From positions 9,386 to 73,385 of the forward strand of contig DXBY01000049.1 in the NCBI GenBank assembly GCA_019116305.1: a stretch of DNA of 64,000 bases, in the 5' to 3' direction. The stretch comes from Candidatus Ruania gallistercoris. Lineage in GTDB: Bacteria > Actinomycetota > Actinomycetes > Actinomycetales > Beutenbergiaceae. This document shows, piece after piece, positions 1 through 64,000 of this stretch. Made by a program: the position numbers and the translations under genes. Under the pieces are notes generated by a model. It had not been told where the DNA came from and did not search any database. It saw nothing but the letters and a program-made list of their open reading frames with translations. How positions within the stretch are numbered: the first letter of the stretch is position 1; the number at the start of each line of letters is the position of its first letter.

Positions 1-1275
1 TTCCCGGCTGCCGGTGCGAGCCGCATCGATCGTGCACCGCTCCACGTACTTCACAGCGCTGACCAGACCCCGTGCGTACTCGGGCAGCGGGTCGACGGCC
101 AGCGGGTGCACCCCCGAGGCGTCCACCCGGCACGGCACCTCGATCACCGCCGCCTCGTCCAGCTCGGCGAGCAGCCCGGCATTGGGGACGTTCAGGATCA
201 GCTCGGCTGCGTCGTCGTGCGCGATGGCGTGCATGATCGCCAGGGCCACCTCGTCATACCCACCGGAGACCAGATCACTCTCGTCCCGTTCAAAGCTGCC
301 GGCCGCCTCCCGGTTGGTGGCCATGTAGGTAGCTTCTCGGTCGGCGCGGGTGCGCTCCCAGAGGTCCTCTGCGCCGGCCGGCGGAAGATCGGCCGCGGCA
401 GTGTAGAAGCCGGCCTGCTGCTGTTCCAGGTACACCCCGCGGGTGGCCTCGGCGGCCGCTTCGGCTGCCTGCGTCTCGCGCTGGAAGTAGTAGTAGTGCA
501 GGTACTCGTTCGGCACTGCGCCGAGGGTCTGGATCCACTCCGGGGTGAACAACCGGCCTTCCTCGAAGGAGGCGATGAGGTCCGGTCGGGCAAGCAGGTC
601 ACCGAGCACGTCCTTGCCGTCCACCTGCAACCCACGGAGCCAGCCCAGGTGGTTCAACCCGATGTAGTCCACGTGCACCGGGCTACCACCCAGGCCCACT
701 CCTGCGCTGCTGCCGGCGGGAACCAGACCCTCACCCTCCAGGGTGGTGAGGACCCGGCGGGCCAGCCCCACCGGGGAGTCGCAGATGCCGATCACGCGCT
801 CGCCGAGGATTCCGGTCATCACCTCGGTCACCATCCCCGCCGGGTTGGTGAAGTTGATGACCCAGGCCTGTGGGCACACCGCCCGGATCCGTTCGGCGAG
901 GTCGACCACCACCGGCAGACCGCGCAGTGCGTAGCTGATGCCGCCCACACCGGTGGTCTCCTGCCCGATCAGCTGGTGCCGCAGGGCGATCCGCTCGTCC
1001 GCGGCCCGGGCGGCGGTCCCGCCCACCCGGATCGCGGAGAACACGAAGTCCGCGCCGGTCAGCGCCTCGTCGAGCTCGGTGCACACCACCACCTCGGGAG
1101 CATCCGGGTGTCCTGCCGCCTGGGCGGCGAGCACCTGCGCGATTCCGCGCACCCGTACCGGGTCGGTGTCGTAGAGGCGCACCTGGGTGACCCGCTCCGG
1201 GGAGGTGTCGGCCAGCAGCGCGCGGTAGACCAGCGGCACTCGGAAGCCGCCCCCGCCGAGGATTGTCAGTCGCAC
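1..1275 (-). CDS. Glycoside hydrolase family 4 (6-phospho-beta-glucosidase-like), 3' end runs off the window
   Basis: Not in the ORF track because it is open at the window edge. My translation from GTG at 1275 gives MRLTILGGGGFRVPLVY...QETTGVGGISYALR...INFTNPAGMVT...IGICDSP, containing the GH4 NAD-binding GGG motif, TNP and the catalytic C. Confidence 0.9.
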   Translation of the reverse strand, partial: MRLTILGGGGFRVPLVYRALLADTSPERVTQVRLYDTDPVRVRGIAQVLAAQAAGHPDAPEVVVCTELDEALTGADFVFSAIRVGGTAARAADERIALRHQLIGQETTGVGGISYALRGLPVVVDLAERIRAVCPQAWVINFTNPAGMVTEVMTGILGERVIGICDSPVGLARRVLTTLEGEGLVPAGSSAGVGLGGSPVHVDYIGLNHLGWLRGLQVDGKDVLGDLLARPDLIASFEEGRLFTPEWIQTLGAVPNEYLHYYYFQRETQAAEAAAEATRGVYLEQQQAGFYTAAADLPPAGAEDLWERTRADREATYMATNREAAGSFERDESDLVSGGYDEVALAIMHAIAHDDAAELILNVPNAGLLAELDEAAVIEVPCRVDASGVHPLAVDPLPEYARGLVSAVKYVERCTIDAARTGSRE

Positions 1276-1327
1276 AGGGCGATCATGTCACCTTTCCGGG
1301 GCCCGGCACGCACCTGACCACCCGTCT

Positions 1328-1418
1328 GAGGTCTCGCCTGCGGACTGAGGTCGTCGCGGCTTACCTCAGTCCGCCGCAGCTACCTCCGAGCGCCGCAGGC
1401 ACCCCCGAGCGCCGCAGT
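1328..1418. repeat. Composite extragenic element with 19-bp periodicity, copy A (includes a 12-bp perfect stem 1340-1351/1363-1374)
   Basis: GAGGT at 1328 and 1347; ACCTC at 1363 and 1382; ACCCC at 1401; CGCCGCAG at 1372, 1391 and 1410. Same geometry as 48278-48360. Confidence 0.8.
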
Positions 1419-4400
1419 CACACGGAGAAGTACTTCGCCTCCGGGTGGTGGAAGACGAGTGCGTCGGTGGACTGCTCCGGGTGCAGCTGCAGCTCCTCGC
1501 TCAGGCTCACCCCGATTCGGTCCGGGCGGAGCAGCTCGACGATCTTCGCCCGGTCGGCCAGGTCCGGGCAGGCCGGGTAGCCGAAGGAGTACCGGGCACC
1601 GCGGTAGGCCACCTTGAACATCCCCTCCAGGTCGTCCGGATCCTCGGCGGCGAAGCCGAGCTCCTCGCGCACCCGGGCGTGCCAGTACTCGGCGAGTGCC
1701 TCGGTCAGCTGCACCGAGAGACCGTGCAGCTCCAGGTACTCCCGGTACCGGTTCTGCGCGAACAGCTCGCCAGTGCGCTCGGCCACCCGCGGGCCGACGG
1801 TGACCAGCTGCATACCGATCACGTCCACCTCCCCGGACTCCCGCGGCCGCACGAAGTCGGCCAGGCACAGGTGCCGGTCCCGGCGCTGGCGGGGAAAGGT
1901 GAACCGGAGCCGCTCGCTGCCGGGCTCCGCGCCGGAGCCGCCGTCCGGGCCGTCGTGGTGCAGGATCACCACGTCATCGCCGTCGGCCACGGCGGGGAAG
2001 TACCCGTACACCACAGAGGGCACGAGCAGATCGTCGGTGGCGATCTGCTCCAACCACTGGCGTAGCCGGGGGCGTCCCTCGGTGGCCACCAGCTCCTCAT
2101 AGCTCGGTCCGTCGCCGCGGCTGGGTTTGAGCCCCCACTGCCCCATGAACGTGGCCCGTTCGTCCAGGAAGGCCGCATACCCGGCCTGGGCGATCCCCTT
2201 CACCACCCGCGTCCCCCAGAACGGCGGGGTGGGCACCGGGTTGTCCGCTGCCACGTCCGACCGTGCCGGCAGCTCTTCCAGCGGGGTCTGCTCGATGGTG
2301 ACCGTGGCATGCCGGCGTTTCTTCAACGGGGGCAGGCCGACGGCGTCGGGAGCCTCTCCACGGGAAACCCGTACCAGCGGCTCCATCAGGCGCAGGCCTT
2401 CGAACGCGTCCCGGGCGTAGCGCACCTGGCCGTCGTAGAGATCGGCCAGGTCGTCCTCGACGTAGACCCGGGTCAGCGCCGCCCCGCCGAGCAGCACCGG
2501 GTAGGTGCCGGCCAGGTCGCGGCCATTCAGCTCCTCGAGATTCTCCTTCATCACCACTGTGGACTTCACCAACAGCCCGCTCATCCCGATCACATCGGCC
2601 TGGTGGGTCTGAGCCGCTTCGATGAAGGCCGACACCGGCTGCTTGATGCCGAGGTTCACCACGGTGTAGCCGTTGTTGGACAAGATGATGTCCACCAGGT
2701 TCTTGCCGATGTCGTGCACGTCCCCGCGTACGGTGCCGAGCACGATCGTGCCCTTGCCGACGTCATCGGCGACCTTCTCCATGTGGGGTTCCAGGTGCGC
2801 TACCGCGGTCTTCATCGTCTCCGCGGACTGCAGCACGAAGGGCAGCTGCATCTCCCCGGCGCCGAACCGCTCCCCCACCACCTTCATCCCGGCCAGCAGG
2901 TGGTCGTTGACGATGTCCAGCGCCTTCCAGCCTTCGGCCAGGCCGGCGTCCAGGTCCTCGGTGAGCCCCTTCATCTCCCCGTCGATGATCCGGCGGGCGA
3001 GCCGTTCGTCCAGCGGCAGACCGGCCAGCTCGGCGGCACGCGCATCCTTCATCGCGGCAGTGTCCACCCCGGAGAACACCTCGAGCAGGTGAGCGAGCGG
3101 ATCATGGGTCATCCCGCCGTCGGCATCGTATTCGCGCTTGTCCCAGACCAGGTCCAGCGCGGCCTGGCGCTGCTCCTCCGGGATCGAGGCGAGCGGGAGG
3201 ATCTTCGCGGCGTGCACGATCGCCGAGTCCAGCCCAGCCTGCACGGCCTCGTGCAGGAACACCGAGTTCAGCACCACCCGAGCTGCCGGGTTCAGCCCGA
3301 AGGACACGTTCGAGACGCCCAGCGTGGTGTGCACCCCGGGGTAGCGCTGCTTCAGCTCGCGGATCGCCTCGATCGTCTCGATCGCGTCCCGCCGGGTCTC
3401 CTCCTGACCGGTGGCGATCGGGAACGTGAGCGCGTCCACGATGATGTCCTGCACGGCCATCCCCCACTGGGTGGTGAGGTCCTCGATCAGCCGGGACGCC
3501 ACCGCGACCTTGTGCTCGGCGGTACGCGCTTGCCCCTGCTCGTCGATGGTCAGCGCCACCACCGCCGCGCCGTGCTCCTTGACCAGCGGCATCACCCGGG
3601 CGTAGCGGGAGGTGGAGCCGTCGCCGTCCTCGAAGTTCACCGAGTTCACCACAGCGCGCCCGCCCACCAGCTCCAGGCCGGCCTGGATCACGTCCGGTTC
3701 GGTGGAGTCGATCACCAGCGGCAGAGTGGAGGCGCTGGCCAGGCGGGAGATCACTTCGTGGGCGTCGCGAACCCCGTCCCGGCCGACGTAGTCGATGCAC
3801 ACGTCCAGCAGGTGCGCACCGTCCCGGGTCTGCGCCCGCGCGATCTGGGTGCACTCGTCCCAGTTCTCGGCGAGCATGGCCTCCCGGAACGCCTTGGAGC
3901 CGTTGGCGTTGGTGCGCTCCCCGATCGCCAGGAACGCGGCGTCCTGGTCGAAGTCGGTGTGCGAGTACAGGCTGGCCACCCCGTGGGTGGGCTCGGGGGT
4001 GCGAGGGGTGATCGGCTTGCCGTGCACGGCCTCCACGACGGCGCGCAGGTGCTCCGGAGTGGTGCCGCAGCAGCCCCCCACCAGCGACAGGCCGAACTCG
4101 GACGTGAACTGGGTGTGCGCGGCGGCCAGCTCGGCGGGGGTGAGCGGATACTCGGCACCGTTCTTGCCGAGCACCGGCAGCCCGGCGTTCGGCTGGCAGG
4201 TCACCGGGATGCTCGCGTGCTTGGCCAGGTAGCGCAGGTGCTCGCTCATCTCGGTCGGGCCGGTGGCACAGTTCAGCCCGATCGCATCGATGCCCAAGGC
4301 CTGCAGCACGGTCAGGGCCGCACCGATCTCCGAACCCATCAGCATGGTGCCGGTGGTCTCCACGGTCACCTGGGCGATGATCGGGATGTCGACGGCGGTG

Positions 4401-4948
4401 CGTTCCCGGGCGATCTTGGTCGCGTTGATCGCCGCTTTCGTCTGCAGCAGGTCCTGGCTGGTCTCGATCAGGATCGCGTCCGCGCCGCCGCGGATCAGAC
4501 CCTCCGCCTGGTCGGCGAAGCTGGCTTTCAGGTCGGCGTAGGGCACGTGCCCGAGGCTGGGCAGCTTGGTGCCCGGTCCCATCGCACCGAGCACCCATCG
4601 CGGCCGGTCCGGGGAACTGTGCTTGTCCGCGCTCCGCCGCGCGATCGCGGCACCGGCCTCGGCGAGCTCGGCGATGCGCTCGACGATGTCGTAGTCGCCG
4701 AGGTTGGAGGCGTTCGCACCGAAGGTGTTCGTCTCCACACAGTCCACACCCACAGCGAAGTAGGCGTCGTGGATGCCCTCGATCACGTCCGGGCGGGTGA
4801 CGTTGAGGATCTCGTTGCAGCCCTCGAGGTCCTGGAAGTCCGCCAGAGTGAGGTCGGCGGCCTGCAGCATGGTGCCCATCGCACCGTCGGCGACCACCAC
4901 CCGCTCAGCGAGGGCATCGAACAGGGCGGTGGAACGGTCTGGGCGCAT
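1418..4948 (-). CDS. metH: Cobalamin-dependent methionine synthase
   Basis: DGAMGTML start, GGCCGT Zn motif, IGERTNANGSK pterin domain, GDVHDIGKN B12 motif, C-terminal RYSFGYPACP. Start moved to ATG 4948, which follows TACACT plus 7 nt. Confidence 0.97.
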   Translation of the reverse strand: MRPDRSTALFDALAERVVVADGAMGTMLQAADLTLADFQDLEGCNEILNVTRPDVIEGIHDAYFAVGVDCVETNTFGANASNLGDYDIVERIAELAEAGAAIARRSADKHSSPDRPRWVLGAMGPGTKLPSLGHVPYADLKASFADQAEGLIRGGADAILIETSQDLLQTKAAINATKIARERTAVDIPIIAQVTVETTGTMLMGSEIGAALTVLQALGIDAIGLNCATGPTEMSEHLRYLAKHASIPVTCQPNAGLPVLGKNGAEYPLTPAELAAAHTQFTSEFGLSLVGGCCGTTPEHLRAVVEAVHGKPITPRTPEPTHGVASLYSHTDFDQDAAFLAIGERTNANGSKAFREAMLAENWDECTQIARAQTRDGAHLLDVCIDYVGRDGVRDAHEVISRLASASTLPLVIDSTEPDVIQAGLELVGGRAVVNSVNFEDGDGSTSRYARVMPLVKEHGAAVVALTIDEQGQARTAEHKVAVASRLIEDLTTQWGMAVQDIIVDALTFPIATGQEETRRDAIETIEAIRELKQRYPGVHTTLGVSNVSFGLNPAARVVLNSVFLHEAVQAGLDSAIVHAAKILPLASIPEEQRQAALDLVWDKREYDADGGMTHDPLAHLLEVFSGVDTAAMKDARAAELAGLPLDERLARRIIDGEMKGLTEDLDAGLAEGWKALDIVNDHLLAGMKVVGERFGAGEMQLPFVLQSAETMKTAVAHLEPHMEKVADDVGKGTIVLGTVRGDVHDIGKNLVDIILSNNGYTVVNLGIKQPVSAFIEAAQTHQADVIGMSGLLVKSTVVMKENLEELNGRDLAGTYPVLLGGAALTRVYVEDDLADLYDGQVRYARDAFEGLRLMEPLVRVSRGEAPDAVGLPPLKKRRHATVTIEQTPLEELPARSDVAADNPVPTPPFWGTRVVKGIAQAGYAAFLDERATFMGQWGLKPSRGDGPSYEELVATEGRPRLRQWLEQIATDDLLVPSVVYGYFPAVADGDDVVILHHDGPDGGSGAEPGSERLRFTFPRQRRDRHLCLADFVRPRESGEVDVIGMQLVTVGPRVAERTGELFAQNRYREYLELHGLSVQLTEALAEYWHARVREELGFAAEDPDDLEGMFKVAYRGARYSFGYPACPDLADRAKIVELLRPDRIGVSLSEELQLHPEQSTDALVFHHPEAKYFSV

Positions 4949-5027
4949 AGGACTGAGTGTAAGGAGAGCGGCACTCCTCCGGGGTGCCATCTCGGATGTG
5001 GGACCGTGCCGACGCCGATCGCCTGCC

Positions 5028-6023
5028 TCACGGGATGTCGACCGGGAGCGGCTCTCGTTCTCCATGGCGGCCCGAGGTCTCGACGCCGGATCGCTGCTGC
5101 GCCACTCGCGTGATGCTCAGCGCGGCGATCCGCTCGGCGTTCCCGATCACCTCGATCCGCACGATCCGGTTCTGCCGCAGACCGAAGGCGTAGACAGCCG
5201 TGGCGCTGGCGCCGGTGGCGTAGATGGCACCGGGCATACCGTCGATCAACGCCCGGCGCGCCTTGGCGGCGCGGCCAGCGAACGCTCGCGCCACCGCATC
5301 CGCTCCGTGCAACGACGGGGCCAGCTCCGGAGCCCCTGCCGCGACGAACGGGGCCGATCCGGCGATCACCTCCTGGTCCGCCCGCAACCGGATCTCCGGG
5401 TCGAGCAGCCGCAGCAAGCTGCCGAAATCTCCCTCGCGGGATGCCCTCAGGAAGGCGTCGACGGCCTCGCTTCGGCGGCGGCGTTCGTGCGGCACATCGA
5501 TGTTGGCCACCCGACGGCGTGCTCGGGAGGCGAGCTGGCGCGCCGCCGCTGAGGACCGCTGCACGATCGGCGCGATCTCATCGAAGGGCACCGAGAACAC
5601 ATCGTGCAAGACGAACGCGAGGCGTTCCAGCGGGGCCAGCTCCTCCACCACGAGCAGTGCCATGCTCACCTCATCGCCGGTGAGCGCCACTACCTCGGGC
5701 ACCTCAGGTCCCTCGGCCGGCGCCAGTTCCGGCAGGTCGGCGCCCAGTTCTTCGTGTCGACTGACCAGGTGCCGCAGGTGGTCGAGGCAGATTCGCGAGG
5801 TGATAGTGGTCAGCCAGGCCTCAAGATTCTCGATACCGCCGGTCTCACTGCGCTGCAGCCGGATCCAGGTCTCCTGCACGGCGTCGTCTGCATCCCAGGT
5901 CGAGCCGAGCATCCGCGTCGCCAGGGCGTGCAGGCGCGGACGCTGCATGGCGAAGACCTCAGCGAGCACAGCAGGCCCGCCCGCCTGCCCGCCGGTGACC
6001 ACCGGTGTCCGTTGAGTCATCAT
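5028..6023 (-). CDS. ECF sigma-70 factor with C-terminal SnoaL-like extension (SigJ/ECF41-like)
   Basis: DADDAVQETWIRL (region 2), LERLAFVLHDVFSVPFDEIA..AARQLASRARR (region 4), and C-terminal VDAFLRASREGDFGSLLRLLDPEIRLRAD. Start at ATG 6023 or 6020. Confidence 0.88.
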   Translation of the reverse strand: MMTQRTPVVTGGQAGGPAVLAEVFAMQRPRLHALATRMLGSTWDADDAVQETWIRLQRSETGGIENLEAWLTTITSRICLDHLRHLVSRHEELGADLPELAPAEGPEVPEVVALTGDEVSMALLVVEELAPLERLAFVLHDVFSVPFDEIAPIVQRSSAAARQLASRARRRVANIDVPHERRRRSEAVDAFLRASREGDFGSLLRLLDPEIRLRADQEVIAGSAPFVAAGAPELAPSLHGADAVARAFAGRAAKARRALIDGMPGAIYATGASATAVYAFGLRQNRIVRIEVIGNAERIAALSITRVAQQRSGVETSGRHGEREPLPVDIP

Positions 6024-6044
6024 TCGCTCCCGTCTCGGTCGGCC

Positions 6045-6071
6045 TGTCACATCTGGCGCGGCCCGCTCGTC
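6045..6071 (+). promoter_or_regulatory. ECF41-type promoter TGTCACA-N16-CGTC driving the FAD oxidoreductase
   Basis: TGTCACA at 6045-6051, exactly 16 nt of spacer, CGTC at 6068-6071. It lies next to an ECF41-like sigma gene. Confidence 0.8.
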
Positions 6072-6134
6072 GTACTGAGTGACACGGGCTCGCGCCGCGT
6101 ACCGTCAGCGAATCGACAGCGAAGGAACTCTCTC

Positions 6135-7463
6135 ATGACCGACCGACACTCCCCCCTCAGCCCCGCACAGGCGTCCGCGCTACCGACCGCCGTCCGCGGG
6201 CGAGTCTGGCTCCCGGGCGATGGCGGCTTCGAGAAGGCGGGCCAGGCGTGGAACCTGGCCATCGACCAGCAGGTCACGGCCGTGGTCGAGGCCGAGGACG
6301 CCGCGGATGTGACCAGCCTCGTCCGGTTCGCGGCTGCGGCCGGGCTCTCGATCGCGACCCAGCCGAACGGTCACGGTGCCACCGGACGGGCCGCCGGCAG
6401 CATCCTGCTCCGCACCGGCAGGCTCGCCGAGATCGAGATCGACGCCGAGCACCGCAGGGCGCGGATCGGCGCGGGGGTCTCCTCCGGCGCCCTGCAGCGC
6501 GCGACCGCCGAGCACGGACTCACCGCCCTGCCGGGCAGCTCCCCGGTGGTCAGCGTCACCGGAGTGGCGCTCGGCGGTGGGCTGAGCTGGTTCGGCCGGG
6601 CGTTCGGCTGGGTCGCGGACAGCATCACCGCGTTCGATGTGGTGGACGCCGCGGGGCAGCTGCGGCAGGTGAGCGCAGACCAGGATGCCGACCTGTTCTG
6701 GGCGCTGCGCGGTGGGGGCGGCGACTATGCGATCGTCACTGGCCTCGAGCTCACCCTCCAGGAGGCGCCGGCCGTCTTCGGTGGCCGGATCGTCTGGGCG
6801 CACGAGCATGCCGCAGCCGTCGCGCACACGTTCGCTGAGGTGACCCGCTCGGCGCCGAACGAGCTCACCCTGTGGCTGGAGCTGATGAACTTTCCGGGGG
6901 CGGATCCGATGGTAGCCATCGACGTCACCTTCCTCGGGCCGGAACTAGCCGCCCGAGAACTGCTGGGGGTCCTCGATGCCCTCCCGGCCCCGCTCAGCGA
7001 CTCCCTCGCGATGATCTCTGTGGCTGAGCTCGGCAGCATCACCGCCGAACCCACCGATCCCAGTCCCGGTATGTCCCGCGCCGCGCTGCTCACCGGATTC
7101 GACGAGCAGACCAGCACCGCCCTGCTGGCCGAACCGATCGCCCCGTTGCTGGGCGTCCAGATCCGCCACCTCGGCGGTGCGCTGGGTCAGGACAGCAACA
7201 GCCCGCACGGCCCGTTGGTCGAACCGTACGGGGTGTATCTGATCGGTTCGCCGGCGCTGGCCGAGGCCACAGCCATCACCGACCGGCAACAGTCCATCCT
7301 CGACGGTCTACCCACCAGCGGGCGCAGACCGGTCACTGTGCTCGCACCGGGCGAGAGCCTCGCCGATGCACTGCCGGCCGACTCGCTGGAGCGCCTGCGC
7401 CGGATCAAGCGCGAGCGCGACCCGCAAGGAGTGTTCCGAGCGAACTTCAGCGTGCTGGACTGA
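6135..7463 (+). CDS. FAD-binding oxidoreductase (FAD_binding_4/BBE-like)
   Basis: ATG 6135 after GAAGGAAC. Motifs ATQPNGHG, RIGAGV, VSVTGVALGGGLSW, LFWALRGGGG and C-terminal IKRERDPQGVF. Confidence 0.88.
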   Translation: MTDRHSPLSPAQASALPTAVRGRVWLPGDGGFEKAGQAWNLAIDQQVTAVVEAEDAADVTSLVRFAAAAGLSIATQPNGHGATGRAAGSILLRTGRLAEIEIDAEHRRARIGAGVSSGALQRATAEHGLTALPGSSPVVSVTGVALGGGLSWFGRAFGWVADSITAFDVVDAAGQLRQVSADQDADLFWALRGGGGDYAIVTGLELTLQEAPAVFGGRIVWAHEHAAAVAHTFAEVTRSAPNELTLWLELMNFPGADPMVAIDVTFLGPELAARELLGVLDALPAPLSDSLAMISVAELGSITAEPTDPSPGMSRAALLTGFDEQTSTALLAEPIAPLLGVQIRHLGGALGQDSNSPHGPLVEPYGVYLIGSPALAEATAITDRQQSILDGLPTSGRRPVTVLAPGESLADALPADSLERLRRIKRERDPQGVFRANFSVLD

Positions 7464-7480
7464 GAGCGCCCCGGAAGGGA

Positions 7481-8947
7481 TCACAACTCACGAGGTGGAG
7501 ACTCCTTCGCTGAGGCCTGTGGCCGCGGGGCGAACGCGGTAGGCGTGGTGAAGGCCGTCAGCCCGCCGCCGTCGCGCACCGGGGCTCGCTGGCCGGCACC
7601 GGTGACCGGCAGCCGCACGCCGTCAGTCTCCGGTAGCGAGTACGTGGCGAACCAGCTGGCCAGCCGGCCGGCCAGGTCGCCGCGGCGATCGTCGCAGGAG
7701 GGGTCATGGGCGAGGTTGCACCGCTCGCCCGGGTCCTCGGCCAGGTGATAGAGCTCATGCGGACCGTGCGGGTAGCGGTGCACGTACTTCCAGTCCCGGG
7801 TCCGGATCATCCGCACCGGCCCGTACTCGTCGTGCACCACCACGTGCTCTCGCTCGCCGCCGGGCGCCCCGCGCAACAGCGATAGGAACGACTCCCCCGG
7901 CGCGAGCCGATCGGCCGGGTCCGCGATGCCGCACAGCTCGCGAATGGTCGGGGCCAGGTCGTAGGCGGAGATCAGCTCCTCGCGTACCTGACCGGCGGGC
8001 AGGTGCCCGGGCCAGCTGACCAGGAACGGCACGGTGACCGACTCCTCGTACATGTTCTGCGGAAACGTCCCGTTGCCCTTGCCCCAGACACCGTGGTGAC
8101 CGCAGCTGAACCCGTTGTCACTGGTGACGATCACCACAGTGTTCTCCCGCAGGCCCGTTTCGTCGAGCGTCTGCAGGATCCGCCCCACCCCCGCATCCAT
8201 CGCACTGACCGCTGCGAAGTAGCCCTCCAACGCCGCCCGTTCGTCCGCCTCTCCCCCGATCGGGTGCCAGTCGACGAGCGGCACCCACGGGTGGCGCGGC
8301 TCGGTCGGTACCGACTCGAAGGCGCAGTCGGCGTACAGGTCGGTGAACTCCTGCGGGTGCGAACCAGCCCACGGACTGTGCGGTGCGGTGTAGTGCACGG
8401 ACAGGTAGAACGGCTCCGGACGGTCCGATTCGCCTGCGATGAACGCCTGTGCCGCATCGGTGAACACCTCGGTGACATACCCGGGGGCCTCCACCGGGCC
8501 ATCTTCGTCATGCAGGGGCGCTCCGTAGTACGGGCCCCCTCCGCCGTCGTGAGCGAGCCAGCGCACGAAACCCGTCCGGGGGACCTCGTTCGCCCCGAGG
8601 TGCCACTTGCCGACCATCCCCAACCGGTACCCGGCATCGGCCAGGTCGTCGGTGAAGGTGGGTTGCCCGGCCAGGAAGTCGATCGCACCCCGGCCCACGC
8701 CGGGAGCATCCAGGTAGTCGTGCACGCCGTGGACTGAGGGCATTCGTCCGGTGAACAGGGACGCTCGGGCCGGCGAGCAGACCGGAGAGGCGCAGTAGAA
8801 GTGCGTCAGGCGAGTACCGGAGGCAGCGAGCGCGTCCAGGGTGGGGGTGCGGATCTCCTCGTTGCCGGCGCAGCTCATCGCCCACGGGCCTTGGTCGTCG
8901 GTGAGCACCAGCACCACGTTCGGCCGGGCAGCATCGCGGCTGGCCAT
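7481..8947 (-). CDS. Formylglycine-dependent sulfatase (S1 family)
   Basis: PNVVLVLTDDQG, CSPARASLFTG (CxPxR), GKWHLG, SDNG and ELYHLAEDPGE. Start at ATG 8947. Confidence 0.92.
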   Translation of the reverse strand: MASRDAARPNVVLVLTDDQGPWAMSCAGNEEIRTPTLDALAASGTRLTHFYCASPVCSPARASLFTGRMPSVHGVHDYLDAPGVGRGAIDFLAGQPTFTDDLADAGYRLGMVGKWHLGANEVPRTGFVRWLAHDGGGGPYYGAPLHDEDGPVEAPGYVTEVFTDAAQAFIAGESDRPEPFYLSVHYTAPHSPWAGSHPQEFTDLYADCAFESVPTEPRHPWVPLVDWHPIGGEADERAALEGYFAAVSAMDAGVGRILQTLDETGLRENTVVIVTSDNGFSCGHHGVWGKGNGTFPQNMYEESVTVPFLVSWPGHLPAGQVREELISAYDLAPTIRELCGIADPADRLAPGESFLSLLRGAPGGEREHVVVHDEYGPVRMIRTRDWKYVHRYPHGPHELYHLAEDPGERCNLAHDPSCDDRRGDLAGRLASWFATYSLPETDGVRLPVTGAGQRAPVRDGGGLTAFTTPTAFAPRPQASAKESPPREL

Positions 8948-8987
8948 CAGCGCACCTCGCCGTCGGCGATCACCTGCACATCGCCGC

Positions 8988-9821
8988 TCAGCCCGCGTAC
9001 CAGCGCAGCAGCCGCTCCACCTCGGCCCCGACCGCCTCACCCGCCGGGGCGAACCACTTGCGGGTGTCCACCAGGTCCGCATCTGCGACGAGCGTCTCGC
9101 GCACCGAGCCCGTGAAGATCTGGTTCAGGTGGGTGGAGACGTTGATCTTGGTCATCCCGGCCGCGATCGCCGCTCGCATCCCCTCGTCGCTCACTCCCGA
9201 AGAGCCGTGCAACACCAGGGGTGTGTCCACGGCGGCGGCGATCGCGGCGATCAGGTCAGTATCGAGCACCGCCCCGCGGGTGGTCATCGCGTGCGAGGAG
9301 CCGACCGCGACAGCGAGCAGGTCCACCCCGGTGGCAGCCACGAACTCGGCAGCCTCCCCCGGATCGGTGCGCACACTCGGATCATGCACGCCGTTCTTCC
9401 CGCCGATCTCACCGAGCTCAGCCTCCACGCTCACCCCCCGCGCGTGGGCGTCGGCGACGACGGACGCCGTGGTGGCGATGTTCTCCTCGGCGGGCAGCCG
9501 GGAGCCGTCGTACATGATCGAGGTGAAACCTAGGTCGAGTGCCTCGGCCACCAGGCCGGTGTCGTCGGCATGGTCCAGATGCACCACCGTGGGCACACCG
9601 GCGGCCCGGGCCACGGCCAGGGTGCCCGCGGCGATCGGCTCGAGGCGGCCGTGATACTTCACCGCGTTCTGGCTGATCTGCAGCACGACCGGCAGGTCCG
9701 CCCGTTCGGCGGCGGCCACGAACGTCTCGGCATGCTCGAGATGGATCACGTTGAACGCCCCCAGGCCGCGGCCGCGCTCGCGGGACTGGTGGGCGAGGGT
9801 GGTCAGATCAGCTAGCGGCAT
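8988..9821 (-). CDS. Class II fructose/tagatose-1,6-bisphosphate aldolase
   Basis: GAFNV, VHLDHA, SIMYDGS, VEAELGEIGG, AVGSSH, LVLHGSSG and KINVST. Start at ATG 9821. Confidence 0.92.
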   Translation of the reverse strand: MPLADLTTLAHQSRERGRGLGAFNVIHLEHAETFVAAAERADLPVVLQISQNAVKYHGRLEPIAAGTLAVARAAGVPTVVHLDHADDTGLVAEALDLGFTSIMYDGSRLPAEENIATTASVVADAHARGVSVEAELGEIGGKNGVHDPSVRTDPGEAAEFVAATGVDLLAVAVGSSHAMTTRGAVLDTDLIAAIAAAVDTPLVLHGSSGVSDEGMRAAIAAGMTKINVSTHLNQIFTGSVRETLVADADLVDTRKWFAPAGEAVGAEVERLLRWYAG

Positions 9822-10737
9822 CGATTTCCTCGGTCTGGATCGTCGGGAGCATCCGGGCGTAGGCCTCCAGGTCCACCTCACCGGCGGTGGGCCGCAGGAC
9901 GGCGGCACCGGAGAGGGCGACCACCTCACCCAGGTGCGCGGACAGGTCGGCTCCTCGTGCACCGTCGGCCAGGGCCACGGCCAGTGCGGCCACGGCGGCG
10001 TCCCCGGCCCCGGTCGGGTTGCCCGTCAGCGTCTCCGCCGGGCGGGCCGCCCAGTGCTCCTCGCCGGTGACCAGCAGCACGCCGTCCGCCCCGCGGGAGA
10101 CCAGCACGGCCTCTGCCCCCCGGGCGAGCAGCGACCGGGCACCGGTGAGCACGTCTGCGGCACCGGTGGCGGCGAGCAGCTCCTCCTCATTCGGCTTCAG
10201 GCAGGCGGGCCCGGCGGCGGCCACCTCGAGCAGACCGGGTCCGGAGGTGTCCGCCACCACGGCCGCACCCAGCTCGACGGCGGAACGCACCAGTGCCGAC
10301 AGGTCACCGTCGCCTGTGCCCGGCGGGGTCGAGCCGGATACGGCCAGCACATCACCGGCGGCTAGCCGGGCGAGCACGCCGGCCGTCAGGCGCCCCCAGT
10401 CGTGGGAGGTGACCTGCGGGCCGCGTTCGTTGAAGATGGTGGCGTCCCTTTCGTCCACCACGTTCACGGTCCGCCGGGTCTGCCCGCTGACCAGCGTCCA
10501 CGCCTGCTCCACCGGCTCGGACAGGAGCAGGTCCTCCAGCGTCTCCCCTGCGGCGCCGCCGAGGAAGCCGGTCGCACACACCGGCCGGCCCAGGGCAGCG
10601 AGCACCCGGGCGACGTTGACTCCCTTGCCACCGGCGGACTCCACCACCTGCTGGACCCGGTGCACCCGCCCGTGCTGCAGCTGCGGCACGGTATAGGTGA
10701 CGTCGACGGCAGGGTTCGGCGTGAGGGTGACGATCAT
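9808..10737 (-). CDS. PfkB-family hexose-phosphate kinase (1-phosphofructokinase/tagatose-6-phosphate kinase type)
   Basis: MIVTLTPNPAVD, AGGKGVNVA, LKPNEEEL and GNPTGAGDA. Confidence 0.92.
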   Translation of the reverse strand: MIVTLTPNPAVDVTYTVPQLQHGRVHRVQQVVESAGGKGVNVARVLAALGRPVCATGFLGGAAGETLEDLLLSEPVEQAWTLVSGQTRRTVNVVDERDATIFNERGPQVTSHDWGRLTAGVLARLAAGDVLAVSGSTPPGTGDGDLSALVRSAVELGAAVVADTSGPGLLEVAAAGPACLKPNEEELLAATGAADVLTGARSLLARGAEAVLVSRGADGVLLVTGEEHWAARPAETLTGNPTGAGDAAVAALAVALADGARGADLSAHLGEVVALSGAAVLRPTAGEVDLEAYARMLPTIQTEEIDAAS

Positions 10738-11603
10738 GGGGAACCTCCGGAGGTCATCGCCAGGGCGGCAGCACCCAGGCAGCCCGCCCATTGTCCCAGC
10801 CCGGCGCGCCGCAGCGGCGGCATCGCCGGTTCCGGCAGCCGGGCGGCAAGGGCGGCGCGCAACGGCTGGACCAGGGCGTCCCCAGCCTCGGCCAGGCCGC
10901 CCCCGAGGACCACCGGCACTGGTCCGAGCAGACCGGCGCTGGTAGCCAGCACATCGGCAAGGGCCTCGATCGCGGAGTCCAGCACCCGCCGAGCCGCCTC
11001 GTCTCCGGCGGCTGCGCGTTGGAACACGGCCCGCGCCCCACCGGAGGTGTCCGAGGAGCCGGTGGCCGCGGCGTAGCGGTGCGCCAGTGCCCCGGCGGCG
11101 CAGACGCGTTCCAGCGGCACCCGGCCACCGCCGTCCGGGTCGGGGACCAGGATCTGGCCGATCTCCCCGGCCCAGCCGGTGCCGCGGATCTGCCCGTCGG
11201 TGATCAGCGCGGACGCCAGCCCAGTGCCGAGTGGCAGGAAAAACAGGTCCGGCTCGCCGGCACCCCACCGGGACTCGGCGAGCGCGCCGGCGCGGACATC
11301 GTGACCGGTCACCACCGGGGCACCGAGGCGGGTCGAGAGCAGGTCGCGCAGCGCAAGCTCACGCCAGCCGAGGTTGGCGGAGTAGACCACCACACCGCGC
11401 TGCTCGTCCACGATCCCGGGGCTGACCACACCGATTGCCGCCGTCGGGGTGGCCGCGGCCTCGCCGGCGATCAGGTCGGCGACCGCCTCCGGTTCGTGCG
11501 GTGTGGGCAGCTGGCGGGCATCACGGAGCGTGCCGTCGGTGGTGACCCGGCCGATCTTGATGGCGGTACCGCCGATGTCCACACCGAGTACCGGCGGCGC
11601 CAT
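10734..11603 (-). CDS. ROK family sugar kinase
   Basis: LGVDIGGTAIK, HDVRAGALAE, LGTGLASA, AGEIGQ and VVLGGGL. No HTH N-terminus. Confidence 0.9.
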   Translation of the reverse strand: MAPPVLGVDIGGTAIKIGRVTTDGTLRDARQLPTPHEPEAVADLIAGEAAATPTAAIGVVSPGIVDEQRGVVVYSANLGWRELALRDLLSTRLGAPVVTGHDVRAGALAESRWGAGEPDLFFLPLGTGLASALITDGQIRGTGWAGEIGQILVPDPDGGGRVPLERVCAAGALAHRYAAATGSSDTSGGARAVFQRAAAGDEAARRVLDSAIEALADVLATSAGLLGPVPVVLGGGLAEAGDALVQPLRAALAARLPEPAMPPLRRAGLGQWAGCLGAAALAMTSGGSP

Positions 11604-11604
11604 C

Positions 11605-12489
11605 TCAGTCCTCCGCGGTCAGGTGCACCGCACGGGACAGGTGCCGCGGGGTGTCCGGGTTCAGCCCGCGGGTCTCGGCCCGCGCGACCGCCACCCGGTG
11701 CAGCAGCGCCAGGTGGGCGAGCGGGTCCAGGTCGCTGGTGACGAGGGTGGCGCCGGTGGCGGCGACGTCCTCGGCGAGCCCGGCCGGAACGGGGCCGAAC
11801 ACCCAGACCACCCGGCCGGGCTGCGCGATGGAGATCGGGCCGTGCCGGTACTCCATCGCCACATAGGACTCGGTCCAGGACTGGGAGGACTCCCGCAGCT
11901 TCAGCGCCGCCTCGTGGGCCAGGCCGATGGTCCACCCGGTGCCGAGGAAGGTCAGCTGGTCGGCCTGGATCCAGACATCCTCGAGCGGTTCCTGCAGTGC
12001 GGTCCGGGCGTCGGTGACCGCAGCGGTCAGGTCCACGCCCAGGCTGGCGCGCAGCAGCGCGAGGGTGGTGGTGGCGAACCGGGTCTGCACCACGGAGGTC
12101 TCGTCCGCTTCGGCCAGCACGATCTCCGCGTCGGCGTGGGTGGCGGCCGGGCCGCCCGCGACCGCGGTGAGCAGCGCGCTCGGCGTGTCTGTGGCCTGCA
12201 GCAGCTGCACGATCTCGGTGGTGGTACCGGAGCGGGAGATGGTCACGATCCGGTCGTAGCGGCGACCGGCCGGGAACTCCGAGGCGGTGAACGCATCGGT
12301 CTCCCCCTGCCCGGCTCCCTCCCGGAGTGCGGCGTAGGCCTGCGCCATGAACCAGGAGGTGCCGCAACCCACCACGGCGACGCGTTCGCCGTCGACCGGC
12401 AGACCAGCGGCAGTGGCGAGGATGGTCTCGACTCCGGCCCACAGCTCTGGTTGGCTGAACACCTCACGGCTGGTGGACGACTCGGTCAC
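11605..12489 (-). CDS. SIS-domain sugar-phosphate isomerase/deaminase (AgaS-like)
   Basis: VGCGTSWF, ISRSGTTTE, ETSVVQTRF, EAALKLRE and EYRHGPIS. Start is probably GTG 12489; the ORF extends to 12516. Confidence 0.88.
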   Translation of the reverse strand: MTESSTSREVFSQPELWAGVETILATAAGLPVDGERVAVVGCGTSWFMAQAYAALREGAGQGETDAFTASEFPAGRRYDRIVTISRSGTTTEIVQLLQATDTPSALLTAVAGGPAATHADAEIVLAEADETSVVQTRFATTTLALLRASLGVDLTAAVTDARTALQEPLEDVWIQADQLTFLGTGWTIGLAHEAALKLRESSQSWTESYVAMEYRHGPISIAQPGRVVWVFGPVPAGLAEDVAATGATLVTSDLDPLAHLALLHRVAVARAETRGLNPDTPRHLSRAVHLTAED

Positions 12490-12553
12490 GGTGTACTCCT
12501 TGGTGCGCGGGGACACAGTCCCGGTTTCGGTGCATGATCATGAGCAGTCTAAA

Positions 12554-12588
12554 GTGCTTCCAATCAGATTCCATCACGATTGGAGCAC
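12554..12588. promoter_or_regulatory. Inverted repeat in the divergent promoter, candidate DeoR/AgaR operator
   Basis: GTGCT(T)CCAATC-N12-GATTGGAGCAC, in an AT-richer intergenic patch. A CATGATCATG palindrome lies at 12533-12542. Confidence 0.5.
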
Positions 12589-12591
12589 GAC

Positions 12592-13374
12592 GTGAATCGA
12601 CACGAGCGGCTCGGCGCGTTGTTGAACCTGATCGTGGACCGGGAGCAGGTGCACGTGGACACCGTGGTCGCCGAGCTCGGCATCTCCCCGGCTACTGTGC
12701 GCCGCGACCTGGACACGCTGGCCGACCAGCAGCTGGTGGTGCGCACCCGCGGCGGTGCGGCGGCGCACCCGAGCACCGGGGACCTGCCGCTGCGCTACAA
12801 GGCGACCCGCAGTGGAGGCCAGAAGGCTCGGATCGCCGCTGCTGCGGCGGCGATGGTCTCCCCCGGTCAGGTGGTCGGCCTGAACGGGGGCACCACCACG
12901 ACCGAGGTGGCCCGGGAGCTGGCGGTGAGCGAGCGCCTGCACTCCCGCGAGTCAGCGCACGCAGTGGTGGTAACCAACGCCGTCAACATCGCCGCGGAGC
13001 TGGCCGTACGCCCGCACCTGCGGGTCGTGCTCACCGGTGGCGTGGTGCGCCCGCTCAGCTATGAGCTCACCGGACCGCTGGCGGATCTGCTGCTGGACCA
13101 GGTGAGCCTGGACGTACTCTTCCTCGGCGTGAACGCCTTCGGCGCCGAGCCGGGTGCGGCCTCGCACGACGAGGGGGAGGCTGCGATCGGTGCGGCACTG
13201 GCGGCGCGCGCCCAGCGGGTAGTGGTGGTCGCCGATGCCAGCAAGCTGGGCCGCAGCGCGTTCGCCCGGATCCTCGGCGTCGATCAGGTACATACGCTGA
13301 TCACCGACGATGCGGCCGACCCGGAGGTGGTCGCGGCACTGCGAGCGGCCGGCGTCGAGGTGGTCCTGGTCTGA
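12592..13374 (+). CDS. DeoR/GlpR family transcriptional regulator (AgaR-like)
   Basis: HTH ISPATVRRDLDTL, K.RIA..A, LNGGTTTTEVA, VVTNAVNIA and DASKLG. Divergent from the sugar operon. Confidence 0.93.
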   Translation: MNRHERLGALLNLIVDREQVHVDTVVAELGISPATVRRDLDTLADQQLVVRTRGGAAAHPSTGDLPLRYKATRSGGQKARIAAAAAAMVSPGQVVGLNGGTTTTEVARELAVSERLHSRESAHAVVVTNAVNIAAELAVRPHLRVVLTGGVVRPLSYELTGPLADLLLDQVSLDVLFLGVNAFGAEPGAASHDEGEAAIGAALAARAQRVVVVADASKLGRSAFARILGVDQVHTLITDDAADPEVVAALRAAGVEVVLV

Positions 13375-13517
13375 TCTCACCCGGCGAAGCCTCGACCGGT
13401 CCGTGGCCTGGTACCGGCACGTCTTCGAGCTGGCCGAACCTGATCTGATGCCCGCAGACGGCGTGGTCGAGTTCCGGCTCGGACCGATCTGGCTCCAGCT
13501 CGCAGAGGGTCCGAGCT
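13370..13517 (+). pseudogene. Fragment of a VOC/glyoxalase-family gene
   Basis: Translates SLDRSVAWYRHVFELAEPDLMPADGVVEFRLGPIWLQLAEGP. It has no start or RBS and is cut off at the stop codon of the convergent exonuclease. Confidence 0.65.
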
Positions 13518-14468
13518 CTAGTCCCGCGGGCCCTCCGCGAGTACGGCCAGCACCCGCTGCACCGACGAGCCCAACCCCCACCGTGCGGTGAGCTCATCGA
13601 GCGCCTCGGCATCGGCCGGGAGCGGTCCGGCCGTCCCGGGCAGGCGCAGGTCCAGATCGCCCAGGTCGAGACCCCGGGCCACGGCAACCACCTGCACGGC
13701 GGCGTCGAGGTAGTCCCCGGCCGCGTTCAGCTTGCCGCGCAGCCCAGCCGCCAGCGGGGTGGCCGGGTCCGCGGCGGCGGCCCGGATCCCAGCGAGGTCG
13801 CCATAGGAGGCGAGCAGCGAGGCGGCGGTCTTGTCCCCCACCCCGGCCACACCGGGTAGCCCGTCCGAGGCATCCCCGCGCAAGGTGGCGAAGTCGGCAT
13901 ACTGATCGGCGCGCACGTGGTACTTCTCGCTCACGACGGCGTCGGTCACCACGTCGTGCTTGCTCACCCCGCGTGCGGTGTACAGCACCCGGACCGGCCC
14001 GCCCGCCGCGGCGTCGTCGACGAGCTGGAACAGGTCCCGGTCCCCGGTGACCACGTCCACCGCCATCCCGGCGTCGGTGGCGAGGGTGCCGATCACATCG
14101 TCCGCCTCGTACCCGTCCGCGCCGATCACCGGGATCCCGATCGCGGCCAGGGTCTGGGCGATCACCGGCACCTGGACCCCGAGCGGGTCCGGTACCTCCT
14201 CCACATCCGTGCCGGCCGGTACCTCCTCGACCACCCGGTGCCCCTTGTAGGAGGGGATCAGGTCCACCCGCCACTGCGGGCGCCAGTCGTTGTCCCAGCA
14301 GCAGGCCAGGTGGCTGGGCTGGTACTGGGTGACCAGCCGGGTGATGAAGTCCAGCAGTCCGCGCACGGCGTTCACCGGCGTCCCGTCCGGGGCGGTGATC
14401 GTGTCCGGGACGCCGAAGTAGGCACGGAAGTACAGGCTTGCGGTATCCAGCAGCAGAAGTCGGCTCAC
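13518..14468 (-). CDS. 5'-3' exonuclease / flap endonuclease (PolI N-terminal-like)
   Basis: LLLDTASLYFRAYFG, GYEADDVIGT, VTGDRDLFQL and GDASDGLPGVAGVGDKTA (H3TH). Confidence 0.95.
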   Translation of the reverse strand: MSRLLLLDTASLYFRAYFGVPDTITAPDGTPVNAVRGLLDFITRLVTQYQPSHLACCWDNDWRPQWRVDLIPSYKGHRVVEEVPAGTDVEEVPDPLGVQVPVIAQTLAAIGIPVIGADGYEADDVIGTLATDAGMAVDVVTGDRDLFQLVDDAAAGGPVRVLYTARGVSKHDVVTDAVVSEKYHVRADQYADFATLRGDASDGLPGVAGVGDKTAASLLASYGDLAGIRAAAADPATPLAAGLRGKLNAAGDYLDAAVQVVAVARGLDLGDLDLRLPGTAGPLPADAEALDELTARWGLGSSVQRVLAVLAEGPRD

Positions 14469-14481
14469 CCTCCAGACCGTA

Positions 14482-14527
14482 GTCGTCCGGTCAGGAGTGC
14501 GCTATGACGCACCCCTGAACGGACGAC
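14482..14527. repeat. 46-bp REP-like palindrome, copy 1
   Basis: GTCGTCCGGTCAGGAGTGCG-CTATGA-CGCACCCCTGAACGGACGAC; arms pair at 18 of 20 positions. Confidence 0.8.
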
Positions 14528-14588
14528 CTCGGTGGGGTGGTGGAATTGCGGCCGGGAACTGGCCTGAATCCCCTCTAGCGTCGGCGTC

Positions 14589-15740
14589 ATGACCGATCAC
14601 AGCGCCTTGACGCCGTTCACCATCGATATCCCGCAGACTCAGATCGAGGACCTCCAGGCTCGGCTGGCCGCTGCCCGCTGGCCGGACCAGCTGCCCGACG
14701 TCGGCTGGAGCCAGGGCGCGCCGGTGCCCGAGGTGCGTGAGCTCGCCGAGCACTGGCGCACCGGCTATGACTGGCGTCGCCACGAGGCCCGGCTGAATGA
14801 GTACCCCCAGTTCGTCACCGAGATCGACGGGCAGCGACTGCACTTCTTCCATGTGCGCTCGCCGGAGCCGGAGGCGCTGCCACTGGTGCTGGTGCACGGT
14901 TGGCCCGGCTCGCCGGTGGAGTTCGAGGCACTGATCGGCCCGCTGACCGACCCGCGGGCGCACGGCGCCGATCCTGCCGACGCTTTCCACCTGGTCATCC
15001 CGACGCTGCCGGGCTTCGGCTTCTCGGGGCCGACCGGTGCCGCCGGCCAGGCCTCCACCGAACGCTCCGCCGAGCTGATCGCGGCGCTGATGGACCGGTT
15101 GGGCTACCCGCGGTACGGCGCCCAGGGCGGGGACGCCGGCTCGTTCATCGCCCCACAGCTGGGTCGGCTGCACCCGGACCGGGTGGCCGGTGTGCACGTC
15201 AATGCCCTGATCACCATCCCGCCGTGGGACATCGACAGCGCCGAATTCAGCCCCGCCGACCAGGCGAAGCTGGCCGAGCTGCAGGACTGGAGCAGCAACT
15301 CCACCTCCGGGTACGCCGCCATCCAGTCCACCCGGCCGCAGGCCCTCGCCTACGGGCTCACCGACTCACCCGTCGGCCTGCTCGGCTGGATCGCGGACAT
15401 CTTCCACCTCTTCACCAACCCTGCCCACGACCGCCCCGCCGACGCTCTGGCCGTGGACGCGTTCCTGACCAACCTGAGCCTGATGTACTTCACCGGCACG
15501 GTCGGATCGTCGATGCGGCTGTACACCGACGGCGATCAGTGGGGCGCTGCGCTGCCCTCCTCCGGTGTGCCCACCGCATGTGCGGTGTTCCCCGGGGACA
15601 GCACGATCCGCGGGATCGCCGAGCAGCAGAACAATCTGGTGCGGTGGACCGAGTTCGACCGCGGCGGGCACTTCGCCGCACTGGAGGCGCCCGACCTGCT
15701 GGTAGCCGACCTGCGGGAGTTCTTCGCCTCCCTCAGCTGA
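14589..15740 (+). CDS. Epoxide hydrolase (EHN domain plus alpha/beta hydrolase)
   Basis: PFTIDIP..L..RL...RWP, YDWR, VHGWPGS, AQGGDAG and GGHFAALE. Confidence 0.93.
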
Positions 15741-15741
15741 C

Positions 15742-15787
15742 GTCGTCCGGCGTGGAGTGCGCTATACCGCACTCCGCACCGGACGAC
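15742..15787. repeat. 46-bp REP-like palindrome, copy 2
   Basis: GTCGTCCGGCGTGGAGTGCG-CTATAC-CGCACTCCGCACCGGACGAC. 37 of 46 bases identical to copy 1, exactly 1260 bp downstream. Confidence 0.8.
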
Positions 15788-16709
15788 CCTCGCGCCAGTA
15801 GTCGACAGTGGCGGCGAGACCGTCCCGGAGCGGCGTGGGCTGGAGGTCGAGCAACTCCTCGGTCACCGTGGAGGTCATGACGAACGGGCCGTCCCACATA
15901 TAGGCGGTCTCGGCCACCTCCCGCAGCATGCCACCGAAGACGCCGAGCACCCGCAGCACACCTACGGGAACGGTGAGGATCCGCGGCACCCGCATCCCGG
16001 CCACCTCGGCAGAGATGCGGACCAGTTCGCGCTGGGTGACCGGCGGCGCCGTCGGGGCGTGCAGCACCCGGTTCCACGCCTGCGGCTGGTCGGCGGCCGC
16101 GATCATCGCTGCGGCCAGATCAGGCACGTAGGTGAACGAGTGCGGCTGGTCCAGCCTGCCGATCACCTGCACGCTCTGCCCCGCGAGCAGTCGGGTGACC
16201 ATCCGCTCCCCCGCCATCGCCGTCCGTACCCGTGGGCCGTAGAAGTCCGAGGCGACCATGCTCACCGTGTCCGCCGCATGCTCGCGGCGCGCGCGCAGCA
16301 GCTCGGTGCGCACACCGAGCTTGCCGGTCGTTGCCGCCGACGGCGTTCCTTCCGCCATCGGAGAGTCGACCGGTCCGTAGGAGTACAGGCTCTCCGGGAA
16401 AACCACGACAGCGCCGGCCGCGGCGGCGGCATTCATCACAGTCTGCTCGGCGCCGGGGAGCTCGGCACGCCAAGCGGCTGCCCGGTAGCGGCTGCCATGG
16501 ATGGCGTGGAACACGGCCCGCACGCCTTGTATGGCCCGCTCCAGCTCCGTGGCGTTGTTCACATCGAGCCGAATCCGCTCGATCCGGTCGTGCTCGGGGC
16601 CGCTCCCGGAGCGGGTGGCCAGGCGGACCTGGTCGCCGCGTTCGGCGAGCTGGGTGGCGATCGTGGCGCCGACCGGTCCGGCACCGGTGACGAGGTAGGT
16701 AGTAGACAT
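15762..16709 (-). CDS. NAD-dependent epimerase/dehydratase (atypical SDR)
   Basis: LVTGAGPVG, ESLYSYG, ASDFYGP and HSFTYVPDLA. ATG 16709 follows CAGGAG. Confidence 0.9.
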   Translation of the reverse strand: MSTTYLVTGAGPVGATIATQLAERGDQVRLATRSGSGPEHDRIERIRLDVNNATELERAIQGVRAVFHAIHGSRYRAAAWRAELPGAEQTVMNAAAAAGAVVVFPESLYSYGPVDSPMAEGTPSAATTGKLGVRTELLRARREHAADTVSMVASDFYGPRVRTAMAGERMVTRLLAGQSVQVIGRLDQPHSFTYVPDLAAAMIAAADQPQAWNRVLHAPTAPPVTQRELVRISAEVAGMRVPRILTVPVGVLRVLGVFGGMLREVAETAYMWDGPFVMTSTVTEELLDLQPTPLRDGLAATVDYWREGRPVRSAV

Positions 16710-16749
16710 GACTTCTCCTGATCGGGTCGTGGTGCGGAGCAGAGAATGA

Positions 16750-16812
16750 GAGAGCACTGCTCACATCTCGACTATGCGCCCTCGGTAGTGCCCTGTCAAG
16801 AGCAGTGCTCAC
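16750..16812. promoter_or_regulatory. Two TetR-type palindromic operators flanking a sigma-A promoter of the epimerase
   Basis: GAGCACTGCTC (16752-16762) and GAGCAGTGCTC (16800-16810). On the minus strand, TTGACA (16799-16794)-N17-CATAGT (16776-16771) lies between them. Confidence 0.8.
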
Positions 16813-16886
16813 TTTTATATTCCCCGCTCGCTTCGGTGAGGTGCCGTCGGTAAGGTAGTCGCGACGTTGAGGCCGAAAGGAGCACG

Positions 16887-17591
16887 ATGAGTCCCACCCC
16901 ACGAGAGCTTGCGCGCGAGCGCACCGAGGCGGAGATCCTGCGCCTGGCGTGCGATCAGCTCGCCACCGCCGGACCCGCCGAACTCTCGTTGCGGGCGATC
17001 GCACGCGAGCTCGGCATCGTCTCCTCCGCGATCTACCGGTACGTGCGCAACCGCGACGAGCTGCTCACCCTGCTGGTGATCGACAGTTACAACGAGCTCG
17101 GTGACGCTGTGGACCAGGCGACCTCCGCCGTCGCCGACGAGGACTACCTGGGCAGGTTCCTGACCCTGGGCCGGGCGGTGCGCACCTGGGCGCTGGCCGA
17201 ACCGGCGCGGTATGCGCTGCTGTACGGCACGCCGGTGCCCGGGTACGACGCTCCGGGCGATCGCACGACGGCTCCGGGGACGCGGGTGGCATTCGCCCTG
17301 GCGAAGATCGCGGACGAGGCGTGGCGCGCCGGCAGGTTGCGCGAGAGTGGCCGGGTGGCGAGCGGAGCCGCGAGCACGCTGGCAGAGGACTTCGCCCGGA
17401 TCCGGGACGAGCTGGAGCTGGCGCTGCCACCCGACTACGTGCAGCCGACCCTGTTCGTCTGGTCAAGCCTGTTCGGCGCCGTCACCTTCGAGGTGTTCGG
17501 TCAGTACGGAACGGACACTCTCTCCGATCCCTCTGCGCTGTTCGAGGCCCACCTGCACCAGCTCGCTGGGGTGCTCGGGCTGACCGACTGA
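16887..17591 (+). CDS. TetR/AcrR family regulator (WHG-like C-terminal domain)
   Basis: LSLRAIARELGIVSSAIYRYV HTH, and WALAEPARYALLYG. Confidence 0.93.
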   Translation: MSPTPRELARERTEAEILRLACDQLATAGPAELSLRAIARELGIVSSAIYRYVRNRDELLTLLVIDSYNELGDAVDQATSAVADEDYLGRFLTLGRAVRTWALAEPARYALLYGTPVPGYDAPGDRTTAPGTRVAFALAKIADEAWRAGRLRESGRVASGAASTLAEDFARIRDELELALPPDYVQPTLFVWSSLFGAVTFEVFGQYGTDTLSDPSALFEAHLHQLAGVLGLTD

Positions 17592-17647
17592 GCCTGCGCG
17601 CCGGGCTCTGTCGGCGCGGGTACCCGTGCCGAGCGGTACCCGTGCTC

Positions 17648-17965
17648 TCAGTGCTTCGGCGGCAGGGCGCGCACCTGCGCGAGCGCGTGGGCGACGAGCT
17701 CGGGCAGGTCCTCAGTGTCGGCGTCGACATCGAAAGAGCGCCAGTTCCGCATCCGGCGTCCAGGCATGGCCTCGCCGGCCCGCGGGTCGGCGCGGAGCCA
17801 CTCCGCGTCCGGGTCTACCCGCACGAGGAGCCCGTCAGCGCCGACGGCAACCGTCATGTGGCCGGCCACCAGGAAAGCCAGGCCGCCGAACATCGACTTC
17901 TCCCGGGTGGGCTCATCGGCGAGGAGCGAGCGCACCCGCTCCGCGAGGTCACGATCTACGGGCAC
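17648..17965 (-). CDS. TfoX/Sxy N-terminal domain protein
   Basis: EKSMFGGLAFLVAGHMTVAV...LLVRV. GTG 17965 follows TACGAT plus 6 nt. Confidence 0.85.
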   Translation of the reverse strand: MPVDRDLAERVRSLLADEPTREKSMFGGLAFLVAGHMTVAVGADGLLVRVDPDAEWLRADPRAGEAMPGRRMRNWRSFDVDADTEDLPELVAHALAQVRALPPKH

Positions 17966-18144
17966 AGGCTCATCGTAGGGCGCAGCTACGATTTCGTGCC
18001 GAGACCTACCGCGTGGCGTAGAAGGCAACAGGTGCTGCGGCGAAGACGTTGAGCGAGTGGACCCCTCCCTCATCTGGAGTGCGACCGTAGATCGCGGTGC
18101 CGCTCAGTCTCGGGACCCAGGCTCAGTCGTGCTACCCTTGTGGC

Positions 18145-18193
18145 ACTACATCCCCCACGCCTCTCAACGATGCGCACTTGGGGGATTTTCTCT
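18145..18193 (+). ncRNA. Candidate abiF-type structured RNA (putative antitoxin) upstream of the Abi gene
   Basis: TACCCT -10 box at 18133-18138. Stem ATCCCCCA (18150-18157)/TGGGGGAT (18179-18186) encloses a CGC/GCG inner pair and a CACT bulge, followed by TTTCTCT. Confidence 0.55.
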
Positions 18194-18214
18194 ATCCAGA
18201 TCCTGGAGGCGCGG

Positions 18215-19219
18215 ATGCCCCGGCCGCGAGGCGCTCACCGGCCGCCTCGCCCGCGTGGGGCCCTGTCATACGAGAAGTCGCCCATGGAGCTGGGTGCGCT
18301 CGTTGACCGCCTGGTCGACCGCGGTCTGGTCGTTCCCGACAGGGACCGAGCTCTCCGGTACCTCCGCCACATCGGCTACTACCGCCTGTCGCCTTACACG
18401 ATCCCTTTCCAGCGCGGTGGTCCCGATCATCTCCTGCACGACAGGACCTCCTTCGACGACGTCCTGGGTCTCTACGTCTTCGACCGCGCGCTGCGCCTTG
18501 TGGTCATGGACGCCCTCGAGCGGGTCGAGGTCGCTGTGCGAGCAGCACTCACAGACCACATGTCCACCACTTACGACGATCCGCACTGGTACATCGACCC
18601 CGGGCACTTCAGCGATCGCCGCAAGCACACTCGACTCCTGAGGATCGTCAAGGACAACTGCGACGACCGCCTTCGCGGAACCCCTGACGCCGGTGAGGAC
18701 TCACTGGTCCACCGTTCCGCCCTCGAGCACTACCTCACCACCTACGGTTCCCCTGAACTCCCGCCGTCCTGGCTCATGGTCGAGACCATCACCGTGGGGC
18801 AACTGACCAGTGCATACCGGAACCTCACGCGTCGCGCTGACCGCACTGCCGTCGCCCGTAGTATCGGCCTGACAGCCCCGGTGCTGGAGTCGTGGATGCA
18901 GACCTACGTCCGTGTCCGGAACGTCTGCGCACACCACGGTCGACTCTGGAACGTTGGCCTCGGCGTCTACCCCGCGATACCGAACTCACCTACGGTGTCC
19001 TGGCTGGAGGCGGAAGAAGCACTGCCAGAACGATCCAGAAGGCGGCTCTACCCCGTCTTGGTCTCGCTCCAGACCGTTCTCGAGACGATCTCACCGCGCA
19101 GCAGCTGGGCCCACAGGCTTCATGGTCTAGTCAGCACCAGGCCGGCGATGAACCTTCGCGGCATGGGCATCCCCGACGCTTGGACAAACGACCCGTTCTG
19201 GCGTCGTCATCTCGACTGA
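18215..19219 (+). CDS. Abi family protein (Abi_2, AbiD/AbiF-like) with HEPN RNase motif
   Basis: L..RGL, YLRHIGYYRLSPY, LYVFDRALR..MDALERVEVAVR, and RNVCAHHGRLWN (RxxxxH at 18917-18934). GGAGG RBS at 18205-18209 precedes ATG 18215. Confidence 0.9.
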   Translation: MPRPRGAHRPPRPRGALSYEKSPMELGALVDRLVDRGLVVPDRDRALRYLRHIGYYRLSPYTIPFQRGGPDHLLHDRTSFDDVLGLYVFDRALRLVVMDALERVEVAVRAALTDHMSTTYDDPHWYIDPGHFSDRRKHTRLLRIVKDNCDDRLRGTPDAGEDSLVHRSALEHYLTTYGSPELPPSWLMVETITVGQLTSAYRNLTRRADRTAVARSIGLTAPVLESWMQTYVRVRNVCAHHGRLWNVGLGVYPAIPNSPTVSWLEAEEALPERSRRRLYPVLVSLQTVLETISPRSSWAHRLHGLVSTRPAMNLRGMGIPDAWTNDPFWRRHLD

Positions 19220-19241
19220 ACCTGCTACGAACTGCCATGGG

Positions 19242-20063
19242 TCACCTCGTCGCGTAGAACGCCACCGCCGAGCTCGCCGCGACATTCAGTGAGTCGACCC
19301 CACCCATCATCGGGATGGTCACTCGCCGGTCCAGCGCGCGCTCGGTGGTCGCCATCAGCCCGTGGCCCTCACTGCCCAGGATCAGCGCCAGGTGCTCGTG
19401 GTCCTGCGCCACCAGGTCATCGAGGGTGATCGCGCCCTCCCCCAGCGTCATTCCGGCCACCACGTAGCCGTCATCCTTCAGCTGCTGGATGCCTGCGGGC
19501 CAGTTCTCGATCCGGGTCCAGGGCACCTGGAAGACGGTGCCCATGGACACCCGCACACTGCGCCGGTAGAGCGGGTCGGCACAGGTCGGGGTGACCAGGA
19601 CCGCGTCGACGCCCATCGCCGCGGCGGAGCGGAAGCACGCACCGACGTTGGTGTGGTCGACCAGGCCCTCCAGGATCGCGACCCGGGAGCGACCGGTGCC
19701 GGGCAGCAGGTCCGCCACCTCCGGCAGCACCGGGCGGTGCATCGCCGCGAGCGCCCCGCGGTGCAGGTGGAAGCCGGTGATCGTGCGCAGCACGTCCTCC
19801 TCCGCCAGGTACACCGGGATCTCGCCGTGCTCGCCCGCACCCACCTGCTGCAGCAGGTCCTCCAGGTCCGGCAGCCACTTCGGTGCCATCAGGAAGGACC
19901 GGGGCCGGTGCCCCGCGGCCACCGCGCGGCGGATCACCGTGGAGCTCTCCGCCATGAACAAGCCGCGCTCGACCTCCAGGGTGCGGCGCAGCGCGACATC
20001 GGTCATCCGGGTGTAGTCGGACAGCTCGGCGGCGTCCGGGGAGTCCAGGGTCAGGATCGGCAC
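19242..20063 (-). CDS. TrmH/SpoU family RNA methyltransferase
   Basis: LEGLVDHTNVGACFRSAAAMG, RVSMG, ILGSEGHGL and DSLNVAASSAV. Confidence 0.93.
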   Translation of the reverse strand: MPILTLDSPDAAELSDYTRMTDVALRRTLEVERGLFMAESSTVIRRAVAAGHRPRSFLMAPKWLPDLEDLLQQVGAGEHGEIPVYLAEEDVLRTITGFHLHRGALAAMHRPVLPEVADLLPGTGRSRVAILEGLVDHTNVGACFRSAAAMGVDAVLVTPTCADPLYRRSVRVSMGTVFQVPWTRIENWPAGIQQLKDDGYVVAGMTLGEGAITLDDLVAQDHEHLALILGSEGHGLMATTERALDRRVTIPMMGGVDSLNVAASSAVAFYATR

Positions 20064-20072
20064 CCGGTGAGG

Positions 20073-21245
20073 CTACCGGGTGATCAGCCACCGCCGGGTC
20101 GGCCGGTGCCCGGCAGCCCGGTCGGCAGCGGCGAACTCGATCGCGTTCTGATAGTGCTGGACCACCTGGGAGTTCACCGCAGCCCAGGTGCGCCCGGCAG
20201 TCGCCTCCCGGGCCCGCATCCCCATCGCGGTACGGCTGAACGCGTCGGCAGCGAGCGTCCGCACGTGGGAGCGCAACGCGCTCAGGTCCCCCGGGGCGTA
20301 CAGGTAGCCGGTGGCACCATGGTCCACCAGGTCGATCGGCCCGCCCCGGGCCGGGGCCACCACCGGGACCCCGCTGGCGTGCGCCTCCTGGATCGTCTGG
20401 GCGAAGGTGTCCATCTCCCCGGTGTGCACGAACACGTCCAGGCTGGCCATCGTGCGGGCCAGGTCCGCCCCACCCAGGTGGCCGGTGAAGTGGGCACCGG
20501 GCAACCGCCGCGCGAGCCGGGACCGCTGCGGCCCGTCCCCGACGATCACCACCCGTACCCCGGGCAGGCCGGCGAGCACAGCCAGGTCCTCCACCTGTTT
20601 CTCCCGGGCCAACCGGCCCACGTAGCCGACCAGCACCTCCCCGCGGGGACCGAGCTCGGCGTGCAGTGCCTCGCTGCGGTGGGTCGGGGAGAACCGGTCC
20701 CGGTCCACCCCGTGCGGCCAGACCGCCACCCGGTGCACCCCGCGGTCCACCAGCTGCCCGCACGCGTAGCTCGACGGCGCCAGGGACAGCGTGGCGCTCT
20801 TGTGGATGTCCTCGATCCGCCGCCACAGCAACGGTTCGATCTGGCGCACCTTGTACCGCTTGGCATAGGTGGGCACCTCGGTCTGGTAGACCGCCACCGA
20901 GGGCAGTCCGAGCGCGTGCGCGGCCCCGATCGCCTGCCAGCCGAGCATGAACGGTGCCGCCAGGTGCAGCACATCCGGAGCGAAGCAGCGCAGATGCTCC
21001 TCCAGAGTGCGCACCCGCGGGCTGGACACCCGCATCTCGGAGTACCCGGGCAGGGACACCGCCCGGTACCGGCGCACGTCGGCACCGGCATAGTGGGTGA
21101 CCGCATCCTGACCACGGCCGGGTGCCGGAGCAAGGACGAGGACGTCGTCACCACGCTCGTGGAGGTGCTCCAGCAGCCGGAGCAGGGTGACGGTGACCCC
21201 ATTCGCCTGCGGGAGGAAGGATTCTGCGACTACCGCGATGCGCAC
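20073..21245 (-). CDS. GT4 glycosyltransferase (MgtA/PimB-like)
   Basis: MRIAVVAESFLPQANGV, YVGRLAREKQV and DTFAQTIQEAHASGVPVV. Confidence 0.88.
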   Translation of the reverse strand: MRIAVVAESFLPQANGVTVTLLRLLEHLHERGDDVLVLAPAPGRGQDAVTHYAGADVRRYRAVSLPGYSEMRVSSPRVRTLEEHLRCFAPDVLHLAAPFMLGWQAIGAAHALGLPSVAVYQTEVPTYAKRYKVRQIEPLLWRRIEDIHKSATLSLAPSSYACGQLVDRGVHRVAVWPHGVDRDRFSPTHRSEALHAELGPRGEVLVGYVGRLAREKQVEDLAVLAGLPGVRVVIVGDGPQRSRLARRLPGAHFTGHLGGADLARTMASLDVFVHTGEMDTFAQTIQEAHASGVPVVAPARGGPIDLVDHGATGYLYAPGDLSALRSHVRTLAADAFSRTAMGMRAREATAGRTWAAVNSQVVQHYQNAIEFAAADRAAGHRPTRRWLITR

Positions 21246-21266
21246 TCTCACATCGTGGCAGAACCG

Positions 21267-21296
21267 CCCGCGAAAGCGGGTCAGCCGGAAGGCTGA
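21267..21296. terminator. Two abutting short hairpins after the ABC exporter pair
   Basis: CCCGC-GAAA-GCGGG immediately followed by TCAGCC-GGAA-GGCTGA. Confidence 0.4.
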
Positions 21297-21356
21297 TGTT
21301 TCCGATTCCGATCTCCCCCGAACGTAGCCCCTCCCCCAGGGTCGCGAAGGCGCAGG

Positions 21357-23378
21357 TCAGTCCACCGGGGCTGCGGCCGCTGCGAACTGCGACTGGTACA
21401 GCTTCGCGTACGCACCGCCGGCGGCAAGCAGCTGCTCGTGGCTGCCCTGTTCGACGATGTCCCCCTGCTCCATCACCAAGATGATGTCGGCATCGCGGAT
21501 CGTGGACAGCCGGTGCGCGATCACGAAGCTGGTACGGCCCACCCGCAGGGCGTTCATCGCCTCCTGCACGAGCACCTCGGTGCGGGTGTCCACCGAGCTG
21601 GTCGCCTCATCCAGGATGAGGATCGGCGGGTCGGCGAGGAACGCCCGGGCGATGGTGAGCAGCTGCTTCTCCCCCGCGCTGACCGCAGTGCCGTTGGTGC
21701 CCTCGTCGTCCAGCACAGTGTCGTACCCCTCGGGCAGTGTGCGCACGAACGGGTCCACATGGGTGGCCTCCGCGGCCTGCAGCAACCGTTCAGCGGGCAC
21801 CTGCTGGTGCGCGCCGTAGCTGATGTTCTCCGCCACCGTGCCGCCGAAGAGCCAGGTGTCCTGCAGCACCATCCCAATCTTGCTGCGCACCTCGGCCCGA
21901 GTCAGGTCGCGCGTGTCCACGCCGTCGATGGTGATCCGGCCCTCGAGCACGTCGTAGAACCGCATGATCAGGTTCACCAACGTGGTCTTACCCGCACCGG
22001 TGGGACCCACGATCGCGACCGTCTGGCCGGGTTCGGCCACGAACGACAGGTCCTCGATCAGCGGCTTGTCCGGGGTGTAGGAGAACTTCACGTGCTCGAA
22101 GGCAACCCGGCCGGCCACCTCCCCGAGACGGGCCGGCGTGACCGGATCACCGGACTCCTCCTCGGCGTCCAGCATCTCGAACACCCGCTCGGCCGAGGCC
22201 GCCCCGGACTGAACCATGTTCATCAACGACGCGATCTGGGTGATCGGCTGGGAGAACTGGCGGGAGTACTGCACGAACGCCTGCACATCGCCCAGGCTCA
22301 TCGTGCCGGAGGTGATCCGGACCGCACCGAGCACGGCGATGGCCACGTAGCCGATGTTCGACACCCAGCCCATCACCGGCTGGATCGTGCCGGTGATGAA
22401 CTGCGCCTTGAACGAGGCGGCGAACAGCTGCTCGTTCTCCTCCCGGAAGGTGGTCACCGCCCGCTCCTGGTGACCGAACACAGTCACCAGGTCGTGCCCG
22501 GTGTACATCTCCTCCACGTGCGCGTTCACCGTTCCGGTGCGCTTCCACTGCTCCACGAACTGCGGTTGGGAACGTTTCGCGATCTGGGAGACCACGACGG
22601 CGGAGACCGGGATGGTCACCACCGCCACCAGGGCGAGCTGCCAGGAGATCCACAGCATCATGCCGAGCACGCCGAGCACGGTCAGGACCGAGGTGATCAG
22701 CTGGGACAGGATCTGCTGCACGCTCTGGGCGATGTTGTCGATGTCGTTGGTCACCCGGGAGAGCACCTCACCGCGCGCCTGGCGGTCGAAGTAGCGCAGC
22801 GGCAGCCGGGACAGCTTGGTCTCCACCTGTTCGCGCAGCCGGTACACGGTCTGCTGCACCACCGTGGTGATGATCCGCCCCTGCAGCCAGGTGAACACGA
22901 ACGCGGCGATGTAGACGGAGAAGACCACGGCCAGGCTCATCGCCAACCGGTCGAAGTCCACCCCCTGCCCGGGCACCACGTTCGGCATCCCGGCGAGGGT
23001 GTCGGCGAGGGTACCGCGCCCGGCGGCCCGCAGTGCTTCGATCGTCTCCGCGCGGGTCATCGACGGATCGAGCATCGCCCCGACCACGCCGTCGAAGATC
23101 ACGTTGGTGGCGTTGCCGAGCAGCTTGGGGCCCACCACCATACCGGCGGTGGCGAGCAGGCCGAAGACCACCGCGGTGATGATCCGGGCACCCTCCACCC
23201 GCAGCTCGGTGACCATCCGGCGCAGCGTGCCACCCAGGTCGGAGGGCTTCTCCGCGGGCATCCCCATCCCGCCGGGGCCGTGGCCCTGGGGGCGGCGCTC
23301 GGCGGGAGTGGCGTCGGCCTTCTGGTCGGAGTCGTCGGCCCTCTCCCCGGCGGTCGGGTCGTGTGGCTCGGTGCTCAT
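21357..23378 (-). CDS. Heterodimeric ABC exporter subunit (TMD+NBD; consensus Walker B/H-switch)
   Basis: GPTGAGKTT, VSAGEKQL, ILILDEAT and IAHR, plus multiple TM helices. Confidence 0.93.
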   Translation of the reverse strand: MSTEPHDPTAGERADDSDQKADATPAERRPQGHGPGGMGMPAEKPSDLGGTLRRMVTELRVEGARIITAVVFGLLATAGMVVGPKLLGNATNVIFDGVVGAMLDPSMTRAETIEALRAAGRGTLADTLAGMPNVVPGQGVDFDRLAMSLAVVFSVYIAAFVFTWLQGRIITTVVQQTVYRLREQVETKLSRLPLRYFDRQARGEVLSRVTNDIDNIAQSVQQILSQLITSVLTVLGVLGMMLWISWQLALVAVVTIPVSAVVVSQIAKRSQPQFVEQWKRTGTVNAHVEEMYTGHDLVTVFGHQERAVTTFREENEQLFAASFKAQFITGTIQPVMGWVSNIGYVAIAVLGAVRITSGTMSLGDVQAFVQYSRQFSQPITQIASLMNMVQSGAASAERVFEMLDAEEESGDPVTPARLGEVAGRVAFEHVKFSYTPDKPLIEDLSFVAEPGQTVAIVGPTGAGKTTLVNLIMRFYDVLEGRITIDGVDTRDLTRAEVRSKIGMVLQDTWLFGGTVAENISYGAHQQVPAERLLQAAEATHVDPFVRTLPEGYDTVLDDEGTNGTAVSAGEKQLLTIARAFLADPPILILDEATSSVDTRTEVLVQEAMNALRVGRTSFVIAHRLSTIRDADIILVMEQGDIVEQGSHEQLLAAGGAYAKLYQSQFAAAAAPVD

Positions 23379-25105
23379 GAGGCCTCCTGCGCGGTGAGCT
23401 GGGAGGAGACGATCTCCTGGTAGGTCTGGTTGTCCGCGAGTAGTTCGGTGTGCGTGCCGCGGCCCACCAGCCGGCCGTGCTCGAGCACCAAGATCTGGTC
23501 CGCGTCCCGGATGGAGGCGACCCGTTGGGCGACCACGATCACGCTCGCTGCCCGGGTCTGCGGGACCAGCGCCGCCCGGAGCGCGGCATCGGTCGCGTAG
23601 TCCAGTGCGGAGAAGGAGTCGTCGAACAGGTACACGGCGGGGCGCCGCACCAGCGCACGGGCGATCGCGAGGCGCTGGCGCTGACCACCGGAGACGTTGG
23701 TGCCGCCCTGGGCGATCGGAGCGTCCAGACCACCCTCCATCGAGGAGACGAAGTTGGCTGCCTGTGCCACACGCAGCGCTGCCCAGAGCTCGTCGTCGGT
23801 GGCATCCTGCCGGCCGTAGCGCAGGTTAGAGGCGACCGTACCGGTGAACAGGTACGGCCGCTGCGGTACCAGGCCGATGATCTGGCGCATCAGCACCGGG
23901 TCGAAGTCGCGCACGTCCACACCGTCGATGCTGATCGATCCGCCGGTGGCGTCGAACAGCCGCGGCACGAGGGTGATCAGGGTGGACTTACCAGAGCCGG
24001 TGGAGCCGATGATCGCCGTGGTCTGCCCGGGTTCGGCGGTGAAGCTCAGCTCCTCCAGCACCGGTTCCTCGGCGCCGGGATACTGGAACGAGACCTCGGT
24101 GAACTGCACCCGCCCGCGCAACTCCTCCGGGCGCTGCGGGCGGTCCGGGGGCAGAACGGTCGGTGCGGAGGTGAGGACCTCCATGATCCGTTCGCTGGAG
24201 ACCGCGGCGCGCGGGGCGAACATGAACATCATCGTGGAGATCATCACCGCGAACATGATGAACATCAGATAGCTGAGGAAGGCGATGATCGAGCCGACGT
24301 CGGCGGCCCCTTCCTCGACCCGGTGCCCACCGAACCAGATCACCCCGATCGAGCCGATGTTCACGATCAGCATCACCAGCGGCATCGCGAACGCCATCAC
24401 CCGGCCGACCTTGACCGAGACCTCCCGCAGGTCGGCATTCTTGCGCTCGAAGCGCACCGCCTCCTCCCGCTCCTTGACGAAGGCGCGGACCACTCGGATA
24501 CCGGTGATCTGCTCCCGGAGCACCCCGTTGATGGCATCCAGGCGCTTCTGCATCGCCCGGAAGTAGGGCACCATCCGCCAGGCGACGACAGCCATCGTGC
24601 CACCGAGCACCGGGACCACCGCCACCAGCAGCAGGGACAGGCCGGGGTCCTGGTTCACCGCCATGATCACGCCGCCGATCAGCATGATCGGCGCCATGAT
24701 GATCACGGTCAGGCCCATGAACACGAACATCTGGACCTGTTGCACATCGTTGGTGGAACGGGTGATCAGCGAGGGGGTGCCGACCTGCGTCATCTCCTGC
24801 GTGGAGAAGGCCATCACCCGGGTGAACAGACCCTCGCGGACGTCCCTGCCGAGGGCCATCGCGGTCCGGGCGCCGAAGTAGATCGCGACCACGTTGGTCA
24901 GTGCCTGGACACCACTGATGGCGAGCATCAGGCCCCCGGTGCGCCAGATCAGGTCCACGTCACCGGTGACCACGCCCTCATCGATGATCTGAGCGTTCAG
25001 GGTAGGCAGGTACAGCGCGGCGAGGGTCTGGACGAGCTGCAGCACGCAGACGAGCAGGACCTCGGCGCGATACGGCTTGAGGTAGCGCCGGATCAGTTCG
25101 AGCAC
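23375..25105 (-). CDS. Heterodimeric ABC exporter subunit (TMD+NBD; degenerate Walker B/H-switch)
   Basis: GSTGSGKST, VSGGQRQR, YLFDDSFS and VAQR. This gives TM287/288-type asymmetry with its partner. Confidence 0.93.
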   Translation of the reverse strand: MLELIRRYLKPYRAEVLLVCVLQLVQTLAALYLPTLNAQIIDEGVVTGDVDLIWRTGGLMLAISGVQALTNVVAIYFGARTAMALGRDVREGLFTRVMAFSTQEMTQVGTPSLITRSTNDVQQVQMFVFMGLTVIIMAPIMLIGGVIMAVNQDPGLSLLLVAVVPVLGGTMAVVAWRMVPYFRAMQKRLDAINGVLREQITGIRVVRAFVKEREEAVRFERKNADLREVSVKVGRVMAFAMPLVMLIVNIGSIGVIWFGGHRVEEGAADVGSIIAFLSYLMFIMFAVMISTMMFMFAPRAAVSSERIMEVLTSAPTVLPPDRPQRPEELRGRVQFTEVSFQYPGAEEPVLEELSFTAEPGQTTAIIGSTGSGKSTLITLVPRLFDATGGSISIDGVDVRDFDPVLMRQIIGLVPQRPYLFTGTVASNLRYGRQDATDDELWAALRVAQAANFVSSMEGGLDAPIAQGGTNVSGGQRQRLAIARALVRRPAVYLFDDSFSALDYATDAALRAALVPQTRAASVIVVAQRVASIRDADQILVLEHGRLVGRGTHTELLADNQTYQEIVSSQLTAQEAS

Positions 25106-25161
25106 ACAGCGAAACTACACCGCTGTCGCTGCCCGACAGCAAGCGGATTATGGCATCAGCA

Positions 25162-26367
25162 CTACTGATTCGCTGACGGCGGAACGCCCTCGTCGTCAGC
25201 GGGCCGCTGCCCGGCCGCTGCGGTCGGGTCGAACGGTGCCCCGGAGGTCTCGCCCGCCTGGCTGGCTTCGGCGGTGGCCTCGGAGGCCTGCCCCCGGGCT
25301 TCGCGCAGGGCCTCGGCCGGGTCCTGCAGGGACGTCTCCGGAAGCTGCACATCCAGGGCGTCGAGGTGCTCCGGCGCGCCTGCGACCCGGCGGCCGCGGC
25401 GGGCCTCACCCTCGCCATCGGTGCCCGAGTCCGGTCCGGTGTCGCCGCCGGCAGGTGTGCCACCGGCAGGTTCGCCGCCGGTCGGCCCTGGCCCGAACGC
25501 CGACGTGATCGAGCCGAGCGCCGCTGTGAACTCGGTGGGGATGACCCAGAGCTTGGAGGAGGTGCCGTTGGCGATCTCCGGCAGCATCTGCAGGTACTGG
25601 TAGGCGAGCAGCTTCGGGTCCGCATCGCCTCGGTGGATCGCGTCGAAGACCTGCAGGATCGCCCGCGACTCACCCTGCGCCTTGAGGATCGCGGCCTGGG
25701 CCTGACCCTCGGCGGTGAGGATCGCGGACTGCTTCTCCCCCTCGGCGGTGAGGATCTGGGACTGCTTGACGCCTTCGGCGGTGAGGATCGCGGCGCGCCG
25801 GTCCCGCTCGGCGCGCATCTGCTGCTCCATCGCACCCTGCACGCTGGGTGGCGGGTCGATCGCCTTCAGCTCCACCCGGTTCACCCGGATCCCCCAGCGC
25901 CCGGTGGCCTCGTCCAGCACACCACGCAGCTGACCGTTGATCTGGTCCCGGCTGGTCAGGGTCTGCTCCAGGTCCATCGACCCGATGATGTTCCGGATCG
26001 TGGTGACGGTGAGCTGCTCGATCGCCTGGATGTAGTCCGCGATCTCGTAGGTGGCGGCCTTCGGGTCGGTCACCTGGTAGTAGACGACGGTGTCGATGCT
26101 GACCACCAGGTTGTCGGAGGTGATCACCGGCTGCGGCTGGAACGGCACCACCCGCTCACGCAGATCCACTCCGGCGCGGATCCGGTCGATGAACGGGATG
26201 AGGAAGTGCAGCCCGGCGTACATCGTGGACTGGTACCGGCCGAGCCGCTCGATGATCAGCGCACCGGCCTGCGGCACGATCCGGATCGAGCGCGAGATCG
26301 CGACGATGACGAACAGCGCGACCAGCGCGATGATGATGAAGCCGATGATCTGTCCGGGACTATCCAC
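25162..26367 (-). CDS. SPFH/band 7 (stomatin-like) protein
   Basis: N-terminal TM, IVPQ..IIERLGRY, VITSDNL, GIRVNRVELK and QMRAERDRRA. Confidence 0.93.
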   Translation of the reverse strand: MDSPGQIIGFIIIALVALFVIVAISRSIRIVPQAGALIIERLGRYQSTMYAGLHFLIPFIDRIRAGVDLRERVVPFQPQPVITSDNLVVSIDTVVYYQVTDPKAATYEIADYIQAIEQLTVTTIRNIIGSMDLEQTLTSRDQINGQLRGVLDEATGRWGIRVNRVELKAIDPPPSVQGAMEQQMRAERDRRAAILTAEGVKQSQILTAEGEKQSAILTAEGQAQAAILKAQGESRAILQVFDAIHRGDADPKLLAYQYLQMLPEIANGTSSKLWVIPTEFTAALGSITSAFGPGPTGGEPAGGTPAGGDTGPDSGTDGEGEARRGRRVAGAPEHLDALDVQLPETSLQDPAEALREARGQASEATAEASQAGETSGAPFDPTAAAGQRPADDEGVPPSANQ

Positions 26368-26445
26368 GTGCGGTGTCTCCCTCGGGTGGATCGGCGGGCG
26401 TTCCGCCGGTGGTCTGAGTCTAGGTGGGGCTGGTGGGCGGGACGG

Positions 26446-26955
26446 TCAGGGGCCGGAGGGCGCGGGCGGGTAGGGCTGGTCCGGACCGGTGTAGCCGTAC
26501 GGCCGGCTCGGGTCTGCGACCTCCTTCGGGCCGACGATCGCGGTGGCACCCTCGATCCGCAGCACGGTCACCGTGCTTCCGGTCGGCAGCATCACCCCGG
26601 CTTGTTCGATGCGTGCAGTCCACACCTCGCCGTGCAACTTCACCCGACCGGCCCGGTCGGTCACGTCAGAGACGACGGTGGCGCTGCGGCCGATCTGCGC
26701 GTCCACCCCGGTCTTCGCGTCCGGGGTGGAGGACTTCAGCTTGGTCAGTGCCCACGGCCGGACCCCGAACAGCAGCAGAACTGCCACCACGGCTGCGACC
26801 AGGAGCTGCACCCAGAAGGGGAGGCCGAGCGCTCCGGCAACGGCCGCGGCGACCGCCCCGCCGGCCAGCATCAGGAACAGCAGGTCCACTGTGAGCATCT
26901 CGATGACCCCGAGCACCAGCGCGGCGCCCAGCCACCACAACCAGCCCAGATCCAT
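26446..26955 (-). CDS. NfeD family protein (short form)
   Basis: Three hydrophobic segments followed by GRVKLHGEVWTAR OB fold. Directly upstream of the SPFH gene. Confidence 0.9.
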   Translation of the reverse strand: MDLGWLWWLGAALVLGVIEMLTVDLLFLMLAGGAVAAAVAGALGLPFWVQLLVAAVVAVLLLFGVRPWALTKLKSSTPDAKTGVDAQIGRSATVVSDVTDRAGRVKLHGEVWTARIEQAGVMLPTGSTVTVLRIEGATAIVGPKEVADPSRPYGYTGPDQPYPPAPSGP

Positions 26956-27027
26956 CTCGCTCTCCCTGTCCTCGGTCAGCGCCCTGCGGCCAGGCCGTGA
27001 CGCTGTGCTGCTGAGTGTAAAGGAGAA

Positions 27028-27870
27028 CTAAAACGGCCGCGAGGATATCCCGGAATCATGCGCATATCGCGCCTCTGCGGTGAGGTCGCCGGCGGCCCGG
27101 GCCGACCACCGGTGACCGTAGCGCTGCACGTCCAGGGCCAGTCCGAAGGTGCGGGAGAGGTTATCCGGGGTGAGGGCCTGCTCCAGCGGACCGGCAGAGA
27201 CCACCTGGCCCTCGCGGAGCAGCATCGCGTCGGTGAACCCGGGCGGGATCTCCTCGACGTGGTGGGTGATCAGCACCAGCACCGGAGAGGCGAGATCACC
27301 GGCGAGCTCGCCGAGGGCTCCGACCAGCTCCTCGCGGCCGCCCAGGTCGAGCCCGGCACCGGGTTCGTCCAGGATCAGCACCTCCGGATCGGTCATCAGC
27401 GCCCGCGCGATCTGCACCCGCTTGCGCTCCCCTTCGGACAGGCTGCCGAAGTACCGGTCCTCGAAGGCGGAGACACCGAAGGCGGCGAGCAGGTCCCGGG
27501 CCCGGGCGGTGTCCAGGTCCTCATAGGACTCCCGCCACCGGCCGGTGACGCCGTAGGAGGCGGTGAGCACCACGTCGAGCACCCGCTCCCCACCGGGGAT
27601 CCGGTCGGCCAGTGCGGCACTGGCCAGACCCACCATCGGGCGCAGCTCGAACACGTCCACCGCACCGAGTCGTTCACCGATGATCTCCACGGTGCCGCTG
27701 GTGGGATGCATCCGAGCCGAGGCCAGCTGCACGAGCGTGGTCTTACCGGCACCGTTGGGCCCCAGCACCACCCACCGTTCGCCCTCGTCGACCGACCAGG
27801 ACACCTGGTCCAGGATGGTCTTCTTCCCGCGTCGCACCGTGACGTCGTCGAACTGGAGCACATCTCCCAT
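27028..27870 (-). CDS. ABC transporter ATP-binding protein (ModF/YlmA-like, stand-alone)
   Basis: GPNGAGKTT, LSEGERKR, LILDEP and ITHH. Confidence 0.9.
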   Translation of the reverse strand: MGDVLQFDDVTVRRGKKTILDQVSWSVDEGERWVVLGPNGAGKTTLVQLASARMHPTSGTVEIIGERLGAVDVFELRPMVGLASAALADRIPGGERVLDVVLTASYGVTGRWRESYEDLDTARARDLLAAFGVSAFEDRYFGSLSEGERKRVQIARALMTDPEVLILDEPGAGLDLGGREELVGALGELAGDLASPVLVLITHHVEEIPPGFTDAMLLREGQVVSAGPLEQALTPDNLSRTFGLALDVQRYGHRWSARAAGDLTAEARYAHDSGISSRPF

Positions 27871-28069
27871 AGCCCTGAGCCTACGGCACTTGCCAGCCGA
27901 CCAGACCAGCCCCGGAGCGCGCCGTCAGCCGGGCCTGCCGCGCCTGCCGGGCGATCGCGGTGCACCGTGGACGACAACGGACGACGACGGCTGGAGCTGC
28001 AGTGGTCACGTCACCCGGCGTAGGTGCTCGATCGTGCCACCGGCCCGCTCGGCGCGATACGTTCAGCCG

Positions 28070-28813
28070 GTGAGTATCGAGCTGCCGCGGAGCGTGGTCA
28101 CCTCCCTGTGGCTGGCTGCCCTCTCGCGCGGGTCCGCAGAGCTGTCGCAGGCCGTGGCAGCGATCCAGGGCCAGGATGAACCGCACACCACCAGTGGCGG
28201 TGGCACGCTCAGCGATCTGCTCACCCAGCTGAGCACCGAGTACGAGGTGGTGCACGCCGCACTGCCGGTACCCGGTGCCGCCGGGGTGCCCCTCGAGGCT
28301 GCAGAAGCGGCGCTGGCCGCTGGGGAGGCTGTCCTGGTCCGGGCCACCGGGCAGACGACGACCACGGTCCCTGAGGTGACCGAGTTCGGGTCCGCGTGGG
28401 AGCCGGGCGCGATGGTGACCTGGCAGGTCACGGTGAGCTCCGCCGTCGTGAGCATGCCGGACTCTCTTGGGGAGGCGCGGCGAGATCTGACCGAGGCGCT
28501 GGAGCTGGCGATCGACGCCCTCACCCAGATGGATGTGGCTCGCTGGCGGGAGGAGGCCGCTACCGAGATCGGCCAGCTCGCCTCGGCTGACGTACCGCCG
28601 AGCATCGCCCGGGTGCTGCCACCGGGTCTGGACACCCGGGCCCGGGACCTGCTGGTGCGGGCCGCCCGGTTGCAGGCCATCGTGGCACTGGCTACCGAGG
28701 ACGACGGTGCCGCGGTGAACATGTGGCAGGCGGACCAGCGTGCCGCCGCGATGCGCCATGTCGGCAGCACCGCCCGGCGGGCGATGATGGCCGCCACCCT
28801 CAGCGCACGTTGA
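28070..28813 (+). CDS. Hypothetical protein
   Basis: Fills the gap between two genes with high-GC3 codons. GTG 28070 follows TACGTT plus 6 nt. No motif recognised. Confidence 0.7.
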   Translation: MSIELPRSVVTSLWLAALSRGSAELSQAVAAIQGQDEPHTTSGGGTLSDLLTQLSTEYEVVHAALPVPGAAGVPLEAAEAALAAGEAVLVRATGQTTTTVPEVTEFGSAWEPGAMVTWQVTVSSAVVSMPDSLGEARRDLTEALELAIDALTQMDVARWREEAATEIGQLASADVPPSIARVLPPGLDTRARDLLVRAARLQAIVALATEDDGAAVNMWQADQRAAAMRHVGSTARRAMMAATLSAR

Positions 28814-28822
28814 CCGGCGCAG

Positions 28823-30022
28823 TCAGGCGCCGAGCACGTCGGCGTAGACCTCGAGTGTCCGCTCGGCGATCGAGTCCCAGGAGAAGTGTTCCTCGGCGCG
28901 GGCGCGCCCCGCGGCGCCCATCGCCGCCGCCCGAGCCGGGTCGCCGGTCAGCTCGGTGAGCGCGGCGGCGAGGTCAGCGACGAACTGGTCCGGGTCCACG
29001 GGGGTCCCGGTGCCGTCGCTCACCTGCTCCAACGGCACCAGGAGGCCCGTGACGCCGTCCTCGACCACCTCGGGGATCCCCCCGGTGGCCGAACCGACCA
29101 CGGCGGTGCCGACCGCCATCGCCTCCAGGTTCACGATGCCGAGCGGTTCGTAGATCGAGGGGCAGACGAACACGGTGGAGGCCGCCAGCAGCGCCGTCAC
29201 CTGCTCCCTCGGCAGCATCTCGGAGATCCACACCACCCCGGAGCGGCGGGCCTGGAGCTGTTCCACCCCGGCGGTGACCTCCGCAGCCAGCTCGGGGGTG
29301 TCCGGGGCACCAGCGCAGAGGATCAGCTGCACCTCCGGCGGCAGGGACTCGGCGGCGGCCAGCAGGTAGGGCAGGCCCTTCTGCCGGGTGATCCGACCGA
29401 CGAAGATCACCGCGGGGCGCTCCGGGTCGATCCCGTGCGCGGCCGCGACCCGGGCGATCGTCTCCTCGTCCGGACGCTGCCAGGCGTCGAGGTCGATGCC
29501 GTTGTGCACCACCACCACCTTCTCCGGGTCGATCTGCGGGTAGGCGCGCAGGATGTCGGCGCGCATCCCGGCGCTGACAGCGATCACCCGGGCAGCCCCC
29601 TCGTAGGCGGTGCGCTCGGCCCAGCTGGACAGGGCGTAACCGCCGCCGAGCTGTTCGGCCTTCCAGGGCCGCAGCGGCTCCAGGCTGTGCGCGGAGAGCA
29701 CGTGCGGGATCTCGTGCAGCAATGCGGCCAGGTGCCCGGCAAGGTTGGCGTACCAGGTGTGCGAGTGCACCAGGTCGGCGCCGGCCACCTCGTCGGCCAT
29801 CCGTAGGTCGACACCGAAGGTGCGCAACGCCGGGTTCACCGCGGCCAGGTCCTCCGGTTCGGTATACCCGGTGACGTTCGGGGCGCCCGGCCGTGGCCCG
29901 TCGAAGCAGCGCACCTGCACCTCGATGTGCCGTGCCAGCACGGCGGACAACTCCGCGACGTGCACGCCGGCGCCGCCGTAGACGTGCGGGGGAAACTCGC
30001 GGGTGAGGAGGTCCACGCGCAT
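28823..30022 (-). CDS. glgA: Actinobacterial GlgA (GlgM, maltose-1-phosphate synthase), GT4
   Basis: [47 protein letters not shown] and [12 protein letters not shown]. Divergent from glgC. Confidence 0.95.
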
Positions 30023-30118
30023 CTTCTCGCTCCTTCTGGCCGAGGTGTCGACGGTCACAGCGAATCCACACTGCGATACCGATGGTGTGCTCTGCTGACT
30101 GACTCTATGGTTCTGAGC

Positions 30119-31363
30119 ATGGCAGCACCACGAGTTCTCGCAATCGTTCTGGCCGGCGGCGAAGGTAAGCGGCTGATGCCGTTGACACAGGACCGGGCGA
30201 AACCGGCCGTACCGTTCGGGGGGATCTACCGGTTGGTGGACTTCGCCCTCTCGAACGTGGTGAACTCCGGCTACCTCAAGGTCGTCGTGCTCACCCAGTA
30301 CAAGTCGCACTCGTTGGACCGGCACGTGGCCAAGACGTGGCGGATGTCCCACCTGCTCGGCAACTACGTGGCCCCTGTGCCGGCCCAGCAACGGGTGGGC
30401 AAGAACTGGTTCCTCGGCAGTGCGGATGCGATCTACCAGTCGCTGAACCTGCTGGACGACGAGAAGCCGGACATCGTGGTGGTGGTCGGTGCCGACCACG
30501 TCTACCGGATGGACTTCTCCCAGATGGTGTCCGCGCACATCGACTCCGGTGCGGAACTGACGGTGGCCGGGATCCGGCAGCCGAAGTCGCTGGCCGACCA
30601 GTTCGGGGTGATCTCAGCCTCGGCGTCCGATCCGCGGCGGATCGCGGAGTTCCTGGAGAAGCCGGCTGACCCGCCCGGGCTGGCCGACTCCCCCGAGGAG
30701 GTGCTCGCCTCGATGGGCAACTATGTGATGAACGCCGACGCGATGACCGATGCGGTCACCCGGGACGCTCGGTCGACCACCTCCCGGCACGACATGGGCG
30801 GGGACATCGTGCCCTACTTCGTGGACAAGGGTCAGTGCGGGCTGTATGACTTCATCGACAACGACGTACCCGGCTCGACCCCCCGGGACCGAGACTACTG
30901 GCGGGACGTGGGGACGCTAGACGCCTACTACGACGCGAACCAGGACCTGATCGCCGTGGAACCGGTGTTCAACCTGTACAACAACGAGTGGCCGCTCTAC
31001 ACCGGCTACACCGGCCTGCCACCGGCGAAGTTCGTGCACGAGAGCGGTGACCGGGTGGGCCATGCGACCGACTCGATCATCTCCCCCGGTGTAGTGGTCT
31101 CCGGTGGGGATGTGAGCTCCTCGGTGCTCTCCCCGGATGTGCGAGTGCACTCCTGGTCCCAGGTGACCGGATCGGTGCTGATGGACGGTGTACAGGTGGG
31201 CCGGCACGCACGCGTGACCAACGCGATCCTGGACAAGTCGGTGGTGGTGGCCGAGGGGGCCACTGTGGGCGTGGACCGGGAGCTGGATGCTGCCCGAGGC
31301 TTCACCGTCACCGCCGACGGCGTGACCGTGGTGCCGAAGAACGGCCGCGTGGACGCGCAGTGA
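30119..31363 (+). CDS. glgC: Glucose-1-phosphate adenylyltransferase
   Basis: [34 protein letters not shown] and YWRDVGT, with C-terminal beta-helix. Confidence 0.97.
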
Positions 31364-32040
31364 GCGGACCTTCCGACGCGAATGGCACGACGCGGTACCT
31401 CGTGGTGCTGGATGTGGACTCCACGTTCATCACCGCTGAGCAGATCGACCTGCTCGCCGGCTATGCCGGCTCCGGTGCCGAGGTGGCAGCGATCACCGAG
31501 CGGGCCATGGCCGGTGAGCTGGACTTCGCCGCCTCGCTGCGAGCCCGGGTGGCCACCCTGGCCGGGTTGGACGCAGGCCTGCTGGACGAGGTGCGCGCGC
31601 AGATCGAGCTGAGTCCGGGGGCTGCCGACCTGGTGGCCGGTGCCCGGGTTCGGGACTGGCCGGTGGCACTGGTCTCCGGGGGTTTTCACGAGATCGTCGA
31701 CCCGATCGCTGCCGAGCACGGCATCACCCGGGTGCGGGCGAACCGCTTCGCAGTGGCCGACGGCAGGCTCACCGGTGAGCTCGACGGTCCGATCGTGGAC
31801 CGGGCGGCGAAGGCGCACTGGTTGCGCACGTTCGCCGCCGAGGACGGCGTGCCGTTGGCGCACACGGTGGCCATCGGCGACGGCGCGAACGACCTGGACA
31901 TGCTTGCTGCCGCGGGTCTGGGGGTCGCCTTCCACGCCAAACCAGTGGTGGCCGCGCAGGCGGACGTCGCGATCGAGTCCGGTGGGCTGGAGCAGGTGCT
32001 GGACCTGGTCGGTGCCTCGGCCTCCGATCCGGCGGGCTGA
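31360..32040 (+). CDS. serB: Phosphoserine phosphatase (HAD)
   Basis: [21 protein letters not shown], and GDGANDLDM. Confidence 0.9.
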
Positions 32041-32086
32041 TCGGTAGTGGACGCCCAGACGCGGCACCAACGAAACGCCCACGAAC

Positions 32087-32124
32087 CTATTGACTATCGA
32101 TAGATAACTATCGACAATCAATAG
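32087..32124 (+). promoter_or_regulatory. AT-rich leaderless promoter with nested palindromes (probable XRE operator)
   Basis: TTGACT (32090-32095)-N17-GACAAT (32113-32118)-6 nt-ATG. Outer CTATTGA/TCAATAG, inner CTATCGATAG, and ACTATCGA twice. Confidence 0.75.
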
Positions 32125-32619
32125 ATGTCACCCGACTACACGCGTCCGTCGCTCGGCCTGGTCATCGTGACCCAGGTGGTCCTCTGCATCCTGTTCCTCG
32201 TCGGCCTGGGCGCGATCGCCCTCCTCCCCAGCGTCTCCTCGGGCGTCGCCACGAGCCTTCCCGAGTTTGCGGAGCTTCGTGACCCGCTCCTGGCTGTGGC
32301 GGTTGGATTCACGTTCCTCGGTCTCATCGCGCTCGCCATGGTCGCGCTGCTCGTGTACCGCATCTACGCGGGAACCGTGCTGACCCGTACTTCCCTGCTC
32401 TGGGTCGACGTCATCGTCGCCACGCTGGCATGCGCCCTCGTGCTGATCGTCACCGGCTCAGTCACCATCAGCAACGGCGAGGCAGGGAGCCCGTTCCTCC
32501 TGCTCGTCCAGGCGATGGCGTGCCTCACCCTGACCGCTCTCGCCTGCATCACGTTGGTGCTCCGCTCGCTGCTGCGGAACGCGATCGGGATGCGCGCCGA
32601 GCTGGACGAGGTGGTCTGA
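32125..32619 (+). CDS. DUF2975-like membrane protein
   Basis: Four TM helices and C-terminal A..MRAELDEVV. TGATG overlap with an XRE gene is typical of this pair. Confidence 0.85.
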   Translation: MSPDYTRPSLGLVIVTQVVLCILFLVGLGAIALLPSVSSGVATSLPEFAELRDPLLAVAVGFTFLGLIALAMVALLVYRIYAGTVLTRTSLLWVDVIVATLACALVLIVTGSVTISNGEAGSPFLLLVQAMACLTLTALACITLVLRSLLRNAIGMRAELDEVV

Positions 32620-32822
32620 TGGCGATCCAGATCACGATCGACCGGATGCTGGCCGAGCGCGGGATGAGCGTCGGCGACTTCGCGGAGGCGATCGGCATCA
32701 CCCCGGCGAACGTCGCGGTGCTGAAGAACGGCCGGGCGAAGGCGGTCCGGTTCTCCACCCTGGACGCGATCTGTCGCGTCCTCGACTGCCAGCCCGGCGA
32801 CGTCCTGCGCTACGAGGAGTAG
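32619..32822 (+). CDS. Cro/CI (XRE, YozG-like) HTH regulator
   Basis: MAIQITIDRMLAERGMSV..AEAIGITPANVAVLKNGRAKAVRFSTLDAICRVLDCQPGDVL. Confidence 0.93.
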   Translation: MAIQITIDRMLAERGMSVGDFAEAIGITPANVAVLKNGRAKAVRFSTLDAICRVLDCQPGDVLRYEE

Positions 32823-32830
32823 GAGCTACG

Positions 32831-33847
32831 GTGGCTGACCTCCTCGAGTCTACCCCTGCCTCGGGCCGACGGCGTAGGCGGCGCTGGTACCCGTGGCTGA
32901 CCGTCCCGGCGGCCCTGATGGCCACGGTGCTGGCAGTCCTCCCCCATCTTCGGCTGGTCCAGCCGTGGCTGGTGCCGTCGGTGCAGGCCCTGGTGCCGGT
33001 GGTGGCCGTGGCCTGCCTGGTGGTCGCTGTGCTGCTGGTGCTGGTGCGGCGCCGGGCGCCGGCGGTGCTGCTCCTCGCTGGCGCCCTGGCCGGGCTGGCG
33101 CCGGCACTCGTGCCGTGGCCGATGGCCGCTGACGAGCCGGCATCGTCCACCGGCGGGCAGCTGACCGTGCTCAGCCTGAATGTCCAGTACGGTCGCGCCG
33201 ACCGCGAGGCAGTGGTGGACGCGGTGGCCACCCGGGACGTGGAGGTACTGGTCCTGCTGGAAGCCGACGAAGCGCTGCTCGAGGACCTGGCAGCCCTCGG
33301 CCTGACCGAGGCGCTGCCGTACCGGACCGAGCCGATCAGCTCCGGTGGGGCGGCCGGCAGCGCCATCCTCTCCGCCCACCCGCTGCATCTGGAGGGCCGA
33401 ATCGCCCTCCCCCAGGTGAGGGCACAGTTCGACCAGCCGGTCGCCGTCGTCCAGCACCCCGACCTCGGACCGGTCCGGGTGGCCGCGATCCACCCGGTCC
33501 CGCCGATCGATGCGGTCCAGTCCTGGCAGGCGGCCCTGCGCGGCCTGGACGACTGGCAGAGCGCGCACACGGATATACCTCTGGTGCTGGCCGGGGACTT
33601 CAACGCCGGCTACCCACACCCACAGTTCCGCGCGATCGCTGCCGACCTGACCGACACCGCATCGCTGGCCGGACCGCTGCCCCGGCCGACCTGGCCGGTC
33701 GGCGCCCGGGTCCCCGCGTTCACCACGATCGACCACGTCCTGGTGCGTGGCCTGGTCCCGGTCGGCTGGGCACAGGTGACCGTGCCGGGCACCGACCACC
33801 GGGGCATCGCGGCCACGGTGACCCCGACGGCGGACGCGGCCGGCTGA
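32831..33847 (+). CDS. Membrane-anchored endonuclease/exonuclease/phosphatase (EEP, YafD-like)
   Basis: N-terminal TMs, SLNV, LLEAD, AIHPVPP, LAGDFNA, IDHVL and GTDH. Confidence 0.88.
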   Translation: MADLLESTPASGRRRRRRWYPWLTVPAALMATVLAVLPHLRLVQPWLVPSVQALVPVVAVACLVVAVLLVLVRRRAPAVLLLAGALAGLAPALVPWPMAADEPASSTGGQLTVLSLNVQYGRADREAVVDAVATRDVEVLVLLEADEALLEDLAALGLTEALPYRTEPISSGGAAGSAILSAHPLHLEGRIALPQVRAQFDQPVAVVQHPDLGPVRVAAIHPVPPIDAVQSWQAALRGLDDWQSAHTDIPLVLAGDFNAGYPHPQFRAIAADLTDTASLAGPLPRPTWPVGARVPAFTTIDHVLVRGLVPVGWAQVTVPGTDHRGIAATVTPTADAAG

Positions 33848-33917
33848 CCGGGCTGCGGAATCCGGGTGACAGCCGGGCCTTTCCCGTGACACGCTCACCC
33901 TGGCCCCGGGAGGTGCC

Positions 33918-35159
33918 GTGCCCCGTCGTCTGGTCCTGACCGCTATGCCCGCGGCAGGTCACGTGAACCCGAGCGCACCGCTGATCGGCGAGCTGGTCGA
34001 TCGTGGCGTGGACGTGAGGGTCTACGCCACCGAGGAGTTCCGCCCCCTGATCGAACGGCTGGGTGCCGAGTGCCGCACGTACCCGCCAGGGACGATCTCC
34101 TCCGGCGTGATCGCCGAGGCCACGAACGCGGGTGGCTCCCCGAAGGTCGCCCAACGGATCTTCGAGTCCGCCCACCTGCTGGTGCCTTTCCTGCAGGCGG
34201 AGCTGCAGGATCGCAGCACAGAGGCGATCATGTTCGACTCCAACGCCCTGTGGGGACGGATGGTGGCGACGAGCCTGCGACTGCCCGCCATCTCGATGAT
34301 GACCACGATGCGGATCTCCCCCGCCGAGCTGCGCGGACTGAGCGCACGCGAGTCGCTACCGCTCCTGAGGCAGACACTCGCCGCCCTGCCGGGACTGCTC
34401 CGGGCCACACGGCGCCTCCGCCGAGGGGTCGGTACCGGCCTCGTTCCACCCAGTCCGGTGCTCCCGGCGCAGGGTGATCTGACCCTCTTCCCGTTGCCGG
34501 AGTGGATGCAGGCGGACAGCGATCGGGACGATCCCACCTGCCACTACGTCGGCCCGACCTTCGATGCCGGCACGCGTACCGAAGAGCTCGATGGCCCGCT
34601 GCGGGAGCTCCTGGGCCGCGACGGGCCACTGGTCGTGGTCTCACTGGGAACGCTGCACAGTGGTGGCGAGGACTTCTTCCGCGCCTGCGTCGAGGCCTTC
34701 GCAGAGTTGCCGGCCACTGTGCTGCTGGTGGTGGGGCGGCGCACCGAACCGCCCGCCCCTGACTCACTGCCGGCCAACATCGCCGTGCGCTCCGTCGTCC
34801 CTCAGCTCGAGGTCCTGCAGCATGCCGCGGCGTTCGTCACGCACGGTGGGATGAACAGTGTCCTCGAGGCGCTGCACTGTGCTGTACCGATGCTGATCCT
34901 GCCGCAGCAGGTCGAGCAGCTGTGCATCGGAGAGGCGATTGCCCGGCAGGATGCAGCGATCGTGCACCGGCACCACTTCCACGGGCGGGAGATCACCGCC
35001 GACGAGCTGCGCACGAGCGTCCAGGCACTGCTCGGCCAGAGGCGGTACCGCGCTGGGGCATGGGCCGTGGCGCAGACGCTGCGCGAGGGTGGCGGCGCCG
35101 CAGCGGCCGTCGACCAGATCGACGACCTCCTGCGTGACCGGGAGACCCCGGCGTTCTAG
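33918..35159 (+). CDS. GT1 UDP-glycosyltransferase (MGT/OleD-like)
   Basis: PAAGHVNP (catalytic H), YVGP, VSLGT and FVTHGGMNSVLEAL..PQQVEQ. Confidence 0.88.
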   Translation: MPRRLVLTAMPAAGHVNPSAPLIGELVDRGVDVRVYATEEFRPLIERLGAECRTYPPGTISSGVIAEATNAGGSPKVAQRIFESAHLLVPFLQAELQDRSTEAIMFDSNALWGRMVATSLRLPAISMMTTMRISPAELRGLSARESLPLLRQTLAALPGLLRATRRLRRGVGTGLVPPSPVLPAQGDLTLFPLPEWMQADSDRDDPTCHYVGPTFDAGTRTEELDGPLRELLGRDGPLVVVSLGTLHSGGEDFFRACVEAFAELPATVLLVVGRRTEPPAPDSLPANIAVRSVVPQLEVLQHAAAFVTHGGMNSVLEALHCAVPMLILPQQVEQLCIGEAIARQDAAIVHRHHFHGREITADELRTSVQALLGQRRYRAGAWAVAQTLREGGGAAAAVDQIDDLLRDRETPAF

Positions 35160-35689
35160 CTACGGCAGGTGGCCAGGGCGGTCAGGACCGCGCCGTGTCG
35201 CTCCAGCCGGGCCCACGGGCCGCGGTGGCTGAGCAGAGCAGCCGTCGCGGTGGACATCCCGGTGCGCACCCGCAGCGCCGCCTCCTCCTGGGAGGAGGGT
35301 CCGGCGAGGTAGTGCGCGACGGCGGAGGTCACCGGTTCGTGCCCGACCACGAGCACATCGGTTACCTCCTCGCTCACCCCGTGCAGCAGGTCCAGCACCT
35401 CCTCCAGGTCGGCGCCGTAGAGCAGGTCCAGGTACTGGGTGTCGATCGCCTCGGCGTCGGTGCCGTAGGCGTTGGCGGCCAGCTCCCAGGTCTGCCGGGC
35501 GCGGGTGGCGCTCGAGCACAGCACCAGCTGGGGCACGACGGCGCTCTCCTGGAGTCGCTGCCCGATCGCGCGGGCGTCGCCGCGCCCGTCCAGGGTCAGG
35601 GTGCGGTCGACGTCGTGGGTGGCGTGGTGCTCGGCCTGGGCGTGCCGGAGCAGCGTCAGGTGTTTCGTCTCATCCTCGAGCTCGGTCAT
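35156..35689 (-). CDS. SixA-like histidine phosphatase
   Basis: LLRHAQA, R.LT..G, SSATRARQT and VGHEP. Confidence 0.9.
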   Translation of the reverse strand: MTELEDETKHLTLLRHAQAEHHATHDVDRTLTLDGRGDARAIGQRLQESAVVPQLVLCSSATRARQTWELAANAYGTDAEAIDTQYLDLLYGADLEEVLDLLHGVSEEVTDVLVVGHEPVTSAVAHYLAGPSSQEEAALRVRTGMSTATAALLSHRGPWARLERHGAVLTALATCRS

Positions 35690-35693
35690 GGCT

Positions 35694-36461
35694 CTAGAGT
35701 CCCATGGCGTGCACGCCGCCGTCGACGTGAACGATCTCCGCCGTGGTGGCCGGCAGCCAGTCCGAGAGCAGCGCGACGATGGTGCGGGCGGTCGGCTCGG
35801 AGTCGGTCACGTCCCAGCCCAGGGGCGCGCGGTCTGGCCAGCCACCCTCCATCTCCTCGAACCCGGGGATCGACTTCGCTGCGGTGGTGCGCAGCGGACC
35901 GGCGGAGACCAGGTTCACCCGGATCCCCTCCGGGCCCAGGTCCCGGGCCAGGTAGCGGGCGGTGGACTCGAAAGCTGCCTTGGCCACGCCCATCCAGTCA
36001 TACACCGGCCAGGCGTACTGCGCATCGAAGGTCAGGCCGACCACCGAGGAGCCACGGCCCATCAGCGGCTTGCTGGCCACCGCCAGCGACTTCAGGGAGT
36101 AGGCGGACACCTCCAGCGCGGTGGCCACATCCGGCCACTCGCCGGCGAGGAAGTTGCCGCCCATCACGCTCTGCGGGGCGAACCCGATCGAGTGCACCAC
36201 CCCGTCCAGGTGGTCGACGTGCTCACCGACCCGCTCGGCGAGCGCGCTCAGGTCCTCGGCGTCGGTGACGTCGAGTTGCACCACCGGTGCCGGCTTCGGC
36301 AGCCGGCGCGCGATCGCGCCGGTGAGCTTGAGCTGACGGCCGAACGAGGAGAGCACCACCTCAGCCCCCTGCTCCTGCGCCAGCCGGGCGACGGTGAACG
36401 CGATGGAGCTCTCCATCAGTACCCCGGTGACGAGGATTTTCTTGCCTTCCAGCAGACCCAT
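35694..36461 (-). CDS. fabI: Enoyl-ACP reductase (InhA/FabI)
   Basis: GVLMESSIAF, VVHSIGFAP, YDWMGVAK and VSAGPLRT. Confidence 0.96.
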   Translation of the reverse strand: MGLLEGKKILVTGVLMESSIAFTVARLAQEQGAEVVLSSFGRQLKLTGAIARRLPKPAPVVQLDVTDAEDLSALAERVGEHVDHLDGVVHSIGFAPQSVMGGNFLAGEWPDVATALEVSAYSLKSLAVASKPLMGRGSSVVGLTFDAQYAWPVYDWMGVAKAAFESTARYLARDLGPEGIRVNLVSAGPLRTTAAKSIPGFEEMEGGWPDRAPLGWDVTDSEPTARTIVALLSDWLPATTAEIVHVDGGVHAMGL

Positions 36462-36499
36462 CTGTTTCGCCTTCCTCTCGTACTGTGCCAGGTGCGCCT

Positions 36500-37219
36500 T
36501 CAGTGCCCCATGCCCAGTCCGCCGTCGACCGGGAGCACCGCCCCGCTGATGTAGCCGGCCTGCTCCGAGGCCAGGTAGGTGACCGCCTCGGCGACGTCGT
36601 CGGCCTGCCCGAACCGGCCCGCCGGGATCGAGGCGAGGTACTGCTGCTGGGTGGCCTCGGGCAGCTCGCCGGTCATCGCGGTCTCGATGAACCCGGGGGC
36701 GACCACGTTCGCGGTGATCCCGCGTCCGCCCAGCTCACGGGTGACCGAGCGGGCCATCCCCACCAGTCCGGCCTTCGAAGCCGCGTAGTTCACCTGGCCG
36801 GGGGAGCCGTAAAGGCCCACCACCGAGGAGATCAGCACGATCCGCCCGCCGCGGCGGCGGATCATTCCCTTGGTCACCCGGCGCACGCAACGGAACACCC
36901 CGGTGAGGTTGACGTCCACCACGTCGGTGAACTCCTCCTCACTCATCCGCATCACCAGGGTGTCCTTGTTGATGCCGGCGTTCGCCACGAGCACGTCAGT
37001 GGGCCCCTGGTGGGCCTCGATCGCGGTGAAGGCAGCCTCGATCGAGGCGGTGTCCCGCATGTCCCCCTCCACGCCGTACACCCCGTGCGGGGCCTGGCCG
37101 CTGCGGGAGATCCCGGCCACCCGGTAACCCTCGGTCAGCAGGCGCTGGGCGATCGCGGCGCCGATGCCACGGTTCGCCCCGGTCACCACGGCGGTGCGGG
37201 GGGCGGGGTCCTCAGTCAC
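36500..37219 (-). CDS. fabG: 3-oxoacyl-ACP reductase
   Basis: TGANRGIG, ANAG, NYAASKAG and VAPGFIET. Upstream of fabI as in fabG1-inhA. Confidence 0.95.
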   Translation of the reverse strand: MTEDPAPRTAVVTGANRGIGAAIAQRLLTEGYRVAGISRSGQAPHGVYGVEGDMRDTASIEAAFTAIEAHQGPTDVLVANAGINKDTLVMRMSEEEFTDVVDVNLTGVFRCVRRVTKGMIRRRGGRIVLISSVVGLYGSPGQVNYAASKAGLVGMARSVTRELGGRGITANVVAPGFIETAMTGELPEATQQQYLASIPAGRFGQADDVAEAVTYLASEQAGYISGAVLPVDGGLGMGH

Positions 37220-37362
37220 GACTGTGCTCCGTTCGTCCTGGCGGTTCGCTGCTCGGACACGCTAGCGCGGATTGCCGGTGCGGCGGGTCATCTGCCACGG
37301 CGCGGACACCAGCCGGCCGGCTGCGGGGGGTGTACCCGGCCCACCAGGCGTACCCTGGAGGG

Positions 37363-37671
37363 GTGCCTGAGGTTCACACGATCACCACGGCCGGGCGCCC
37401 GCAGAGCGAGCGGTCCCGGGAGAAGATCAGGCGCTACCTGATCACGATGGGGATCCGCACGGTCTGCTTCGTCGCCGCGATCGTGACCGAGGGCTGGGTA
37501 CGGTGGGTGTGCGTGGCGCTGGCAGCGATCCTGCCGCTGATCGCGGTGCTGCTGGCGAACGCCGGCGGTGACGTCCGGCGCACCGGTGGTGCCCTGGTGA
37601 ACGCCTCCGGTCTACCGGCCGCCGAGACACGCCCGAACAGCGACGACGACCCCACAGGAGCGAACCGATGA
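37363..37671 (+). CDS. DUF3099-like small membrane protein
   Basis: R.Y.ITMGIRTVCF...AILPLIAVLLAN. GTG 37363 follows TACCCT plus 6 nt. Confidence 0.85.
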   Translation: MPEVHTITTAGRPQSERSREKIRRYLITMGIRTVCFVAAIVTEGWVRWVCVALAAILPLIAVLLANAGGDVRRTGGALVNASGLPAAETRPNSDDDPTGANR

Positions 37672-37874
37672 GTGAGGTGATGTGCAGTGCCAAGGGGTGC
37701 CGTGCGGTGGCCCTGTGGGCGTTGCGGTGGAACAACCCCAAACTGCACGACGAGCAGCGCCGCAAGACCTGGCTGGCCTGCGAGGACCACCGGGTGCACC
37801 TGGAGAACTTTCTCGCCGCCCGCTCGTTCCTGCGCGAGACGATCAGCGTGAGTGAACTCCCTCGTGACGCATGA
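37668..37874 (+). CDS. Small conserved actinobacterial protein with CxxxxC...CxxH putative metal site
   Basis: CSAKGC...WNNPKLH..RRKTWLACEDH. Overlaps both neighbours by 4 nt. Confidence 0.8.
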   Translation: MSEVMCSAKGCRAVALWALRWNNPKLHDEQRRKTWLACEDHRVHLENFLAARSFLRETISVSELPRDA

Positions 37875-38851
37875 GGCACCGGTACGCGTTCCTGCGCAGC
37901 ACCCGGTGGCTGGGGATCACCGCGCTGGTGCTGGCCGTCAGCATCACCTGTGTGCTGCTCGGCCGCTGGCAGCTGAGCCGGTATGAGACCAAGGCGGACC
38001 AAGCCGATCTGGTCACCAGCAACTACGACGCCGCGCCGGTGCCGGCCACCGAGCTGCTGCCCACGCCGGAGTCGCCGCTGGCCCACCAGGACACCTGGCG
38101 CAGCGTCCAGCTGACCGGTGAGTACCTGACCCCGTCGCTGCTGCTGCCGCAACGGCCGATCGAGGGCTCGGCGGCCGACCATGTGATCGGCGTGTTCGCC
38201 GCCGACACCACCGAGGGCACGTGGCTGCTGGTGGTGGACCGCGGCTGGTATCCCACCGACTCCTTCACCGACCACTCCGCCCAGGCCGCGCTGCCCGAGG
38301 GCGAGGTGCAGCTGACCGTGCGGATGCGCGCTGCCGAGGGACCCAGTGCACGCGATCTCGGGCCGGGCCGTCTGCATGCCCTGAATCCACAGCAGGTGCT
38401 GGCCGAACAGGCGGCTGTCGGCGACGACGTCCCGGACCCGGCCAGGGCGGAGCTGGTCTCCGGGGCCTACGGCATCCTGGCCGAGGAGCAGCCCAGTACC
38501 ACCGCAGCGCCTACGCCGCTCCCCCGCCCGTCCACCGACCTGGGCAACCACCTCTCCTACGCGTTCCAGTGGTGGGTCTTCGGCGCCGGTGTCTGGGTGG
38601 GCCTCGTGGTACTCGCCCGACGAGAAGCGGACGGGCTCGGTGCCGCGGCACCCTCGGCAGCCGAGGCGGCTCCGGCCGCCGAGTCCGGTCGTCCGGAACC
38701 GGCAACGCGCAGCCGCCGGCGGATGAGGTTCGCCGACGATGCCGCCGAGGACGCCCTGATCGACGCCCAGCTCGCCGAGCAGCAGCCAGAGTCCGCCCCC
38801 GTGGGTGTGGAGGACGGGCCCGCTCAGGCCAGGGACACCAGCTCCAGGTAG
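37871..38851 (+). CDS. SURF1 family protein
   Basis: N-terminal TM then LGRWQLSR, VDRGW, and HLSYAFQWWVF with C-terminal TM. Confidence 0.92.
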   Translation: MRHRYAFLRSTRWLGITALVLAVSITCVLLGRWQLSRYETKADQADLVTSNYDAAPVPATELLPTPESPLAHQDTWRSVQLTGEYLTPSLLLPQRPIEGSAADHVIGVFAADTTEGTWLLVVDRGWYPTDSFTDHSAQAALPEGEVQLTVRMRAAEGPSARDLGPGRLHALNPQQVLAEQAAVGDDVPDPARAELVSGAYGILAEEQPSTTAAPTPLPRPSTDLGNHLSYAFQWWVFGAGVWVGLVVLARREADGLGAAAPSAAEAAPAAESGRPEPATRSRRRMRFADDAAEDALIDAQLAEQQPESAPVGVEDGPAQARDTSSR

Positions 38852-40422
38852 TTCTCGCTCCACAGGTCCTCGTCCCCGTCCGGCAGCAGCAGCACCCGCT
38901 CCGGCTGCAGGGCGGCGACCGCTCCCTCGTCGTGGGTGACCAGCACGACGGCGCCGGTGAAGCTGCGCAGGGCGGCGAGGATCTCCTCGCGGCTGGCCGG
39001 GTCGAGGTTGTTCGTCGGTTCGTCCAGGAGGAGCACGTTCGCCTGGGAGACCACCAGCAGCGCCAGGGCGAGCCGGGTCTTCTCCCCGCCGGAGAGCACA
39101 CCGGCCGGCTTGTCCGCATCCTCACCGGAGAACAGGAACGATCCGAGCACGCTGCGCACCTGGGTGTCGGTCAGGTCCGGGGCGGCACTGCGCAGGTTCT
39201 CCACCACAGTGCGGCCGGTGTCCAGGGTTTCGTGCTCCTGGGCGTAGTAGCCGATCTTCAACCCGTGCCCGGGCAGGACCTCGCCGGTGTCGCTGGCTTC
39301 GATCCCGGCGAGGAGACGCAGCAGGGTGGTCTTGCCGGCACCGTTCAGGCCGAGGACCACCACCTTGCTGCCTCGGTCGATGGCCAGGTCCACATCGGTG
39401 AACACCTCCTGCGACCCGTAGGACTTGGACAGTCCCTCGGCACGCAGCGGGGTGCGCCCGCACGGCGCCGGGTCCGGGAACCGCAGCTTGGCGACCTTGT
39501 CCGCGGCGCGCACCTCCTCCAGACCGGAGAGCATCCGTTCGGCGCGGCGGATCATGTTCTGTGCGGCGACCGCCTTGGTGGCCTTGGCGCGCATCTTGTC
39601 CGCCTGGGCCAGCAGTGCCGAGGCCTTCTTCTCCGCGTTCACCCGCTCCCTCCGACGGCGCCGTTCGTCGCTCTCGCGCTGCTCCAGGTAGGCATCCCAC
39701 CCGAGGTTGTACACATCCAGCACACCGCGGTTGGCATCGAGGTGAAAGACGGTGTTCACGCACTGCCGGAGCAGGTCGGTGTCGTGGCTGATCACGATGA
39801 AGCCGCCGGGGTAGCTGCCGAGGAACTCCCGCAGCCAGGTGATCGAGTCCGCGTCCAGGTGGTTCGTCGGCTCGTCCAGCAGCAGGGTCTCGGCGTCGGA
39901 GAACAGGATCCGGGCCAGCTCCACCCGGCGCCGCTGACCTCCGGAGAGGGTGCGCAACGGCTGGCTGAGCACCCGGGTGGGCAGGCCGAGGTTGGAGGTG
40001 ATTCGGGCCGCTTCACTCTCCGCGGCCCAGCCGCCCTGCGCGCTGAACTCGGCATCCAGGCGGGTGTAGCGATCCATCGCCTTCTCCCGCACCGCCTCGT
40101 CCTCGCTGGCCATGTCCGCCTCGGCACGACGGATCCGGCGCACCACCTCGTGCAGGTTGCGGGCGGAGAGCACTCGGTCCCGGGCGAGCTGGTCCAGGTC
40201 GCCAGTGCGTGGGTCCTGCGGCAGGTAGCCGACCGTGCCGTTGTTCGTGATCGTGCCGCTGGTCGGCTGGCCCTCGCCGGCCAGGGTGCGGGTCAGCGTA
40301 GTCTTTCCGGCGCCGTTGCGCCCCACCAGACCGATCCGCATTCCGGAGTCGATGCGAAAGTTCGCCCCGGCGAGGAGCTGACGGGCCCCGATTCGGAGCT
40401 CCACTTCTTGCGCACTGATCAC
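38824..40422 (-). CDS. ABC-F family ATPase
   Basis: Two NBDs (GRNGAGKTT/LSGGQRRR/LLDEPT and GLNGAGKTT/LSGGEKTR/LLDEPT) with a helical linker and no TM. GTG 40422 follows TAGAGT plus 7 nt. Confidence 0.93.
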   Translation of the reverse strand: MISAQEVELRIGARQLLAGANFRIDSGMRIGLVGRNGAGKTTLTRTLAGEGQPTSGTITNNGTVGYLPQDPRTGDLDQLARDRVLSARNLHEVVRRIRRAEADMASEDEAVREKAMDRYTRLDAEFSAQGGWAAESEAARITSNLGLPTRVLSQPLRTLSGGQRRRVELARILFSDAETLLLDEPTNHLDADSITWLREFLGSYPGGFIVISHDTDLLRQCVNTVFHLDANRGVLDVYNLGWDAYLEQRESDERRRRRERVNAEKKASALLAQADKMRAKATKAVAAQNMIRRAERMLSGLEEVRAADKVAKLRFPDPAPCGRTPLRAEGLSKSYGSQEVFTDVDLAIDRGSKVVVLGLNGAGKTTLLRLLAGIEASDTGEVLPGHGLKIGYYAQEHETLDTGRTVVENLRSAAPDLTDTQVRSVLGSFLFSGEDADKPAGVLSGGEKTRLALALLVVSQANVLLLDEPTNNLDPASREEILAALRSFTGAVVLVTHDEGAVAALQPERVLLLPDGDEDLWSENYLELVSLA

Positions 40423-40511
40423 TGGTCGCACTCTACCGGCGGCCCGGTGAGTGACCGCACGGGATTTTCCCGCCGCGCACGTGAAGTTGCTCGCACTGAG
40501 ATACTCGGCCC

Positions 40512-41438
40512 ATGACGATCAGCTACCGTCCGTGGCAGGAGGGGGACGAGGTCGCGGTGTACGCGGCTCTCGGTGACCCTGATACCCCGCAGTCCGCTCT
40601 CGATCGTCCGTTGCTCGGGCCGGCGGCTACCGACCCGTGGCGGCGCTGCCTGGTCGCCGTCGAGGACGGCGCGGTGCTGGGGGCCGGCGCCGTGAGCGAG
40701 GCGCGCCTACATCCCACCCGGTTGTGGCTGTACGTGGAGGTCGCCGCCGACCACCGGCGCCGCGGTGTCGGGACCGAGCTGGTGCGGCGGCTACGCCAGG
40801 AGGGATCGCCGTCGGGAGTGACCGCCCTGCGCAGCCGGTACACCGGCGATGCCACCGCAGCGGCAGGCTTCGCCGCCTCGTTGGCGATGACCCCGATCCA
40901 ACAGAGCATGATCGTGCGGATCCGTGCCGGCGCCCTGCCCGAGCCCGTGTTCGGACCGGCAGGTCCGGTGCTGGAGGACCTGGCCACCGGCAGTGTGGAG
41001 CTGACCAAGCTGGTCGCCGCCTACTACGACGCGGTACACGCCTCCTGGGACCCCGCCGAGATGACCCTCGGCCGGGCGCAGGATCTGCTGCTGGCACCAC
41101 AGACCGGTGCGCATGGGGCGGTGGTACTGCGGGACCGGGCCGGAGAGCTGGGCGGAAAGGTGCTCGCCTTCGCCGTCTCCTACCCACCGCCGGCTGCGGA
41201 GGATGCGGCACCGGCCGGGGACACCGAGCTGCTGGTCGGTTACGACACCACACTGGCGAACTCGCGGGCGCGCGCAGCAGTGCGCCAGCTGCTGGCGATG
41301 ACCGCCGCCCGCTACCCGGTGCAGATCGAGGTGGACGAGGTGATGACCCCGGTGGCGGGCGTGGTGGACGCGCTGGTGCGCGAGGAGCAGGCCGAGGTGG
41401 TCACCGAGACCACGCTGGTGGCCACGGAGGGGTCGTGA
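40512..41438 (+). CDS. GNAT family N-acetyltransferase
   Basis: VEVAADHRRRGVGTELV acetyl-CoA motif. Confidence 0.8.
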   Translation: MTISYRPWQEGDEVAVYAALGDPDTPQSALDRPLLGPAATDPWRRCLVAVEDGAVLGAGAVSEARLHPTRLWLYVEVAADHRRRGVGTELVRRLRQEGSPSGVTALRSRYTGDATAAAGFAASLAMTPIQQSMIVRIRAGALPEPVFGPAGPVLEDLATGSVELTKLVAAYYDAVHASWDPAEMTLGRAQDLLLAPQTGAHGAVVLRDRAGELGGKVLAFAVSYPPPAAEDAAPAGDTELLVGYDTTLANSRARAAVRQLLAMTAARYPVQIEVDEVMTPVAGVVDALVREEQAEVVTETTLVATEGS

Positions 41439-41475
41439 CGGGTGCTGGGCCGCGGTGATCCCGCCGACGACTGAC

Positions 41476-41806
41476 TCAGACGTTGAAGCCGAGCGCCCGC
41501 AGCTGCTCGCGGCCGTCCTCAGTGATCTTCTCCGGGCCCCACGGCGGCATCCAGACCCAGTTGATCCGCAGGCCGGCAGTGATGCCCTCCAGCGCCTGCG
41601 CGGCCTGGTCCTCGATCATGTCCGTGAGCGGGCAGGCGGCCGAGGTGAGCGTCATGTCCACGACAGCCTCGTTGGTCTGGTCGATGGTCACGCCATAGAC
41701 CAGGCCGAGGTCGACGACGTTGATCCCCAACTCCGGGTCGATCACGTCTCGGAGGGCTTCTTCCACGTCGGCTGCGGTGGGTGCGGCGGTGACGTCGTTG
41801 CTGGTG

Positions 41807-41814
<8 letters not shown>
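41476..41814 (-). CDS. sufT: SufT/DUF59 Fe-S maturation protein
   Basis: VIDPELGINVVDLGLVY, MTLTSAACPL and WMPPWGPEK. Confidence 0.93.
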
Positions 41815-44360
<2,546 letters not shown>

Positions 44361-44384
44361 GCGTTCTCTTCTCTCGTTGCTGTC

Positions 44385-44732
44385 TCAGTCTGTGGCGGCG
44401 GCCGGGACGTCCACATCCACCAGGACGTGGTCTCCGTCGTAGGTCACCGGGTATATGGGCACCGGCCGGGTGGCCGGCAGTGCGAGCGGGTGGCCGGTGC
44501 GCAGGTCGAACATGGACCCGTGCAACCAGCACTCCAGGGTGTCGCCGTCGATCTCCCCCTCGGAGAGGGAGACCTGGCCGTGGGAGCAGATGTCGTTGAT
44601 GGCGTAGTACTGCCCGTCCTCGGCGCGAGCCAGGGCTACCTCCACCAGGGAGCCGTCTGCGGCGTCGAGCTCGAGCCGCATGGCCTCTCCGGGCTCCAGA
44701 TCATCGCGGGAGGCGACAACCTGTGCGGTCAT
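44385..44732 (-). CDS. Rieske-type ferredoxin
   Basis: CSH...ECWLHGS.FD (CxH...CxxH). Confidence 0.93.
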   Translation of the reverse strand: MTAQVVASRDDLEPGEAMRLELDAADGSLVEVALARAEDGQYYAINDICSHGQVSLSEGEIDGDTLECWLHGSMFDLRTGHPLALPATRPVPIYPVTYDGDHVLVDVDVPAAATD

Positions 44733-46003
44733 TGCGCCACCCCGGACTCGATCGCATCGATCACGGCCTGCTCGTCCTCGGACTCGTCGTAGGCACCGGT
44801 CAGGTGCCCGAGCACGGTGTCCAGCTCGGCGTCGATGGCGGCGAGCAGCCGCTCCTCCACCGAGGCCACACCGATCTTGGTGATCATCTCGGCGAAGAAC
44901 CCGCGCACCACCAGGCGGCGGGCGGCGTCCTCGGGGATGCCGCGCGAGCGCAGGTAGAACAGCTGCTCGTCGTCGAACCGGCCGGTGGCCGAGGCGTGCC
45001 CGGCCCCCTCGATCTCACCGGTCTCGATCTCCAGGTTCGGCACCGAGTCGGCGCGTGCGCCGTCGGTGAGGACCAGGTTCCGGTTCAGCTCGTAGGTGTC
45101 GGTGCCCTCGGCCTCCTTGCGGATCAGCACGTCACCGATCCACACGATGTGCGCGTCGTCGCCCTGCAGCGCGCCCTTGTAGGTGACCCGGGAGATGCAG
45201 TTCGGCACCGCATGGTCCACGAACAGCCGGTGCTCCTGGTGCTGGCCGGCGTCGGCGAAGTACAGGCCGTCCATCTCCACGTCCCCACCGGTGCCGGTGA
45301 AGATCGACTCCGGGGTGAGGCGGACCACGTCCCCACCGAGGGTGACCACCACGTGCCGCAGGGTCGCGTCCCGGCCGAGCAGGGCGCGGTGGCTGCTGGC
45401 GTGCACCGCACCGGCCTCCCAGTCCTGCACCGAGACCACCCGCAGGTGGGCGCCGTCACCGACGTGGATCTCCACGGTCTGGGTCAGAGCGGCCTCGCCC
45501 CGGTGGTCGAGCACCACCACGGCCTCGGACAGATCCTCGGCGATAATGCTCACGTGCTGGGCGGCCGGGGTGGTGTCGGTCCCGGTGAGGGTGACCAGCA
45601 CCTCCTTCGTGGCAGCGTGCTGGCGCGGGATGGTCACCACGAGAGCGTCGGTGAAGGACTCCCAAGCGATAGCGGCGAGCCGGTCCCCGGGTGCCCCGGC
45701 AGTGCCGAGGCGCTCGTCCTCGCGGCCCACGTGCTCGATCCGGACCTTGTCGTCGGCCTCCACCTGCACCTGCGGGCCGGTGCCGGTGAGCACTCCGGCC
45801 ATCAGCGGGGCGAGGCGGTTCATCGGGGAGAACCGCCACTCCTCCTCCCGCCCCGTGGGCGGAGCGAAGTCCGCCAGGGCGAAGGAGGTGGCGCGGTCGC
45901 CGCGCGAGGACTCCGGCACGACGCCGTGGCTGTGCGCACCGTCGGCCGAAGCCTGGGAGTGGTCGGTGCTCAGCGAGGTGTTCTCAGTTGTGGTGGTCGA
46001 CAT
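44729..46003 (-). CDS. sufD: Fe-S assembly protein SufD
   Basis: EEWRFSP, YKGAL, ADSVPNLEI, HASATG and YLRSRGI. Confidence 0.96.
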   Translation of the reverse strand: MSTTTTENTSLSTDHSQASADGAHSHGVVPESSRGDRATSFALADFAPPTGREEEWRFSPMNRLAPLMAGVLTGTGPQVQVEADDKVRIEHVGREDERLGTAGAPGDRLAAIAWESFTDALVVTIPRQHAATKEVLVTLTGTDTTPAAQHVSIIAEDLSEAVVVLDHRGEAALTQTVEIHVGDGAHLRVVSVQDWEAGAVHASSHRALLGRDATLRHVVVTLGGDVVRLTPESIFTGTGGDVEMDGLYFADAGQHQEHRLFVDHAVPNCISRVTYKGALQGDDAHIVWIGDVLIRKEAEGTDTYELNRNLVLTDGARADSVPNLEIETGEIEGAGHASATGRFDDEQLFYLRSRGIPEDAARRLVVRGFFAEMITKIGVASVEERLLAAIDAELDTVLGHLTGAYDESEDEQAVIDAIESGVAQ

Positions 46004-47445
46004 CAGCCGACGGCCCCTTCCATCTGCAGTTCGATGAGCCGGTTCAGCTCAAGTGCGTACTCCATCGGCAGCTCGCGCGCGATGGGCTCGACGAAGCCGC
46101 GCACGATCATCGCCATCGCCTCGGTCTCGTCCAGTCCGCGGGACATCAGGTAGAAGAGCTGATCCTCGCTGACCTTGGAGACAGTGGCCTCGTGGCCCAT
46201 CTCCACGTCGTCCTCACGGACGTCCACGTACGGGTAGGTGTCCGAGCGCGAGACCTGGTCCACGAGCAAGGCGTCGCAGAGCACGGTGGACTTGGCCCGC
46301 TCGGCGCCTTCGAGCACCTGCACCAGGCCGCGGTAGGAGGCGCGACCACCACCCCGGGCCACCGACTTGGACACGATCGAGGAGGACGTGTGCGGCGCCA
46401 TGTGCACCATCTTGGAACCGGTGTCCTGGTGCTGCTCCGCGCCGGCGAACGCGATGGACAGGGTCTCCCCACGGGCGTGCTCGCCCATCAGGTACACCGC
46501 CGGGTACTTCATCGTGACCTTGGAGCCGATGTTCCCGTCGATCCACTCCATGTTCCCGCCCTCAGCCACAGTGGCCCGCTTGGTCACCAGGTTGTAGACG
46601 TTGTTGGACCAGTTCTGGATCGTGGTGTAACGCACCCGGGCGTCCTTCTTCACCACGATCTCCACCACTGCCGAGTGCAGCGAGTCGGAGGAGTAGATCG
46701 GGGCGGTGCAGCCCTCGACGTAGTGCACGTAGGAGCCTTCGTCGGCGATGATCAGCGTGCGCTCGAACTGGCCCATGTTCTCGGTGTTGATCCGGAAGTA
46801 GGCCTGCAGCGGGATCTCCACGTGCACGCCGGGCGGAACGTACACGAACGAGCCACCGGACCAGACGGCGGTGTTCAGCGAGGCAAACTTGTTGTCCCCG
46901 GCCGGGATCACCGTGCCGAAGTACTCCTCGAAGAACTCCGGGTGCTCACGCAGCGCGGTGTCGGTGTCCATGAAGATGACGCCCTGACGCTCGAGCTCTT
47001 CGTTGATCTGGTGGTAGACGACCTCGGACTCGTACTGGGCCGCCACACCGGCCACCAGGCGCTGCTTCTCCGCCTCCGGGATCCCCAGCCGGTCGTAGGT
47101 CTCCTTGATCTCCGCGGGCAGGTCGTCCCAGCTGGTCGCCTGCTTCTCGGTGGAGCGCACGAAGTACTTGATGTTGTCGAAGTCGATCCCGGAGAGGTCG
47201 GCGCCCCAGTGCGGCATCGGCTTCTTCTCGAACAGCCGCAGCGCCTTGAGCCGGTTCTTGCGCATCCAGTCGGACTCGTCCTTCAGGTCCGAGATGTTGT
47301 TCACCACGTCGCGGGACAGGCCACGCTCGGCGTTCGCGCCCGCGTCGTCCGCGTCATGCCAGCCGTAGCCGTAGTTGCCGAGCGAGTCGATCGTCTCCTG
47401 CTGCTCCAGCAGCACCTGGTCCTTGCTGGTGGTCGGTGTCGTCAT
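46003..47445 (-). CDS. sufB: Fe-S assembly protein SufB (480 aa, no intein)
   Basis: [23 protein letters not shown] and HEATVSK. Start at ATG 47445. Confidence 0.97.
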
Positions 47446-48140
47446 TGGTGTGTACTCATTCCTTTCCCCGGAGTGGGGATCGTCACCGGGATGTGGGTGG
47501 TGCAGACGTGCTCGCCACCGGCAAGGGTGGCCAGACGCTGGACGTGCACGCCGAGCAGGTCGGCGAACGCTCGAGTCTCTGCCTCGCACAGCTGGGGGAA
47601 CTGCGCGGCGATCTGCTGCACCGGGCAGTGTCCCTGGCAGAGCTGGACGGCAAATCCGCCCAGAGGTCTGGAACTGGCAGCGTAGCCGTCCTCACTGAGC
47701 GCTTCGGACAACGCCGCGGCACGGGCGTCCAGATCGGCTCCGGCCGCATCGACCTTCGCCTGGTAGCGCGCCTTGAGATCGTCGGAGCGTTCCTGGGCGA
47801 AGGCCTCGATCGCTTCCGGGCCAACCTTCTCGCCGAGCTCGGTCAGCGCCCGCACAGCCATCTCGGCATACGCGGCGCCGGCCTGCGGGTGCGCCGCCGG
47901 TGTGGCGATGTAGCGCTTCGCCGGACGCCCACGACCACGGGGGGTCGTCGAGGTGTCCTCGCGGACGGTCACATGTCCGGAGCGCTCCAGCACTGCCAGA
48001 TGTCTGCGGATCGCCGCTGAGGTCAGCTCCAGCTCGGCCGCCAGCTCCGCAGCGGTGACCGGCCCCAGCTCGATGATCAGGTTCCGGACGCGCTCCCGAG
48101 TAGTGGCTTCAGCGTCCTCGATCTCAGTCGTCACGCTCAC
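47442..48140 (-). CDS. sufR: SufR-type HTH regulator of the suf operon
   Basis: N-terminal HTH AIRRHL..LE, GRGRP, and Cys ligands in CQGHCP, QLCEAE and HVCTT. Confidence 0.92.
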
Positions 48141-48184
48141 ACCTCCTCAGGGCTCTGCCACGGCTCCAGCGGCCGGGAATTACT

Positions 48185-48198
48185 CAACATTGTCGTTA
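48185..48198. promoter_or_regulatory. Candidate SufR box CAAC-N6-GTTA
   Basis: CAACATTGTCGTTA in an AT-rich patch 45 nt upstream of sufR. One mismatch to the CAAC-N6-GTTG motif described for SufR. Confidence 0.6.
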
Positions 48199-48277
48199 CC
48201 CAAATGGGGTTCTGCAAGCAAGGCAAGCCTTAGAAGTGACTAACGTCTCATCGCGGGCTCGGTGTTCCCTCGCCACG

Positions 48278-48360
48278 GAGGTCACCCAGGCGATCGGAGG
48301 TAAGCGCGGCTCACCTCAAACCGCCGCAGGTGCCTCAGACCGCGGCGGTTACCTCCGATG
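48278..48360. repeat. Composite extragenic element with 19-bp periodicity, copy B
   Basis: GAGGT at 48278 and 48297; ACCTC/GCCTC/ACCTC at 48313, 48332 and 48351. ATCGGAGGTAA/TTACCTCCGAT is an 11-bp inverted repeat. 21 of 24 bases identical to 1356-1379. Confidence 0.8.
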
Positions 48361-48385
48361 GGCACCCGTCGCTGGAGTCGCCACT

Positions 48386-48500
48386 TGCGCACCCGGCTCC
48401 CGGACCCTGCGCGCCCGGGCTAGCAGCCCACGGGAGGCTGCGCACCCGGCTCCCGGACCCTGCGCACCCCGGCCACCAGCCCACGGGACCCTGCGCACCC
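48386..48500 (+). repeat. 53-bp tandem repeat (two copies plus a partial third)
   Basis: Units 48386-48438 and 48439-48491 are 47/53 identical. TGCGCRCCC recurs at 48386, 48408, 48439, 48461 and 48492. Confidence 0.88.
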
Positions 48501-48522
48501 GTATCTCGCATACCCTGCAGCG

Positions 48523-49440
48523 GTGACCTTCTGTGTGGAGCTGACCGGTGTGCACAAGTCCTTCGGGACGACCCGCGCACTCGACGGACTCTCCTTCTCC
48601 GCCGAACAGGGCAAGATCACCGCAGTACTCGGACCCAACGGGGCCGGAAAGACCACCGCGATGGCCATCTGCGAAGGTCTGGAGAGCGCCGATGCGGGCA
48701 CAGTGCGGGTGCTCGGCCGGGATCCGGGCACCGACGGCGCGCACCTACGCCCCCGGGTCGGGGTGATGATCCAGGACGGCGGCCTGCCGGTGATGGCCCG
48801 GGCCGAGGAGCTGCTCCGCCACGTGGCCCGCCTGTACGCCCGGCCCCGAGACGTGGCGGAGCTGGTGGAGGATCTCGGCCTGGGCGCGTTCGCGCGCACC
48901 TCGGTGCGCCGCCTCTCCGGCGGGCAGCGCCAGCGCCTGGCCCTCGCGATCGCGCTGGTGGGTCGCCCGGACCTGGTGTTCCTGGACGAGCCGAGCGCCG
49001 GGATGGACCCGCAGACCCGGATCGCCGTGTGGGAGATGATCGAGACGTTGCGTGCCGACGGGGTGAGCGTGCTGTTGACCACGCACCTGATGGACGAAGC
49101 GGCCCGACTGGCCGACCAGGTGGTGATCATCGATCACGGCGCGGTGATCGCCCAGGGCACTGTGGCCGAGCTGACCGCCGGCGCAACCAGTGACGGCGGA
49201 GCTCTCCCGGGCGGCGAGCCGTCCCCTGTCCTGGAGCACGGGGCGGACACCCCCGGCACGCAGCCCGGCTCACCCACTGCCGCGCACCTCACCGGAACAT
49301 TCACGCCCGAGGCGAGGACCGCCGTCGAAAATCTTGCCCGCAACTACGATCTACGGCTGCAGATCGAGCCGGCAACCCCCACGGGTGGCCGCACCCTGGA
49401 GGACGTGTTCCTCGAGCTGACCGGACGGAGTCTGCGATGA
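48523..49440 (+). CDS. ABC-2 exporter ATP-binding protein (Rv1458c-like)
   Basis: GPNGAGKTT, LSGGQRQR, LDEPSAG and TTH. Confidence 0.92.
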   Translation: MTFCVELTGVHKSFGTTRALDGLSFSAEQGKITAVLGPNGAGKTTAMAICEGLESADAGTVRVLGRDPGTDGAHLRPRVGVMIQDGGLPVMARAEELLRHVARLYARPRDVAELVEDLGLGAFARTSVRRLSGGQRQRLALAIALVGRPDLVFLDEPSAGMDPQTRIAVWEMIETLRADGVSVLLTTHLMDEAARLADQVVIIDHGAVIAQGTVAELTAGATSDGGALPGGEPSPVLEHGADTPGTQPGSPTAAHLTGTFTPEARTAVENLARNYDLRLQIEPATPTGGRTLEDVFLELTGRSLR

Positions 49441-50180
49441 CCGTGCACGCCGGCGCAAGCCCGTGGCCCACCCGGGTGCTCGCCCACGCCGGCTTCGAGA
49501 TGCGCAACCTGCTCCGCAACGGTGAGCAACTCCTGCTCACCGTAATCCTGCCGGCGATCGTGCTGGTGGTACTGGCGCGCACCAACCTGGTCCGCCTGGA
49601 CTTCGGCGGTCATGACCCCGTGCAGGTGGCTGCTCCCGGTGTGCTCGCCCTGGCGATCATGTCCACCGCGTTCACCTCGAACGCCATCGCCACCGGGTTC
49701 GACCGACGCGCCGGTGCCCTCCGGTTGCTGGCCACCACCCCGCTGGGTCGTAGCGGCCTCCTCGGCGGTAAAGCGGTCGGGGTGTGCGCGGTGGAGGTCG
49801 TGCAGATCCTCCTCCTCGGCGCCCTCGCTCTGGCCCTCGGCTGGCGCCCGGAGCTCGCCGGGCTGCCGGTCGCGATCGCGGCGGTGCTGCTGGGAACGGC
49901 CGCGTTCACCGCTCTGGCCCTGCTGATCGCCGGGACGCTGCGTGCCGAGGCTGTGCTCGCGGGTGCGAACCTGCTCTGGCTCCTGCTGGTGGTCGGCGGC
50001 GGTGTGGTCGTACCGATGAGCGGAGTGCTGGCCTACCTGCCGTCCGCCGCACTCGGCGACGCTCTGCGGGCAGGTCTGACCGAGGGTGCCCCGTCCGAAG
50101 CCCTGTTACCCCTGGCGATCCTGCTCGGCTGGACCGTCGTGCTCGGCGCTGCCACCGTGCGCTGGTTCCGCTGGGACTGA
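49437..50180 (+). CDS. ABC-2 exporter permease (Rv1457c-like)
   Basis: LLRNGEQLLLT and six TM segments. 4-nt overlap with the ATPase. Confidence 0.9.
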   Translation: MTVHAGASPWPTRVLAHAGFEMRNLLRNGEQLLLTVILPAIVLVVLARTNLVRLDFGGHDPVQVAAPGVLALAIMSTAFTSNAIATGFDRRAGALRLLATTPLGRSGLLGGKAVGVCAVEVVQILLLGALALALGWRPELAGLPVAIAAVLLGTAAFTALALLIAGTLRAEAVLAGANLLWLLLVVGGGVVVPMSGVLAYLPSAALGDALRAGLTEGAPSEALLPLAILLGWTVVLGAATVRWFRWD

Positions 50181-50424
50181 GGTACGCGCCCGGAACCGGG
50201 CACTGCGCACCTGGACCCGTCCACGACACCCCTGCCCTGTCCACGATACGAGACGGCGCACCCGGTGGTGGCACACCACAGGCGCTCTCGCGCACCATCG
50301 CCGATGGCCCGGGAACCCCGGGCGGCGCACCCGGCCGAGCCCGGTGGCGCCAGTTCCACTGCCACCGCCAGCTCGCTGCCAACCCACGGGCGCCCAGGTG
50401 GTGGCCACCGACCTCAGGAGAACC

Positions 50425-51321
50425 ATGTCTGTACGCACTCCCGCCGCACTCGCCGCCACCGTCGCTGCCGTGCTGGCGATGTCCGCCTGCGCGGGTGGCG
50501 GTAGCGCCAGCACTGAGGATCTGGGCACCGAGTCCAACCCGGTGCGCCTCGGCGTGGTCGGTGCCAGCGAACCGTACTGGGCCACCTACACCGAAGCAGT
50601 GGCCGAGGCCGGTATCAGTCTGGAGCTGGTCGACTTCACCGACTACAACCAGCCCAACCCGGCGGTCAGCGAGGGGGAGCTGGACCTGAACCAGTTCCAG
50701 CACATCATCTACCTGGCGAACTACAACGTGCAGGCCGGGGACGACCTGGTCCCGATCGGGTCCACGGCCACCTACCCGCTCGGGCTGTACTCCACCCAGT
50801 ACGGCAGCGTCGAGGAGATCCCGGACGGCGCCCAGGTGGCGGTGCCGAACGACAACACCAACCAGGCCCGCGGACTACTGATCCTGCAGTCGGCCGGGCT
50901 GATCACGCTGGCCGAAGGTGGCGGCCCGTTCTCCACCGTGGCCGATGTGGTGGCCGAGGAGTCCCGGGTGGAGGTACTCGCCCTGGACGCGGCAGTGACC
51001 GCCACCTCACTGCCGGATGTGGCCGCGGCGATCATCAACAACGACTTCATCACCGACGCCGGTCTCACTGAGGAGGACGCGATCGCCCAGGACGACCCGG
51101 CCGATCCCTCCGCCTTCCCCTACATCAACATCTTCGCCACCACCGCCGAGAACGCCGAGAATGAGGTGCTCGCCGACCTGGTGGAGATCTACCAGACCAC
51201 TCCCGAGGTCACCGACGGCGTGGTCGAGGCCTCCGGTGGCACCGCTGTGCTGACCCAGACGCCAGTGGCCGATCTGGTGGACAGCCTCGCCGACGTCGAG
51301 GCCGACATCGAGGCCCAGTAG
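50425..51321 (+). CDS. metQ: MetQ/NlpA family lipoprotein
   Basis: Lipobox LAMSAC, FTDYNQPN, NQFQH, PNDNTNQARGL and IINN. Confidence 0.92.
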   Translation: MSVRTPAALAATVAAVLAMSACAGGGSASTEDLGTESNPVRLGVVGASEPYWATYTEAVAEAGISLELVDFTDYNQPNPAVSEGELDLNQFQHIIYLANYNVQAGDDLVPIGSTATYPLGLYSTQYGSVEEIPDGAQVAVPNDNTNQARGLLILQSAGLITLAEGGGPFSTVADVVAEESRVEVLALDAAVTATSLPDVAAAIINNDFITDAGLTEEDAIAQDDPADPSAFPYINIFATTAENAENEVLADLVEIYQTTPEVTDGVVEASGGTAVLTQTPVADLVDSLADVEADIEAQ

Positions 51322-52359
51322 GTGGCGCCGCACGTCCGGCTGCAGCAGGTCACCAAGGTCTTCCCGGCGCGCAGTCGCCGGGAAGAGCCGGTGCGCGCGG
51401 TGCAGCAGGTGTCTCTGGACATCGCCAAGGGTGAGGTGTTCGCCGTCATCGGCTACTCCGGGGCCGGTAAGTCCACCCTGGTGCGGCTGATCAACGGCCT
51501 GGAACCGGTCACCTCCGGACTGGTGGAGATCGACGGCGTCCCAATCACCAGCCTGTCCGGCCGCGCCCTGCGGAGGCAGCAGCAGGGCATCGGGATGATC
51601 TTCCAACGGTTCAACCTGCTCCGCTCTCGGACCGTGGCCCGGAACGTGGCCTACCCGCTGGAAGTGGTCGGCATGCCGCGGGCGGAGCGCGATGCTCGGG
51701 TGGCCGAGCTGCTGGAGTTCGTCGGACTCGCCGAGAAGGCCCGTGCCTACCCCGAGCAGCTCTCCGGCGGTCAGCAGCAGCGGGTGGGTATCGCCCGCGC
51801 CCTGGCCGCGAAGCCGGCGCTGCTGCTCGCCGACGAGGCCACCAGCGCTCTGGACCCGGAGACCACCGAGGAGGTGCTCGACCTGCTCGGCCGGGTGAAT
51901 CGCGAGCTCGGGGTGACCGTTGTCGTGATCACGCACGAGATGGAGGTGGTCACTCAGGTCGCGGACCGGGTGGCGGTGATGGACGCCGGTGAGGTGGTGG
52001 AACAGGGCAGCACGTACGAGGTGTTCACCTCGCCGCGCACGGCGGTGGCCAGGCGGTTTGTCCGCACAGTGGTGCGCCCGCTACCGCAAGGTGCGGAGCT
52101 GGCCGCGTTGCGCACCAGGCACGAGGGACGGTTCCTGACCATCTCGTTCACCGACGACGCTGCCTCCGAGGCGCGGGTGTTCGGTGCGCTTGCCCGCGCC
52201 GGTGTGGACTTCAACCTGGTGCACGGCGGGGTGGATGACATCGGCGGCCGGGTGTACGGCCTGCTCACGATCGCGGTCCGCGGGTCGGACGAGGCGATCG
52301 AGGCCGCGTTGGCGCAGGTCGGGCCCGGGGTGCAGATCACGGAGGCCAACGATGGATGA
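51322..52359 (+). CDS. metN: Methionine ABC transporter ATPase
   Basis: IGYSGAGKSTL, MIFQRFNLL, LSGGQQQR, DEATSALDP and a C-terminal NIL-like domain. Confidence 0.93.
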   Translation: MAPHVRLQQVTKVFPARSRREEPVRAVQQVSLDIAKGEVFAVIGYSGAGKSTLVRLINGLEPVTSGLVEIDGVPITSLSGRALRRQQQGIGMIFQRFNLLRSRTVARNVAYPLEVVGMPRAERDARVAELLEFVGLAEKARAYPEQLSGGQQQRVGIARALAAKPALLLADEATSALDPETTEEVLDLLGRVNRELGVTVVVITHEMEVVTQVADRVAVMDAGEVVEQGSTYEVFTSPRTAVARRFVRTVVRPLPQGAELAALRTRHEGRFLTISFTDDAASEARVFGALARAGVDFNLVHGGVDDIGGRVYGLLTIAVRGSDEAIEAALAQVGPGVQITEANDG

Positions 52360-53011
52360 GCTGACCCGGATCGCACCGGAGCTGATCACCCAGACCGGCA
52401 TCATGCTGCAGATCGTCGGTCTGGGCATGCTCATCGGTGGTACGGCCGGCCTGGTGGTCGGCACCGGGCTGTACGTCACGCGCGGTGGCGGCATCCTTGC
52501 CCAGCCGGTGCTCTACTGGGTGCTCAACATCCTGGTGAACACGTTCCGCCCGATCCCGTTCATCATCTTCATGGCCGCGATCCAACCGGTCGCCCGGCTG
52601 GTGGTCGGGACCGGGATCGGCAATCCGGCGGCGATCTTCGCCATCGCGCTGGCGGCCACCTTCGGCATCGCCCGGATCGTGGAGCAGAACTTGGTCTCCG
52701 TGGATCCGGGCGTGATCGAGGCAGCCCGGGCGATGGGTGCCGGTCCCTGGCGGATCATCCGCACTGTGGTGCTGCCCGAGGCCCTCGGCCCGCTGGTGCT
52801 CGGTTACACGTTCGCTGTGATCGCGGTCGTGGACATGTCCGCCGTGGCCGGGCTGCTCGGTGGCACCGGTCTGGGTAACTATGCGATCACCTACGGTTAT
52901 CGGCAGTTCGACGATGTGATCACCTGGTCGGCGCTGGTGGTGATTGTGGTCATCGTGCAGCTGATCCAGCTGCTCGGGAACGTGCTGGCACGTCGTCTGC
53001 TGCGCCGCTGA
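52352..53011 (+). CDS. metI: Methionine ABC transporter permease
   Basis: NTFRPIPFII, EAARAMGA, VVLPEAL and GLGNYAITYGY. Confidence 0.93.
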   Translation: MDELTRIAPELITQTGIMLQIVGLGMLIGGTAGLVVGTGLYVTRGGGILAQPVLYWVLNILVNTFRPIPFIIFMAAIQPVARLVVGTGIGNPAAIFAIALAATFGIARIVEQNLVSVDPGVIEAARAMGAGPWRIIRTVVLPEALGPLVLGYTFAVIAVVDMSAVAGLLGGTGLGNYAITYGYRQFDDVITWSALVVIVVIVQLIQLLGNVLARRLLRR

Positions 53012-53028
53012 GCGGATATCCTGGGCGG

Positions 53029-53994
53029 GTGTCCGCGCTCACGTACTCCACGCTGACCGGCCGGTTGATCGTGGCCAACCTGGTGGTCCAGATCGTCATC
53101 ATCGCCACCGGCGGAGCGGTGCGATTGACCGGGTCGGGGCTGGGCTGCTCGAGCTGGCCGAACTGCGAGCCCGGTGAGTTCAGCCCGCAGTTCCACGCGG
53201 CGTCGTCGATCCACCCCTACGTGGAGTGGGGGAACCGGTTGATGGGCGCCGTGGTGGTGATCGTGGCCCTGGCAGTGGCGGTCCTGGTGTTCTTCGCGGC
53301 CCGGCGGGGGGTTCGGCCGCCGCCGTCAGGCCGCTTGCTCTGGTTGGCCACCGTGCCGCTGCTGCTCTCCCTGGTGCAGGCGGTGCTCGGTGGGCTGACC
53401 GTGGTGCTGCACCTGCACCCGGCGGTGGTCGGCTCGCACTTCTTATTCTCCGCGGCGCTGGTCTGGATCTCCACCTGGCTGGTGATCGAGTGGTACCGGC
53501 CCGGTCCGGGGCGGCCGGCGGTCTCGCCGCGGCTGCGCACCGTGGGCTGGGCCCTGGCCGCGGTGGCCGCAGTCGTGGTGGTCTTCGGCATGCTGGTCAC
53601 CGGGTCCGGTCCGCACTCCGGGGACGACGAGGTGGGCTACCGGTTCGCCCTGGACCCCGTGCTGATCGCGCGGGTGCACGCCGGGGCGGTCTGGGTGTTC
53701 GTTGCGGTGCTCGTGCTCTTCCTGCTGCTCACCTTCCGCCCGGCCGACGACGGCGCAGGTCAGCGCCGAGTGGTGCGTCGCCGCGGGGTCGTGCTGCTCG
53801 GGGTGACGCTCGCGCAGGGTGCGATCGGCTATGTGCAGTACTTCACTGGCCTGCCGGAGCTGCTCGTCGGCATCCATATGATCGGTGCTGCCCTGCTGCT
53901 GGTGGCCACTGCCTGGACCGTCGCCGGGATGTCCGAGCGTGCTAGCCGGGCCGAGCTGACTACCGGCGCCGACGCTGTGCCCGCTGCGCACTGA
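53029..53994 (+). CDS. ctaA: COX15/CtaA heme A synthase family protein
   Basis: GGAVRLTGSGLGCSSWPNC, EWGNR, QAVLGG, GSGPHSGD and conserved His residues. Confidence 0.88.
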   Translation: MSALTYSTLTGRLIVANLVVQIVIIATGGAVRLTGSGLGCSSWPNCEPGEFSPQFHAASSIHPYVEWGNRLMGAVVVIVALAVAVLVFFAARRGVRPPPSGRLLWLATVPLLLSLVQAVLGGLTVVLHLHPAVVGSHFLFSAALVWISTWLVIEWYRPGPGRPAVSPRLRTVGWALAAVAAVVVVFGMLVTGSGPHSGDDEVGYRFALDPVLIARVHAGAVWVFVAVLVLFLLLTFRPADDGAGQRRVVRRRGVVLLGVTLAQGAIGYVQYFTGLPELLVGIHMIGAALLLVATAWTVAGMSERASRAELTTGADAVPAAH

Positions 53995-54079
53995 GCAGTC
54001 CCTGGCCTGTTCGATACGTGGCCCGCTGCTTCGATACCCCGGTGCACGACTCAGTGCAGCAGGTAACGACTGCATCGAT

Positions 54080-54733
54080 TCAGCGCGAGTGTGGGATCAG
54101 GTGGAGGGGCGCGCCGGCCGGGCGGAGGGTCCGCCAGCCGGAGGCCCGAGCAGCGTGGGCGGCGAGGATCCCGGTGACAGCACTCGGGTTGTGCAGCCGG
54201 CCCTCGAACACTGCGGCGAGCGCTTCGTCCAGGGGCACCCAGCGCAGCGGCATGTCCAGCTCCTCGGCTTCGCGCTGGTACCGGTCGGCCTCGGGCACCT
54301 GGCTCAGGTCACGAGCCAGGAAGATGCGGATCCGTTCGTCGCTACCGCCGGGGGTGGTGGCGAAGTCCACCAGGGTGTGCCACCTGCCGGCCACCAGGTC
54401 GGCCTCCTCGGCGAGCTCGCGTCGGGCGGCGTCGACCATCGATTCCCCACGAACGTCCAGCAGCCCCGCGGGTACCTCCCACAGGTAGGCGCGCACCGGG
54501 TGCCGGTACTGCCGCACCAACGCGACCCGGTCGGCCTCGTCCAGCGCCACGATCGCCACCGCGCCCGGGTGGGCGAGGAACTCTCGGTCGACCACTCCCC
54601 CGGCACCGAGGTCCACCTGCTCGGCGACCAGGTCGAACACCTTGCCGGCGTGCAGCATCCTGCGCTCGATCACCGGCAGGCCGGCGGCCTCGTCCCGCAG
54701 TCCGGCCCCTTGGGGCTGGCGCCGGTCAGCCAC
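54080..54733 (-). CDS. NUDIX hydrolase (ADP-ribose pyrophosphatase-like)
   Basis: HPGAVAI, QYRHPV and [18 protein letters not shown] Nudix box. Confidence 0.93.
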
Positions 54734-56435
54734 GGGGTGCGGGCTCCACCTCGACCAGTCTGGTCTCTCGCTGCCGCTGCAGCGCCGCGCCGATCAGTCC
54801 GATGAACAGCGGGTGCGCCCGGGTGGGCCGGGACTTGAACTCCGGGTGCGCCTGGGTGGCCACGTAGTACGGGTGCTTGTCCCGGTCCAGCTCCACGAAC
54901 TCCACCAGGGAGGAGTCCGGCGACTGGCCGGAGATCAGCAGCCCGGCCTCGGCCAGCGCCTCCCGGTAGGCGTTGTTCACCTCGTAACGGTGCCGGTGCC
55001 GTTCGGAGACCCGCTCGCTGCCGTACACCTGCGCCACCAGGGAGCCGGGTTCGAGCACGGCGTCGTAGGCGCCCAACCGCATCGTGCCGCCCAGGTCGCC
55101 CGCACCCTCGACGATGCTCAGCTGCTCCTCCATCGTCGCCACGACAGGATCGGCGGTGTCCGGGTCGAACTCGGTGGAGGAGGCCTCGCTCAACCCGAGC
55201 ACGTTGCGGGCGTACTCGATCACCATTGCCTGCAGGCCCAGGCAGATGCCGAGGGTGGGCACCTGGTGCTCCCGGGCCCAGCGCAGCGCGCCGAGCTTGC
55301 CTTCGATACCACGGACGCCGAAGCCGCCGGGGACCAGGACGGCGTCCACCCCGGAGAGTGCCTTCCGGGCACCGTCCTCGGTGGCACAGTCATCGGAGGG
55401 TACCCAGCGGATCTTCACCCGGGTGTTGATGTGGAAGCCGCCGGCGCGCATCGCCTCGGTCACGGACAGGTAAGCGTCCGGCAGGTCGATGTACTTGCCG
55501 ACCAGGGCGACCTCCACCTCATCCGCCGGGTGGTGCACCCGCTCGAGCAGGGTGTGCCAGGTGTCCCAGTCCACGTCCCGGAACGGGATGGTTAGCCTGC
55601 GGATCACGTAGGCGTCCAAACCTTCGGTGTGCAGCACCTTCGGGATGTCGTAGATGCTTGGGGCGTCCACGCACGTGATGACCGCTTCCCGGTCCACATC
55701 GCACATCGCGGCGATCTTCGCCTTCACCCCCTCGGGGATGTCTCGGTCGGCGCGGCAGACGATGGCGTCGGGCTGGATGCCGATGCTGCGCAGGGCGGCC
55801 ACCGAGTGCTGGGTGGGCTTGGTCTTCAGCTCACCGCTGGGGCCGAGGTACGGCACCAGCGAGACGTGCACGAAGAACACGTGGTCCCGGCCCACGTCCT
55901 GGCGGACCTGGCGTGCGGCCTCGAGGAACGGCTGGGACTCGATGTCGCCGACCGTGCCACCGATCTCGGTGATGATCACGTCCGGACGTGGTCCGGGGCC
56001 GCTCGCCTGGGCGCGCATCCGCGTCTTGATCTCGTCGGTGATGTGCGGGATGACCTGCACCGTGTCGCCGAGGTACTCCCCGCGCCGCTCCTTGGCGATC
56101 ACGTGCGAGTAGACCACCCCGGTGGTGACGTTCGCCCCGGCGTCCAGGTCGACGTCCAGGAACCGTTCGTAGTGGCCGATGTCCAGGTCGGTCTCGGCAC
56201 CGTCGTCTGTGACGAACACCTCACCGTGCTGGAACGGGTTCATCGTGCCCGGGTCCACGTTCAGGTATGGGTCGAGCTTCTGCATCGTCACCCGCAGGCC
56301 GCGGGCGCGGAGCAGATGGCCCAGGCTGGAGGCCGTCAACCCCTTGCCGAGCGAGGAGGCCACCCCGCCGGTGACGAAGATGTGTCGCGGAACATTCACG
56401 AGTTGCCCGGAGTGCCGGTCCGAAGAGATCACCAC
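54726..56435 (-). CDS. pyrG: CTP synthase
   Basis: [39 protein letters not shown] and QAHPEF. Confidence 0.98.
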
Positions 56436-56441
56436 GGGCTT

Positions 56442-57527
56442 CTACGCTATCACCCTGGCGTAGATTCCGAGGGTCTGCCGCAACGCGTCGGCCAGGTCGG
56501 GCAGCTCTGCGGCGCGTCGCCGTCCGGCACGACTCAGGTCCGCGGCAAGCTCGGGATCGGTCAGTACGGCGGTCATCTGGGCGGCCAGCGCGTCCGCATC
56601 CGGGTAGGCCACCAGCCGGGCGGCGGCTCCGGTGACCTCCCGGGTCCCGCCGACGTCGGTAGCCACCACCGGCACACCCGCGGCGAGTGCTTCCTGGACG
56701 TTGATCGGCTGCCCCTCCCAGGCGCTGGTGGAGACGAGCAGATCGGCGCTGGCGAGCAGATCGGGCACGTCGCTCCGGCGGCCGAGCAGGATCACCGGCA
56801 GGTCCTCACCGATCACCTGGTCGGCGAGCTCGTCCAGCAGGGGGCCGCCACCGGCCACGAGCCAGCGCACCTGCGGCACTCGGTCGGCCAGCAGGGCCGC
56901 AGCGTCGGCGAGCAGCCCGAGACCCTTCTGCGGTGCCAGGCGTCCCACGGTGAGCACCAGCTGGTGCTCGGGGGTCAGTCCCAGGGCGCGGCGGGCGGCA
57001 CCGTGCAACGGCGTTCCGGGGGCGGTCTCCGGAGCGGGGATTAGTGCCCTCTCGGTCAGCCGCGCACCGTGCCGGTCGGCCCAGGCGACCAGGTCTGAGC
57101 TGACTCCGAGCACCGCGTTCGCGCGGGCAGCGATCGCTCGCAGCAGCCCACCGGCCACGCTGCGCACCCCACCAGAGCCGACCGGGGCGTTGTGCAGGGT
57201 GACCACCAGGGCGGTGTGCGCCAGTGCGGGAGTGCTCAACGCGAGCGCGGCGAGCCCGCCGGCGCGCAGGCCGTGGGCGTGCACCACGTCCGCCCCGCGG
57301 GCGAGGGTGCGGATCCGGGTGAGGTTGCGAGCGTCGGCCACCTGCGGCCGGTCGGTGATCTCGATCCGGACGGTGTGCGCGTCGGCGTCCGCTTCGGCGA
57401 GGACGGCCCCGGGACCGGCCAGGATCACCCGGTGGTCGGCGGACATCGCTGCGGCCAGCGAGCGTACGTGCGCGCCGATACCGCCGGCGGTGCTGCCGGT
57501 CAGCTGGACGATGCGCAGATCAGGCAC
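56442..57527 (-). CDS. GT4 glycosyltransferase
   Basis: GGIGAHV, HAHGLRAG, VGRLAPQKG and EGQPINVQEALAAGVPVVATDVGG. Confidence 0.9.
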   Translation of the reverse strand: MPDLRIVQLTGSTAGGIGAHVRSLAAAMSADHRVILAGPGAVLAEADADAHTVRIEITDRPQVADARNLTRIRTLARGADVVHAHGLRAGGLAALALSTPALAHTALVVTLHNAPVGSGGVRSVAGGLLRAIAARANAVLGVSSDLVAWADRHGARLTERALIPAPETAPGTPLHGAARRALGLTPEHQLVLTVGRLAPQKGLGLLADAAALLADRVPQVRWLVAGGGPLLDELADQVIGEDLPVILLGRRSDVPDLLASADLLVSTSAWEGQPINVQEALAAGVPVVATDVGGTREVTGAAARLVAYPDADALAAQMTAVLTDPELAADLSRAGRRRAAELPDLADALRQTLGIYARVIA

Positions 57528-59130
57528 GGGTCCTCCTCAGAGTGCTCAGGATGCCACGATCGGCCGCGAGCACGGCACCGATCACCACCCCCGCGGCCAG
57601 GATGGCTCCGAGGCCGCCGGCCAGCACCGCCGCAAGCAGGGACGTACCGGTCAGGTCCAGCACGAGGGTGGTGGCCCACCGGCCGGCGAGCGCGCCGAGA
57701 GTGGCGCTGAGCACGCCGACCGCCACCGTGCGGACCGTGCCGGTGCTCACCGACCCGGGCAGCGCCCGGGCCAGTGCGAGCAGCAGCGCCAGGGCCGCCG
57801 CGGCCATCCCGATACTGTGCGCGAGCCCCAGCGCGGCGAGCGTCTCCGCCGGGCGGCCACCGTCCGAGGCGACCACCTGAACACCGGCCACGGCGGCCAG
57901 GCTCACCACCAGCCAACCCAGCGCCGTACCCGCCACGGCGGAGCGCTGCCGGTCCAGGGAGAACAGCGCCCGGGAGACGTGGAAGATCAGGGCCAACCCG
58001 ATGATTCCCGGGGCCATCAGGGTCAGCGCCCAGGTCATCCCGGTGGTGTCGTTGCGCTGGGCGAAGACCAACTCGGCCGCCGGGGCGACGGCGATCAGCG
58101 CCGCCACTCCGAGGAAGGAGACGGCCAGCACCGCCCGGGTGGAACTCTCGGCGGTGCGGGCGAACAGGTCCCGTTGTCCCCCGGAGGCCAGCTCGGCCAG
58201 CTTGGGGAAGACTGCAGTGGCCAACGGGATGGCGAGCACTGCGTAGGGCAGCAGGTACACCGCCTGGGTCCACTGGAAGACGTTGATCGTGCCCTCAGCG
58301 CCCCCGGCCCGGGAGAGCCAGACCACCACGATCACCGAGATCTGCTGAGCCACCAGGGAGCCCAGCCCGGCCATCGCCAGCGCGCCCGCCCGGCGGGCCA
58401 CACCGGGCGGGAACCGCAGCGTGGGCCGCAGCCGCACTCCGCAGCGCCACACCGGGATGAGCAGCGGCAGGGACATCACAGCCACTCCCGCCGTGGTCCC
58501 CCACGCCAGCCAGGCCAGTGCCGCATCGGACAGGCCCTCCGGGGTGTTCTGCATCCCCGCGGCAAGGCGGCCGAAAACCAGGTAGCTGACGATCACCACA
58601 GTGGTGGAGGCGATCGGCGCCAGCGCAGGTGCGAGGAACCGTCGATGGGCCTGGAGCACCCCGGTGAGGACCACACCGATCCCGTAGAGCACAATCTGCG
58701 GGGCGAAGATGATCAGGAAGTAGGTGGTCAGCTCCACCTGGGCGACCGGGTCACCGCCGGCCGACTGCGGCAGCACCTGCGCGATCGGGCGGGCGAGCAG
58801 GGTGACCGCCACCCCGACCGGGAGCAGCGCGAGCACCGCCCAGCTGAGCAGCGCCGAGGAGGTCCGGTTGACGTCGTCAGCGATCCGACGGGCGATCGGC
58901 CCCGCCAGCAGCGGCACCACCGCCCCGGCGAGCGCACCACCGGCAACCACTTCGTAGAGCACGTTCGGGAGGGTGTTCGCCGTCGCGTAGGCGTTGCCCA
59001 CGGCACCGGCCTGCACCGTGGCCGCCTGGGCCAGCCACCGTCCGAACCCGAGGAGCCGGGAGACGATGGTCAGCACGGCGATCATCGTCGCCGCACCCGC
59101 CACCCCGGTGATCAGGCGGCGGGTACTCAC
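57520..59130 (-). CDS. MurJ/MviN-like MOP flippase
   Basis: SRLLGFGR, AYATANTLPNVLYE, QIVLYGI, and QAVYLLPYAVLAIPLATAVFP, with many TM segments. Start at GTG 59130. Confidence 0.88.
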   Translation of the reverse strand: MSTRRLITGVAGAATMIAVLTIVSRLLGFGRWLAQAATVQAGAVGNAYATANTLPNVLYEVVAGGALAGAVVPLLAGPIARRIADDVNRTSSALLSWAVLALLPVGVAVTLLARPIAQVLPQSAGGDPVAQVELTTYFLIIFAPQIVLYGIGVVLTGVLQAHRRFLAPALAPIASTTVVIVSYLVFGRLAAGMQNTPEGLSDAALAWLAWGTTAGVAVMSLPLLIPVWRCGVRLRPTLRFPPGVARRAGALAMAGLGSLVAQQISVIVVVWLSRAGGAEGTINVFQWTQAVYLLPYAVLAIPLATAVFPKLAELASGGQRDLFARTAESSTRAVLAVSFLGVAALIAVAPAAELVFAQRNDTTGMTWALTLMAPGIIGLALIFHVSRALFSLDRQRSAVAGTALGWLVVSLAAVAGVQVVASDGGRPAETLAALGLAHSIGMAAAALALLLALARALPGSVSTGTVRTVAVGVLSATLGALAGRWATTLVLDLTGTSLLAAVLAGGLGAILAAGVVIGAVLAADRGILSTLRRTRA

Positions 59131-60017
59131 GGGAGGCGACCCCAACGGTCCACGGCACGGGCCAGGGCGGTGCGGTCGATGACGGCGGAGAAGCTCACCT
59201 TCTCGCTGAGGCCGATCAGAGCGACCACGCCGGTCAGTGCCCCGGCGCGGACAGCGGCGGAGGGCAGCAGTGCCAGTCCGGTACCGGCGAGTGCGCCGAG
59301 AGCGTTGGCGCCGGTGTCGCCGAGCATGGTGCGCTCGGCCAGGTCGTCCGCCCAGGCGGCAGCGAGGACCCCGCAGGTACCGGCCGCCACCGGCCCGGCG
59401 GGACCGGGAAGCACGGCCAGCGGCAGGCTGATCGCTCCGGTGGCCTTCAACGCCCGGCCGGGCCGGAGGTCGAACAGGTTGACCAGGTTCGCGGTGCCGG
59501 CAATCAACGCACCGGAGGTGAGCACGTCCAGCGCGCGGCCGACCGGACCGGCACAGCGCTCGGAGCGGTCCCGCTCCAGCAGCGCAGCGGCGACCAGCGA
59601 CAGCGCGGGGATACCGACGAGCTTGAGAGTCCCGGTGGTGATCTGCCCGCGGGCAAGTGCGCGCAGGTGCCCGCGCAGTCCCCGCGCACCGGCCGGATCC
59701 GGGGACCGGTCGTCGACCAGACCGAAGCCCGCGGCGCCGAAAGTGGCCAACGCCGCGGCCGCAGCGGTACGAGCGGGCGCTGCGGTGGCCAGAGCGGCAA
59801 CTGTGGTGCCGGCCGCTGCGGCGATCCCCCCGGTCAGGCTGACCGTGTTGCCGCGGTAGTTGGTGCGCTGCCACGGCCCGTGCGAAACGCCCTCACCTGC
59901 GCCGGACACCCCGTCCTCGGCGGGCGGTCCCGGCCGGCACCGCGTCGCAGCGGCGCAGACCCCCGCGACCACGGCGGTGGCGGCGGCACCGGCCAGTGCC
60001 GCAACTGCTCGCCTCAC
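59127..60017 (-). CDS. MraY/WecA-like (PNPT, glycosyl transferase family 4) membrane protein
   Basis: GLVDD, ANLVNLFDLRPG and MLGDTGAN parallel the PNPT DD, NxxNxxD and GDxG motifs. Confidence 0.72.
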   Translation of the reverse strand: MRRAVAALAGAAATAVVAGVCAAATRCRPGPPAEDGVSGAGEGVSHGPWQRTNYRGNTVSLTGGIAAAAGTTVAALATAAPARTAAAAALATFGAAGFGLVDDRSPDPAGARGLRGHLRALARGQITTGTLKLVGIPALSLVAAALLERDRSERCAGPVGRALDVLTSGALIAGTANLVNLFDLRPGRALKATGAISLPLAVLPGPAGPVAAGTCGVLAAAWADDLAERTMLGDTGANALGALAGTGLALLPSAAVRAGALTGVVALIGLSEKVSFSAVIDRTALARAVDRWGRLP

Positions 60018-61024
60018 CCCTGCTCCTCGATCGGCCCGAGCGCGAACTGCTGCGGATCGGGAGCACTCAGCTCTTCCTCGGCAGGCAGCACGGCATCGAC
60101 GTCCTCGGCGACCCCGAAGTGCCCACCGGCACCGGCGACTGCGGCAGCGAGGGCCAACGGCACGGTGACCTGACCGGTGATCGTGCCCACACCGTCGACA
60201 GTGGTCAGCCCTTCGGCGATGTCCTCATCCGCCCGCACCGCGGTTAGCAACGACCCCGGGCCATCGTCCGATCCGACCAGCACCGAGGCCTCACCAGTGC
60301 TGCTCATCCCGGTGGCCACAGTGGCGAACGCGGCGTTCAGCTCGTCCAGCTGCGCCGTCTCCTGCTCGGTCGGTGGCTCCTCCGGGGACGGCGGGCCGAG
60401 GATCACCGTGGAGTAGGCAGGGCCCTCGATCCGGGAGTCCTCGGTGATCAGCTCGCTGGTCCGGAGCAGCTCCAGCATCTGGGTCGCCTCCGCCGAGCTC
60501 GTGTCGGTCTGGTCCGGGTTGCGCAATGTCAGCGCCTGACCGAGTGCCTGGGCGAGGATCAGGTCGGACGGGGCGTCCGCGGCCGGGGCCGGATTCATCG
60601 ACGGCACCAGGTTCTGCGCGATCCCGGACCGGAACGACGCCTGCCCGGTGTCCACCCAGGAGTCACTGAGCGTGATCGTTCCCACCACGGTGGCATCGGC
60701 CTGGTCCAGCCGAGCGGCGATCGCCTCGGTGACGTCCTCGTCCGCCCCGGGCAGCTCCACGATGGCCACCGACCGGTCGGTCAAGGTGCCGGCGAGCAGA
60801 CGCGGAGCCGTCTCGGTGATGAAGGTGCTCCGGTCCTGGGCCGAGATCTGGGCGGCGTCCAGCTCGGCACGCAGATCCTCCTTCTCGGCTCGCAGCTGGT
60901 CCACCTGACCGGTGAGCTCGTCGGCGATGGAGTCACGCAGCGGCCCGGCGCCGAGCACGATCCCCACGGCGAGCGCGAGGAACACCGAGATCAGCGAGAC
61001 GATGTGGTAACGGAAGTCGATCAC
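60014..61024 (-). CDS. steB: SteB/MctB ('copper transporter') family protein
   Basis: MIDFRYHIVSLISVFLALAVGIVLG followed by a coiled coil. Downstream of steA. Confidence 0.9.
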   Translation of the reverse strand: MIDFRYHIVSLISVFLALAVGIVLGAGPLRDSIADELTGQVDQLRAEKEDLRAELDAAQISAQDRSTFITETAPRLLAGTLTDRSVAIVELPGADEDVTEAIAARLDQADATVVGTITLSDSWVDTGQASFRSGIAQNLVPSMNPAPAADAPSDLILAQALGQALTLRNPDQTDTSSAEATQMLELLRTSELITEDSRIEGPAYSTVILGPPSPEEPPTEQETAQLDELNAAFATVATGMSSTGEASVLVGSDDGPGSLLTAVRADEDIAEGLTTVDGVGTITGQVTVPLALAAAVAGAGGHFGVAEDVDAVLPAEEELSAPDPQQFALGPIEEQG

Positions 61025-61050
61025 GTAGGTGGTCTTTCTCGAGCCGGGGC

Positions 61051-62244
61051 TTAGAACAGCCCGGAGAACAGGTCACTGATCCAGGACCAGACGTCGTCGA
61101 ACCGGGCGAGCAGGAGCCCGAAGAACGTCTGGCCGGCCGGAGTGGCGGCGAGGGCCGCGATCAACGCGGCGAGGCCGGCGAGGATCAGCACGCTCACCTG
61201 CCAGTTGGAGATGCGGTGCCGGTACAGCCGGGAGACCCCCTTGGCGTCGATCAGCTTACCGCCCACCCGCAACCGGGTGAGGAAGGTGCTCGCCATCCCG
61301 GCCCGTCCCTTGTCCAGGAACTCCACCAGGGTCTCGTGGGTGCCCACGGCCACGATCAGCGAGGCGCCCTTCTCGTCAGCGAGCAGCATGGCGATATCCT
61401 CACTGGTGCCGGTGGCGGGGAACACCACGTGCTCCACGCCCAGGTCCTTGACCCGCCCGATGCCGGGAGCGTTCCCGTCCCGGTAGGCATGCACCACGAT
61501 CTCCGCACCGGACTGCAGCGCCTTGTCCGAGACCGAGTCCATGTCCCCGACGATCATGTCCGGGCGCAGGCCTTCGTCCAGGATCGCGTCGGCGCCGCCG
61601 TCCACACCCACCAGCAGCGGCCGGTACTCGCGCACGTAGGAGCGGAGCATGGCCAGGTCCTCCTTGTAGGAGTAACCGCGCACCACGATCAGCACGTGCC
61701 GACCGTCGAACTCGGTGGCCACCTCAGGCACACCGACGCCGTCGAGCAGCAGCTCACGTTCTCGGCGCATGTAGTCCATCGTGTTCGCCGCGAACGCCTC
61801 CAGCTGGACGGACAAACCCGCCCGCGCCTCCTCCATCGCCGTGCTCACCGACTGCTCAGTCTGCCGCGTGCCCTCGGCGATGAGCGTCCCGTCAGCGCTG
61901 TAGACGCTGTTGTCCTCGATCCGCACCCGGCTGCCCTCGCTGAGCGTCATCACATCCGAACCGAGACCGTCGATCAACGGGATGTCCGCGGCGAGCAGGA
62001 TGTCCGGGCCCATGTTCGGGTAACGCCCGGAGATGGAGGCGGCCGCATTCAGCACCGCCGCCGGCCGGCAGGCGACCAGGGCCTCGGCGGAGACCCGGTC
62101 GATGTCGAGGTGGTCGATCACAGCGACCTCGCCAGTGCCGAGCCGCTTGGTCAGCGACTTGGTCCGCCGGTCCACGCGCGCCACCGAGAGCGCATCGGGC
62201 GAGGCGTCCTCGTCGCGGGAGCGACCACGGAGCAGAGAGATCAT
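61051..62244 (-). CDS. steA: SteA putative cytokinetic ring protein (TPK-like C-terminal domain)
   Basis: RVDRRTKSL, ISGRYPN.GP, VGVDGGADA, GTSEDIA and RGMASTFLTRL-like motif, with C-terminal TM. ATG 62244 follows AGGAGG. Confidence 0.9.
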   Translation of the reverse strand: MISLLRGRSRDEDASPDALSVARVDRRTKSLTKRLGTGEVAVIDHLDIDRVSAEALVACRPAAVLNAAASISGRYPNMGPDILLAADIPLIDGLGSDVMTLSEGSRVRIEDNSVYSADGTLIAEGTRQTEQSVSTAMEEARAGLSVQLEAFAANTMDYMRRERELLLDGVGVPEVATEFDGRHVLIVVRGYSYKEDLAMLRSYVREYRPLLVGVDGGADAILDEGLRPDMIVGDMDSVSDKALQSGAEIVVHAYRDGNAPGIGRVKDLGVEHVVFPATGTSEDIAMLLADEKGASLIVAVGTHETLVEFLDKGRAGMASTFLTRLRVGGKLIDAKGVSRLYRHRISNWQVSVLILAGLAALIAALAATPAGQTFFGLLLARFDDVWSWISDLFSGLF

Positions 62245-62248
62245 CCTC

Positions 62249-63976
62249 CTATGCTCCCACGCCCGGGCGGACGAGGAGCTCGGCGGCATGCTGACGGGCC
62301 GTCGCCGAGTCCGGGTCGCCGGAGAGCATCCGGGCCAGCTCGGTCTCCCGGTCCGGACCGGTCACGGCCCGGATGTCGCTGGCGGTCACGGCGTCACCGC
62401 CCTCCCCGGTGCTCTTGGTGACCACCAGGTGCCGGTCGGCGAAGGCGGCCACCTGCGGCAGGTGGGTGACCACGATCACCTGGGTGCGCTGGGCGAGTTC
62501 AGCGAGCCGGCGACCCACCTCGACCGCGGCCCGGCCACCGACGCCGGCATCGACCTCGTCGAAGACGAAAGTGGGCAACGGCACGTCATCGGTCTCGGCC
62601 TGCTGCCGGGCCAAAGCGACCTCGAGAGCGAGCATCACCCGGGACAGCTCGCCGCCGGAGGCCCCCTTGCCCAGTGGCCGGGCGGGGGCGCCCGGGTGCG
62701 GGCTGAGCAGCAGTTGCACCTCCTCCGCACCCCACGGTCCGAGCTCGGCCAGCGGGGTGGTCTGCACGGTCAGTGAGGCGCCGGGCATGGCCAGGCCGCG
62801 CAACTCGCCGTCCACTGCTTCGGTCATCGCTGCGGCGGCACGCACCCGGCCGGCGGTGACCTGCTCGGCGAGGCTGCGCTCGGTCTCCTGCAGCTCGGCC
62901 AGCCGGGCGGTGAGTGCGTCCCGGCCGGCGCCGGGTGCGGTCAGCTCGCCCACCCGGGTCCGCGCCCGGGCGGCGAACTCGAGCAGGTCGGACAGGGTGC
63001 CGGAGTCCGTGTGGGCTCGGATCAGCTCGGCGAGCGCGGCGCGCCGCTGGTGCACGTGCTCCAGCCGGTCCGGGTCGGCCTCCAGGCCGGTGAGGTAGCT
63101 GCCGATCTCGGTGAGCAGGTCGGAGAGCTGGTAGCTGACCGCATCGAGCCGTTCGGTCCACTCCGCCAGCGCCTGGTCGTGCTCGGTGGCCGGTGCCAGT
63201 GTGCGCCGGGCGTGATCGATGAGCGCCAGGGCACCCTCCGGTGCTGCCGGGTCCTCGATGCCGCCGATCGCATCGCGGGCGGTGCCGGCAGCCAGACGCA
63301 GGTCCTCCACGTTCCCCAGTCGCTCCGCCTCGGTGCGCAGGTCACTGTCCTCACCCCGCTGCGGGTCCAGGGCGTCGATGGCCTCCAACGCCCGGGTGAG
63401 GCGGTCCAGCTCCTCCTCCCGCGCCCTGGAGTCGGCCTCCCACCCGGCCAGCTCACTCTCCGCGGCCTGCCGGGCGGCATGGGCCTCGGTGTAGCGGCGC
63501 AGCGCGGCGAGGTGCTCACCACCCGCAAAGCCGTCCAGGGCGCGGCGCTGCTGGGCCGGTGAGCGGAGCCGGAGCTGGTCGCTCTGTCCGTGCACGGTAA
63601 TCAAGTCCGCCCCCACCTCGGCGAGCAGACCCTGCGGAACCGAGCGGCCACCCAGATGCGCCCGAGAACGCCCCTGAACGGCGACGGTCCGGACCACCAG
63701 CAGAGCGCCGTCGTCGAGGATCGCCCCTGCCTCGGTGGCTCGCTCCAGGGCGGGATGAGCGGCGGGCGGGACGAATGTGCCCTCCACTGTGGCCCGCTCG
63801 CAGCCCGGGCGCACCGACCCCGGGTCGGCCTTACCACCCAGCAGCAGGGAAAGACCGGTGAGCACCATGGTCTTCCCCGCCCCGGTCTCCCCGGTGATCA
63901 CGGTCAGTCCGGGATCGAGCTGGATCGGGGCGGATTCGATCACCCCGAGGTCGGTGATGGCGATCTCTTCGATCAT
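62249..63976 (-). CDS. recN: DNA repair protein RecN
   Basis: TGETGAGKTM, HGQ, ASGGELSRVML, FDEVDAG and VTHLPQVA. Confidence 0.97.
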   Translation of the reverse strand: MIEEIAITDLGVIESAPIQLDPGLTVITGETGAGKTMVLTGLSLLLGGKADPGSVRPGCERATVEGTFVPPAAHPALERATEAGAILDDGALLVVRTVAVQGRSRAHLGGRSVPQGLLAEVGADLITVHGQSDQLRLRSPAQQRRALDGFAGGEHLAALRRYTEAHAARQAAESELAGWEADSRAREEELDRLTRALEAIDALDPQRGEDSDLRTEAERLGNVEDLRLAAGTARDAIGGIEDPAAPEGALALIDHARRTLAPATEHDQALAEWTERLDAVSYQLSDLLTEIGSYLTGLEADPDRLEHVHQRRAALAELIRAHTDSGTLSDLLEFAARARTRVGELTAPGAGRDALTARLAELQETERSLAEQVTAGRVRAAAAMTEAVDGELRGLAMPGASLTVQTTPLAELGPWGAEEVQLLLSPHPGAPARPLGKGASGGELSRVMLALEVALARQQAETDDVPLPTFVFDEVDAGVGGRAAVEVGRRLAELAQRTQVIVVTHLPQVAAFADRHLVVTKSTGEGGDAVTASDIRAVTGPDRETELARMLSGDPDSATARQHAAELLVRPGVGA

Positions 63977-64000
63977 GGCGCGTCCTTGCCGCCGCGCCAG
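63973..64000 (-). CDS. ppnK: 3' end of the upstream gene, probably NAD kinase (partial)
   Basis: Reads WRGGKDAP* with an ATGA overlap on recN. The WRG tail and the position before recN fit actinobacterial ppnK. Confidence 0.55.

Follow-up and report, generated by a model that had tools for sequence, protein, structure and literature searches.

A putative SulA1-type sulfatase gene, probably the remnant of a neighbouring module, behind a conserved SIS-ROK-PfkB-aldolase operon in Candidatus Ruania gallistercoris

The Aga pathway for N-acetylgalactosamine (GalNAc) and galactosamine (GalN) is known from Escherichia coli and, in a kinase-dependent variant consisting of AgaP/AgaK, AgaA, AgaS, tagatose-6-phosphate kinase, KbaY/GatY and AgaR, from Shewanella (review PMC12118421, which cites Leyn et al. 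2012, PMC3431674, and Hu et al. 2013, PMC3668189). SulA1 of the marine Arthrobacter sp. MAT3885 is a cytoplasmic GalNAc-4-O-sulfate sulfatase linked to chondroitin sulfate, which acts only on monomeric GalNAc-4-sulfate and not on GlcNAc-6-sulfate (GlcNAc-6S) or galactose-4-sulfate (Gal-4S) (PMC10972148). The SulA1 type is understood here as active on GalNAc-4-sulfate and inactive on GalNAc-6-sulfate, GlcNAc-6S and oligomers. An actinobacterial precedent for the import of a sulfated N-acetylhexosamine monomer, its desulfation in the cytoplasm and its further use by ordinary amino-sugar catabolism is the ats2 cluster of Bifidobacterium breve UCC2003 for GlcNAc-6-sulfate, reportedly described by Egan et al. 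in 2016 and said to encode an intracellular sulfatase, an anSME maturase, a transporter and a ROK-type regulator. It differs from the locus described below in the lineage of the sulfatase, in the use of anSME rather than a formylglycine-generating enzyme (FGE), in the sugar and in the downstream route.

The locus lies in a stretch of 64,000 nucleotides of contig DXBY01000049.1 (the window). Gene families were assigned with Pfam and NCBIfam models, and gene starts were picked by translations and codon-position GC. The minus strand encodes, in the order of transcription, a double-SIS, GlmS-isomerase-like protein (11605-12516; PF01380) predicted to be a hexosamine-6-phosphate deaminase/isomerase, a ROK-family sugar kinase without HTH domain (10734-11603; PF00480, 138 bits), a PfkB kinase of the 1-PFK/tagatose-6-phosphate kinase subfamily (9808-10737; TIGR03168, 257 bits against a cut-off of 216), a class II ketose-1,6-bisphosphate aldolase (8988-9821; PF01116, 279 bits) and a sulfatase (7481-8947). 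A DeoR-family regulator (12580-13374, plus strand; HTH_DeoR and DeoRC domains) is divergent from the operon. With the chosen starts the SIS and ROK genes are separated by 1 nt, the next two junctions are overlaps of 4 and 14 nt, and 40 nt (8948-8987) separate aldolase and sulfatase, which reproduces exactly the layout described in an earlier, sequence-only reading of this DNA. The true start of the SIS gene may be 9 codons further downstream. A longer sulfatase frame reaching up to 9082 was rejected, as the composition of the extension is non-coding (second-position GC 0.89). The 40-nt spacer carries a GAGG ribosome-binding site on the minus strand; it folds no better than shuffled sequences, and no terminator was predicted between the two genes. 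On the other side of the sulfatase lie a convergent gene for an FAD-binding (FAD_binding_4, Pfam) oxidase (6135-7463, plus strand) and, divergent from it, a gene for an ECF-type sigma factor (5028-6050, minus strand; Sigma70_r2 and r4_2). This pair was found only in the window genome (G000), the sister species (G317) and one other congener (G318), the oxidase gene being absent from six other congener loci; both are lineage-specific neighbours for which we claim no role in the pathway.

The predicted logic of the operon is that of the Aga pathway: a hexosamine-6-phosphate would be converted by the SIS protein to a ketohexose-6-phosphate, the substrate of a PfkB-type 1-kinase followed by a class II aldolase, with a DeoR-family regulator. 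As in Shewanella, a cytoplasmic kinase is predicted instead of a PTS, and the earlier proposal that the ROK kinase takes the place of a PTS agrees with our reading of the cluster as kinase-dependent and PTS-independent. The locus differs from the Aga systems in having no KbaZ/GatZ-like subunit, deacetylase or transporter and in the family membership of its products. The SIS protein does not belong to the AgaS family: with 22.4 bits against the AgaS model TIGR02815 (cut-off 529) its identification as AgaS was rejected, and this model found no match anywhere in the genome. Its nearest models were GlmD (90 bits) and NagB-II (32 bits), both scores being below every cut-off, and it belongs to no curated equivalog among AgaS, NagB-II and GlmD. 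The best solved relatives are the archaeal GlmD-type proteins 2CB0 and 2DEC, and the matching Atlas clusters carry only the name 'SIS domain-containing protein'. In the ROK kinase GEIGQ is present and the CxCGxxGC zinc motif, found in 9 of 15 orthologues, is missing. The PfkB kinase scored 146-155 bits with the LacC equivalog models, below their cut-offs of 410-469. For the aldolase the values were 215.5 bits with the ketose-bisphosphate aldolase model TIGR00167 (cut-off 215.6), 207 bits with GatY (cut-off 383) and 145 bits with KbaY (cut-off 542), and for the regulator there was a near tie between AgaR (176 bits, cut-off 260) and GlpR (178 bits). We found no assay of any enzyme of this operon from an actinobacterium in the literature. 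Among 301 genomes sampled from the order, 78 contain a SIS orthologue, and of 26 related loci 20 have the DeoR gene next to that for the SIS protein. The DeoR gene together with SIS-ROK-PfkB-aldolase is a conserved actinobacterial operon, and the conserved unit does not include a sulfatase.

The same scores bear on the idea that the operon serves another sugar (GlcN or GlcNAc, an Amadori/fructosamine compound, or a neutral hexose yielding tagatose- or psicose-6-phosphate) and that its link to a GalNAc sulfatase is coincidental. The SIS protein most resembles GlcN-6-phosphate deaminases such as GlmD and NagB-II, not AgaS, the models of PfkB and aldolase cannot separate fructose from tagatose substrates, and the specificity of the ROK kinase cannot be read from its sequence. 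Nevertheless, we regard this idea as quite improbable: a dedicated 1-kinase and aldolase would be redundant for GlcN, whose entry into glycolysis is fructose-6-phosphate, and a classical nagB-nagA pair is encoded elsewhere in this genome, on contig C180. Two further observations against it, an in-operon deacetylase and the repeated linkage to a module with a SulA1-type sulfatase and PL8 lyases, are given below.

The sulfatase has the PF00884 fold (185 bits) followed by an SGSH_C domain, and all residues expected of an S1 sulfatase are there (motif C57-S-P-A-R61, D17, D18, H190, D277 and N278). The corresponding residues of SulA1 (Asp17, Asp18, Cys57, His190, Asp277, Asn278) have the same numbering. 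The two enzymes are of similar length (488 aa, 484 aa in SulA1), neither has a signal peptide, and they share the best solved relative, 5G2V, at about 30% identity. The comparison was made by stated features, the termini and a loop of SulA1 being taken from the primers and text of PMC10972148: its N-terminus, its C-terminus PNWDGI and the loop GRAENAVV were found in the Arthrobacter homologues P0070, P0071 and P0060, to which the window sulfatase is about 59% identical. The nearest solved chains are scattered over the GlcNAc-6-sulfatase 5G2V, kappa-carrageenan sulfatases (one of them titled S1_16) and GalNAc-6-sulfatases, all similarly weak matches (E 1e-45 to 1e-40). Genomic context shows both a likeness and a difference: sulA1 adjoins a PL8 lyase gene, as do orthologues of the window sulfatase in several genomes (PL8 lyases at most 10 kb away in 9 loci), whereas the window gene itself stands behind the aldolase gene. 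We predict that the window sulfatase is a cytoplasmic enzyme of the SulA1 group, acting on GalNAc-4-sulfate; at about 59% identity specificity can have shifted.

In related genomes the sulfatase is not attached to the operon. No orthologue was found in 8 of 9 congeners (E<=1e-60), and in all seven orthologue-negative congeners whose locus was read the site flanking the aldolase gene contains no sulfatase. In six congeners metH follows directly (metH-ald-pfkB-rok-sis-deoR), and in G318 a toxin-antitoxin-like pair occupies the site (ECF-FADox-vapBC-ald). The sister species G317 has the full operon and, at the same site, a module encoding an ABC importer, a GntR-type regulator, a Gfo/Idh/MocA oxidoreductase and three sulfatases (ald; sulfB sulfC perm perm SBP; gntR gfo sulfA; FADox; ECF). 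There the orthologue of the window sulfatase, sulfA, is part of a different transcription unit from the SIS operon. Of such a module the window genome keeps one sulfatase only. Taking into account that the sulfA-FADox junction is common to the window genome and G317 and that the gntR-gfo-sulfA order recurs in Micromonospora (L026; G303 has the same gntR-sulfA order, with gfo not detected there), loss in the window genome is the parsimonious reading, and we infer loss rather than gain. About 8.4 kb of the module would be missing. The spacer matches both the 3' end of gfo of the sister species (22/40, anchored) and a vapC-like gene of another congener (29/34, local), and the deletion junction is not clearly identifiable from it. 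The sulfatase is probably what is left of a transporter/sulfatase module beside the operon, still complete in the sister species, so that its place at the operon's end would be a local accident of recent date and not a conserved design, contrary to its earlier description as an operon member.

That earlier description implied a single purpose-built operon, in which the ROK kinase replaces a PTS and the sulfatase handles a non-acetylated sulfated amino sugar (GalN or GlcN sulfate) requiring no deacetylase. Close spacing on one strand without a predicted terminator, the SGSH_C domain and the lack of NagA in the window would fit such an operon. The observation behind it, that the window has no NagA/AgaA, importer or FGE, was correct: searches of the contig gave no FGE match, no NagA match and, at E<1e-20, no homologue of the binding protein or permeases of the module. 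However, each of these functions is, or once was, present outside the window. An FGE, the maturation enzyme of formylglycine-dependent (S1) sulfatases, is encoded at C15:21751-22578 (PF03781, 252 bits), and C333 gave another, weaker match. Two NagA-like genes are present at C180:13382-14464 and C142:1920-2777, the product of the latter being 50% identical to a NagA embedded in an orthologous operon, and the N-acetylhexosamine-6-phosphate deacetylase of an Aga cluster is thus available from the genome, not from the window. Genes of the NagA family (201-232 bits) lie inside or beside the orthologous operons of other genera (L117, L133, L122), which supports an N-acetylhexosamine route and speaks against the other sugars considered above. 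The importer encoded next to the sulfatase in the sister species has no counterpart here: no orthologues of the importer, regulator or oxidoreductase of the module, and no GH88, were found in the genome (92.7% complete). SGSH_C is a general C-terminal subdomain of sulfatases, present also in the two other module sulfatases of the sister species. Moreover, the closest characterised relative, SulA1, uses N-acetylated GalNAc-4-sulfate and not GlcNAc-6S or Gal-4S (PMC10972148). Together with the absence of the sulfatase from most congeners and its separate transcription unit in G317, these observations make a purpose-built operon very improbable, and the proposal of a non-acetylated substrate fails. 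Of the Aga-like galactosamine route, the kinase-dependent conversion of a hexosamine to a ketohexose bisphosphate was upheld, with in-operon NagA elsewhere as support; the assignment of AgaS was not.

Among the 301 genomes of the order, sulfatase matches (E<=1e-100) occur in nine; four genomes have both SIS and sulfatase, and only in the window genome are the two adjacent. In a wider set of 23 actinobacterial loci about 17 have the module together with the sulfatase. Three Streptomyces loci (L012, L016, L019) have it adjoining the SIS operon, and in Micromonospora importer genes and operon are contiguous on one strand (SBP-perm-perm-SIS-ROK-PfkB-ALD), which makes a functional link between module and operon plausible and further disfavours a coincidental association with another sugar. 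SIS was present in all 14 sulfA-bearing genomes, besides the window genome, that were searched whole for it. The native module of the sulfatase recurs beside the operon in Ruania, Streptomyces and Micromonospora; in most sulfatase-bearing genomes the SIS operon is elsewhere on the chromosome.

This distance could also mean that the juxtaposition has no functional meaning, the sulfatase being an orphan left by deletion at a hypervariable site and either decaying or put to an unrelated use such as sulfate scavenging. Four different contents downstream of the aldolase gene among close relatives, the failure to find the module's importer, regulator and oxidoreductase in the genome, and a dN/dS of 0.29 against the sister-species orthologue, higher than the 0.15 of the aldolase, are compatible with this. 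We nevertheless think it unlikely: the gene is full-length and intact, its catalytic residues are complete and an FGE is encoded in the genome, while Streptomyces independently has the module next to the operon, Micromonospora has the two fused, and every sulfatase-bearing genome searched for it has the SIS operon. The proposal that the sulfatase extends the pathway to a sulfated hexosamine is retained in part, on the SulA1 grouping and the recurrence of the module, although the gene is not a conserved member of the operon.

We favour, with a probability of about 0.6, the reading that two units of different age stand side by side, a conserved SIS operon and a remnant SulA1-type sulfatase from a neighbouring module. 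That module, with an ABC importer having an NgcE-like binding protein, a regulator combining a GntR HTH with a periplasmic-binding fold, a Gfo/Idh/MocA oxidoreductase and up to three sulfatases, would serve to take up and desulfate fragments of the chondroitin-sulfate type. The surviving gene follows the aldolase gene after 40 nt, has a ribosome-binding site of its own and is preceded by no terminator; the DeoR-controlled promoter probably drives its transcription. Its product would remove the sulfate from monomeric GalNAc-4-sulfate in the cytoplasm, and deacetylation would be provided in trans by a NagA-like enzyme, as NagA can do for the Aga pathway of E. coli. The hexosamine, most likely GalNAc or GalN, would be phosphorylated at C6 by the ROK kinase, deaminated and isomerised to a ketohexose-6-phosphate by the SIS protein and phosphorylated at C1 by the PfkB kinase, and the resulting ketohexose bisphosphate would be cleaved to triose phosphates by the class II aldolase. 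The locus is best described as a variant of a known, Aga-like pathway.

Gene calls, which were made from translations and profile searches, gave on the minus strand a sulfatase (7481-8947; PF00884 and SGSH_C, with the CSPAR motif), a class II aldolase (8988-9821; PF01116), a PfkB kinase (9808-10737; TIGR03168, above cut-off), a ROK kinase without an HTH domain (10734-11603; PF00480) and a double-SIS protein (11605-12516; PF01380), and on the plus strand a DeoR regulator (12580-13374; HTH_DeoR and DeoRC). With the starts chosen, the spacing described in the sequence-only reading (a 1-nt gap, overlaps of 4 and 14 nt and a 40-nt gap) was reproduced exactly. The SIS gene perhaps starts at 12489 instead of 12516, as the protein atlas entry begins at residue 10 of the called ORF. 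The extension of the sulfatase ORF up to 9082 has a non-coding composition, and the 40-nt spacer between the aldolase and sulfatase genes contains a GAGG ribosome-binding site. Promoter and terminator scans of 7300-13500 returned no prediction and are uninformative at the GC content of the window (approximately 70%); folding of the spacer was not better than that of shuffled sequences. Because no terminator was predicted in the spacer and its fold is not unusual, transcriptional read-through from the aldolase gene into the sulfatase gene appears possible.

When 26 loci outside the family but within the order were compared, the SIS-ROK-PfkB-aldolase core and the DeoR regulator proved to be conserved. 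An ABC sugar importer adjoined the core in about 10 of these loci, and in three a NagA-family deacetylase (TIGR00221, 201-232 bits) was encoded between ROK and PfkB or beside the operon. The deacetylase genes in or beside orthologous operons argue for an N-acetylhexosamine as the predicted substrate. It had been proposed that the substrate is non-acetylated, since the window encodes no deacetylase, importer or formylglycine-generating enzyme (FGE). This argument fails: an FGE (contig C15) and two NagA-like proteins are encoded elsewhere in the genome, and the NagA-like copy on contig C142 is 50% identical to an operon-embedded NagA. Taking into account that GlcN or GlcNAc would not require a dedicated 1-kinase and aldolase, and that a nagB-nagA pair is already present on contig C180, the most economical reading is a GalNAc/GalN-to-tagatose route, with these sugars as putative substrates.

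The SIS protein is of the GlmS-isomerase-like double-SIS type, with the archaeal GlmD-type glucosamine-6-P deaminases as its nearest relatives, and scores far under the cut-offs of the AgaS, NagB-II and GlmD models; the sole name given to it in public clusters is 'SIS domain-containing protein'. Its identification as AgaS was thus not supported by the profile. NagS (SCO4393, a GlcNAc-6-P dehydratase) could be ruled out, being a single-domain, MurQ-like SIS protein (PMC12680351) as opposed to the double-SIS architecture found here. Among the papers searched, none described the four-gene cluster in actinobacteria. The ROK protein of the window carries GEIGQ and lacks the zinc-binding CxCGxxGC motif; of 15 orthologues (loci L097-L133) nine keep GEIGH...CxCGxxGC and six likewise lack the zinc motif, thus zinc-type and zinc-less members occur in one orthologous group.

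The sulfatase begins with MASRDAARPNVV..., and residues 17-18 are the metal-binding aspartates. As this leaves no room for a signal peptide, the enzyme is, judged from its sequence, cytoplasmic. The orthologous group is very well conserved (50-63% identity) and spans Actinomycetota, Paenibacillus, Chloroflexota, Proteobacteria, Poribacteria and Planctomycetota, whereas the nearest solved structures are just about 30% identical and belong to sulfatases with a variety of specificities. Among characterised proteins, the sole relative found was SulA1 of the marine Arthrobacter MAT3885, a protein of 484 amino acids without signal peptide, whose best PDB match is 5G2V, whose gene adjoins choA1, and which among 13 substrates was active solely on monomeric GalNAc-4-sulfate (PMC10972148). 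All six key residues of SulA1 (Cys57, His190, Asp17, Asp18, Asp277 and Asn278; PMC10972148) are found at identical numbers in the window sulfatase. The published primers yield both termini of SulA1 (MVSSSPA..., ...PNWDGI), and these, together with a quoted loop (..GRAENAVV), match Arthrobacter homologues that are approximately 59% identical to the window sulfatase. On the strength of the residue numbering and of the termini and loop shared by these homologues, the window sulfatase is assigned, with reservation, to the SulA1 group. As with choA1 beside sulA1, nine loci have PL8 lyase genes no more than 10 kb from a sulfatase orthologue. At one locus in another genus of the family (L113, G303:C1:2790000-2809900) the sulfatase module has three PL8 lyase homologues as neighbours. 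In the genome of Ca. R. gallistercoris (G000) a PL8 lyase is encoded on contig C18, and a search for GH88 found none. Contig C153 (loci L143 and L144) carries a second sulfated-glycan locus, where two sulfatases, one of them sharing 53% identity with SulfB of the sister species G317, are encoded together with GH2, GH43, a LacI regulator and two ABC sugar importers.

Co-occurrence was determined in 301 genomes of the order, using E<=1e-100 as the sulfatase threshold. SIS orthologues were present in 78 genomes (a background of 26%) and sulfatase matches in nine, just two of which, besides G000, were at approximately 60% identity. Both proteins occurred together in four genomes, and were adjacent in G000 alone. 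In six congeners the site after the aldolase gene is occupied directly by metH (metH-ald-pfkB-rok-sis-deoR-exo-epimerase-tetR), and in the complete genome of another congener, G318, the order is metH-ECF sigma-FAD oxidase-(vapBC-like pair)-ald. In G317 the full SIS operon is followed first by an opposite-strand group (sulfB, sulfC, two ABC permeases and a binding protein) and next, on the aldolase strand, by a GntR-type regulator, a Gfo/Idh/MocA oxidoreductase (gfo) and the sulfatase orthologue (76% identity), and then by the FAD oxidase and the ECF sigma factor. The order in G000 is ald-sulfatase-FAD oxidase-ECF sigma-metH. Thus membership of the sulfatase in the operon, as first read from the gene spacing, was not borne out.

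The site downstream of ald is a hotspot of insertion, and four alternative contents were seen among the congeners; the vapB/vapC-like pair of G318 (an antitoxin and a PIN-domain protein, L146:11741-12520) lies between the FAD oxidase and the aldolase. The ECF-type sigma factor (5028-6050, minus strand), whose ORF shares about 38 nt at its end with the start of the annotated metH, is divergent from the FAD_binding_4 oxidase (6135-7463, plus strand), and within the genus the pair is confined to a subclade of three species. An epoxide hydrolase gene (14589-15740), located between those for the 5'-3' exonuclease and the epimerase, is likewise a marker of this subclade: it is common to G317 and G318 (75-88% identity) and missing at that position in the six other congeners examined.

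G000 and G317 have the sulfatase/FAD-oxidase junction in common, the two stop codons being separated by 17-19 nt. In G317 the stop codon of the oxidoreductase gene and the start codon of the sulfatase gene overlap (TGATG), and the regulator-oxidoreductase-sulfatase order recurs in a Micromonospora locus (L026) and in G303, where the oxidoreductase was undetected. From the shared junction and the recurring gene order, the simplest history is that the full module was once present and that approximately 8.4 kb were lost in G000. The tidy layout in G000 is the product of a lineage-specific rearrangement, not a conserved design. The 40-nt spacer was compared as a possible deletion scar with the 3' end of G317 gfo (22 of 40 anchored positions match) and with part of the G318 vapC-like gene (29 of 34), and neither match was decisive, both being coding-like and GC-rich with codon-phase composition. 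Compared with the palindromic repeat families of this genome, the spacer gave just short, GC-rich, coding-like matches.

Of 23 actinobacterial loci with the sulfatase, about 17 also carry the module, whose binding protein is most similar to NgcE, a GlcNAc/chitobiose binder. In three species of Streptomyces and in G317 the module borders directly on the SIS operon; a Micromonospora genome has an uninterrupted same-strand run of the binding protein, two permeases, SIS, ROK, PfkB and aldolase. In a Streptomyces locus (L148, G320:C22:44000-56000) the SIS gene beside the module seems split (7602-7330 and 7274-6870), and since a PL8 lyase separates it from ROK, this operon may be disrupted. Besides G000, all 14 sulfatase-bearing genomes searched whole contain the SIS operon somewhere, against the background of 26% in the order; the genomes being mutually related, this is suggestive and does not amount to a statistical test. 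The sulfatase and the operon are probably linked in function. A real share of the probability goes to the sulfatase of G000 being a stranded remnant: the importer that flanks it in G317 is missing, and no orthologue of the module importer, regulator or oxidoreductase was found in the 92.7% complete assembly. The gene itself is intact, with a dN/dS of 0.29 relative to G317 (aldolase 0.15, FAD oxidase 0.26).

The locus holds a variant Aga-type pathway to which a sulfatase of the SulA1 type has been joined. We give a probability of roughly 35 per cent to an uncharacterised actinobacterial route from chondroitin-sulfate-derived GalNAc-4-sulfate to triose phosphates, combined with deletion-driven capture of the sulfatase in this Ruania. 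The sulfated sugar would be taken up by the ABC importer and desulfated by the cytoplasmic SulA1-type sulfatase; the ROK protein, zinc-less or zinc-containing, would act as GalNAc kinase, NagA as deacetylase, the non-AgaS double-SIS protein as GalN-6-P deaminase and PfkB as tagatose-6-P kinase, and the class II aldolase, as the last enzyme, would yield triose phosphates. The deletion would have put the sulfatase under a DeoR-controlled catabolic promoter and, if true, would show in nature how an operon can grow through loss of intervening genes. A very tidy operon layout can be an accident a few million years old, and spacing alone is no proof of design. The pathway as a whole merits experimental testing, and three close Ruania genomes, of which one has the complete module, one just the sulfatase and one neither of them, offer a natural experiment on what the module contributes. 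To our knowledge, GalNAc, the SulA1 product, has no assigned fate in actinobacteria. If the model holds, the gap between the sole characterised SulA1-type sulfatase and central metabolism would be closed, the 'SIS domain-containing protein' family would be a remote homologue, outside the AgaS family, that performs the AgaS function, and the annotation of several hundred actinobacterial genomes, and with it the picture of how actinobacteria of soil and sea turn over glycosaminoglycans, would be improved.

Follow-up and report, generated by a model that had tools for sequence, protein, structure and literature searches.

Short palindromic repeats of the REP type have been investigated in detail in Proteobacteria, in which their maintenance is explained by RAYT transposases. 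The REP and REPIN sequences of E. coli and Pseudomonas are short, dispersed, extragenic components of the core genome that lie at gene ends; they are inherited vertically with a lineage-specific consensus, overlap in some cases the 3' end of a coding region, and serve as hot spots for insertion sequences (IS). REP-targeting IS include IS1397 and ISKpn1 of the IS3 family as well as IS110-family elements that insert into REPs. Among the actinobacteria, TRIT is a repeated terminator motif of Mycobacterium tuberculosis, and tail-less hairpin terminators have been proposed for this group. In the tagged REP classes, a GTAG or CGTC motif stands unpaired at one end of the repeat, and the CGTC class has not been reported in Actinobacteria (Di Nocera et al., 2013; PMC3733652). 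The palindromes described here, two of which bracket an epoxide hydrolase gene in a Ruania genome, share with REP and REPIN sequences all the general properties listed above. They differ from them in length (46 nt versus 20-40 nt), in their low number of 9-36 copies per genome, in their occurrence as singlets instead of inverted doublets, in lacking an unpaired GTAG or CGTC tag, and in that a RAYT gene is absent from all ten genomes of the genus analysed. They thus represent REP-like repeats of an actinobacterial genus that has no RAYT. Our literature search returned nothing pertinent on this palindrome family in Ruania or on the targeting of palindromes by IS481 elements.

The genome under study (G000; 4.37 Mb, 69.7% G+C, 357 contigs, 92.7% complete) was compared with nine other Ruania genomes (G001-G009), which gives ten genomes of the genus in total. 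In the window, i.e., the whole analysed stretch of 64,000 nucleotides, the epoxide hydrolase gene occupies positions 14589..15740 on the plus strand, and its product shows Pfam matches to the EHN N-terminal domain and to the alpha/beta hydrolase fold. Its left neighbor (13518..14468, minus strand) encodes a FEN-like 5'-3' exonuclease (PF02739 and PF01367, with the profile match starting from residue 3) and is kept in all nine congeners. The right neighbor (15762..16757, minus strand), convergent with the hydrolase gene, encodes an NAD-dependent epimerase/dehydratase (PF01370). Copy 1 of the palindrome (14482..14527) is located in the divergent spacer between exonuclease and hydrolase, where it terminates 13 nt ahead of the GTG start of the exonuclease and 61 nt from the hydrolase start, and copy 2 (15742..15787) begins 1 nt past the hydrolase stop codon.

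The initial annotation had described these two sequences as 46-nt palindromes bracketing the hydrolase, and this description was borne out: they are identical at 37 of 46 positions (nine differences) and start 1260 nt apart. The coding overlap of copy 2 was likewise read correctly, since its central CTA is the epimerase stop codon on the minus strand and its right arm specifies the last eight residues of that protein, GRPVRSAV. Both copies fold strongly as single strands, copy 1 with -24.5 kcal/mol (z -8.2) and copy 2 with -23.0 kcal/mol (z -6.4), and none of 200 shuffled sequences equalled either value. The half-site pattern of the family (see below) has four exact matches in the window, compared with 0.93 expected at two or fewer mismatches. 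The statement that both copies have the same orientation carries little weight, because the direct match (81%) is hardly better than the inverted one (78%). The reported covariation in the middle of the stem is also only partly true of the two copies: of the three changed positions in copy 2, one forms a Watson-Crick pair while the others give a G.T wobble and a C.A mismatch, and it was generous to speak of pairing being largely kept. No match to a relevant family was obtained for the palindromes in Rfam.

The genome-wide search that had been proposed identified the two palindromes as members of a dispersed family with further copies throughout G000. A profile search with nhmmer retrieved 38 loci from this genome, about 30 of them good, and four congeners carry between 9 and 36 family loci. 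With a half-site pattern built from the conserved blocks, for which the reversed-pattern control gives 0-1 matches, we found 56 matches in G000, 71 in G004, 36 in G007, 18 in G002 and 15 in G009, compared with 0-1 in each of the five other Ruania congeners and 0-3 in each of 26 genomes from ten other genera of the same bacterial family. When one genome from each of 185,579 species was scanned for the exact pattern, multiple matches were obtained only for Ruania albidiflava DSM 18029, a Ruania sp. MAG and an uncultured Ruaniaceae MAG, and all remaining matches were single and scattered. Since the matches are confined to few Ruania genomes, the family belongs to one Ruania subclade of five species. 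In the light of this distribution, and of the genomic positions discussed below, we consider it rather probable that the two palindromes at the hydrolase are ordinary copies of a lineage-restricted dispersed repeat, and that the bracketing results from the habit of this repeat of occupying neighboring gene boundaries. The family as a whole is best read as a REP-like, probably protein-read gene-boundary repeat and a recombination hotspot.

The anatomy of the repeat was derived from 52 aligned copies of three species, together with per-genome tables. Each copy is a two-fold symmetric sequence of 46 bp composed of two 21-bp half-sites around a 4-bp centre, which is chiefly TATA, CATA/TATG or CAGA/TCTG. 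The half-site contains near-invariant blocks, namely GTCGTC (positions 1-6), G at position 9 followed by T or C at position 10, and GTGCGC (positions 16-21), and the right arm mirrors this arrangement. Position 7 is limited to C or A and position 8 to G or T (M-K), while positions 11-15 are loose and mainly G/C. Of the half-sites, 36-38% have a C-rich box resembling CCCACC in the 30 nt of their outer flank, compared with a background of 4.4%. This anatomy does not agree with the assignment of the two palindromes to the tagged REP classes. CGTC, which had been taken as a tag, sits in the paired stem on both arms, and GTAG precedes few copies only; at copy 1 it corresponds to the reverse complement of the TACGGT/TACCGT box of the exonuclease.

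The copies occupy short spaces at gene ends. For most of them, a stop codon is no more than about 30 nt away, with 24 of 29 measured distances from stop codon to palindrome edge falling within -42 to +34 nt, and 9 of 25 copies are located between convergent genes where about five would be expected (P = 0.06). They occur as singlets, with nearest neighbors at least 1.0 kb apart and no inverted doublets. The 55 genes that flank the copies of G004 have diverse housekeeping and metabolic functions, and no nuclease or transposase recurs among them. The idea of a bracketed partner gene of the family was rejected on this diversity; the bracketed gene of a 319-aa protein (see below) is also missing from its locus in three carrier species.

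Such positions, together with the strong hairpins, would suit a repeat that is kept only for RNA hairpins ending or stabilizing transcripts, the similarity between copies being due to the spread of one module. Turnover is seen as well, since at some sites a family copy in one species faces an unrelated hairpin or a remnant in another. The explanation is also favored by the long unrelated hairpins of other species at orthologous sites and by the copy 2 site of G002, where a hairpin with a different GC stem sequence is present, which hints that a hairpin at this site matters. The family resembles TRIT and the tail-less terminators in being a conserved repeated hairpin after genes, often convergent ones, in a high-GC actinobacterium; it differs from them in the absence of a U tract, in the lack of covariation and in the presence of some copies in divergent promoter regions. 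A terminator scan of positions 14200-16000 returned no sites, and no T tract follows the stem-loops. Furthermore, 5 of 25 copies, copy 1 included, lie between divergent genes, where there is nothing to terminate, and the near-100% conservation of the blocks as well as the M/K-limited positions exceed what a stem needs.

Pairing itself speaks against the terminator explanation too. Watson-Crick pairs between the arms number 421 in G000, where shuffled partners give 423.8 ± 5.8, and 569 in G004, where they give 564.0 ± 6.1. Within one genome, positions 7-8 and 11-15 thus vary independently between the arms while the conserved blocks are kept, and between 13 and 30 of the 52 copies are unpaired at positions 13-15. 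As there is no covariation within genomes, the label "covarying" fails for the family. When the three species are pooled, a slight excess appears (86.9% paired cells versus 84.2% after shuffling), and some selection on pairing may exist in view of it. The excess stems mainly from lineage-specific states, e.g., position 10-37, which is T-A in G000 and G004 and C-G in G007, and a change of the half-site consensus alone predicts the same excess without selection on pairing. G.U wobbles were counted 22 times on the sense strand and 19 times on the antisense strand of the upstream gene, and most mismatches are of the non-wobble type; selection at the RNA level, which had been considered as a candidate, was rejected on the absence of this strand bias. 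Taken together, we regard terminator function as the sole reason for the palindromes as very unlikely. Base pairing would then not be the target of selection in the REP-like repeat that we favor, where the copies probably also serve as gene-boundary hairpins on transcripts.

The constraints on the half-site resemble those of a duplex that is read by a protein, and the C/A and G/T limits at positions 7 and 8 in particular are the pattern that would be expected of such read-out. One way to account for this is that copies 1 and 2 bind a local regulator, e.g., the neighboring TetR-family protein (gene at 16887-17591), which would control exonuclease and hydrolase. Copy 1, as noted initially, adjoins a -10-like hexamer of the exonuclease (TACGGT, 14476..14481, minus strand, 7 nt upstream of the GTG), it overlaps the region upstream of this box, and it is close to the hydrolase start as well. 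The hexamer, a putative promoter element, is conserved as TACGGT or TACCGT in G004, G002 and G007, whether or not a palindrome lies beside it, and a sigma-70 consensus scan gave no promoter match for it. Local regulation is nevertheless extremely unlikely as an explanation: about 30 copies lie beside unrelated housekeeping genes and mainly at their 3' ends, conservation of the TetR-family gene extends to congeners without the palindrome family, and copy 2 lies between two gene ends. In the favored reading of a dispersed repeat, the conserved blocks would instead be read as duplex DNA by a putative two-fold symmetric factor, or be kept alike by gene conversion.

Comparison of orthologous sites points to mostly vertical inheritance of the copies. 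Of about 26 syntenic copies in G004, no fewer than 17 are matched by a family member at the corresponding position in G000; for G007, at least 11 of 19 copies are matched in this way in G000 or G004. Orthologous copies differ almost solely at positions 7-8 and 11-15, in the centre and at the mirror positions, while the flanking DNA diverges. Position 7 differs in 11 of 14 orthologous pairs. Position 8 is G in G000 (41/52) and T in G004 (52/64) and G007 (36/38), at position 10 G007 has C (29/38) where G000 and G004 have T, and these lineage-specific states recur at orthologous arms. Such a lineage-wide drift of the consensus at orthologous sites implies a homogenizing process or co-evolution with a putative trans-acting factor; it is the persistence of the blocks at orthologous sites during this shift that calls for one or the other. 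Restriction-site avoidance was considered for the shift between CCGG and CATG/CCTG and was discarded, the observed/expected ratio of CCGG being 1.05-1.13 in all species sets.

No known mobilizer could be connected with the family. The initial annotation had suggested a RAYT or IS200-like transposase, but the Y1_Tnp domain (PF01797), whose gene in RAYT systems typically has REPs on its flanks, was found in none of the ten Ruania genomes, several of which are complete, while the same search detected it in 6 of 14 reference genomes; a mobilizer of this type was rejected on this absence. A protelomerase (PF16684), as a candidate for hairpin-telomere fusion, is absent from the five palindrome-bearing genomes. 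Two traits are MITE-like: the arms of the palindrome resemble terminal inverted repeats that abut each other, and genes are flanked by copy pairs in the way expected of composite elements. Unlike MITEs, however, the palindromes have no target-site duplication, and most copies are orthologous rather than insertion-polymorphic. For 57 copies, direct repeats at eight boundary offsets and four lengths were not above those in shuffled flanks, and a MITE-type duplication was rejected accordingly. In a search of G000, G002 and G004 for an autonomous element with palindrome-type ends (half-sites separated by 0.7-3 kb), only IS481-like insertions, which have unrelated TGTG...CACA ends, were found at half-sites.

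The alternative put forward at the outset was that the palindromes had delivered the hydrolase gene, or allow its excision, as a cassette. In this model they are recombination sites that bring the gene in and out as a palindrome-gene-palindrome module, either by recombination of a circle with one palindrome and a chromosomal palindrome or by two copies acting as a composite element. The hydrolase is indeed a presence/absence gene between exonuclease and epimerase: it is present in G000, G004 (88% aa identity to G000) and G002 (75% aa identity) only, and in G003, G005, G006, G007 and G008 exonuclease and epimerase lie side by side, about 45-700 nt apart. An empty site that retains one palindrome, as expected under this model, was not observed, however, as none of these five species has a family member there. 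This includes G007, a member of the carrier subclade, whose empty site contains neither a family member nor a significant hairpin; the 3' end of its epimerase gene contains CCTGACCGG, which matches the consensus right arm.

In the species with the hydrolase, both palindromes can be traced. The G004 ortholog of copy 1 shows a change from CG to AT on both arms, and that of copy 2 a compensated change from G-C to T-A, the right-arm changes being synonymous for the epimerase. G002 has homologous yet decayed sequence at both sites, below the detection level of the profile. As the palindromes are orthologous or decayed wherever the hydrolase is present, they are about as old as the presence of the hydrolase at this locus. 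A tree of the two flanking genes, ((G000,G004),(G002,G007)) with 87-91% support, would imply loss of the hydrolase in G007; two indels common to G004 and G002 alone argue for another topology. Among 151 genomes of the order, the nearest homolog of the hydrolase is a paralog in the same genome (57% aa identity, contig C44) without palindromes nearby, followed by homologs with 52-53% identity at best. According to the favored reading, the hydrolase would be an accessory gene that has such copies at both of its boundaries.

Additional gene differences next to palindromes were observed elsewhere in the genus. In G004, five pairs of copies are less than 2.5 kb apart (1.0-2.1 kb), where 0.55 would be expected (P = 0.0003), i.e., copy pairs at distances of 1-2 kb are tenfold more common than by chance. 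These pairs enclose the exonuclease and hydrolase genes, the genes for a luciferase-like monooxygenase and for a 319-aa protein without Pfam match, and the DAHP synthase gene plus a second ORF. The gene of the 319-aa protein (about 1 kb) is restricted to G004 and G002, and both species have a palindrome copy on either side of it. A deletion is seen in G000, where the rib operon has disappeared from between two ancestral palindromes, one of which is left at the site; rib-operon or G004-type island sequence lies between the same flanks in nine of nine congeners, and the boundaries of the operon carry palindromes in G007 and G009. An inversion concerns a single 0.8-kb gene beside the copy at C176:8480 of G000, which is flipped relative to G004. 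One deletion, one inversion and the presence/absence differences of two single genes are thus marked by palindromes, and in this way repeats shape gene content on a small scale.

These observations favor the cassette model, and they are opposed by others. At the empty site of the 319-aa gene, in G000, G007 and G009, a different 64-nt palindrome is present, and so neither this case nor G007 at the hydrolase locus provides an empty site with a single family palindrome. Core genes such as those for the exonuclease and DAHP synthase are bracketed as well, both modules are single-copy and syntenic, and neither RAYT, protelomerase nor a recurring recombinase is found beside the copies, as are no target-site duplications. 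In addition, the bracketed inserts were sought near palindromes only, and their number is subject to this ascertainment bias. The likeness to integron cassettes, in which imperfect palindromes (attC) also bracket single promoter-less accessory genes, is limited by the scattering of the Ruania palindromes as single copies next to core genes, by the absence of arrays and by a consensus without the GTTRRRY core. We judge the cassette model, with delivery or excision of the hydrolase by the palindromes, possible but unlikely. Two bracketed lineage-specific inserts whose empty sites lack family members are, on the other hand, not predicted by a pure bystander role, and the second insert, the 319-aa gene, makes a causal role of the palindromes in gene movement worth testing. 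In a more far-reaching form, which we consider quite unlikely, the vertically inherited, RAYT-independent palindromes would co-evolve with a putative site-specific, two-fold symmetric DNA-binding or recombination protein, and the copies would be portable sites for inserting, deleting and inverting single genes, i.e., a cassette-like system in Actinobacteria.

For the dispersed repeat that we prefer, rearrangements could arise from the sequence itself. The conserved blocks still permit a strong hairpin or cruciform, and the sites might for this reason be fragile and recombinogenic, draw IS481-like insertions at their exact centre and come to mark deletions and inversions. In G004, two palindromes are each split by an identical 1.3-kb IS481-like element with TGTG...CACA ends, and the genome holds just these two copies of the element, whose HTH + rve transposase gene is frameshifted within the catalytic domain. 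Each insertion lies between direct repeats of 16 bp, a duplication of exactly the inner hairpin, GTGCGC-NNNN-GCGCAC. In G002, the centre of another copy contains an IS481-like element distinct from that of G004, with its 489-aa ORF intact and with a duplication of 14 bp, and contig C251 of G000 carries, between duplicated centres, a 30-nt relic similar to the right end of the G002 element. Since the loop is duplicated in direct orientation (one informative case), these repeats represent target duplication and not the ends of the element. A duplication that equals the extruded hairpin suggests that IS481-like elements attack a cruciform and that the sites extrude in vivo.

As in the REP-targeting IS, elements with a DDE (rve) transposase have inserted here at one fixed position of a palindrome in independent events; the Ruania case differs in the type of element, IS481-like with HTH + rve + rve_3, and in the duplication of 14-16 bp that comprises the whole inner hairpin. 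The IS481-like transposase was also considered as a caretaker of the family and was rejected, as its distribution does not track that of the palindromes: G001, which is without the family, has six copies of such elements, and G000 has none. It follows that the IS481-like elements use the palindromes and do not make them.

In the congener G004, two copies of a 1.3-kb IS481-like element (L060:2886-4193, i.e., G004:C1:2550885-2552192, and L066, i.e., G004:C1:4428857-4430168), the sole copies of that element in the genome, each interrupt a family palindrome exactly at its centre, and the 16-bp target duplication found at both matches the inner hairpin. The two elements are identical in sequence, with ends TGTG...CACA, and their transposase (HTH plus rve) carries a frameshift that splits the ORF after the first catalytic Asp and before the second. 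A distinct IS481-like element interrupts the centre of a further palindrome in G002 (L071:2035-3371, contig C141), with a 14-bp duplication; its minus-strand ORF of 489 aa (HTH plus rve plus rve_3) is intact. In Candidatus Ruania gallistercoris (G000) itself, a palindrome outside the window (contig C251:43656-43751) has duplicated centres separated by a 30-nt filler, which is probably an IS relic, since it is similar to the right end of the G002 element.

Family palindromes also lie at sites where gene content or orientation differs within the genus. On contig C20 of G000, the riboflavin operon (FMN riboswitch, ribBA, ribH) has been lost and a single palindrome has been kept (32861-32908), as seen by comparison with L072 (G004:C1:735000-754800); all other genomes of the genus have rib or G004-type island sequence at the equivalent site. 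This defence-like island of 14 kb, located between the rib operon on one side and a palindrome on the other, is present only in G004 (L072:4457-18850) and G002 (contigs C32 and C147). It encodes a SNF2/ResIII helicase with a NOV_C domain, an HNH_2 endonuclease, a DUF1156 protein and a DUF499 protein with a Swt1-like HEPN domain. A single 0.8-kb gene (G000 contig C176:7628-8439) has the opposite orientation in G004 (L053). One end of the inversion lies at a family palindrome; at the other end, G004 has a degenerate copy and G000 a hairpin of unrelated sequence.

Where G004 and G002 have a 1-kb gene bracketed by palindromes, G000 (L100, C189:4638-4722), G009 (L101, C59) and G007 (L102, C3) share a conserved 64-nt palindrome of 19 bp outer arms around the centre GTGC-TCTA-GCAC, which differs in sequence from the 46-nt family. 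Orthologous gene ends elsewhere (G000 C339, C176) likewise have long GC-rich hairpins of unrelated sequence. Within the window, an isolated minus-strand half-site match with two mismatches (3768-3787) was judged a chance hit; in the pattern search it did not belong to a palindrome, and the profile search did not recover it.

The epimerase tail beyond the conserved Y-W-R (window 15762-15790) is variable across the genus. It reads EGRPVRSAV in G000 and likewise ends GRPVRSAV in G004, and in both genomes its coding sequence is a palindrome arm; the tail is QAEPVRTAA in G002, longer with the final residues PVRT in G007, and unrelated or absent in outgroup epimerases. The epoxide hydrolase of the window has a paralogue of 57% aa identity on G000 contig C44 (14620-15747), near which no palindrome was found, and a third, more distant paralogue is encoded on contig C35.

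Follow-up and report, generated by a model that had tools for sequence, protein, structure and literature searches.

We analysed a 64,000-nt stretch of the Candidatus Ruania gallistercoris genome (the window, to which all positions refer) and found that positions 18083-19241 very probably constitute a self-contained, horizontally acquired AbiF/AbiFr cassette, that is, a type III-like toxin-antitoxin or abortive-infection module. A gene for an AbiF RNase toxin with an upstream small hairpin RNA that silences the toxin is a genuine, already described type of anti-phage module, known from AbiF/AbiFr and from RCd22 of C. difficile, and the Ruania locus is only a further member. Direct observations cover the identity of RNA and toxin gene, their joint conservation as a unit, covariation in the stem, purifying selection, foreign composition and an insertion footprint. 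The transcript ends, binding, toxicity and defence proposed below are carried over from PbAbiF-AbiFr and AbiFCd-RCd22 and would hold here by analogy.

An intact abiF gene preceded by an abiF hairpin

An initial annotation had listed a TACCCT -10 box, an 8-bp stem enclosing an inner helix and a CACT bulge, a T-rich tail, a GGAGG and the ATG of an AbiF-type HEPN toxin with an intact RNVCAH (RxxxxH) motif, and direct reading of the sequence found every one of these elements in place. The open reading frame (18215-19219, forward strand) runs in frame from the ATG at 18215 to the stop codon at 19217-19219 and encodes a 334-aa HEPN RNase of the Abi_2 (AbiD-F) family. It matches Pfam Abi_2 (PF07751) over positions 1-184 of the 184-position profile (E = 4.5e-48; 164 bits, cut-off 25.6) and is labelled AbiD by PADLOC (2.3e-56). 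Furthermore, residues 28-330 show full-length homology to PbAbiF, whose structure is solved (PDB 8VZ6_A, E = 1.6e-48), which supports the toxin assignment. The HEPN dyad is intact, with R235 at 18917-18919 and H240 at 18932-18934; the RNVCAH motif that contains it (codons 235-240, 18917-18934) aligns with RNSCCH of PbAbiF, whose R210A+H215A variant is inactive according to the C. difficile paper (bioRxiv 10.1101/2025.04.15.648962). The dN/dS of the gene is 0.10-0.16.

Upstream on the same strand, the TACCCT box (18133-18138) has TGC in front and thus forms an extended -10 element (18130-18138), whose TGnTAnnnT pattern is kept in 18 full-length homologue loci and in one further locus (G030). 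It is followed by a predicted antitoxin RNA of the abiF/AbiFr type, about 49 nt long (18145-18193), that comprises a 5' CACUAC, a hairpin (18150-18186) and the beginning of a U-tract. The hairpin is made of an 8-bp outer stem, with arms ATCCCCCA (18150-18157) and TGGGGGAT (18179-18186), a 3-bp inner stem (CGC/GCG), an 11-nt loop and a CACU bulge. Directly 3' of it lies a U-rich tail interrupted by C residues, UUUUCUCUAUCC (18187-18198), which is kept in homologue loci (alignment A2) and is more pronounced in orphan viral copies of the RNA than here. Together with the hairpin, this tail may act as a leaky intrinsic terminator. The Shine-Dalgarno sequence GGAGG (18205-18209) lies 5 nt ahead of the ATG.

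The initial annotation had also proposed searching the region with the Rfam abiF model and building a covariance model from homologues, and both were done. Rfam RF03085 matched 18151-18186 on the forward strand over the full model, above its gathering score (44.2 bits vs 37, E = 1.8e-6), and the match ends 28 nt ahead of the ATG. Our own clade model, R1, scored the same hairpin at 80.4 bits. No second abiF motif was detected in 17900-19400 or genome-wide. Matches between the window and metagenome contigs of other organisms end at 18144 and at 18191-18193; joints at 18193/19181 and 18063/19518 in metagenome contigs were discarded, as they had short sides and probably came from other organisms. 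The folding energy of the hairpin is not exceptional against shuffles at this GC content (z = -0.87), and a generic scan for sigma-70 promoters and terminators made no call at the -10 element or at the hairpin and U-tract, because the promoter is of the extended -10 type and the hairpin loop is longer than the scanner permits. Folding energy is uninformative at this GC content, and support for the RNA therefore comes from the covariance model and the comparative data.

Promoter, RNA and gene are conserved as a unit

Eighteen full-length close homologues from many actinobacterial families have one common unit, in the order extended -10, CACUAC, hairpin, CACU bulge, U-rich tail, Shine-Dalgarno sequence and gene, and the DNA common to the loci has the -10 box and the stop codon as its exact limits. 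RF03085 scored above its gathering score directly upstream of the gene in 17 of the 18 loci, and the remaining one (L056) has a hairpin that reached 69 bits with our own model; the conserved hairpin that the initial annotation expected upstream of homologues is thus present. Within this close clade the RNA is nearly invariant, while the gene has a dS of 0.64-2.1 and saturated synonymous sites; the CACU bulge and the loop flanks do not vary at all. When more distant copies were added, compensatory stem changes were found: 99.6% of cells were paired, 7 of 11 pairs had changes on both sides and none of 500 shuffles equalled this, a result drawn from few distant sequences in an alignment fitted to the model, the stems of the close clade hardly varying. 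A MAFFT alignment of the distant hairpins (A1) was dropped in favour of the covariance-model alignment, as differing bulge lengths had caused its 3' arms to be misaligned.

Foreign composition and an insertion footprint

A gene lower in GC than its surroundings, unrelated neighbours on the opposite strand and horizontal acquisition had likewise been proposed; the first two hold and the third is supported. The cassette has a GC content of 64.5% vs a window mean of 70.2%, which places it in the lowest 0.3% of 1.1-kb windows, and its GC3 is 77.6% vs 87-94% in the adjoining genes. Searches with RF03085 and our own model found a single copy in the genome, and the cassette was not found in the nine congeners searched. 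Of 401 genomes sampled across the phylum, 14 have an Abi_2 homologue, and the homologue proteins are 68-87% identical in amino acid sequence across unrelated genera. The low GC content, absence from the nine congeners, patchy distribution and cross-genus identity argue for a foreign origin of the cassette. A strain from a bovine metagenome keeps it with only 5 differences.

The cassette is located outside any defence island, among TetR, TfoX, SpoU, GT4 and ABC transporter genes. The two genes that adjoin it, coding for a TfoX_N protein and a SpoU methylase (19242-20063), are both on the minus strand and unrelated. The TfoX_N gene likely starts at GTG 17965 and not at ATG 18073 as in the ORF list. 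TfoX and SpoU were considered as ancestral neighbours and rejected, as SpoU was next to TfoX in 0 of 19 loci; searches of congeners found no TfoX, which is therefore regarded as a separate acquisition.

Judged by its flanks, the cassette is a 1.15-kb foreign insert that appears to have duplicated about 75 bases of its landing site. The right direct repeat (19242-19316, minus strand) is the functional 3' end of the SpoU methylase gene, including its stop codon, and its peptide is identical to that of a congener (G006). The left direct repeat (18006-18082, minus strand) is a decayed pseudo-copy of the SpoU 3' end that spans the last ~24 codons and the stop with a 1-nt deletion, and is ~71% identical to 19242-19316 (z = 11.7 against shuffles). 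Origin from another SpoU paralogue was ruled out, because a genome-wide comparison of the left-repeat peptide gave the C-terminus of the adjacent SpoU as the best non-self match (75% over 20 aa). Among 300 genomes of the order, no SpoU 3' end was closer to the remnant than 74-80% and no donor was identified; the remnant is best read as a decayed duplicate. The ~29% divergence of the two copies indicates that the insertion is old. The inserted DNA includes, on its left, the promoter-upstream and -35 region (18083-18129, forward strand), which differs between loci, nucleotide similarity to other cassettes starting only at 18120-18144 and most often at 18128. On its right, it extends from the abiF stop codon to the SpoU stop codon (19220-19241, forward strand).

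Target duplications were found in 3 of the 19 loci tested, namely the window, Paraoerskovia (L046; 69 nt at 87% identity, the site being empty in seven relatives) and the uncultured Microbacterium locus L056 (42 nt, 41 of 42 identical). For L056 no empty site was found, the flank being absent in all relatives searched. The insert measures 1145-1160 nt at all three loci. The left junction is sharp in L046 and L056, where 43-44 nt separate it from the downstream -10 hexamer; in the window it is blurred by decay, and this spacing fits only if the repeat was formerly ~10 nt longer. Campbell-type integration via homology is considered an unlikely origin of the repeats, because the three targets are unrelated and 75 nt at 71% identity is a poor recombination substrate. 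With less than even confidence, we suggest that the ~1.15-kb cassette could be the mobile unit itself and insert at gene 3' ends by a mechanism not yet described, with duplication of 40-100 nt of target and with neither a recombinase gene of its own nor conserved termini. At these three loci, the cassette has arrived as a separate 1.15-kb piece flanked by long target duplications, which suggests that single-gene defence cassettes spread along an as yet unexplained route.

RNA-only copies and the function of the module

Decayed copies of the cassette were found at G702, L057 and L058, and at G702 the promoter and RNA are retained while the middle of the toxin gene is lost. The prophage of a congener carries the abiF RNA without a toxin gene, as do 72 of 74 matching viral contigs. 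On the sequences compared, the pattern of loss at G702 and the RNA-only phage copies have the signature of a toxin-antitoxin-like decay, and the phage copies are most easily explained as counter-defence. They fit the idea that phages use the antitoxin as a decoy and provide matched material for testing it. A BLAST search of the orphan RNA of the G001 prophage (L082, 9973-10009, minus strand) against deposited phage genomes returned no match. We know of no phage of this host.

These copies also bear on whether selfish addiction is the main role of the cassette, which would then be retained by killing cells that lose it and would provide its host with little or no phage defence. A lone insert with no defence island around it, a minimal unit patchily spread among genera and the existence of decayed copies would all suit an addiction element. 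However, the family is named after abortive infection in Lactococcus, PADLOC and PHROGs class it as defence, and counter-defence accounts most easily for RNA carried by phages; we consider addiction quite unlikely as the main role, and the two functions are not mutually exclusive.

It is very unlikely that the hairpin acts only in cis, holding down abiF expression as a transcription attenuator or 5' leader, and is not a protein-binding trans antitoxin. Both the U-tract directly behind it and its position 28 nt ahead of the ATG are as expected of an attenuator, and deletion of RCd22 in C. difficile resulted in 17-fold more abiF mRNA, a transcriptional effect (bioRxiv 10.1101/2025.04.15.648962). 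Yet attenuation would make an invariant loop and bulge needless across proteins that are 68-87% identical, and an attenuator would not persist gene-less in a prophage and in nearly all matching viral contigs. Furthermore, direct binding is documented for homologues by the solved PbAbiF-RNA complex and by trans-complementation with RCd22. Finally, mere persistence as an inactive relic, whether the toxin is dead or the promoter silent, is scarcely credible, for although the diverged repeats mark an old insertion, the full-length ORF keeps its catalytic dyad, dN/dS is ~0.1, the promoter, Shine-Dalgarno sequence and RNA are intact and conserved, and the bovine-metagenome strain retains the cassette.

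As an RNA-antitoxin module, the cassette would operate as follows. Transcription would initiate at ~18145 from the extended -10 promoter, and the first ~49 nt would form the abiF hairpin with the U-tract behind it. Most transcripts probably stop at the U-tract or are trimmed to that size, leaving the small RNA in excess, while read-through transcripts, with this hairpin as their 5' leader, would be translated into the 334-aa RNase. The RNA would bind the AbiF dimer and block the R235/H240 active site; phage infection would be expected to disturb the RNA:protein balance, freeing the RNase and arresting the cell. We favour an RNA of ~50 nt that is made by partial termination at the hairpin and may neutralise the toxin in this organism, because the conserved U-tract and the published systems point to it. 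The published systems (PMC12737573) also leave room for a different source of the short RNA, with AbiF itself processing the leader. The lone run labelled RNA covers the locus in fragments and is probably DNA.

Comparison with known systems

As a defence module, the locus is ordinary; it provides a record of an AbiF clade in actinobacteria that is well bounded and highly conserved. Rfam has listed the abiF RNA motif since 2017 (Weinberg et al. 2017, PMC5737381), and the Ruania RNA matches its full 37-position model with the same 6+3-bp architecture, to which the actinobacterial clade adds the 5' CACUAC, the 3' U-tract and up to two more outer base pairs. Work from 2025, cited in PMC12737573, established AbiF and its RNA as a toxin-antitoxin pair and a likely ancestor of Cas13. 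The cassette is distinct from CRISPR-Cas13 itself, as it has a single Abi_2/HEPN unit of 334 aa and no repeat array was found.

Classical type III systems (ToxIN, CptIN, TenpIN) share with the Ruania module, where these traits are predicted, an RNase toxin neutralised by an upstream RNA, a terminator-like element that sets the antitoxin:toxin ratio, abortive infection and phage mimics of the antitoxin. In Ruania, the hairpin with its conserved U-rich tail looks like a terminator, but the generic scan made no call there. In contrast to classical type III toxins, the Ruania toxin has a HEPN fold and is not ToxN/Kid-like, and its antitoxin is a single hairpin, whereas the units of theirs are processed from an array of tandem repeats, only one motif being present in 17900-19400 and in the whole genome.

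PbAbiF-AbiFr, an AbiF and ncRNA from a Prevotellaceae bacterium (PDB 8VZ6), is described as an ancestor-like relative of Cas13 in which AbiFr binds and inhibits PbAbiF (summarised in PMC12737573). Besides full-length homology (E = 1.6e-48) with the HEPN Rx4H at the aligned position, it shares with the Ruania module one structured RNA directly upstream on the same strand and a conserved single-stranded bulge beside the stem. The Ruania member, known from sequence only, differs in its high-GC actinobacterial host and an extra Arg/Pro-rich N-terminal tail of ~17 aa. Moreover, its hairpin directly precedes the U-tract and Shine-Dalgarno sequence, so that one sequence is both RNA gene and mRNA leader.

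AbiFCd-RCd22 of the C. difficile phi027 prophage likewise places an RF03085 RNA ahead of an Abi_2 toxin gene under one promoter and yields a short RNA and a read-through mRNA, a layout that Ruania shares with predicted transcripts. RCd22 neutralises AbiFCd in cis and in trans, and a terminator limits read-through (bioRxiv 10.1101/2025.04.15.648962, PMC12373285). Whereas the prophage-borne RCd22 has a separate terminator hairpin and two abiF motifs, both of which motifs it needs, the chromosomal 1.15-kb insert of Ruania has one motif that apparently is also the terminator. The single hairpin of this clade seems to be antitoxin, 5' leader and terminator at once, a compact version of the system in which the setting of the RNA:toxin ratio could be tested.

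An abiF hairpin RNA precedes a lone Abi_2 gene

The forward strand of the window carries an extended -10 element (hexamer TACCCT, 18133-18138, with TGC just before it) followed by a hairpin with outer arms ATCCCCCA (18150-18157) and TGGGGGAT (18179-18186); between these arms lie a CACU bulge, an inner helix of 3 bp (CGC/GCG) and a loop of 11 nt. The tail from 18187 on is U-rich, and GGAGG (18205-18209) lies ahead of a 334-codon ORF (ATG 18215, stop 19217-19219) in which codons 235-240 encode RNVCAH. The -10 box, stem arms, bulge, tail, GGAGG, start codon and RNVCAH motif all lie where the initial annotation had placed them, and the search that it suggested against the Rfam abiF model matched the hairpin to RF03085 over 37/37 model positions (44.2 bits, E 1.8e-6), exceeding the curated gathering threshold (37 bits). 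The 334-aa protein was assigned to Abi_2 (Pfam, E 4.5e-48), AbiD (PADLOC, 2.3e-56) and PHROG 2158, "abortive infection resistance protein". The PbAbiF chain 8VZ6_A aligned with it over residues 28-330 (E 1.6e-48), placing RNSCCH of PbAbiF opposite R235 and H240. The RNA motif and the toxin gene each occur once in the 4.37-Mb assembly.

Both neighbors are encoded on the opposite strand and are unrelated to the cassette: a TfoX_N-domain protein on the left (17648-17965) and a SpoU-type methylase on the right (19242-20063). Because of its similarity to TfoX proteins, the former most likely starts at GTG 17965 and not at the ATG listed at 18073. Farther out are genes for a 5'-3' exonuclease, an epoxide hydrolase, an epimerase, a TetR regulator, a GT4 glycosyltransferase and ABC transporters. 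Since the adjoining and outer genes are unrelated and none is a defence gene, the description of the Abi_2 gene as "lone" holds. Its reported lower GC content was likewise borne out, with 64.5% for the cassette vs 70.2% for the window (lowest 0.3% among 1.1-kb windows) and a GC3 of 77.6% vs 87-94% for the neighbors.

The hairpin is conserved and covaries across actinobacterial homologues

Abi_2 relatives were present in 14 of 401 sampled genomes of the phylum. The cassette was not found in nine congeners, and within the family it occurs in genus g7 only. Scanning a single genome of each species revealed 20 homologous loci encoding proteins 68-87% identical to the window protein, in Microbacterium, Metallococcus, Nakamurella, Paraoerskovia, Terrabacter, Pseudonocardia, Friedmanniella, Saccharopolyspora, Sinomonas, Microlunatus, Arsenicicoccus, Stackebrandtia and Agromyces. 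Eighteen include the full-length gene and its upstream region; L059 and L060 are truncated by contig ends. The conserved hairpin on which the initial annotation hinged was recovered directly upstream of the gene above the RF03085 gathering score in 17 of these 18 loci, and the 18th, L056, also has it, with two loop changes. The covariance model that it had likewise proposed, built here from the clade leaders (R1), scored the window hairpin at 80.4 bits and also detected weaker hairpins 5' of more distant Abi_2 genes in the phylum.

The DNA shared by these loci and the window has sharp limits, starting at 18120-18144 (most commonly 18128, at the -10 box) and ending close to the stop codon, at 19222. 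In order, this conserved unit comprises TGnTAnnnT (extended -10), 6-7 nt, CACUAC, a hairpin in which the CACU bulge is invariant, UUUUCUCUGCC, a variable spacer, GGAGG and ATG. The 54-nt RNA region is near-invariant in the clade even though synonymous sites of the gene are near saturation (dS 0.64-2.1), and therefore selection acts on the RNA sequence itself. The toxin protein is under purifying selection (dN/dS 0.10-0.16).

In the R1-based alignment, paired cells amounted to 99.6%, and 7 of 11 pairs showed changes on both sides, with outer-stem variants UCCCCC/GGGGGA, CCUCCC/GGGAGG and CCCGCC/GGUGGG and inner-stem variants CGC/GCG and AGC/GCU. Neither shuffling nor sliding the register came close to the observed pairing. 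Because this alignment had been fitted to the model, the test leans toward structure; its result agrees with the independent Rfam model.

The loci of Microbacterium luticocti (L043) and Metallococcus carri (L044) are 98.3% identical over 4.4 kb including the cassette (1-4391) and divergent beyond, which indicates either a very recent transfer or a mislabeled or contaminated assembly. The copy of Arsenicicoccus piscis (L057:2920-3962) is split into two overlapping frames by an apparent frameshift, and that of a Stackebrandtia metagenome-assembled genome (L058:~3348) has an internal gap of ~75 nt; decay or assembly errors therefore affect some cassettes.

The cassette is flanked by a long target duplication

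In the congeners G003 and G004, the TetR and SpoU genes are convergent and 65-100 nt apart, with nothing between them. The same gap (congener loci L016:1000-3540 and L017:930-3440) contains a BNR_4 protein gene in G007, a LacI regulator gene in G008, and the TfoX gene and abiF cassette in the window (17592-19241). Being empty in some congeners and differently filled in others, this gap is a variable spot in the genus. No congener has an orthologue of the TfoX gene (17648-17965, minus strand), which shares at most 53% identity with proteins elsewhere in the order.

Direct repeats flank the cassette. The left one (18006-18082) is a decayed copy, ~71% identical with one 1-nt deletion, of the SpoU 3' end (final ~24 codons plus stop, 19242-19316). 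Their local alignment scored 11.7 SD over shuffles, and the best genome-wide match of the remnant peptide, itself aside, is the adjoining SpoU C-terminus. The right copy looks native, its peptide being identical to that of congener G006. The same test applied to 18 other loci (17 distinct full-length, plus the near-duplicate L044, plus G030) revealed two further clear duplications: 69 nt, 87% identical, in Paraoerskovia (L046:2762-2830 and 3976-4045), and 42 nt, 41/42 identical, in an uncultured Microbacterium (L056:2828-2869 and 4019-4060). The latter insert lies within the 3' end of what we take, by eye, to be a sensor-kinase gene, just ahead of a response-regulator-like ORF. Seven relatives of the Paraoerskovia locus (L164-L170) have an empty site, in which mutM converges with the upstream gene across a gap of 24-60 nt (measured in L165 and L166); in L164, both repeat copies match one single stretch.

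The DNA between the repeat copies spans 1145-1160 nt in the three filled loci. The left junction is sharp in L046 and L056, 43-44 nt 5' of the -10 hexamer; in the window it is blurred by decay and would fall at this distance only if the repeat was once ~10 nt longer. Junction sequences are not conserved across filled loci, and no recombinase gene is encoded in the cassette. The repeats are the signature of a discrete insertion that duplicated a long stretch of its target. Either a staggered cut by a trans-acting enzyme or replication template switching could have produced it; since the targets are unrelated, a homologous single crossover is improbable.

The two window repeats have diverged by a Jukes-Cantor distance of 0.37, comparable to the dS of ~0.49 between SpoU and its nearest congeners, and therefore the insertion is old. 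Bovine-metagenome contigs carry the cassette, with 5 differences in 1041 nt, and an unchanged copy of most of the remnant, so the cassette has been retained in that strain of the species. Furthermore, at seven other loci in different genera (L041-L046 and L057; about 4030-6900), the cassette and the housekeeping mutM(fpg)-rnc-yceD cluster are convergently oriented; the cluster is either a favored landing site or a conserved flank aiding transfer.

Proposed expression of the RNA and the toxin

Transcription would start near 18145 from the extended -10 promoter, 5-6 nt 5' of the hairpin. The conserved U-rich tract lies directly 3' of the hairpin, and orphan viral copies end likewise, with cleaner U-runs; because of this shared layout, the hairpin probably doubles as a leaky intrinsic terminator, which would yield a ~49-nt RNA in excess. 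The toxin mRNA would then arise by read-through, with the antitoxin hairpin as its leader. In dust-metagenome contigs of other organisms, the match to the window stops at 18144 and 18191-18193; these are limits of sequence conservation rather than mapped transcript ends, and they fit the proposed RNA ends. Alternatively, published work allows that the short RNA may arise by AbiF trimming its own leader.

The RNA occurs without the toxin in phages and in a decayed cassette

The complete single-contig genome of the congener G001 contains an abiF hairpin (48 bits Rfam, 50.7 bits R1) and no Abi_2 gene. This orphan RNA (L082:9973-10009 = G001:C1:499372-499408, minus strand) lies within a prophage, between a recombination module (exonuclease VIII-like, methyltransferase, RusA) and a packaging module (HNH endonuclease, DNA-binding protein, large terminase, portal, protease, major head protein), and is a candidate decoy antitoxin of the phage. 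The loop pattern of the clade was also found in 74 IMG/VR contigs (L086-L159), mostly low-GC phages with a clean U-run 3' of the hairpin. An HMM built from 34 homologues detected an Abi_2 protein within the fetched stretch of only two (L136 and L139). In 21 related viral contigs (L089:5521-5638, L090:2820-2937, L096, L133 and 17 further loci), a tRNA-Asn(GUU) gene directly follows the hairpin within about 20 nt on the same strand, and one other contig has tRNA-Tyr(GUA) there. This pairing may represent a combined counter-defence unit or hint at the tRNA target of the toxin.

In G702, a genome of the same family, a decayed cassette (L084:1484-1760) keeps the promoter, the abiF RNA and the first ~40 codons intact, with ~240 codons gone from the middle of the gene; the toxin was lost here while the antitoxin stayed. 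RNA-only copies are what an RNA antitoxin predicts, as the antitoxin can stand alone and the toxin cannot. They would also fit phage decoys resembling ToxI mimics.

Comparison with characterized AbiF systems

The abiF motif was reported in 2017 as a candidate RNA (PMC5737381). As summarized in a review's account of a 2025 AbiF/Cas13 study (PMC12737573), AbiF is a HEPN RNase toxin kept inactive by the cis-encoded noncoding RNA AbiFr; the dimer binds one RNA per monomer, RNA bulge nucleotides block the active site, and Cas13 probably descends from AbiF. Independent experiments on AbiFCd-RCd22, a C. difficile prophage system, showed that neutralization by RCd22 was lost with stem-breaking mutations and regained with compensatory ones, and that a terminator 3' of RCd22 leads to low read-through into abiF (bioRxiv 10.1101/2025.04.15.648962).

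Our sequence evidence supports the initial interpretation of the window locus, which adds an actinobacterial member to the known AbiF/AbiFr type. Because of the published work on both systems, this is the textbook reading, and the locus is of low interest as a defence module. Modest added interest lies in the clean cassette boundary, the long target duplications at three independent loci, and the matched orphan RNA in the prophage of a congener. RCd22 contains two abiF motifs and is followed by a terminator, whereas the window cassette has one motif and no separate terminator hairpin. The actinobacterial clade further differs from the characterized systems by a common Arg/Pro-rich N-terminal tail of ~17 aa.
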